A DNA stretch of 26,030 nucleotides, taken from positions 1 through 26,030 of the forward strand of contig JBKHVI010000042.1 of assembly GCA_046570105.1 (NCBI GenBank). Reading direction: 5' to 3'. A program made the translations under genes and the position numbers. The DNA is from Bacteriovoracia bacterium (GTDB taxonomy: Bacteria; Bdellovibrionota; Bacteriovoracia; Bacteriovoracales; Bacteriovoracaceae). Positions 1 through 26,030 of the stretch are shown piece by piece (positions within the stretch are counted from its first letter, which is position 1; each line of letters opens with the position of its first letter). A model generated the notes under the pieces. It searched no databases and was not told the DNA's origin. It was given only the letters and a program-made list of their open reading frames with translations.

Positions 1-906
1 GAGATGGACGCAAAGTCTGGACTCCTTCGTCGATACGATCCAACGACCATCATGGATATGGTGTCAGGACTCAGGCGCTGGACAAATGAGTGGCTGGAAA
101 TTCCTGGCGAGGAGTTGACTCGATTCCACGGAAGAGAGCTTCAAAAGAAAATGGAACTGGCCGGGATGAGTTCTAAAGGGCAACAGAAAGTACGAAGCAT
201 GGTAAATACTGTGTTCAATTATGGCCTAGAAGAAAAGTTTATCTCCAAACCAATTCCATCACCGATGGCGGGATTAATTTTTAATAGTGATGCTGAAAAA
301 GTCCCTGACATTCTAACCCTTGGAGAAATTAAACAGTTTCTTGAAAGAGGCAAAGAACTTCAGAATGAGTGGTATCCCATTTGGGCCATGGCGCTTCTGA
401 CAGGGATGAGAAACGGTGAGCTTTATGCGCTTGAATGGAGTGATGTGGATTTTGAAAATTCTCTCATTAGAGTTTCAAAGTCATATAATCCAAGGTTAAA
501 GATTGTTAAATCTACGAAGGCCGGTTACTGGCGAAATATTCCAATTTCAAGTCAGCTTAGGGAACTTTTAATTGAACTTCAGGCAAAGTCTGAAAATCAA
601 TTCGTGCTTCCACGTTTGAGTTGCTGGAATAAAGGTTTGCAAGCTCAGGAACTTCGAAAGTTTTTAAAAGGAATTGGCATCAGGCCTGTGAAGTTTCATG
701 CACTGAGGGCGTGCTTTGCAACACAATTACTTGCAAAAAATATCGCGCCGGCAATCGTGATGAAAATCTGTGGTTGGAAGAATCTAAAGACCATGGAATT
801 TTATGTCAGACTTGCGGGAGTGAGTGAGCAGGGAGCTACTGAGTGCTTAGAGATTTTGCCGACAGAAGTAGTAATGGAAAATGTAGTGAATTTATTCTCA
901 CATTAG
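1..906 (+). CDS. Tyrosine recombinase/phage-type integrase (probably 5'-truncated by the window edge; first ATG at 4)
   Basis: Catalytic motifs LLTGMRNGELYALEW (R), KSTKAG (K), FHALR (HxxR), ICGW (W at the second His position) and TMEFY (Y). The frame is open from base 1. Confidence 0.95.
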   Translation, partial: EMDAKSGLLRRYDPTTIMDMVSGLRRWTNEWLEIPGEELTRFHGRELQKKMELAGMSSKGQQKVRSMVNTVFNYGLEEKFISKPIPSPMAGLIFNSDAEKVPDILTLGEIKQFLERGKELQNEWYPIWAMALLTGMRNGELYALEWSDVDFENSLIRVSKSYNPRLKIVKSTKAGYWRNIPISSQLRELLIELQAKSENQFVLPRLSCWNKGLQAQELRKFLKGIGIRPVKFHALRACFATQLLAKNIAPAIVMKICGWKNLKTMEFYVRLAGVSEQGATECLEILPTEVVMENVVNLFSH

Positions 907-909
907 GAT

Positions 910-943
910 CAGGGGTACGGGAAACCGTGCCCCTGCTTTTTTT
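910..943 (+). terminator. Rho-independent terminator of the integrase
   Basis: CAGGGGTACGG-GAAA-CCGTGCCCCTG stem (one G-U pair) followed by C and T7. Confidence 0.9.
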
Positions 944-1007
944 GTGTCCAGAGATCTAACTTGCTGATAAGATTATATTATTACCCGACTAGGAATAATG
1001 TGTATGG

Positions 1008-1041
1008 TTGACGTAGGATCAAGAATTGATGTAACATCAAT
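1008..1041. promoter_or_regulatory. Tandem palindromic operators (TTGA-N7-TCAA x2) upstream of the TA operon
   Basis: TTGACGTAGGATCAA (1008-1022) and TTGATGTAACATCAA (1026-1040). The second extends to a perfect ATTGATGT-A-ACATCAAT and overlaps the ATG at 1040. The first begins with a -35-like TTGACG. Confidence 0.7.
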
Positions 1042-1315
1042 GTTAAGTTCAGGGCAGGCCAGGAAGGTTTTGTCTGAAATTTTTAATCAGAATCCCAATT
1101 TAATCTCCTTTTCTAAACACGCTTTAGAGGAGATGAAAAACGATAATTTAAAGACTGGTGATATTCTTAACGTGCTTAAAGCTGGGAAAATTTATGATGC
1201 ACCAGAATTTGAAAATGGAAGCTACCGCTACAGGATTCAAACTCAAAAAATCACAGTGGTAATTGCTTTTAGAAAACCTAATCATGTTGTCATTGTGACA
1301 GCTTGGAGAGAATAA
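1040..1315 (+). CDS. DUF4258-family protein, putative RelE/MqsR-like toxin (alternative start 998)
   Basis: Pattern FSKHALEEM...DILNVLKAGKI...YRYRI...VVIVTAW. Small basic protein ending 1 bp before an MqsA-like antitoxin. Confidence 0.8.
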   Translation: MLSSGQARKVLSEIFNQNPNLISFSKHALEEMKNDNLKTGDILNVLKAGKIYDAPEFENGSYRYRIQTQKITVVIAFRKPNHVVIVTAWRE

Positions 1316-1316
1316 A

Positions 1317-1814
1317 ATGAAATGTGTAATGTGCGGCTCCAAAATGACTGAGAATAAATCCGGACTTTTTTCTTATTCCAGCAGTGGTTTATCAAAGGTG
1401 TATTTGAAGGGAGTTCAGGTTCACAAATGTTCTAATAAAGAGTGCGGAGAAGAGGAAATTACAATTCCTAATATGGAAGAACTCCATGAGCTTTTAGCTG
1501 AAAATGTAGCGAAGCAAAATAATGTCCTTCAACCCGAGGAGATTCGTTTTCTAAGAACTCACCTGGGTTTCTCTGGAGCGGATTTTGCTAAAGTGATGGG
1601 TGTTAGTCCAGAAACAGTTTCTCGCTGGGAAAAAGGGACAGTAAATATGAAAGAGGCTTCTGAGCGGTTGCTTAGAGTGCTTGTCCTTTCAAAGCTTGGG
1701 CCTTTTAGAGAATACGAAGAGTTAAAAGTTTATGCTTCTAAAGCAAGCAAGACCTCAGTAAAAAGAGTCTTTGAATTAGAACGTTCTCATTGGCTAGAAG
1801 CGAAAGTCGCCTGA
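1317..1814 (+). CDS. MqsA/YgiT-family antitoxin (Zn-ribbon + XRE HTH)
   Basis: N-terminal CVMC...CSNKEC zinc ligands; HTH LQPEEIRFLRTHLGFSGADFAKVMGVSPETVSRWEKG. Confidence 0.88.
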   Translation: MKCVMCGSKMTENKSGLFSYSSSGLSKVYLKGVQVHKCSNKECGEEEITIPNMEELHELLAENVAKQNNVLQPEEIRFLRTHLGFSGADFAKVMGVSPETVSRWEKGTVNMKEASERLLRVLVLSKLGPFREYEELKVYASKASKTSVKRVFELERSHWLEAKVA

Positions 1815-1860
1815 TCTGGCTTACTCTGGCTTTTCAGTACACTAACTCATTAATAACTAA

Positions 1861-1888
1861 GGCGCATAAAAGTATGCGCCACTTTCCT
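1861..1888 (+). terminator. Hairpin, possible terminator after the TA operon
   Basis: GGCGCATA-AAAG-TATGCGCC perfect 8-bp stem with only a weak U-tract (ACTTTCCT). Confidence 0.5.
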
Positions 1889-2033
1889 TAATTCTTCGAG
1901 TTTTGTTTCATTTATAGAATATCCCTAACTGAACCCATTCTAATTCTATTCATCTTTTCTTGGTCGGCTTAAGTTTGCTTCCTTTTCAAGAGTCAGGCAC
2001 TCCCATCTTTTATTTACTGTGACTTAGCTCTTG

Positions 2034-2078
2034 TTGATATAAAAATCATTAATCGGTATAATGTAAACTAGGTTTACA
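2034..2078 (+). promoter_or_regulatory. Sigma70 promoter with overlapping palindromic operator
   Basis: TTGATA (2034-2039), 17 nt, TATAAT (2057-2062). TGTAAAC-TAG-GTTTACA (2062-2078) covers the predicted +1. Confidence 0.75.
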
Positions 2079-2112
2079 CCGATAAAAGGGTGTAGCTTGG
2101 CAGGGAGTGAAG

Positions 2113-2544
2113 ATGGAAACTAAAACAGTCATTAAGTATATCTATGAAGGACTCGGTTTCCCGGTTGAGCTACACCATGTCGTTTTGGTAAAAGTTGGTA
2201 AAGTTTGGGCCCCCAAGATCGATGTGAAAAAGGTCTCAAGCGACATACTTAAAGAGCTACCATTCCAAGCGACTCGTCTGACTGGAGCACAAATTCGCTT
2301 TATCCGTGAATATCTCGGAATGTCGCTTAGAGAATTTGCCACCAAAGTCGTTCATCAGTCTCACATGGCAGTCAGTAAGTGGGAGAAGTTTGATCAAAAA
2401 CCAACCAATATGGACGCGGCCACAGAGGTCATTCTGCGACTCTATGTTTTTCACGAGGTAATAGCAAAAAAACCGAATGTTGAAAAAAAGTTTATGAAAG
2501 CCTACGAAAAGATCAGTTCAATGCAGTTTGGGAAAATGCACTAA
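2113..2544 (+). CDS. XRE-HTH regulator, MqsA-like antitoxin paralogue lacking Zn cysteines (alternative GTG start 2107)
   Basis: LTGAQIRFIREYLGMSLREFA...SHMAVSKWEK HTH; collinear similarity to 1317-1814; GGAG RBS at 2104-2107. Confidence 0.85.
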   Translation: METKTVIKYIYEGLGFPVELHHVVLVKVGKVWAPKIDVKKVSSDILKELPFQATRLTGAQIRFIREYLGMSLREFATKVVHQSHMAVSKWEKFDQKPTNMDAATEVILRLYVFHEVIAKKPNVEKKFMKAYEKISSMQFGKMH

Positions 2545-2575
2545 AAGGCCAAAAGGTGAGTGACACCTTTTGGCC
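2543..2575. terminator. Terminator hairpin between convergent genes
   Basis: GGCCAAAAGGTG-AGTGA-CACCTTTTGGCC 12-bp stem. The upstream A4 gives a U-tail on the minus strand. Confidence 0.8.
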
Positions 2576-2583
2576 GAGAAGGA

Positions 2584-3039
2584 TTATTGGCAGATAACGG
2601 TATCGTTGATGGGATTACCCAAGGCTTGACCGGCGATCACTTGGCGAAGTTCGTTGCCGCTCTTTGAGATCGTAATCGTGAGTTGTGCCATTTCATTATT
2701 TTGAATCGATGTGCTGTTTTTCAAAACAAGTGTGTTGCCCTGGCAAGTTGCTTGAGTTGAAACCACGATCACCAGTCCTGACTCAGGATCAGTTTGAGAT
2801 TCTGTGCGCACTTTACCGTCAGCAATCACCGACATCGTGCTGCGCTCTTGAGTGTCTTCATCAGTTGAAGTCACAGAGAAAGTTGTGATGCGATTACGAA
2901 CTGATTGAGCAACAACGACATCACGTGAACCATCGCTTGCACCTGAACTTGAGCGACAGACGGTGTAGCTACCAGTTAGGTTCGGACACGCGAAAGCAGA
3001 CGTTGAAACAAGAGCGATAAGTGCGAGAGCAAAACGCAT
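2584..3039 (-). CDS. Secreted beta-rich hypothetical protein
   Basis: Sec signal MRFALALIALVSTSAFA; 4 Cys; S/T/V-rich strands; AGGAG RBS upstream. Confidence 0.85.
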   Translation of the reverse strand: MRFALALIALVSTSAFACPNLTGSYTVCRSSSGASDGSRDVVVAQSVRNRITTFSVTSTDEDTQERSTMSVIADGKVRTESQTDPESGLVIVVSTQATCQGNTLVLKNSTSIQNNEMAQLTITISKSGNELRQVIAGQALGNPINDTVICQ

Positions 3040-3084
3040 AGAAGTCTCCTTAATTTAAAAGAGAAATCTTTCCATCCTGTCCAA

Positions 3085-3840
3085 TCACTCGTCAATCTGG
3101 GATTGCTGATAAATTTTCGCCACCGGATATTCATCACCTAGCTCTTCAAGAGCGAGGTAGAGGGTGACCAGCATGACGCCTAAAAGCAAAAAATCGGTGG
3201 TGAGTTTGACTTTCTTCTCGAGCAAGAAGGCGAAGACGGCTTGGAAGGATTGCTGAAAACTCTTGAGGCGAAAGGCCATGGGTTCATCGAGAGCGCTGCC
3301 GAAATGAGCGCGGAAAAGTTGCGCCATTTTTTCTTTATCAGTGCTGCTCCAGTCATTTGCTGTCAGACCACTTCTTAAAAGGCCCTGCTGAAAGAGTTGA
3401 TCGTCTTGTCGGTAAAAGCCGGCATAGAGATCTTTAAGGCCCGTAACAAAATCCGCAGAGAATTCGCCCCACAGTGAGGTGGGGTTCCAGACGATTTGAT
3501 TTTCTTCCACACCAAATCCACTTAAGCGCAGATCGAGGAACATGGGACCCGGACGAGTGATTTGTTTGAAGTAAAGTTCGAGGATTTTTTCGCCCACCAT
3601 GTGGCGTGCCACTTCACCTGTCGGCATTTTGGGATTAATTTCTGTGAATTTAACGCCGTGAGGAAGAGAGGAGGAGAGTGTTTGGCGCGCTTCGTTAGCA
3701 CCGGAACCCGTTATAAGCCTTCCCGAGAGCAGAGTCGCATCTTTGGTGAGCGCACCCCATGACACCACATCAAAGAGCAGTGTTGGAACATGCTGTAACA
3801 AATCTTTAAAAGCGGCCGGAAGCCATGACATGAAGGGCAT
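3085..3840 (-). CDS. Hypothetical protein resembling a degenerate ABC1/UbiB atypical kinase C-lobe
   Basis: Long ORF. ILELYFKQI..PGPMFLDLRLSGF and TDFLLLGVMLVTLYLALEELG recall ABC1 segments, with catalytic motifs altered. Start is uncertain (3870/3840/3831). Confidence 0.7.
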   Translation of the reverse strand: MPFMSWLPAAFKDLLQHVPTLLFDVVSWGALTKDATLLSGRLITGSGANEARQTLSSSLPHGVKFTEINPKMPTGEVARHMVGEKILELYFKQITRPGPMFLDLRLSGFGVEENQIVWNPTSLWGEFSADFVTGLKDLYAGFYRQDDQLFQQGLLRSGLTANDWSSTDKEKMAQLFRAHFGSALDEPMAFRLKSFQQSFQAVFAFLLEKKVKLTTDFLLLGVMLVTLYLALEELGDEYPVAKIYQQSQIDE

Positions 3841-3879
3841 GCTGCTATTATCCTGTGTTCGATTCAACAAGGGAAGGAA

Positions 3880-5256
3880 ATGTCTCGTGTCCTTTTGGCG
3901 GGAGGCTCTGGTTTTATCGGCCAGGCGCTCTTAGAAAGATTGAAAGCGGATCCCACTTTTTCAGTGGTGGCCCTGTCGCGCCAAAAACCCGAAGTCGGTC
4001 ATGAGCGACTGGAGTGGAAACAGGGTGATTTGTTTTCGCTGAAGGATATCACTGAGGCCATGCGTGGCTGTGATCAGGTGGTTTATCTGGTTCATTCTAT
4101 GCTGCCTTCAGCTTCTTTAGTGCAGGGTACATTCTACGATATGGATTTAATTTTGGCGGATAATTTCGCCCGTGCCGCCAAAGCTTTAGGTGTTCAGCAT
4201 ATTTTGTATTTAGGGGGATTGCTGCCGGATAAAGGCATCAAGCTCTCTTGGCATTTGAAAAGTCGCTTGGAAGTCGAGAAATGTTTGCAAGGTGCTGCTC
4301 CGAAAGTGACGGTGCTTCGTGCGGGGATGGTGTTGGGCCGAGGTGGCTCATCGTTTGCGATTATGCGCCGACTTGTTCAGCGCTTGCCTGTCATGTTTTG
4401 CCCCAGTTGGACGTCGACTCGCTCTCAGCCGATTGATCTGAATGATTTAATGAAAGTCATGATGGCGACTTTGAAAGAAGATGAGTTGAAGGGACAAGTG
4501 TGGGATGTGGGTGGTCCGCATGTCATGACTTATCTCGAGATGATGAAAGTCACTGCGCGCGCTATGAAGAAAAAACCACTAATGGTTCCGGTGGGTGCGT
4601 TTAGTCCGAATTTTTCGCGCTTCTGGGTGACACTTGTAACGGGTGCTCCGCGCGCTTTAGTTTATCCACTCGTTTTGAGTTTAAGACACGCCATGATCGT
4701 GAGTCGCGATAAAATGTTTCCACGCCAAGAGTTGATGCAGACTTCATTTCAAGCCTCACTTTCTCACTGGGCAAGTTTAAGTGAAGGCGATGTCCATGCT
4801 TTTCACACGCCAGTGGTTTTGAAGGCGCCTAAGCATGTGCGCTCAGTTCAGCGCTTGGTGCTTCCGAAAGGCAAAACGGCCGAGTGGGTAGCGGAAGAAT
4901 ATTTTCTGTGGTTACCGCGCTTTTTTTCTTTTATTGTTCGCACAGAAGTCGTCGGAGTCACATGTCGGTTTTATTTTATTCATCCAAATATTACATTGCT
5001 GCTCTTAGAGAAGTCAGTGGAGCGCAGTCAGTCTGATCGTCAGTTGCTTTATATCAAGGGTGGACTGCTCGCTAGTAAACAAGACCGCGGGCGACTTGAG
5101 TTTCGCGAAGTTTTAGATAAAAAATATGTGCTCGCTGCCATTCATGATTTTAGGCCCGCGCTGCCTTGGATGGTGTATAAGTGGACACAGGCGATTGTTC
5201 ACTTGGCGGTGATGTATGCATTTGGGAATCATTTAAAGAAAGTTCAAAAAGGATAG
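3880..5256 (+). CDS. NAD(P)-binding atypical SDR / epimerase, YbjT-like, with extra C-terminal domain
   Basis: GGSGFIG Rossmann motif, VVYLVHSM, ILYLGGL, SWHLKSRLEVE, LRAGMVLGRGGSSF. Confidence 0.9.
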   Translation: MSRVLLAGGSGFIGQALLERLKADPTFSVVALSRQKPEVGHERLEWKQGDLFSLKDITEAMRGCDQVVYLVHSMLPSASLVQGTFYDMDLILADNFARAAKALGVQHILYLGGLLPDKGIKLSWHLKSRLEVEKCLQGAAPKVTVLRAGMVLGRGGSSFAIMRRLVQRLPVMFCPSWTSTRSQPIDLNDLMKVMMATLKEDELKGQVWDVGGPHVMTYLEMMKVTARAMKKKPLMVPVGAFSPNFSRFWVTLVTGAPRALVYPLVLSLRHAMIVSRDKMFPRQELMQTSFQASLSHWASLSEGDVHAFHTPVVLKAPKHVRSVQRLVLPKGKTAEWVAEEYFLWLPRFFSFIVRTEVVGVTCRFYFIHPNITLLLLEKSVERSQSDRQLLYIKGGLLASKQDRGRLEFREVLDKKYVLAAIHDFRPALPWMVYKWTQAIVHLAVMYAFGNHLKKVQKG

Positions 5257-5259
5257 AGT

Positions 5260-6321
5260 ATGGCCCGTATTGCAATTTTAGGTGCGACAGGATTTGTCGG
5301 AACCGCTCTAAGCTTGAAGTTATTGGATCAGGGACACCAAGTGGTGGCGTTGTCGCGAAAGCCTGAGAAATGGCCTCTCCAGCATAATAATCTAAGCACC
5401 GTGAAAGGTGAGATCACTGACGAGCGTGCCGTTACGCAAGTGTTGAGCGAAGTGGATAGTGCTTTTTATTTGGTCCATGGCCTGGCGGAAGATCAAGATG
5501 ATTTTGAATATATTGAGGCCAAAGGCGCGATGGTTTTTGTTAAGGCCGCGCAAAAAACTAAACTCAAAAAAGTTATTTATCTAGGCGGACTGGGACCTGA
5601 GGGCGATCTCTCGGCGCATTTACGCAGTCGTCATCTGGTCGGAGAAATTTTAGGTTTAATCCCAGGCGCGTGTTTAGAGTTCCGGGCCTCGATTGTTTTA
5701 GGTGCGCACTCGACAAGTTTTGAAATGATCAAAGCGCTCGCACAACGTTTACCGGTTCGTCCTTATGCTCCATGGCTCGAATCACCATGTCAGCCCATTG
5801 CTCTCACGGATTTGTTACAGTATTTGATCGCGGGCCTTGAGGCGCAAGTCTTGGGCCACACTGTGATTGAGATCGGTGCTCCTGATGTGCTTCCATATGG
5901 AGATTTACTCGATCTTGCAATTAAACTCGAAGAGCTTTCTCGTCCTAAGTTTTTACTTCCGCCAATGGATCAGCGTTTGTTATTACCGATGATTGATTTG
6001 GTGCTGCCGGAATTTAGTCATATTGGGAAAAAGCTCTTTTTATCATTGAGTCATTCGACAGTCGTGACTGATCGAAAAGCACTGGAGTTATTCCCAGATA
6101 TTAAACCTCTCGCGGTCGAAGAGGCGATGAAAGTGGCCTTTGCCGAGTCTTCAACATCTTACCCGGCGGTATGGGAAGGAGATTTCTGGAAAGAAGTGAA
6201 GGATCATACCCTCTTGCAAACTCGTCAAGGCCAAGAGACGCTTATTAAGAAGCTAAAACTTTTAAGTTCGGCCTACCCGGATAAATTCCTAGGAAGAAAA
6301 CTGTGGCGCAAAAAGAAGTAA
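5260..6321 (+). CDS. NAD(P)-binding atypical SDR, YbjT-like (paralogue of the upstream gene)
   Basis: GATGFVG, FYLVHGL, VIYLGGLG, SAHLRSRHLVG, FRASIVLG..STSFEM. Confidence 0.9.
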   Translation: MARIAILGATGFVGTALSLKLLDQGHQVVALSRKPEKWPLQHNNLSTVKGEITDERAVTQVLSEVDSAFYLVHGLAEDQDDFEYIEAKGAMVFVKAAQKTKLKKVIYLGGLGPEGDLSAHLRSRHLVGEILGLIPGACLEFRASIVLGAHSTSFEMIKALAQRLPVRPYAPWLESPCQPIALTDLLQYLIAGLEAQVLGHTVIEIGAPDVLPYGDLLDLAIKLEELSRPKFLLPPMDQRLLLPMIDLVLPEFSHIGKKLFLSLSHSTVVTDRKALELFPDIKPLAVEEAMKVAFAESSTSYPAVWEGDFWKEVKDHTLLQTRQGQETLIKKLKLLSSAYPDKFLGRKLWRKKK

Positions 6322-7115
6322 TCTACGACCCTCGTCCAATCGGATTATTTGATTCAGGTTTGGGTGGGCTCACGGTTTTAAAAAGTCTCACCGAGACGCT
6401 GCCTAATGAATCGTTTCTCTATGTCGGCGATGTCGCTCGATTGCCTTATGGCAATAAGTCTCCTGAAACCATTCGCAAATACGGTGAACAGATTCTGCGA
6501 TTTTTGATCGAGCGTGATGTGAAAATGCTGATCATCGCTTGTAATACCGCTTCAACGGTTTTTTTAGGTGAAAAGCAGTTCAACGGTCGTGCTTTGTTTA
6601 ATGTGATTGAACCAGGCTCTGAAGCAGCTATCTCTGCTACTCGTTCGAAAAAAATTGGTGTTATTGGCACCAGCACGACGGTGCAGGGCCAGGCCTATAC
6701 GCGCACCCTCAAAACACTTGATGCTTCTGTAAATACTCGTGAAGTCGCCTGTCCCTTGTTTGTGCCCTTGGCCGAAGAAGGCATGGCGGGTGATGAAGTG
6801 ACAAAGCTCATGGCCCAGCGTTATTTGAAAGATCTTAAAGATGTCGACACGCTCATCCTAGGTTGCACTCACTATCCCTTGTTGAAAGTAGATATCGCCC
6901 ATGTGACCGGCCCTGGTGTGACGTTGATTGAATCCGGCAAAGTGTTGGGTGAAAATCTCAAGGCCCACTTCGCTCTTCATGGCGGCAGCGCTCCTATGGG
7001 TGCAGAGTCAAAACTCACTATTTGTACTACAGATGTCACTGCGCACTTTTCTCGCTTGGCGCAAGTTCTAATGGCGCCTCGAACGTTTGGTGAACTTGAG
7101 AGAGTTGTTTTGTAA
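6303..7115 (+). CDS. murI: Glutamate racemase
   Basis: PIGLFDSGLGGLTV, PYGNKS, IACNTAS and LILGCTHYPLL catalytic Cys motifs. Confidence 0.97.
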   Translation: MAQKEVIYDPRPIGLFDSGLGGLTVLKSLTETLPNESFLYVGDVARLPYGNKSPETIRKYGEQILRFLIERDVKMLIIACNTASTVFLGEKQFNGRALFNVIEPGSEAAISATRSKKIGVIGTSTTVQGQAYTRTLKTLDASVNTREVACPLFVPLAEEGMAGDEVTKLMAQRYLKDLKDVDTLILGCTHYPLLKVDIAHVTGPGVTLIESGKVLGENLKAHFALHGGSAPMGAESKLTICTTDVTAHFSRLAQVLMAPRTFGELERVVL

Positions 7116-7276
7116 CTCAATTCACCCGTCTCATTCTGGCGCACGAAACTTTTTTAGATTCAAAATTCACTGCCAGAATGAATCAAAATGAAAAGGTAGA
7201 AAGCTTGAGGCGCTCTCAACTAATTCTATGATGAGAAGAGATACCTAGCTTCGAGCTTTACGGGTGAATTGAGTTA
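7113..7276. repeat. 164-bp element with perfect 17-bp terminal inverted repeats (MITE-like or structured RNA)
   Basis: TAACTCAATTCACCCGT (7113-7129) and ACGGGTGAATTGAGTTA (7260-7276), TA at both outer ends, internal hairpins. Confidence 0.7.
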
Positions 7277-7287
7277 AAACGAGTTCT

Positions 7288-7815
7288 CTAGATCTTATCA
7301 TCCCAAGCAAATTGCGGACGCAGATGAGATTCTTCCATGATGTGTTTCCAGCGACGCACAGAATGGATGCGCTTCCACAGGGGATGGCGTGGAGTGAGGG
7401 TGTCGCGAGCTATTTTTTTGCTCTTAGGTGAAGCATGGATGATTTTTTCATTATCTATCGAGTAGGCAACGTGTGAGATACCGCGGCGATAAGTGTTTTT
7501 GAAAAAGATCAAATCCCCGGTACGACGCTCTTCGATGGGCACTTCGACAAACCGTGGATCGAGCGCTTGCTCACGAGACGAGCGAGGAAGTTCAACACCA
7601 ATCAGCGTAAAAATTTTTTGAATGAATGAGGAGCAGTCTTCGGAACTAGGTTTGCGGGCCCCGAAAGCGTAAGGTGCACCTTCAAACATGGTGGCATAAT
7701 TGAGCATGCGCGCTTGATCTTCTGGCCACATCCACACCAGTTCATCCTTGGCCTGGACAAATGCGCTTAAGCATAACAGGCAAAGTGCCAGACTACTTTT
7801 TCTGAATTTTACCAT
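7288..7815 (-). CDS. NlpC/P60 (C40) cell-wall endopeptidase, secreted
   Basis: GAPYAFG..DCSSF, LPRSSREQ, GDLIFF, ISHVA, IIHAS (Cys-His-His); signal peptide. Confidence 0.93.
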   Translation of the reverse strand: MVKFRKSSLALCLLCLSAFVQAKDELVWMWPEDQARMLNYATMFEGAPYAFGARKPSSEDCSSFIQKIFTLIGVELPRSSREQALDPRFVEVPIEERRTGDLIFFKNTYRRGISHVAYSIDNEKIIHASPKSKKIARDTLTPRHPLWKRIHSVRRWKHIMEESHLRPQFAWDDKI

Positions 7816-8707
7816 TACCTAACTCAACCTTGATTTCAATGCCCTCATCCTGAGAGATCTGCGTAAATTCTGGAGCTACGATTCCCTGACCAACCTTGAG
7901 ATCAAAACGATAAGAGAATTCCGAGTCAGGACTGATTTCTACAATGCCGTTTCCTAACTGAACGAAAGTGTCGTTCGTGGGAGCGATGACATCAATTTTT
8001 CCGGCATCACCGGTGATGGTGTATTTCAGACGACTAGGAACTTTGATTGAACAGTCTGTTCCACCGACACTTTTAAGATTCACTACGACGAGTTCTTTTT
8101 CTTGGCGAATAAAACCTTCGGAAGGCTCGGCCGTCACTTTACAAGTCCAGACGATTTTTTCATCGTTGGAATAGGTGATTTCCATTTGTCCGCGATCAAA
8201 TTCGATTTGCACATCTTCGACAAGTTCTTGGGGAATTTCATAAGAGCCTTCAAAGACGTTTTTAAATTGGCTCTCAGAATATTCGTAATCATCACCAATT
8301 TTGACTTGGCCTAATTGCTGATCAATATCAATGAGGCCACCTAGGATTTGCACGCGATCATCTTTGACCGTGAAGATGGGAGTGAACTTCCACCATAAAG
8401 TGCCCACCAAAAGTGTGAAGCTTAAAAAGCCAATTCCTAAAATTAGAAAGATACTTTGCTCAAGGGTGCGGGCCGGATGAAGCGGCAATTTATGCTGGAG
8501 GAGAATGGTATTAGCGAGTCCGCGAGGTCCGCCCAGCGAGCGTTTGACTCGGACGAAATCAATCGCCCCACGGGCCTGTCCATAAGCACGCAGCTCTTCA
8601 ATCCATTTTTGTTTGGCCACTTCGCGGTCTGATTGGGGGAGATCGGCGAGAAAAGCTTCCGTTTTGCGCCAAAAATCCTGAACGTCTTGCTCGGTTATTC
8701 CCGACAT
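7793..8707 (-). CDS. Single-pass membrane protein (DUF1700/HAAS-like N-terminus, DUF4097-like beta-rich extracytoplasmic domain)
   Basis: LGGPRGLANTIL helix motif, TM IFLILGIGFLSFTLLVGTLWW, repeated 'G.I.I' strands; GGAG RBS before ATG 8707. Confidence 0.7.
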   Translation of the reverse strand: MSGITEQDVQDFWRKTEAFLADLPQSDREVAKQKWIEELRAYGQARGAIDFVRVKRSLGGPRGLANTILLQHKLPLHPARTLEQSIFLILGIGFLSFTLLVGTLWWKFTPIFTVKDDRVQILGGLIDIDQQLGQVKIGDDYEYSESQFKNVFEGSYEIPQELVEDVQIEFDRGQMEITYSNDEKIVWTCKVTAEPSEGFIRQEKELVVVNLKSVGGTDCSIKVPSRLKYTITGDAGKIDVIAPTNDTFVQLGNGIVEISPDSEFSYRFDLKVGQGIVAPEFTQISQDEGIEIKVELGNGKIQKK

Positions 8708-8730
8708 TTTTAGTACTCCATGAGGAGCCC

Positions 8731-8739
8731 AGTATAGCA
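8731..8739 (-). promoter_or_regulatory. Extended -10 promoter element (TGcTATACT)
   Basis: The minus strand reads TGCTATACT about 24 nt upstream of ATG 8707. Confidence 0.5.
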
Positions 8740-8772
8740 TCACAAACCTTTGAAAAGCTAAGCGGATTTACC

Positions 8773-8800
8773 TAAGGCATGGGCCTTGGGCCGCCGATAA
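8773..8800 (+). promoter_or_regulatory. Sigma28 (FliA)-type promoter of the PilZ gene
   Basis: TAAG (8773-8776), 16 nt, GCCGATAA (8793-8800, perfect -10 consensus). Confidence 0.6.
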
Positions 8801-8823
8801 GTTGGCTGACACACGGAGGTCTC

Positions 8824-9285
8824 ATGTCAGACAAAAAAGTATTCGATTTTTCAGAGAAGCGTCGCCAGTCTATTGAACAAAAACGCCGCAGTTTTGAGCG
8901 CGTGGTTTTTGATGAATTCCTCGGTGTAGACGCCGTTATTGATGATAACGGTACTGGTCATCCTTTGAAGTTGGTGGATATCTCAGGTGAGGGCTGCTTG
9001 TTTCAAGTACCTTTTTCCAAAGAAGCGCGTCAGCGTTTTAAATCAGGCGAAGAAGTGACTTTGAAGCTGTTTTTTACTAAGACCAGCTTTCTTCCTGTCG
9101 TCATCAAAGTGCGTCACGCTACAGAGTATGTAGATCAACGCGGTGACGCTTATTGGCGCTGTGGCGGTGAATTTGATAAAACGCTTCCTAGTTTTAAGGC
9201 CCTCGAGAGCTTTATTCAGTTTATGTACAAGTACGCTGAGTATTCTTGCCACGACAGTGCCGCGCACAAAGTCTATTTCCTCTAA
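8824..9285 (+). CDS. PilZ-domain c-di-GMP-binding protein
   Basis: RRSFER (RxxxR) and DISGEG (DxSxxG) motifs; GGAGG RBS before ATG 8824. Confidence 0.88.
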   Translation: MSDKKVFDFSEKRRQSIEQKRRSFERVVFDEFLGVDAVIDDNGTGHPLKLVDISGEGCLFQVPFSKEARQRFKSGEEVTLKLFFTKTSFLPVVIKVRHATEYVDQRGDAYWRCGGEFDKTLPSFKALESFIQFMYKYAEYSCHDSAAHKVYFL

Positions 9286-9334
9286 TCGCCAAATAAGCAT
9301 TTCCTAGCTAGAATGGGGCTCCTTAAGGGGCCCC

Positions 9335-10495
9335 ATGAAAGTCGCAGTATTAGGACCATCACCTGCCGCACTCGAGATCACTCGTACGCTGATTAATTTA
9401 GGTGCCTCTGTACGCCTGTTTTGGCGGCCCGAGCTGCATACTGAAGAGTTGATAGAGCTCCATCGCCAAGATGTTTTGATCGCTGCTCCTTGGACTAAAG
9501 TCACGAAGCGCTTTCTACCTGCAGGTGTAATTCCAAAAGACAAATCCCGCTTTCTCGATTTGTTCCGTGTGAGCTTCCAGGTGAATCCTGAAGCCATGAT
9601 CAATCAAGGTCTCGTCGATCAACCGGAAGTTTATCAGAAGCTCTCAGAAGAGTTTATGGCTTCGCTGAAGAGCCAGCTCGAGATGTTTGAAGATGTCGAT
9701 GTGGTGATTGATGGCAGTCATCTCGAAACTCGTCGCACATTGGGTCCTGGTGGTCCTGCGGTAGGTGAGTCACGTTTGCGTCCTGGCACTTTTGCTTTTG
9801 CTGGAGATGAGAGTGATTGGAGTCAATGGGCCCGTGAATCCCAAGAAGTCGCCTTGGTGGGTGATGGAAAGCAAGCGGCTGAGATTTTATGCTCGCTTAA
9901 AACCTGGTGGTCAAAAAAATCGAAGCGCATTTTTTTGGTCTCAGCTTCAGAGAATCCTTTTGCCCAATTTATGAAAGAGAATCACGGAGATCTAAATCGT
10001 GAACTCCATAGTTTTTTAAAGTCAGCACAAGATGAGCATCATGAGGCCCTCCAAGTGTGGGAGAGAAGCCTTGCTGAATGGCAGGAGCTGGATGATTTTG
10101 TGCGCGCCAAGAAACCTAAACCCGAAATGCCGATTCCAAGGCTCGTTATTTTCTCTGCTCATATGCTCACAGGAGTGGATCAGCTGGTGGATAAGAGCCG
10201 CAGCTTTCTCACGCTTGAGACCATTCCTTGGCTTAATGGTCAGATGCAGCCAGAAAATAATCAGATGGAACTTAAAACCATTGGTGTTGATCTGATTATC
10301 GGTGCAACCGGAACGACGAGGGGTTGGAGCAAGTTTCACGGACTGGATTTAATTCCTAGCAGTGATGGCAAATATGCTCGCGAGAAAAATGGCTCTCATC
10401 CAGAATTGGGTTTTTTTACGCTAGGTGAGGGTGTGAGCGCTCAAGAAGAAATTCTCACACAACTTAAAACTTTATTTTCGCCGAGGGGCGCATGA
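9335..10495 (+). CDS. Degenerate FAD/NAD(P)-dependent oxidoreductase-like protein
   Basis: MKVAVLGPSPAALE (degenerate GxGxxG), DVVIDGS, LGPGGPAVGE, VALVGDGKQAAE, VDLIIGATG. Confidence 0.65.
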   Translation: MKVAVLGPSPAALEITRTLINLGASVRLFWRPELHTEELIELHRQDVLIAAPWTKVTKRFLPAGVIPKDKSRFLDLFRVSFQVNPEAMINQGLVDQPEVYQKLSEEFMASLKSQLEMFEDVDVVIDGSHLETRRTLGPGGPAVGESRLRPGTFAFAGDESDWSQWARESQEVALVGDGKQAAEILCSLKTWWSKKSKRIFLVSASENPFAQFMKENHGDLNRELHSFLKSAQDEHHEALQVWERSLAEWQELDDFVRAKKPKPEMPIPRLVIFSAHMLTGVDQLVDKSRSFLTLETIPWLNGQMQPENNQMELKTIGVDLIIGATGTTRGWSKFHGLDLIPSSDGKYAREKNGSHPELGFFTLGEGVSAQEEILTQLKTLFSPRGA

Positions 10496-11214
10496 AATAT
10501 TTAATCAGTCTTTTGTTTTTGGCCTCTTGTACTAGTCCATCGGTGATGAAGCTTCCCAGTGAGCCTTACCAAACTGCCGGAACGGAGCAATTCTTTTTGC
10601 CGGAACTTCCGACTTGGGCCAATGGTAGCTTGAGTGCTAATTGTGCGCGCAATGTTTCCGTTCGCTACCTCGATCATAGCCCAATGGAAAAATTGCACGC
10701 GCTCGATTTCGTGAGTCGTGTAGAATTGCAGACACAATTTAATCGTAAGTGGAAGCAGCGCTATAGCAGCAGCACCAAAGTCATTACACCTCAAGAAGAA
10801 TCTGTGTTGTTTCTGGAAACTCTTGAGCAAGTGAAATCAGGTCTTAAAGAATTACGCTATCCGGCCCAGGGACCAATGCACTTGGTGTGGTGGGATCAGT
10901 TGAAAGATCGCGCGCGCGCTAAACCCTGGCTGATGAATCTCGCTAACCAAGGCAACCCCATCGTTTTAGTGAGCTTGTGCACTGATGATAATGGCCTTGA
11001 TCGTTGGATTGAAGACCAAAAGCTCGAAGAGCTGGGGCTTTTCACCATGGGCGCCGAGAGCGCAGGCCCATTTGATTCTGAAAGCGGATTTAAGAGCGGA
11101 GTGGTCATGCCGCTTTCGGCTTTTTTCCCAAGAGAGAGAACAACTTTATGGACTGTGGGACATCCTCCTGCAGAATTTCCCGTCGGATATAACGTTAGAA
11201 ACGTGGAGGAATAA
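10492..11214 (+). CDS. Hypothetical lipoprotein
   Basis: Lipobox MKYLISLLFLAS-C; ATGA overlap with the upstream gene. Confidence 0.8.
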   Translation: MKYLISLLFLASCTSPSVMKLPSEPYQTAGTEQFFLPELPTWANGSLSANCARNVSVRYLDHSPMEKLHALDFVSRVELQTQFNRKWKQRYSSSTKVITPQEESVLFLETLEQVKSGLKELRYPAQGPMHLVWWDQLKDRARAKPWLMNLANQGNPIVLVSLCTDDNGLDRWIEDQKLEELGLFTMGAESAGPFDSESGFKSGVVMPLSAFFPRERTTLWTVGHPPAEFPVGYNVRNVEE

Positions 11215-11215
11215 T

Positions 11216-11752
11216 ATGTTTGGTAGCAGTGTAAAAAAATCTGATTACAGAGAAGAAGCAAAAAAGCTCGAAGCCGTGTTCAGCACATCGATGGGTGACT
11301 TCACGATTGAACTCTTCCACAAAGAATGCCCAGAAACAGTTTGGAACTTTGTGAATCTCGCTGAAGGTCGCCAAGAAACCGCTAAGGGCGGTAACTTCTA
11401 TGATGGTCTTGTTTTCCACCGTGTGATTAACGGTTTCATGATTCAAGGCGGCTGCCCTGAAGGCATCGGTCGCGGCGGCCCAGGATATCGCTTCGCTGAT
11501 GAGTTCAACAAAACTCTTCGCCATGATGTCCCAGGTGTTTTATCCATGGCCAACGCTGGTCCTGGCACTAACGGCTCTCAGTTCTTTATCACTCTTGCTC
11601 CGACGCCTCACCTTGATGGCCGTCACACTGTCTTTGGCAAAGTGACTGCCGGCATGGAAACAGTCGCAAAAATCGGCCGCACACCAACCGGCCCAATGGA
11701 TCGTCCACGCACTGACGTCGTCATTAACTCTGTTAAAATTGTTCGAATCTAA
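11216..11752 (+). CDS. Cyclophilin-type peptidyl-prolyl cis-trans isomerase
   Basis: FYDGLVFHRVINGFMIQGG, LSMANAGPGTNGSQFFIT, HLDGRHTVFGKV; GGAGGA RBS before ATG 11216. Confidence 0.96.
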   Translation: MFGSSVKKSDYREEAKKLEAVFSTSMGDFTIELFHKECPETVWNFVNLAEGRQETAKGGNFYDGLVFHRVINGFMIQGGCPEGIGRGGPGYRFADEFNKTLRHDVPGVLSMANAGPGTNGSQFFITLAPTPHLDGRHTVFGKVTAGMETVAKIGRTPTGPMDRPRTDVVINSVKIVRI

Positions 11753-11760
11753 TTTGATTT

Positions 11761-11794
11761 AGGCCCTGAGGAGAAATCTTTGGGGCCTTTTTTT
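11761..11794 (+). terminator. Rho-independent terminator
   Basis: AGGCCCTGAGGA-GAAA-TCTTTGGGGCCT stem followed by a T-run. Confidence 0.85.
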
Positions 11795-11799
11795 ATCTC

Positions 11800-11812
11800 A
11801 CGGGTGAATTGA
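11800..11812. repeat. Solo partial copy of the inverted-repeat end at 7260-7272
   Basis: ACGGGTGAATTGA is identical to 7260-7272. Confidence 0.6.
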
Positions 11813-11822
11813 ATTTTGGCAC

Positions 11823-13505
11823 TTACAAAATAATCTTCTCTACCTGCAACTGAATCGATTCATTACCATTAAAACGATTGATGCCGAGACCGAACTGCAA
11901 AGTGAAGGGGACTTTGTTTTGTTTTTGGAAAACTTCATCAGGACCGGGCTGATTCCACTTTCCAAGATAATGAAAGCTAATGCCAGCGAGAGTTTGCTGA
12001 GGATTTTTCAGCGCCGAGAAGGTCCAGCGCACATGCGCATCTTTGAGAATGCGATAGCTCGCAAGCTTCATTCCACTCATGCGAAACACGGGGCGCTCGT
12101 TGCCATTTCCAAAAGGCTCAAGATGCAAGAGATCGCGCACCAATTGCGGACTGACTTCTTCTGGTGAGAGTTCTACATCCCAGCGATCTGAACGGGTACG
12201 AAGTACTTCGGGAAGTGCACCCACAATCTGGCGCAGACGTTTTTGAAATTCAGGGAGATTTTCTTTTTTCATAGAAAGCCCGGCAGCTGCTTTGTGGCCT
12301 CCGAACTTAATAAAGAGGTCTTTGCATTGCTCGAGACACTCGAACATATTCATCTCACCAGCAGCACGGGCCGAGCCTTTGATAATGCCGGGCTCTTCGG
12401 CGTTGGTGAGAACCACCGCCGGAACGCTAAATGAGTCGACCAATTTACTGGCGACAATTCCTACGACGCCTTCATGCCAATCAGGGCGATAGACGACGTT
12501 GACGATGAGATCTTCGGTGATGTTTTTTAAGACTTCTTCTTTGGCACCTTCCACCACTTCAGCTTGGATGATACGGCGATCGCGATTTGAAATTTCTAAA
12601 TGCTGATAATGCTCACGCGCTTCTTCACGTGTTTTAGCGGTGAGAAGTTTAAGCGCGCGCTCCGGATGATCCAGGCGGCCTTTAGAATTAATCATGGGAC
12701 CAATGTTGAAGGAGATTTTCTCGCTCGTCACACCGACACTTAGTTCTTCGGGAGCAAAGAACTGCAAGATACCAGGGTAGCTGCAGGTTGGGATCTGTTT
12801 TAGGCCATGACGTGAGAGGCGAAGATTGACGGGCGTTAAAACCGCCAGATCGCAAATGGTGCCAATCGCGACAAAAGGAAGAAGTGGGTAGAGCGATGGA
12901 ATCTCTTTGCCTTGAGAAATAAGGATCTCTCTGATTTTCACAGCGAGAGCAAAGGCGACACCCACACCGGCGAGAGCTTTAAGAGGTGAGTCAGCTGGCT
13001 CGTCACGACGATTAGGATTCACCACCGCATAGGCGCGCGGGATATGAGGAGCAGCATCACGATGGTGATCAGTGATGATGAGATCGATATTTTTTGCCTG
13101 TGCGTAATCGGCCGTTTCAATATTTGAGATACCACAGTCGACGGAGATCAGAACTTTCACACCCGTCTCAAGTGCGTTGTCGATGGAGACAGGATGAATG
13201 CCATAGCCTTCGACGAAGCGGCTGGGCTGAAACACTTCAATCGTGTGACCGAGCATTTGGAAAAAGTGCCAGAGCAGAGCGCACGATGTCGTGCCGTCGA
13301 CGTCGTAGTCGCCATAGACCGCAATTTTTTCGTTTTGCTCAATGGCAGTGATGAGACGAAGGGCCGCCTTCTCCATGTCGATCATTTGAGTGAGATCAGG
13401 GATGTCTTTTAAATTCCAAGAAAGAAAGTCCTGCGCGGTTTGCGCATTGAGGCCGCGTTTTTCAAGGAGTCTTTGGAGAGCAGGATGGAGAGTAATCGCC
13501 GTCAT
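11823..13505 (-). CDS. recJ: ssDNA-specific exonuclease RecJ
   Basis: YGDYDVDGTTS, VDCG, ITDHH, ALAGVGVAF, GTICD, KGSAR, FGGHKAAAGLS. Confidence 0.97.
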   Translation of the reverse strand: MTAITLHPALQRLLEKRGLNAQTAQDFLSWNLKDIPDLTQMIDMEKAALRLITAIEQNEKIAVYGDYDVDGTTSCALLWHFFQMLGHTIEVFQPSRFVEGYGIHPVSIDNALETGVKVLISVDCGISNIETADYAQAKNIDLIITDHHRDAAPHIPRAYAVVNPNRRDEPADSPLKALAGVGVAFALAVKIREILISQGKEIPSLYPLLPFVAIGTICDLAVLTPVNLRLSRHGLKQIPTCSYPGILQFFAPEELSVGVTSEKISFNIGPMINSKGRLDHPERALKLLTAKTREEAREHYQHLEISNRDRRIIQAEVVEGAKEEVLKNITEDLIVNVVYRPDWHEGVVGIVASKLVDSFSVPAVVLTNAEEPGIIKGSARAAGEMNMFECLEQCKDLFIKFGGHKAAAGLSMKKENLPEFQKRLRQIVGALPEVLRTRSDRWDVELSPEEVSPQLVRDLLHLEPFGNGNERPVFRMSGMKLASYRILKDAHVRWTFSALKNPQQTLAGISFHYLGKWNQPGPDEVFQKQNKVPFTLQFGLGINRFNGNESIQLQVEKIIL

Positions 13506-13523
13506 ATTTTGACGGTAGCAAAC

Positions 13524-13826
13524 TCACCACAGAACGTAGAGACCTTTGATGAGATCCTTCTCATCCAGCGCGTCACTAGATTCAAAGAGGTCATGGAATT
13601 TCTCTGACTTATCACCTTGGGCGTGAATTTTTTCAAAGTAATTTAAAGGAAGAAAGGCTTTTTGACATTTTTGACAGCGCTCAGGTTCCACCTGAGATTC
13701 ATTACAATGGCCACAAGCGTGGCACACTTTAAAAATCAACTTATCTTGTTTAAGCGTTTTCGCTTCTGTTTCTTTCATTTTTTCTCGCGGGTTTGCAGGT
13801 GCCGCATGAGACTTTTCGGAACACAT
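13524..13826 (-). CDS. Small zinc-ribbon hypothetical protein (start uncertain)
   Basis: CHAC...CQKC motif; co-oriented with and just upstream of recJ. Confidence 0.7.
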   Translation of the reverse strand: MCSEKSHAAPANPREKMKETEAKTLKQDKLIFKVCHACGHCNESQVEPERCQKCQKAFLPLNYFEKIHAQGDKSEKFHDLFESSDALDEKDLIKGLYVLW

Positions 13827-13842
13827 GAAAAGAAGTTTAAAC

Positions 13843-13874
13843 AAAAAAAGCCCCGCTTTTTACAGCGAGGCTTT
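13843..13874 (-). terminator. Rho-independent terminator of the coiled-coil gene
   Basis: The minus strand reads AAAGCCTCGC-loop-GCGGGGCTTTTTTT. Confidence 0.8.
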
Positions 13875-13903
13875 CAAGGGTAGGTGAGTAATTTACTTCG
13901 AGA

Positions 13904-15286
13904 TTACATCGCCATTTGTGGCGCCATTACCGGAACTTGAGTCATCTGAGGCACGATCTGTTGAGGCATCGCCTGTGGACCTTGTGGGCCGAAAGCACCG
14001 AAGACTGCGCGTGATCCGTCGTTCATACCTTGAGCTCCGAAGTCAAAGCTTCCAGGTAGACCTTGGTTTGGCATGAAGTACTGAGGCTGAGGCATCATAC
14101 TTGGTTGACCTTGGCCCATGCCAGTTGGACCGTAGTAGTTATTGATGATCGGCTGTTGAGACTGCTGCATCCATGGATTAAATGAGTGGTTACCCATTAC
14201 CGCAGATGGAGAAGGCAACTGGCCGGTAGCATATGGGTTAGGCATGTAGGCCTGACCGAAGTAACCCTGTGGTTGCATACCAAGAATCTGAGGCTGTTGT
14301 GGACCTTGATTCATATTTTGCATCTGTGAGAACAGGCCAATCAACACTTGGTTAAGACCCAACATCACTTGTGTGAACTGTTGTTGCTGCTTGTTCAAGT
14401 CTTCGATCTGCTTGCCAAGAACCACGAACTTCTCTTCTGATTTACAGACATAGAGGTCATGAGATTCTCTTTGCTCTTCAAGAGCTTCAGTTCTTTCTTG
14501 AAGCGCTAATTCAGACTTAGCTAGTTCTTCGTTTTTAAGCTTAAGCTCTTCTTCTTTTTTGAGAGCTTCTGCGGCTTTCGCTGCCAACTCTTCATCTTTC
14601 TTAAGAAGTTCTTCGGCTTTAGTGCTGAGTTCAGTTTCTTTCGCTTTAAGCTCTTCGTCTTTAAGTGCGATCGTTTTAGTTGATTCATCTAGCTTAGTTT
14701 GTGTCTCAACTAATACTTTTGAGGCTTCGTCAGCGCTCACCTTAGCAGCTTCAAGCGCGAGTTTTGTTTCTTCCAATTCTTGTTTTGAAAGAGAAGAAGA
14801 TTTCTCTAGTTCAAGTACAATTGAATCGAGTTCAGTGATGCGAGCGACGTGAACTTCGACTGCTTTTTCTAATTCTTGAACGCGCTGGGCTTTCGCCTTG
14901 TCTTGATTATTGACGTCTTCCAATGAGGCCTGCGTGATCGCCAATTGGTCTTGAGCGTCTTTTAATTGAACTTGTAATTCTTCGCCTTTTTTCTTTTCGG
15001 CGTTAATTTCATCATTAAGTTTTTTGAGTAACGCTGGATCATTAATAGTCAGTTTAACGACTTTAATGACTACGATGCGTTTCTCTTCGGCCTGGGCCGG
15101 TGTTTCTTCTTTAACTTGTTCCTCTTGGGCACGAGTTAAATGAGGAAACTTCTCTTCGCCCTCATTTGATGCGATTGAGCGATAGATATGTTCGTGACCT
15201 AATTTACCCACGAGATGATCGAGTGTAAGAGGTGAGGCCAGTACGGCGAGGGCGGACAGTGTCCAAACCCAATTTTGCTTTTTCAT
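13904..15286 (-). CDS. Exported/anchored coiled-coil protein with Q/P/M/G-rich disordered tail
   Basis: N-terminal hydrophobic segment plus RSIAS; long E/K/L heptads; C-terminal low-complexity region; AGGGAG RBS. Confidence 0.85.
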   Translation of the reverse strand: MKKQNWVWTLSALAVLASPLTLDHLVGKLGHEHIYRSIASNEGEEKFPHLTRAQEEQVKEETPAQAEEKRIVVIKVVKLTINDPALLKKLNDEINAEKKKGEELQVQLKDAQDQLAITQASLEDVNNQDKAKAQRVQELEKAVEVHVARITELDSIVLELEKSSSLSKQELEETKLALEAAKVSADEASKVLVETQTKLDESTKTIALKDEELKAKETELSTKAEELLKKDEELAAKAAEALKKEEELKLKNEELAKSELALQERTEALEEQRESHDLYVCKSEEKFVVLGKQIEDLNKQQQQFTQVMLGLNQVLIGLFSQMQNMNQGPQQPQILGMQPQGYFGQAYMPNPYATGQLPSPSAVMGNHSFNPWMQQSQQPIINNYYGPTGMGQGQPSMMPQPQYFMPNQGLPGSFDFGAQGMNDGSRAVFGAFGPQGPQAMPQQIVPQMTQVPVMAPQMAM

Positions 15287-15340
15287 AAAATACTCCCTTG
15301 ATGTTAAAACCCTGTAAAAATTACTCCCTGCCTTTACATA

Positions 15341-15357
15341 TCCAAGATCTGTGCCAA
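15341..15357 (-). promoter_or_regulatory. Possible sigma54 promoter
   Basis: The minus strand reads TTGGCACAGATCTTGGA (consensus TGGCAC-N5-TTGC, with one mismatch at -12). Confidence 0.45.
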
Positions 15358-15422
15358 GCAGGGGGAGCGGCCTAAGGATGGCCTTATTTGGCTAAAACAG
15401 GAGTTCTTCCGAAGGGTTATAC

Positions 15423-15451
15423 TTGCCAGAGAGGGGGGGAGTTTTTAGTCT
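15423..15451 (+). promoter_or_regulatory. Possible sigma70 promoter of nhaC
   Basis: TTGCCA, 17 nt (containing G7), TAGTCT. Confidence 0.45.
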
Positions 15452-15530
15452 TAAATAAGTCCATGTGAACAAAATTCCTTCACTTCTAATGAGGGTGTCT
15501 AAAAGATCGACACTTTTAAGGAGCCTCTTA

Positions 15531-16979
15531 ATGTCAGTTGAACCTCGTCGCCCAGGCCTTATGCTCTCGCTTGTTCCTCTCTTGGTTTTGATTGGGCTCT
15601 TGATTGTGAACATTCGACTCTTTGGCGATGGGGCCACTTCGGGGCCTAACCAAATGGCGCTCATGGCAGCAGCTGCGGTGGCCGCGCTCATTGGTCTTTT
15701 TGTCTTAAAGCATGACTATAAATCTATTGAGCAAAAGATCATTCATTCGATTGGTCTCTCGATGCAGGCGGTTCTGATTCTCTTGGTGGTCGGGATGCTT
15801 GTCAGTCTGTGGATCCTCTCAGGAGTGGTTCCCACCATGATTTATTATGGGATTCAGATTGTGAATCCGAGCTGGTTTTTACCGGTCACTTGTTTGGTGT
15901 GCGCTATTGTTTCTATTGCGACCGGTTCAAGTTGGTCAACCGGTGGAACCGTCGGGATAGCTTTGATGGGAATTGGTAAAGCGATTGGCGTTCCTGATGA
16001 AATGACCGCTGGTGCGATTATTTCGGGTGCTTATTTTGGTGATAAACTCTCACCTCTGTCTGATACCACTAATCTGGCACCGGCGATGGCCGGGACGGAT
16101 CTTTTTACTCACGTGCGCTACATGTTGATCACAACAGTGCCTTCAATTTGTATTGCTCTGATTATTTTCACAATTATCGGTTTGAACTTTCAGGCACAAA
16201 TTTTTGATATGGGTGCGGTAGAGCAGCTTACTCTCACACTGGATAAAACATTTAATCTAAGTCCAATCGCTTTTGCACTTCCACTCTTAGTGATTGTCAT
16301 GGTGGCAAAAAAAGTTCCCGCTCTTCCGGCCCTTTTTATCGGAGCCCTCCTGGGCGGACTCTTGGCGATGTTCACGCAACAAGAATTAATTGCGCAGATT
16401 TCTGGTGAAGCCTTTAGTTGGACCAGTGCTTGGAAAAATACCATCGCTATTGCTCACGGTGGTTTTAAAATTGAAACAGGTGTGGCCACTATTGATTCCC
16501 TTCTTTCACGTGGTGGCATGAGCAGTATGCTCAACACGGTCTGGTTGATTTTAATGGCGATGACTTTTGGTGGAGTCATGGAGATGACCGGTATGCTCGA
16601 GCGCATCGCTGAAACGATTCTTAAAGCAGTTCGTGGTACGGCTTCATTGATTGCTGCCACGCTCGCGAGCTGCGTCACCATTAACCTGACAGCGGCTGAC
16701 CAGTACTTGGCGATTGTCGTCCCTGGACGGATGTTTCGCGATGCTTATCGCAAAGCGGGCCTTGCTCCTGAAAATTTGTCTCGTTCTTTGGAAGATGCCG
16801 GGACTTTGACCTCGGTTTTAGTTCCTTGGAACACTTGTGGCGCATACTTTAGTGGAGTGCTCGGGGTCGCAACGCTTTCCTATGCACCGTATTGTATGTT
16901 TAATTTGTTAAATCCTCTGGTGGCCATTGCAGTTGCGGTGATCGGGTTTAAAATAAGAAAGATTCAACCCGCTACGTGA
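15531..16979 (+). CDS. nhaC: NhaC-family Na+/H+ antiporter / transporter
   Basis: GSSWSTGGTVG, AGAIISGAYFGDKLSPLSDTTNLA, LSRGGMSSM, LSRSLEDAGT..LVPWN; AAGGAG RBS before ATG 15531. Confidence 0.93.
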   Translation: MSVEPRRPGLMLSLVPLLVLIGLLIVNIRLFGDGATSGPNQMALMAAAAVAALIGLFVLKHDYKSIEQKIIHSIGLSMQAVLILLVVGMLVSLWILSGVVPTMIYYGIQIVNPSWFLPVTCLVCAIVSIATGSSWSTGGTVGIALMGIGKAIGVPDEMTAGAIISGAYFGDKLSPLSDTTNLAPAMAGTDLFTHVRYMLITTVPSICIALIIFTIIGLNFQAQIFDMGAVEQLTLTLDKTFNLSPIAFALPLLVIVMVAKKVPALPALFIGALLGGLLAMFTQQELIAQISGEAFSWTSAWKNTIAIAHGGFKIETGVATIDSLLSRGGMSSMLNTVWLILMAMTFGGVMEMTGMLERIAETILKAVRGTASLIAATLASCVTINLTAADQYLAIVVPGRMFRDAYRKAGLAPENLSRSLEDAGTLTSVLVPWNTCGAYFSGVLGVATLSYAPYCMFNLLNPLVAIAVAVIGFKIRKIQPAT

Positions 16980-17003
16980 ACTTAAAAGTCCATCAAGGTT
17001 TCT

Positions 17004-19133
17004 ATGAGAAAACAGAAAAAGGGGCGAGCCCCCCGTAAAATCGAATTTAATGTCGATCCTACCCATTTTTTGAATCGCGATCTTTCTTGGTTGCAGTTTA
17101 ATCGTCGTGTGTTGGCCGAAGCTGTGGATGAGCGAACGCCGCTCCTAGAGCGTTTACGCTTTCTAATTATTTTCAGCGCGAATCTTGATGAGTTTGTGAT
17201 GAAGCGGATTGGACGCATGAAGCGTCAGGTGGCTTCTGGGCAAATTCATAAATCAGTCGATGGGATGGGGCCTGAGAAACAACTCTTAGTTGTTCGCCAA
17301 CATATTTTGGAAGATCTTGAAACACAGCAAAAAGTTTTTAAATCTTTATTATCGCCACTTGAAAAAGAGGGCATTACGTTTTCATCTTATGAAGATTTAA
17401 ACGAAGAAGATCGTAAGTATTGTGATGATTATTTTCGGAACAAAGTTTTCCCTATCCTGACTCCTTTGTCAGTTGATCCAGGTCATCCCTTTCCGTTTAT
17501 TTCCAATCTTTCTTTCTCGCTGGGTTTGATTTTAAGAAATCCAGTGACTGATGCCGTGTTATTTTCGCGGGTAAAGATTCCCCAAGGCGTTTCATCTTGG
17601 CTTAAACTTCCCATGGCCGGTGGCAACCAACATCGCTTTATACGTGTGACCTCAATTGTTCGTCACAATCTTCCCTTGCTCTATCCAGGAATGGAGATCC
17701 AGCAGATCGTGCCTTTTAGGGTGACACGAAATGCCGATATCGTTCAGCGAGATGATGAGGCCGATGATTTGATGATTTTGGTTGAAGAGGGCCTGAAAGA
17801 GCGTCGTCTTGCTGAGTGTGTCCGTCTTGAGACCTATAAAGATTGTGATCCCTCGATGTTGAGTTTTTTAAAAGAATCTCTCGATATTACAGATAACGAT
17901 GTATACGCTGTCGATTATCCGATGGACTATGCATCTTTCAAAGTTATCGTTGATCTAGATTTCCCCAAACTTAAGTTCCGCCACTGGGTGCCGCAAATTC
18001 CGCGCTCCTTCCAGGAAGAAGGAAATATTTTTCAACTCTTAAAGCAAGGGGATGTACTCGTTCATCATCCCTATGAGAGCTTCGTTGCCACGGTCGAGAG
18101 ATTTATTTCGCAAGCGGCGGAAGACCCTAACGTTTTAGCGATTAAAATGACCCTCTATCGCACGGGTGACAACAGCCCATTTATTAAAAGTCTGATTAAG
18201 GCCGCTGAAAGTGGCAAACAAGTGGTCTGTCTTGTTGAGTTGAAAGCACGCTTTGATGAACAGAGAAATATTTTCTGGGCCAATAAGCTAGAGGATGCCG
18301 GTGTTCATGTGGTGTATGGAATTTTAGGTCTCAAGACCCACACCAAGACTGCTCTCGTCGTTCGCCAAGAGAATGATGGTGAAATCAAAAGCTATGCTCA
18401 CGTCGGCACTGGTAACTACAACGTCGCCACCTCGAACCTCTATACGGATCTGGGGCTTTTAACTTGTGATCTAAGAATCACTGGTGAAGTTCATGAGATG
18501 TTTAATTATCTCACAGGTAGTTCGCTTAAGACTGACTATCGCGAATTGATGGTCGCTCCGATTAATATGAAGAGTTCATTCCTGGCCAAGATTCGCGCAG
18601 AAATTGAATCGTGTCGCAAAACGGGCCATGGCCTAATTATCGCCAAGATGAACAGTATGGAAGATGAAGTCATCACTGAGGCGCTGTATGAAGCAAGCGC
18701 TTCCGGCGTCGATGTTTGGCTCTATGTCCGCGGCTTCTGCTGTTTGAAACCAGGTCTTCCTGGCATGTCAGAGCGAATTAAAGTCGTGAGTGTGATTGGC
18801 CGCTTCTTAGAGCATTCTCGCGTCTTCTATTTCTCGGCCGGTCAAAAAAATCCTCTCCATGGAGAATACTGGATAGGATCAGCCGATTGGATGCATCGCA
18901 ATCTCCATCATCGCGTGGAATTAATCGTGCCGATTCATGATTTGAAACTCAAAGAAAAACTCTGGGATTTCCTTGAAGTCCTGCGACAGGATAATCGTCG
19001 AGCGTGGGATCTAAAAGCGGACGGCACTTATAGTCAGCGCCTACCAGCGAGTGGCGCAGAAGAAGCAGGCACTCACGAAGTACTGATGGCCAGAACGCTC
19101 TTGAAAGAGAAAAACTTAGGCGGTGGTGAGTGA
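17004..19133 (+). CDS. ppk1: Polyphosphate kinase 1
   Basis: NRDLSWLQFNRRVL, HPFPFISNLS, HHPYESF, IKMTLYRT, ELKARFDE, LKTHTK, GRFLEHSR, GSADWM. Confidence 0.98.
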   Translation: MRKQKKGRAPRKIEFNVDPTHFLNRDLSWLQFNRRVLAEAVDERTPLLERLRFLIIFSANLDEFVMKRIGRMKRQVASGQIHKSVDGMGPEKQLLVVRQHILEDLETQQKVFKSLLSPLEKEGITFSSYEDLNEEDRKYCDDYFRNKVFPILTPLSVDPGHPFPFISNLSFSLGLILRNPVTDAVLFSRVKIPQGVSSWLKLPMAGGNQHRFIRVTSIVRHNLPLLYPGMEIQQIVPFRVTRNADIVQRDDEADDLMILVEEGLKERRLAECVRLETYKDCDPSMLSFLKESLDITDNDVYAVDYPMDYASFKVIVDLDFPKLKFRHWVPQIPRSFQEEGNIFQLLKQGDVLVHHPYESFVATVERFISQAAEDPNVLAIKMTLYRTGDNSPFIKSLIKAAESGKQVVCLVELKARFDEQRNIFWANKLEDAGVHVVYGILGLKTHTKTALVVRQENDGEIKSYAHVGTGNYNVATSNLYTDLGLLTCDLRITGEVHEMFNYLTGSSLKTDYRELMVAPINMKSSFLAKIRAEIESCRKTGHGLIIAKMNSMEDEVITEALYEASASGVDVWLYVRGFCCLKPGLPGMSERIKVVSVIGRFLEHSRVFYFSAGQKNPLHGEYWIGSADWMHRNLHHRVELIVPIHDLKLKEKLWDFLEVLRQDNRRAWDLKADGTYSQRLPASGAEEAGTHEVLMARTLLKEKNLGGGE

Positions 19134-19624
19134 AGCTCATATTTATTCGCCACGCTCAATCGGAAGGTCATTATCTTGAGAGCCCTGACCAAGATGCCCT
19201 TCGTGAACTGACACCTAAGGGTGCTAAGATTTTTCGGTCACATATTAGAAAGATTAAAAAAGTATTGCCTGCACCGGATGTCATTTTCTGTAGTCCGTTA
19301 TTGCGCTCCATTCAGACTGCTGAAATTGTCTGGGAGAATTGGCGTGAAGCCGACCTAGAACTCATCACTGATCTTGATCTGTTGGATGATCCACGGCATT
19401 TGGTTGAATATATTTCTTTTCTTCCCGCTGAAGGGACTTATTGCTTTGTTGGGCATGAACCTCACTTCTCATCTGTGATCGCGGCCCTCTTAGGACTTCA
19501 TCCTGAACACGACTTTTTGAAATTTAAAAAAGGTGCGGTGCTGACACTTGAGGGTGGTTTTTGGGAAGGCTTTATGATGACGATGTTTGCGCCACCTCTA
19601 CTTATGAAAGAAATTAAGTCTTAG
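19130..19624 (+). CDS. sixA: SixA-like histidine phosphatase
   Basis: FIRHAQS, RELTPKG, SPLLRSIQTA, VGHEP; GTGA overlap with ppk1. Confidence 0.85.
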   Translation: MKLIFIRHAQSEGHYLESPDQDALRELTPKGAKIFRSHIRKIKKVLPAPDVIFCSPLLRSIQTAEIVWENWREADLELITDLDLLDDPRHLVEYISFLPAEGTYCFVGHEPHFSSVIAALLGLHPEHDFLKFKKGAVLTLEGGFWEGFMMTMFAPPLLMKEIKS

Positions 19625-20564
19625 GTAATCGTTTAAATTTTCTTGGTTCGCTATTGAGCATTGAAAGAATTATGCCTTCTTTCAGCCCTACTTTAGGGAG
19701 AAGAATTTTTTTAGCACCGATCCCTTTCATTAAGATTCTTACCAACATCGTGGCAGGTAAAATAACATCGGCCCGGTTGCGATCAAGTTCAAGCTTTCTC
19801 ACTCGGTCGATAAAGCTCATGCTAAAGAGCGTGTCTGCCATATGGGCGATTTCACTATAGAGACATTCTTCACTGCTTTTATTGAGAATCTTGCGACGAA
19901 TCTTGCCCATGCGACGAAGGTTACCCCCGGTGCCAATAAAGAGGTCCGGTGTTTTTTTCCCGAAGTGACCGTGGATAAAGCGTAGGATCTTTTCCACCAT
20001 CAAACTAATTCTGATATCGAGTTCTTTCTGAGATTCATGTCTTAAGAGTCGGACTGTGCCAATATTAAAACTGTGGCTGGCGGTCAGTTTACCGTCGATC
20101 ACGATGCTAATCTCAGTAGAGCCCCCGCCAATATCCATCAAAATAGCGCGTTTATTCTTGAGATTAATTTCCGAGCTGACAGCGTTGAAAATAAGCTGTG
20201 CTTCTTCACGACCTGAAATGGCACCGATATCGATGCCTGTGTAGAGAGAAATATTATGAATGAGCGCCTGTGAATTGCGGGCATCTCTCATAGCACTGGT
20301 GGCAATGGCCCGCACATCATCAACCCCGTAAGCAGTAAAGAGATGGAGCAGACGAATAAAACACTCTTCTGTCTGACGACATTTTTCTGGAGAAATAATT
20401 CCTTTAGAGAAAACATCTTCTCCCAAACGCAGTGGCTCGCGAATTTCTTTAAGAACTTCAATCCTATCGTCCTGCAATCGCACAATAAGGGCGCGAAGGG
20501 CATTCGAACCAAGGTCAATGGCAGCGAAAGCTGGATCATCAGTAAGGTGGGGGAGATAAGTCAT
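19614..20564 (-). CDS. ppx: Ppx/GppA exopolyphosphatase (short form, no HD domain)
   Basis: AAIDLGSNALR, LRLG, ATSAMRDARN, ISGREEA, DIGGGSTE, RADVI, GLKEG. Confidence 0.93.
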   Translation of the reverse strand: MTYLPHLTDDPAFAAIDLGSNALRALIVRLQDDRIEVLKEIREPLRLGEDVFSKGIISPEKCRQTEECFIRLLHLFTAYGVDDVRAIATSAMRDARNSQALIHNISLYTGIDIGAISGREEAQLIFNAVSSEINLKNKRAILMDIGGGSTEISIVIDGKLTASHSFNIGTVRLLRHESQKELDIRISLMVEKILRFIHGHFGKKTPDLFIGTGGNLRRMGKIRRKILNKSSEECLYSEIAHMADTLFSMSFIDRVRKLELDRNRADVILPATMLVRILMKGIGAKKILLPKVGLKEGIILSMLNSEPRKFKRLPKT

Positions 20565-20715
20565 TACAATTGATATTACACGAGCTTAACTCAGGGGACA
20601 CGGAAAAAAAGCATCTCCTATAACTCTAGCGCTGGTAGTTTTTACAGGATTTAGGGCCCACCTCCGGAGGCATGTTAGCCTTTTTGGCATCTGACAATGT
20701 TTTTTGGAGGTTCCT

Positions 20716-22008
20716 ATGTTTGGCCGCAGACTTATGTCTTGGGTTCTCACCCTCGCTATCATTCTTCCGATCCTGGTGAGCTGTAAAGATGATGGCAGTG
20801 ATCCTGAACTTACTCGTGAATTGAAGGCGCTCGCCGCTGATTCACGCCTAAGTGATGCTGGCAGAAAGGAAGCCCAAAATATCCTGAACCTTCATAAAGA
20901 AGTGCAAGAAACTATTCGCGCCAATCCCACTCTTAAGGCCCTTCCTAGAGAAGGCAAAGTTTTAAGTCATGAGAAAGCGCTTAAACTTCATTCTCAAAAC
21001 CAGGCAGAAACCATCAAGGTGCTTGAGGTACAAGACGCAGCTTTAAAGAAAATTGTCGATAATGTTAAAACCATTTCAAAACGCAAATTTACAGAAAGTC
21101 TTGATGCTGCTCAAACCGCCGAGTCTGAGACATTGGTACTGATGAATCTTTTAGTGGTTCGTCATGTGGCGCAGTCAGCTTCTCGTCGCATCCTTTTCTT
21201 GATGACAAAATTTGATAAGCCTTATTTTGATCAACTAGATGAGAATGCTGAAATGAAGCAGCGTTTGCTGGCCGACTACAGCAGTGCTCTAGCTGTTGCA
21301 GCAGTCAGTGCCAACGACCTTCGTACCACTTTGACTCAATTGCGCGAACTTCGTGAGGCCGGTGCCATCATTGAGCCACTAGAAATTGCTATTAATAAAG
21401 TGGTGAGTGGTTGCGGTGGTCATGAACGCTTAGATAAAAAGAATGTCGATGATTTCATGAAAGAGAGCCTAACAGACAAAGCCCAAGGCACAATGGATAA
21501 AGCGATGACTGATTATCATGGTTCATTGAAAGGAAAGACATTCTTGTTTGATCCAGCTCACCCAGATCATCCTTTGATGCATGTGTTGGTGATCGTTTCA
21601 AATCTTTCATGGGGTTTGGTCAATACACTCGTGGGCCTTGGTTTTGTTATCACTGCGGCGATTGTTGCTCCTATTACCCAAATTGCAGGAGCAGGCGTGA
21701 GAGCGATGGGTTATGAACCACTCTTCTATGAAATGCGCATGCCAAAACTTGCGATCGCTCAAAGTAATATGCAGATTTATGCTGATGTATGTGGGCTTGG
21801 CTTTATTCCAAGTAAGATGAGCGCGGGATTGTTTGAACTGGATTTCTGTACTGGACAGAGCTTTGCCAGTGATCATGAAGCCGGACACGCTAAGCAATCT
21901 GCGCTTTTGGGGCCACTTTATTTCCCAGCAGCAATTCTGAGTTACATGTTGAATATGGGCCATGGCGGATTTATCGAGGACTGGGCAGATGCTTGGGCAA
22001 CGACTTAA
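20716..22008 (+). CDS. Lipoprotein with helical N-terminal region and C-terminal HExxH metallopeptidase-like domain
   Basis: Lipobox ILVS-C; GGAGG RBS; SWGLVNTLVG...DHEAGHAKQSALLGPLY...EDWAD. Confidence 0.75.
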   Translation: MFGRRLMSWVLTLAIILPILVSCKDDGSDPELTRELKALAADSRLSDAGRKEAQNILNLHKEVQETIRANPTLKALPREGKVLSHEKALKLHSQNQAETIKVLEVQDAALKKIVDNVKTISKRKFTESLDAAQTAESETLVLMNLLVVRHVAQSASRRILFLMTKFDKPYFDQLDENAEMKQRLLADYSSALAVAAVSANDLRTTLTQLRELREAGAIIEPLEIAINKVVSGCGGHERLDKKNVDDFMKESLTDKAQGTMDKAMTDYHGSLKGKTFLFDPAHPDHPLMHVLVIVSNLSWGLVNTLVGLGFVITAAIVAPITQIAGAGVRAMGYEPLFYEMRMPKLAIAQSNMQIYADVCGLGFIPSKMSAGLFELDFCTGQSFASDHEAGHAKQSALLGPLYFPAAILSYMLNMGHGGFIEDWADAWATT

Positions 22009-22909
22009 TCTTATATTTTTAATCTTAGCAGGGCTGGTTCTCCAGTCCTGTGGCAAGCGCTCTCATCTTGAGGGCGCTCCGCATTTTATCGCCGGCCAAA
22101 TCTTAGTCGAAGGGGATGGGTCGGAACTTTCTGTCGATCGTCGCATGACTCGTACCTGGAAAGATTACGATGGCGATGGCATCTCGGATAGAAAAGATGC
22201 AGATATTGATAACGACGGTGTTCCCAATATCGTAGATCAGTATCCTTTTGATGGTACGAAATCAGGTGAAGACACTGACCTTGATGGAATTATGGATTTC
22301 GTCGATCTTGGTTTCCATAAAGATCCTAAGGCCCGTGCGCTCGCGAACCTTCAAGAAGAAATTTTTAAGAAACTTGGTGTGACCGTCGTGAACGGATCAG
22401 AGAATTTCACTGAAGATGAGTGGAAGGTCATGCATGAGACCCTCTTTCATGAGGTCATGCTATCGAAAGTGCGCTATATCGAACTTGTTACGATTGTTCG
22501 GTATTCAAAAGCAGATCAAATAGGTGAGACCCGTGCAGACTTTGATCCTTTTTGGTTACAAATTAGTTTTTATCCAAACTCTTCTCATCAAAATAATGTG
22601 ATGGCTTTTGCAGGAAGTTTAATTCATGAGCTAGGACATGTTCACGCTTATGAAAACCCAGATCAATTTCAAGAATTCGTTAAGCGATTGCACGTTAAGG
22701 AAATTGTTTATCCTAGTACTTATGCCAAGAGTTCTGAAGAAGAAGCTTATGCTGAGGTTTTTGCACTCGAATGCTATTTGGCAGGAATGAATTTAGATTC
22801 AACTCGATTTGATCTACTTAAGGAAGAGCGGCCAAGCTTGCATCCTTCCCTTGGGCCTTCAGTGCATGGTTCATATCGTTTACCGATGATTGAAACTCAC
22901 GGCGAATAA
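21989..22909 (+). CDS. Lipoprotein with TSP3-like Ca-binding repeats and zincin (HELGH) domain
   Basis: Lipobox VLQS-C; DYDGDGISD, DIDNDGVPN, DTDLDGIMD repeats; LIHELGH and STYAKSSEEEAYAE; GAGGA RBS before ATG 21989. Confidence 0.78.
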   Translation: MLGQRLNLIFLILAGLVLQSCGKRSHLEGAPHFIAGQILVEGDGSELSVDRRMTRTWKDYDGDGISDRKDADIDNDGVPNIVDQYPFDGTKSGEDTDLDGIMDFVDLGFHKDPKARALANLQEEIFKKLGVTVVNGSENFTEDEWKVMHETLFHEVMLSKVRYIELVTIVRYSKADQIGETRADFDPFWLQISFYPNSSHQNNVMAFAGSLIHELGHVHAYENPDQFQEFVKRLHVKEIVYPSTYAKSSEEEAYAEVFALECYLAGMNLDSTRFDLLKEERPSLHPSLGPSVHGSYRLPMIETHGE

Positions 22910-25097
22910 GGGCTTCTTGGGATTTGGTGATGCCTGGTGGCGCCACAAAATCAAGCCCCACGCCACCTTTGGCCGTCACACTTCCTCGCATATCCACAGC
23001 AAACAATGTTTGCTTCAACTGATCCTGGGAGAGCAGTCCCTCTAAGCGTTTGCGCAGAGTTTTCTCAATCCCTTCACCGATAGTAGATTGTACCGCTCGT
23101 TCTACATCATTCATCATCCCAGAAGGGAAAAAGCTCGTCCGCATACTTGAAGGAAGACCGGCACGTGCTTGTAGTTGCACAAGTTCGGCTTTCGCCGCAG
23201 CCGTGAGAGGTTTGTTGGGAACGACCAGCATGTCATCACCACTGATAGTGATTTCTGCATCGACACCATGTCGCTTAAGGGCCGCTCTGATGTTGGTTTG
23301 AGTTTTATCTTTGAGATCATCTAGCTGGCCTGTTACTACTCTCTCTTGCGTGCGAACTGCTACTACGGCATCCTCAAGACTTTTTCCTTTTGCTAGTCCC
23401 ATCGCTGTTGCTTCAGCGTTCTGAGAACCCACTCCCGCAAAATCAACCGTGAGTCCACCTTTTCGTGCTTTTTCAAAACGATGAGCAACTCGCTCTGGGA
23501 TCAAAAGCCCTGGTGAGAATTGATCAACTTGGGTGAAGTATTGTTTGAGGCGATGGGCATCTTGTTCATCAACTGTAATACCGAAGCGACGACTCAAGGT
23601 ACTCATTACTTCTTCAGGGCCGGTGCTTTTTCGCACGACTTCCATGACTTCGGCATTGGGAATAAATTTATTTGTTCCAGGAACTTGTTTCAACAGGCCT
23701 GAGCCCTTAAAGCGAGTGGCCAGGATACTACGTGTTTGTTCAGCTTCTTCCCAAGCTTTCAAAACACTGCCTCGTACATGAGGAAGATCAAAATTATCAA
23801 CTGTGCTGTCATTGGAGCGTCGAGAGAAACGAGTCACGAGATTGGCCTCATCAGCTGTTCGGCCTAGGCCCGCTCTAAACCACGGGGTTTGCATTTGTTC
23901 CGCTCTGACATAGCGACCTTGCAACATTTCTAATTGAAAGGCCTTATCATTTTCTGCCAAACGTTTTCCAAGTTCGGCCATGAGTTCATTTTCTTTCCCA
24001 GGAGGACCGCGGATGCCCGCTCGTAGTGATTTGTAGTCGGAGTAAAACTCAAGTTCTACATCAGGATATTTTTCTTTAAATTCTTCGATGACGGCTTTGA
24101 CGGATGCGTTGTAGCGATTTCCAAAAGCGTTGACGAGAGTTTTATCTTTCAAAGTATCGTTGAGAAATTTCAAAGCTGTATTCTGAGTATCAACAAAGAA
24201 GACTCCTGGGCGTTTCGTCTTCAGTGACATGGCAATCCAAGCTTTATTCTGCGTTGGAGTCGTGACCGCCACATCGGCCCATTTTTTGATGAACTCTTGA
24301 CGTGTGAGTGGAATGATTTTAGTTGGTGGGGGATTGGCTTTTATTTGGTGGGGGGCACTATTTTTAGTTACTTTTTCTGTTATCTTGCTCGTTGTTTCAC
24401 TGAGTTTACCGAGACCTTTGGCCTTTAAAATTAAAGTGATCTTAGTGGCGGGTATAAAAATACCTGCTACCACAGCACATACATGAGCATCTTGGGCTTC
24501 AGGTTTGAGGCAGTCCCAATAGGCCACTTGTCTCTCAGCTTCTGCACGGGCCGCTCCCATCAAGTACTGGAGAGCTTTTTTTGAGACATCGATACCTTTA
24601 GAAACTCCTTCAGAAAATTCTTCTACTGTCTTTTTGCGGCACTCAACAGACTGGAGACATTTATGAGTCTCTTCAGCGATTTGTTTTGAGCGGCGATAAT
24701 TGGTACTGAACATTTCACCAATTTCTTCGGGAGGAGTGTTCTTGGCCCATGTGTAGGCGGTTACGATACTGTTGATGCCTGTCTCTCCTAAAGCACCGAT
24801 GAGATCTACGATATCGGTGGCAAACATTAAGGCACAGTAAAGTTCACCTTTTGGAGTCACTGGATTGAGGACATATTTTTCAAGAAAACTTGGTTCAGAA
24901 CAGCTGCGCATGTAGAGATTTTTTTCAAAATCACGCTTGAAGTGCTGGTGACACTCTTCACGCAATTGTAGTTCGCAGCTGATTCTTTCAAGTTCTTTGC
25001 CGTTTTCACCTAGTGGATCTGGAATACAATCACAAACGGCCCAGCTTTGCTGGGAGAAAAGAGTGAGAAATAAGACGAGAATTAAGCGGTAATTCAC
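22818..25097 (-). CDS. Large secreted protein: Cys-rich N-terminus, hydrophobic linker, putative twin-palm (GGDEF/Cas10-like) C-terminal region
   Basis: 759-aa ORF; signal peptide ending SQQSWA; motifs LKFLND, YSDYKS, VDFAGVG, ISGDDMLVV. Confidence 0.7.
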   Translation of the reverse strand: MNYRLILVLFLTLFSQQSWAVCDCIPDPLGENGKELERISCELQLREECHQHFKRDFEKNLYMRSCSEPSFLEKYVLNPVTPKGELYCALMFATDIVDLIGALGETGINSIVTAYTWAKNTPPEEIGEMFSTNYRRSKQIAEETHKCLQSVECRKKTVEEFSEGVSKGIDVSKKALQYLMGAARAEAERQVAYWDCLKPEAQDAHVCAVVAGIFIPATKITLILKAKGLGKLSETTSKITEKVTKNSAPHQIKANPPPTKIIPLTRQEFIKKWADVAVTTPTQNKAWIAMSLKTKRPGVFFVDTQNTALKFLNDTLKDKTLVNAFGNRYNASVKAVIEEFKEKYPDVELEFYSDYKSLRAGIRGPPGKENELMAELGKRLAENDKAFQLEMLQGRYVRAEQMQTPWFRAGLGRTADEANLVTRFSRRSNDSTVDNFDLPHVRGSVLKAWEEAEQTRSILATRFKGSGLLKQVPGTNKFIPNAEVMEVVRKSTGPEEVMSTLSRRFGITVDEQDAHRLKQYFTQVDQFSPGLLIPERVAHRFEKARKGGLTVDFAGVGSQNAEATAMGLAKGKSLEDAVVAVRTQERVVTGQLDDLKDKTQTNIRAALKRHGVDAEITISGDDMLVVPNKPLTAAAKAELVQLQARAGLPSSMRTSFFPSGMMNDVERAVQSTIGEGIEKTLRKRLEGLLSQDQLKQTLFAVDMRGSVTAKGGVGLDFVAPPGITKSQEALIRREFQSSVNDMNHALKAQGKDASLAALP

Positions 25098-25170
25098 CGA
25101 TATCTTATCGGTCAGCTTGAGATTATTTAGAGATGATAAATGAGAGCGAAGCGATTTGCTCGGTTTAAAT

Positions 25171-25196
25171 AGAAAGGGCCCGCATGGTGCGGGCCC
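25171..25196 (-). terminator. Terminator of the 25227-25796 gene
   Basis: GGGCCCGCA-3 nt-TGCGGGCCC stem; the minus strand continues TTTCT. Confidence 0.75.
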
Positions 25197-25226
25197 AGTC
25201 TTAAAGTCACAATCTTTCGATTGAAA

Positions 25227-25796
25227 TTACTTTGTAGAAACAGTTACTTCGCGAACAGTTGTTTGAGCTGGCTTGTAAACGATGTTCTCAACGCAACCTG
25301 GAGCGATATCGCCAGATTCCATAACTTGGCAGATTGTAGAGTTACGAACGTCAACAACTTGGATTGTGCGAGCAGCAAGCTTAGTGCTCAAAGAGAAGTT
25401 GTTACGAGCGAAAGCTTTACGAACTGAACCGCCGCCAAGGCGCCACATTGGAGAAGCGTTCTTCAAAGAAGCAACAGCGTCAGCGTTGAACTCAGAAACT
25501 TCGAAGTTGAAAGTAAGGTAAGACTGAGCAGCTTCTGGATCACGGAAAACGCCTTCAGTGTAATCAACAAAAACTTGAACCATTGGCTTAGACTCAAGAA
25601 CTACAACTTCTGTACATGGGTAATCAGTTTCCATGTTGCAGTGAGGAAGTTCGCGGATTTCAGTTTTAGTAGGGATGAGGCTGTATACAGCTTGGTCCAT
25701 TTTGAAACCAGAGTGAGCAGCAGCAACGTCTACAGACTGAGTAGCAGCGAAAGCAGAGCTAGATACCAAAGCAAGGGCAAGAGCTAACAATTTCAT
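25227..25796 (-). CDS. Secreted beta-rich hypothetical protein
   Basis: Signal MKLLALALALVSSSAFA; AAGGAG RBS before ATG 25796; two Cys pairs. Confidence 0.85.
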   Translation of the reverse strand: MKLLALALALVSSSAFAATQSVDVAAAHSGFKMDQAVYSLIPTKTEIRELPHCNMETDYPCTEVVVLESKPMVQVFVDYTEGVFRDPEAAQSYLTFNFEVSEFNADAVASLKNASPMWRLGGGSVRKAFARNNFSLSTKLAARTIQVVDVRNSTICQVMESGDIAPGCVENIVYKPAQTTVREVTVSTK

Positions 25797-26030
25797 AAAG
25801 ACTCCTTCAAGGTTAATAAAACACACAAAAGTTAATAAAAAGTACAACTATCTGAAACAACTAGTTTTTCAAGGCAAACAACTTCACAAGATGGATGGAG
25901 AATATTTCACAAAAACCGAGTTGAATAGTTCACTTTTGAAACACGAAGAGTTTCTTTTCACGGGCCGTGAACACAGTGCGCAAGTGATGAGAATGAATCA
26001 AGAAGGAGGGTGAAAAATGAGTGTGAAAAA

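What the first reader, a model, noticed from the sequence alone, without database searches (positions are those of the whole stretch)
22818..25097. Secreted effector-like protein with a putative twin-palm Cas10/GGDEF-like nucleotide cyclase/polymerase
Seen: a Sec signal; a Cys-rich N-terminal ~210 aa; a hydrophobic, basic linker (HVCAVVAGIFIPATKITLILKAKGLGKL) like pre-toxin segments; then a ~500-aa Cys-free region. That region has FFVD(303)TQNTALK(310)FLND, resembling the GGDEF 'D.D.FK..ND' helix, with YSDYKS at the expected signature hairpin. A second unit has LTVD(552)FAGVG...ITIS(619)GDDMLVV (SGDD at 23232-23243). Known: Cas10 has a degenerate Palm1 and an active Palm2 with an upstream Asp and GGDD, and makes cyclic oligonucleotides. 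Inference: a CRISPR-independent, exported twin-palm nucleotidyltransferase, perhaps delivered into prey or competitors to make signalling nucleotides or drain NTPs. Export of an NTP-using domain would imply translocation. No cas genes, array or obvious immunity gene are in the window. This is the best candidate for an undescribed system here, but it rests on short motifs.
Basis: partly seen in the sequence, partly recalled or inferred. Interest (0 to 1): 0.78.

Follow-up and report, generated by a model that had tools for sequence, protein, structure and literature searches.

The report
Exported twin-palm cyclase of predatory bacteria
Many predatory bacteria carry a gene for a signal-peptide protein whose conserved tail is predicted to fold into the paired domains that CRISPR and signalling enzymes use to link nucleotides, so it is likely an undescribed exported enzyme that would join nucleotides into small products inside or around the prey cell.

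Summary
The ORF is real and under purifying selection. Its C-terminal ~500 aa define an unannotated family: 644 clusters at 50% identity, found in 128 of 401 genomes sampled from this phylum, mostly single-copy. AlphaFold (pLDDT 94 and 97) gives two palm domains. Palm1 matches GGDEF folds (Z 14.3); Palm2 matches mCpol OptS (Z 10.6), GGDEF, adenylyl cyclase and Cas10. D552 is invariant and D621/D622 are 99% conserved in 186 sequences. Palm1 looks like Cas10's non-catalytic donor site; its first-strand acid position is Q305, not D303.

Export is supported: short members are signal peptide plus enzyme only, and 101 of 186 members have a coupled Cys pair flanking GDD. The N-terminal carrier is swapped across the family and elsewhere carries 21 unrelated cargo groups (kinase-like, deamidase, deformylase). 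No cas genes or conserved immunity neighbour were found.

Best reading: a CRISPR-independent exported nucleotidyltransferase that condenses two NTPs into short linear or cyclic oligonucleotides in prey (about 40% for the whole chain; fold about 95%). Product, delivery and toxicity are untested. By gene order only, the Bdellovibrio bacteriovorus HD100 counterpart is probably Bd1312, which makes this testable.

The parts
22818..25097 (-). Whole gene, 759 aa; overlaps the convergent ORF 21962-22909 by 92 nt
   Evidence: selection
25038..25097 (-). Predicted Sec signal peptide, residues 1-20
   Evidence: sequence; hydropathy heuristic only; no dedicated predictor available
24408..25037 (-). Cys-rich N-terminal carrier (type I), residues 21-230, 10 Cys, 8 invariant columns incl. 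6 Cys
   Evidence: found on other cargoes
24426..24482 (-). Hydrophobic helix, residues 206-224, followed by basic KAKGLGK; marginal as a transmembrane helix
   Evidence: KD 2.19; crude insertion score +0.9 against -3.4 to -3.9 for the best helices of two window membrane proteins
24303..24407 (-). Fast-evolving linker, residues 231-265
   Evidence: pN 0.33 against 0.03-0.09 elsewhere
23787..24275 (-). Palm1 (residues 275-437), GGDEF-like fold, predicted non-catalytic NTP site: Q305, K310, N313, D314, N327, D354, K356, R423, R426
23496..23786 (-). Helical inter-palm region (residues 438-534) with conserved R456, R489, K490, Y520, D525, FSPG
   Evidence: no fold match of its own was obtained
22956..23495 (-). 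Palm2 (residues 535-714), predicted catalytic palm: D552, N560, T589, SGDD 619-622, R653, E675, E678, K679, R682
23442..23444 (-). D552 codon, predicted first metal ligand (register of OptS D6)
23232..23243 (-). SGDD catalytic hairpin; flanked by a Cys pair in 101 of 186 relatives, not in this protein
25176..25196 (-). Terminator-like hairpin (9 pairs, 8 GC) closing the upstream gene, so this gene is probably transcribed separately
   Evidence: consensus match only, 6 sites found against 5.5 expected by chance

Best explanation
This gene encodes a signal-peptide protein whose conserved C-terminal half is predicted to hold two palm domains, likely an exported, CRISPR-independent nucleotidyltransferase that is probably delivered into prey and would join two NTPs into short linear or cyclic oligonucleotides. 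Steps: (1) Sec export and disulfide folding in the predator's periplasm (inferred from architecture and Cys patterns); (2) the Cys-rich carrier and its hydrophobic helix bring the cargo to or across the prey inner membrane (inferred from the other cargoes; no route known); (3) Palm2 binds one NTP with two metals at D552/D621, Palm1 holds a second NTP through Q/E305, K310, N313, R423/R426, as in Cas10's two pockets (inferred from fold and residue spacing); (4) turnover drains prey NTPs or jams prey nucleotide signalling (speculative). Adenine or purine substrates are the most likely; the product is unknown.
For: Fold: Palm1 vs GGDEF LapD Z 14.3, rmsd 2.7 over 144 residues; Palm2 vs mCpol OptS Z 10.6, rmsd 2.3 over 116 of 119; Foldseek's top rows for the whole domain are Cas10/Cmr2 and soluble adenylyl cyclase (E 5e-4 to 2e-3). 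Site: D552 100%, D621/D622/E675/E678/K679 99% of 186; aligned range puts D552 on OptS D6 if ungapped, a catalytic residue (PMC12657218). Both palms keep an i,i+3 basic pair in the last helix (R423/R426, K679/R682), like Lys382/Lys385 and Lys648 of EiCsm1 (PMC11734703). Weak cross-palm covariation, K317-G676 z 5.8 and D416-R582 z 4.7. Export: signal-like h-region in 141 of 184, and in 16 of 22 members with 140 aa or less before the domain; Cys618/Cys623 both present in 101, neither in 84, one alone in 1 of 186. Modularity: 13 N-terminal clusters among 162; 41 ORFs with this carrier and no palm domain fall into 21 cargo groups, with glutamine deamidase, PI3/4-kinase-like (2) and peptide deformylase above Pfam cut-off.
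Against: No sequence-level link to Cas10, GGDEF or mCpol: profile-profile probability 9% or less against GGDEF, mCpol in 1 of 46 members at E 0.02. Whole-domain TM-scores to Cas10 and adenylyl cyclase are only about 0.25. The two-palm superpositions (rmsd 6.2-7.6) are no better than a chance extension onto a GGDEF-EAL protein (256 residues, rmsd 6.7), so a composite site is not shown. Periplasms hold little NTP (general knowledge) and no route into prey cytoplasm is known. The single-copy, widespread pattern is unlike typical sporadic toxins. The probable HD100 counterpart Bd1312 is not induced at 30 min of predation (1.1-fold), is weakly transcribed and is absent from one proteome table. 43 of 184 members failed the signal heuristic, many apparently from wrong starts (not checked one by one).
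Confidence: 0.42

Rival explanations
1. Exported, but acting outside any cytoplasm: in the predator's periplasm or the bdelloplast space it processes released prey nucleotides (NTP pyrophosphatase, GTP cyclohydrolase III-like hydrolysis, or the reverse of condensation) for salvage or local signalling.
For: Short members have no carrier or membrane-active helix. The coupled Cys pair fits an oxidising compartment. GTP cyclohydrolase III shares the palm (Z 8.2, rmsd 3.3, 121 aligned). Bd1312 is about 12-fold higher in growth phase than attack phase (ortholog by gene order only). Titles in a review's reference list report ATP and NMP uptake by Bdellovibrio.
Against: Long members share carriers with cargoes that need cytoplasmic substrates. 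Two conserved triphosphate-type basic pairs fit condensation better than simple hydrolysis (inference).
Confidence: 0.2
2. A single-pass receptor of the predator itself: periplasmic disulfide-rich sensor, transmembrane helix 206-224, cytoplasmic twin-palm cyclase making an own second messenger.
For: In this protein all 10 Cys precede the hydrophobic helix, which is followed by basic residues. Type III carriers have membrane-grade segments in 18 of 22. Single copy per genome. ATP-dependent cargoes would have substrate at hand.
Against: 0 of 69 type I carriers reach a negative crude insertion score (median +3.6; this protein +0.9). Short members have no second hydrophobic segment. All 22 type III members carry the catalytic-hairpin Cys pair. 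The score is a rough one of my own.
Confidence: 0.13
3. A Thg1-like or MenT-like effector that adds nucleotides to prey RNA or tRNA ends rather than making free oligonucleotides.
For: The palm family includes Thg1 and Cas10 elongates 3'-5' like Thg1. The inter-palm helical region carries conserved basic residues R456, R489, K490, R536. YSD[FY]K resembles a Thg1 motif (recalled, not tested).
Against: No Thg1 chain among the 50 best rows or 99 (not an exclusion). The acidic metal pair is in Palm2, not at YSD.
Confidence: 0.11
4. A single-chain class III-type mononucleotide cyclase (cAMP, cGMP or cUMP) with one active and one helper palm.
For: Human soluble adenylyl cyclase is among Foldseek's top rows; adenylyl and uridylate cyclases reach Z 9-11.
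Against: GGDEF and mCpol score as high or higher for each palm. Palm1 keeps GGDEF-type K..ND spacing. GDD is the Cas10/mCpol-type hairpin.
Confidence: 0.09
5. A nucleotide-binding protein (sponge or sensor) without meaningful turnover.
For: The closest Palm1 match is the degenerate GGDEF receptor LapD.
Against: The complete acidic metal set of Palm2 is 99-100% conserved.
Confidence: 0.05

Closest known systems
Cas10 (Csm1/Cmr2) Palm1-Palm2 cyclic oligoadenylate synthetase of type III CRISPR-Cas
   Same: Two palms in one chain in the same order, catalytic xGDD and upstream Asp in Palm2, non-catalytic Palm1 with a basic i,i+3 pair.
   Different: No HD or D4 domain and no Cys for a zinc finger in this protein; no cas genes found; signal peptide and swappable carrier; no sequence match to Cas10 models above noise.
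mCpol OptS of the Panoptes antiphage system (PDB 9mnr; PMC12657218)
   Same: Best structural match of Palm2 (Z 10.6) and a good match of Palm1 (Z 10.8); catalytic Asp in register; CRISPR-independent.
   Different: OptS is a single ~120-aa palm that oligomerises and sits beside its effector gene optE. Here two unequal palms are fused, predicted to be exported, with no conserved partner gene.
GGDEF diguanylate cyclases (PleD, WspR, LapD; Bdellovibrio DgcB and Bd0367)
   Same: Palm1 matches the full GGDEF fold (Z 12-14) and keeps the D/E..K..ND spacing.
   Different: No GG(D/E)EF motif, no Pfam PF00990 match; GGDEF catalytic domains are cytoplasmic homodimers (general knowledge). G000's two PF00990 genes are elsewhere.
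Class III adenylyl cyclases with C1/C2 pseudo-heterodimers (human sAC, AC9)
   Same: Two palms per chain with divided labour.
   Different: Lower Z than GGDEF or mCpol for each palm; class III signature residues were not checked.
Polymorphic toxin systems (PMC3482391)
   Same: Trafficking N-terminus with interchangeable enzymatic C-termini.
   Different: No adjacent conserved immunity gene; the cargo is also found bare behind a signal peptide; that survey's first 300,000 characters do not mention Bdellovibrio, GGDEF or CRISPR polymerase.

Membership tests
Cas10 (type III CRISPR large subunit) | Two palm domains in one chain | tested here: met
   (predicted models)
Cas10 (type III CRISPR large subunit) | GGDD hairpin plus upstream Asp in Palm2 | tested here: met
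   SGDD and D552, 99-100% of 186; first position is S or T, not G
Cas10 (type III CRISPR large subunit) | Palms facing each other in one composite site | tested here: inconclusive
   pTM 0.90 and weak covariation; superpositions at rmsd 6-7.6 are not specific
Cas10 (type III CRISPR large subunit) | Part of a type III locus with Cas5/Cas7 and crRNA | tested here: not met
   no RAMP, Cas1 or Cas10 palm2 match in G000, 88% complete; no shared neighbour beyond genus-level synteny in 50 loci
Cas10 (type III CRISPR large subunit) | Accessory HD, zinc-finger and D4 domains | tested here: not met
   N-terminus is signal peptide plus carrier, no Cys after residue 207, chain ends 45 aa after Palm2; no Pfam hit
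Cas10 (type III CRISPR large subunit) | Makes cyclic oligoadenylates | not testable with these tools
   needs biochemistry
mCpol (PF18182, Panoptes OptS) | mCpol-type palm fold with two catalytic Asp | tested here: met
   Z 10.6, rmsd 2.3, 116 aligned; D552 in register with D6 if ungapped
mCpol (PF18182, Panoptes OptS) | Single minimal palm matching PF18182, beside an effector gene | tested here: not met
   two palms; 1 of 46 members at E 0.02; 0 matches in G000; no conserved neighbour
GGDEF diguanylate cyclase (PF00990) | GGDEF fold | tested here: met
   Z 14.3 for Palm1, 10.2 for Palm2
GGDEF diguanylate cyclase (PF00990) | GG(D/E)EF motif and Pfam match | tested here: not met
   motifs are YSD[FY]KS and xSGDDx; not among the 25 families shown for 46 members, none for this protein
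Class III nucleotidyl cyclase | Fold and substrate-specifying residues | tested here: inconclusive
   Z 9-11; no residue-level alignment available
Polymorphic toxin system | Trafficking N-terminus with swapped C-terminal enzymes | tested here: met
Polymorphic toxin system | Adjacent cognate immunity gene | tested here: not met
   no neighbour cluster in more than 9 of 50 loci plus the window; 30 loci had only 1.5 kb flanks
Polymorphic toxin system | Toxicity of the C-terminal domain | not testable with these tools
   needs expression tests

The most novel reading that the evidence does not exclude
Bdellovibrio-like predators have a large undescribed repertoire of Sec-exported effectors on Cys-rich carriers, and its most conserved cargo is a stand-alone Cas10-like twin-palm enzyme that is delivered into prey and makes cyclic oligonucleotides to drain NTPs or to hijack or decoy prey nucleotide signalling, possibly locked by a disulfide across its catalytic hairpin until it reaches a reducing cytoplasm.
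Probability: 0.25. Interest if true: 0.93.

Novelty: new variant of a known kind. Interest (0 to 1): 0.78.

Why it matters
Palm-fold nucleotide cyclases (GGDEF, Cas10, mCpol) are known as enzymes working inside the cell that makes them. A family of at least 644 clusters that is predicted to be exported, and is kept in many predatory lineages, would be a new use of this fold. It bears on an open question: how Bdellovibrio-like predators shut down and consume prey cytoplasm from the periplasm. It also exposes the carrier family, whose cargoes are a list of candidate predation effectors. A probable counterpart in the genetically tractable strain HD100 (Bd1312, by gene order) makes knock-out, localisation and product analysis feasible, and the enzyme may make a new nucleotide.

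Tried and rejected
No Pfam, NCBIfam or PDB sequence match for the protein; PADLOC only noise; ESM Atlas nothing usable. Profile-profile comparison with a GGDEF alignment of 20 sequences from loci L057-L078 was near noise. No relative in viral contigs with one pattern; viral fold search gave nothing at E 0.001 or better. A single early Cys after the signal peptide as a general sorting motif was not enriched in G000 (10 against 15 in a control window, of 378 proteins). No sigma-70-like promoter upstream. RNA contigs from 4 of 21 listed metatranscriptome runs cover only the upstream gene, which says nothing on this gene's expression. 27 long or multi-domain members gave 1 weak Pfam hit. No Thg1 chain appeared in the fold lists, which is not an exclusion. 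Not available: cluster-member names, the complex prediction of Palm1 with Palm2, ATP and Mg, the original mCpol paper by DOI, a metagenome scan with the profile. Ten literature searches listed no paper describing this family or Bd1312.
Full report
Observation. The frame 22818-25097 on the minus strand is open for 759 codons. The signal-like N-terminus, the 10 Cys confined to residues 22-207, the hydrophobic-basic segment at 206-230 and all quoted motifs are present at the stated places. Against the relative in L001 (a Bacteriovoracaceae MAG, the only named locus returned) the gene is under strong purifying selection: pN 0.03-0.09 in carrier and palms, 0.33 in the linker, pS 0.67-0.78. Pfam, NCBIfam and PDB sequences give nothing.

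Family. Residues 260-759 found 43 proteins and 114 of 401 sampled genomes of the phylum. A 46-sequence profile found 128 of 401 genomes, nearly all with one copy, and 644 clusters at 50% identity, 507 of them at E below 1e-30. The distribution is patchy: 41 of 100 in the own family, 33 of 53 in another, 0 of 20 and 0 of 17 in others. The range outside the phylum was not established. JGI names, shown for 4 of 43 hits, are 'hypothetical protein'.

Fold. AlphaFold gave pLDDT 93.9, pTM 0.90 for residues 260-759 and 96.6 for residues 535-759. Residues 275-437 match GGDEF domains (LapD Z 14.3, rmsd 2.7, 144 aligned), a uridylate cyclase (11.0) and mCpol OptS (10.8). The second palm matches OptS (Z 10.6, rmsd 2.3, 116 of 119), GGDEF (10.2), adenylyl cyclases (9.6), Cas10 (8.6) and GTP cyclohydrolase III (8.2); rows within 1 Z are tied. 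Foldseek ranks Cas10/Cmr2 and soluble adenylyl cyclase first for the whole domain, weakly (E 5e-4, TM about 0.25). Whether the palms face each other is not shown: two-palm superpositions have rmsd 6.2-7.6, and a GGDEF-EAL protein extends as far by chance. Two covarying cross-palm pairs (z 5.8 and 4.7 among 156 sequences) hint at a pseudo-symmetric pair.

Active site. In 186 sequences D552 and R653 are invariant and G620, D621, D622, E675, E678, K679 are 99% conserved. The aligned range places D552 on OptS D6 if the first strand is ungapped; D6 and D57 hold the metals in OptS (PMC12657218, passages). The same register in Palm1 points to residue 305, not 303, and the spacing 305/310/313/314 equals D/K/N/D in the GGDEF sequences printed. 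Position 305 is E in 70% and Q in 26%, Q here. In EiCsm1 the second NTP's triphosphate is bound by Palm1 Asp256, Lys382 and Lys385, and Palm2 uses Asp530, Asp584 and Lys648 (PMC11734703, passages). The family has matching i,i+3 basic pairs, R423/R426 and K679/R682. These equivalences are inferred from spacing, not from coordinates. They favour two NTP sites and condensation chemistry.

Location. A crude hydropathy rule finds a signal-like h-region in 141 of 184 members with at least 35 residues before the domain. Of 22 members with 140 residues or fewer before the domain, 16 pass, and these have no room for a second membrane helix, so the domain itself would cross the inner membrane. Cys residues flank the GDD hairpin together in 101 of 186 sequences, are both absent in 84, and occur singly once; relatedness inflates this, but the state changes at least 9 times on a 156-leaf FastTree tree. 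That pattern fits a disulfide and so an oxidising compartment. The rival receptor topology fits this one protein well, but 0 of 69 type I carriers reach a favourable crude insertion score, and all 22 type III members, whose segments are hydrophobic enough in 18 cases, carry the Cys pair.

Modularity. The N-termini of 162 long members form 13 BLAST clusters, with at least 28 changes among 7 labelled types on the tree (139 labelled leaves, no shuffle control, deep nodes unverified). The type I carrier is found in 86 of 401 genomes. I fetched 40 of the loci where it lay outside a palm gene, chosen mostly by E-value: 41 ORFs, none with the palm domain, in 21 cargo groups. Five pass a Pfam cut-off (glutamine deamidase, peptide deformylase, two PI3/4-kinase-like, one repeat family), five have weaker hits including Scabin-like, and 31 have none. 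Kinases and deformylases need cytoplasmic substrates (general knowledge), which suggests but does not show delivery into a cytoplasm.

Context. Across 50 loci and the window no neighbour cluster exceeds 9 loci, and the shared ones are genus-level housekeeping synteny such as TolC-type, Dus and EVE genes; 30 loci had only 1.5 kb flanks. G000 (88% complete) has no match to Cas10 palm2, RAMP, Cas1 or mCpol.

Model strain. In several loci the order is methyltransferase, palm gene, sometimes a 286-aa ORF, Dus, EVE. Published tables for B. bacteriovorus HD100 give Bd1311 methyltransferase, Bd1312 hypothetical (2280 bp), Bd1313 (858 bp), Bd1314 Dus, Bd1315 EVE (supplement rows of PMC3627812, PMC2797640, PMC12546842). 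Bd1312 is therefore the probable counterpart, unverified by sequence. It is unchanged 30 min into predation, 0.26-0.30-fold in host-independent growth, 1.3 RPKM in attack phase and 21 in growth phase, below that study's expression flag, and not in the proteome table. This speaks against an early killing factor and fits a low-level or later role. One supplement file of PMC12546842 was unreadable, and bioRxiv supplements were closed.

Literature. Ten searches (listings only) showed no description of the family. Passages read: PMC13689555 (prey transcription stops at 20-25 min, prey inner membrane stays intact, more effectors expected), PMC2797640 (Sec system implicated in secreting enzymes into prey), PMC3239186, PMC12419801 and bioRxiv 2023.11.21.568195 (nothing on this family), PMC3482391 (no term hits in the held part), PMC11003981 supplements (no hits). 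The original mCpol paper was not held and could mention such proteins. One earlier scan note (e1-7659509) describes a dead-plus-live palm pair in a giant membrane protein of another phylum; I did not test whether it is related.

Verdict. It works most likely like the Cas10 Palm1-Palm2 module or a fused, unequal OptS dimer, but it is not a member of Cas10, mCpol or GGDEF by the tested features. Approximate odds: twin palm with an intact Palm2 site 95%; crosses the predator's inner membrane 85%; NTP condensation 65%; whole chain including action in prey about 40%. Shown: gene, family, conservation, modularity. Predicted: fold, export. Inferred or untested: composite site, product, delivery, effect on prey.

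Noticed in passing
G000 C87:1008-3605, C32:21201-23045, C55:13597-16089, C3:5584-7698 (L054-L056): Four more signal-peptide or Cys-rich ORFs in this genome share other carrier types of the family (E 3e-47, 2e-10, 2e-20, 7e-4) but end in different C-termini; one looks kinase-like and one has an HHSSFLSG motif (by eye; no Pfam hit).
   Followed up: partly
L109-L148: The type I carrier occurs in 86 of 401 genomes. In 10 of 41 non-palm ORFs it is followed by a shared unnamed domain with an AH.VG...Y...K..IL..AGF pattern. Candidate undescribed delivery system; 31 of 41 ORFs have no Pfam hit at E 0.01.
   Followed up: partly
family-wide, equivalent to window 23229-23246: Cys pair flanking the GDD hairpin is the top covarying pair (z 12.4) and is gained or lost together; possible structural disulfide or redox lock.
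   Followed up: partly
L040:3556-10812 and L051:4414-9237: Very long members (2418 and 1607 aa) carry further segments that look like ADP-ribosyltransferase and kinase domains by eye; Pfam found nothing in the similar proteins P0155 and P0123.
   Followed up: partly
L152, L153, L154: Distant members have GDE or GDN instead of GDD and a degenerate Palm1, still behind signal-like N-termini.
   Followed up: no
G007:C43 and G397:C31: One in-frame stop inside the palm match in each; broken genes or split forms.
   Followed up: no
window 25227-25847 (-): Upstream secreted protein of no known family, also upstream in the same-genus locus L003; the only part covered by RNA contigs in 4 metatranscriptome runs.
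   Followed up: partly
window 20704-22909 (+): Two lipoprotein-like ORFs; the second has thrombospondin type 3 repeats (below cut-off) and an HELGH motif, and overlaps the palm gene by 92 nt.
   Followed up: no
window 4-2544 (+): Tyrosine-recombinase-like ORF followed by a small toxin-antitoxin-like pair and an HTH gene (labels by eye, not searched); possible mobile-element remnant.
   Followed up: no
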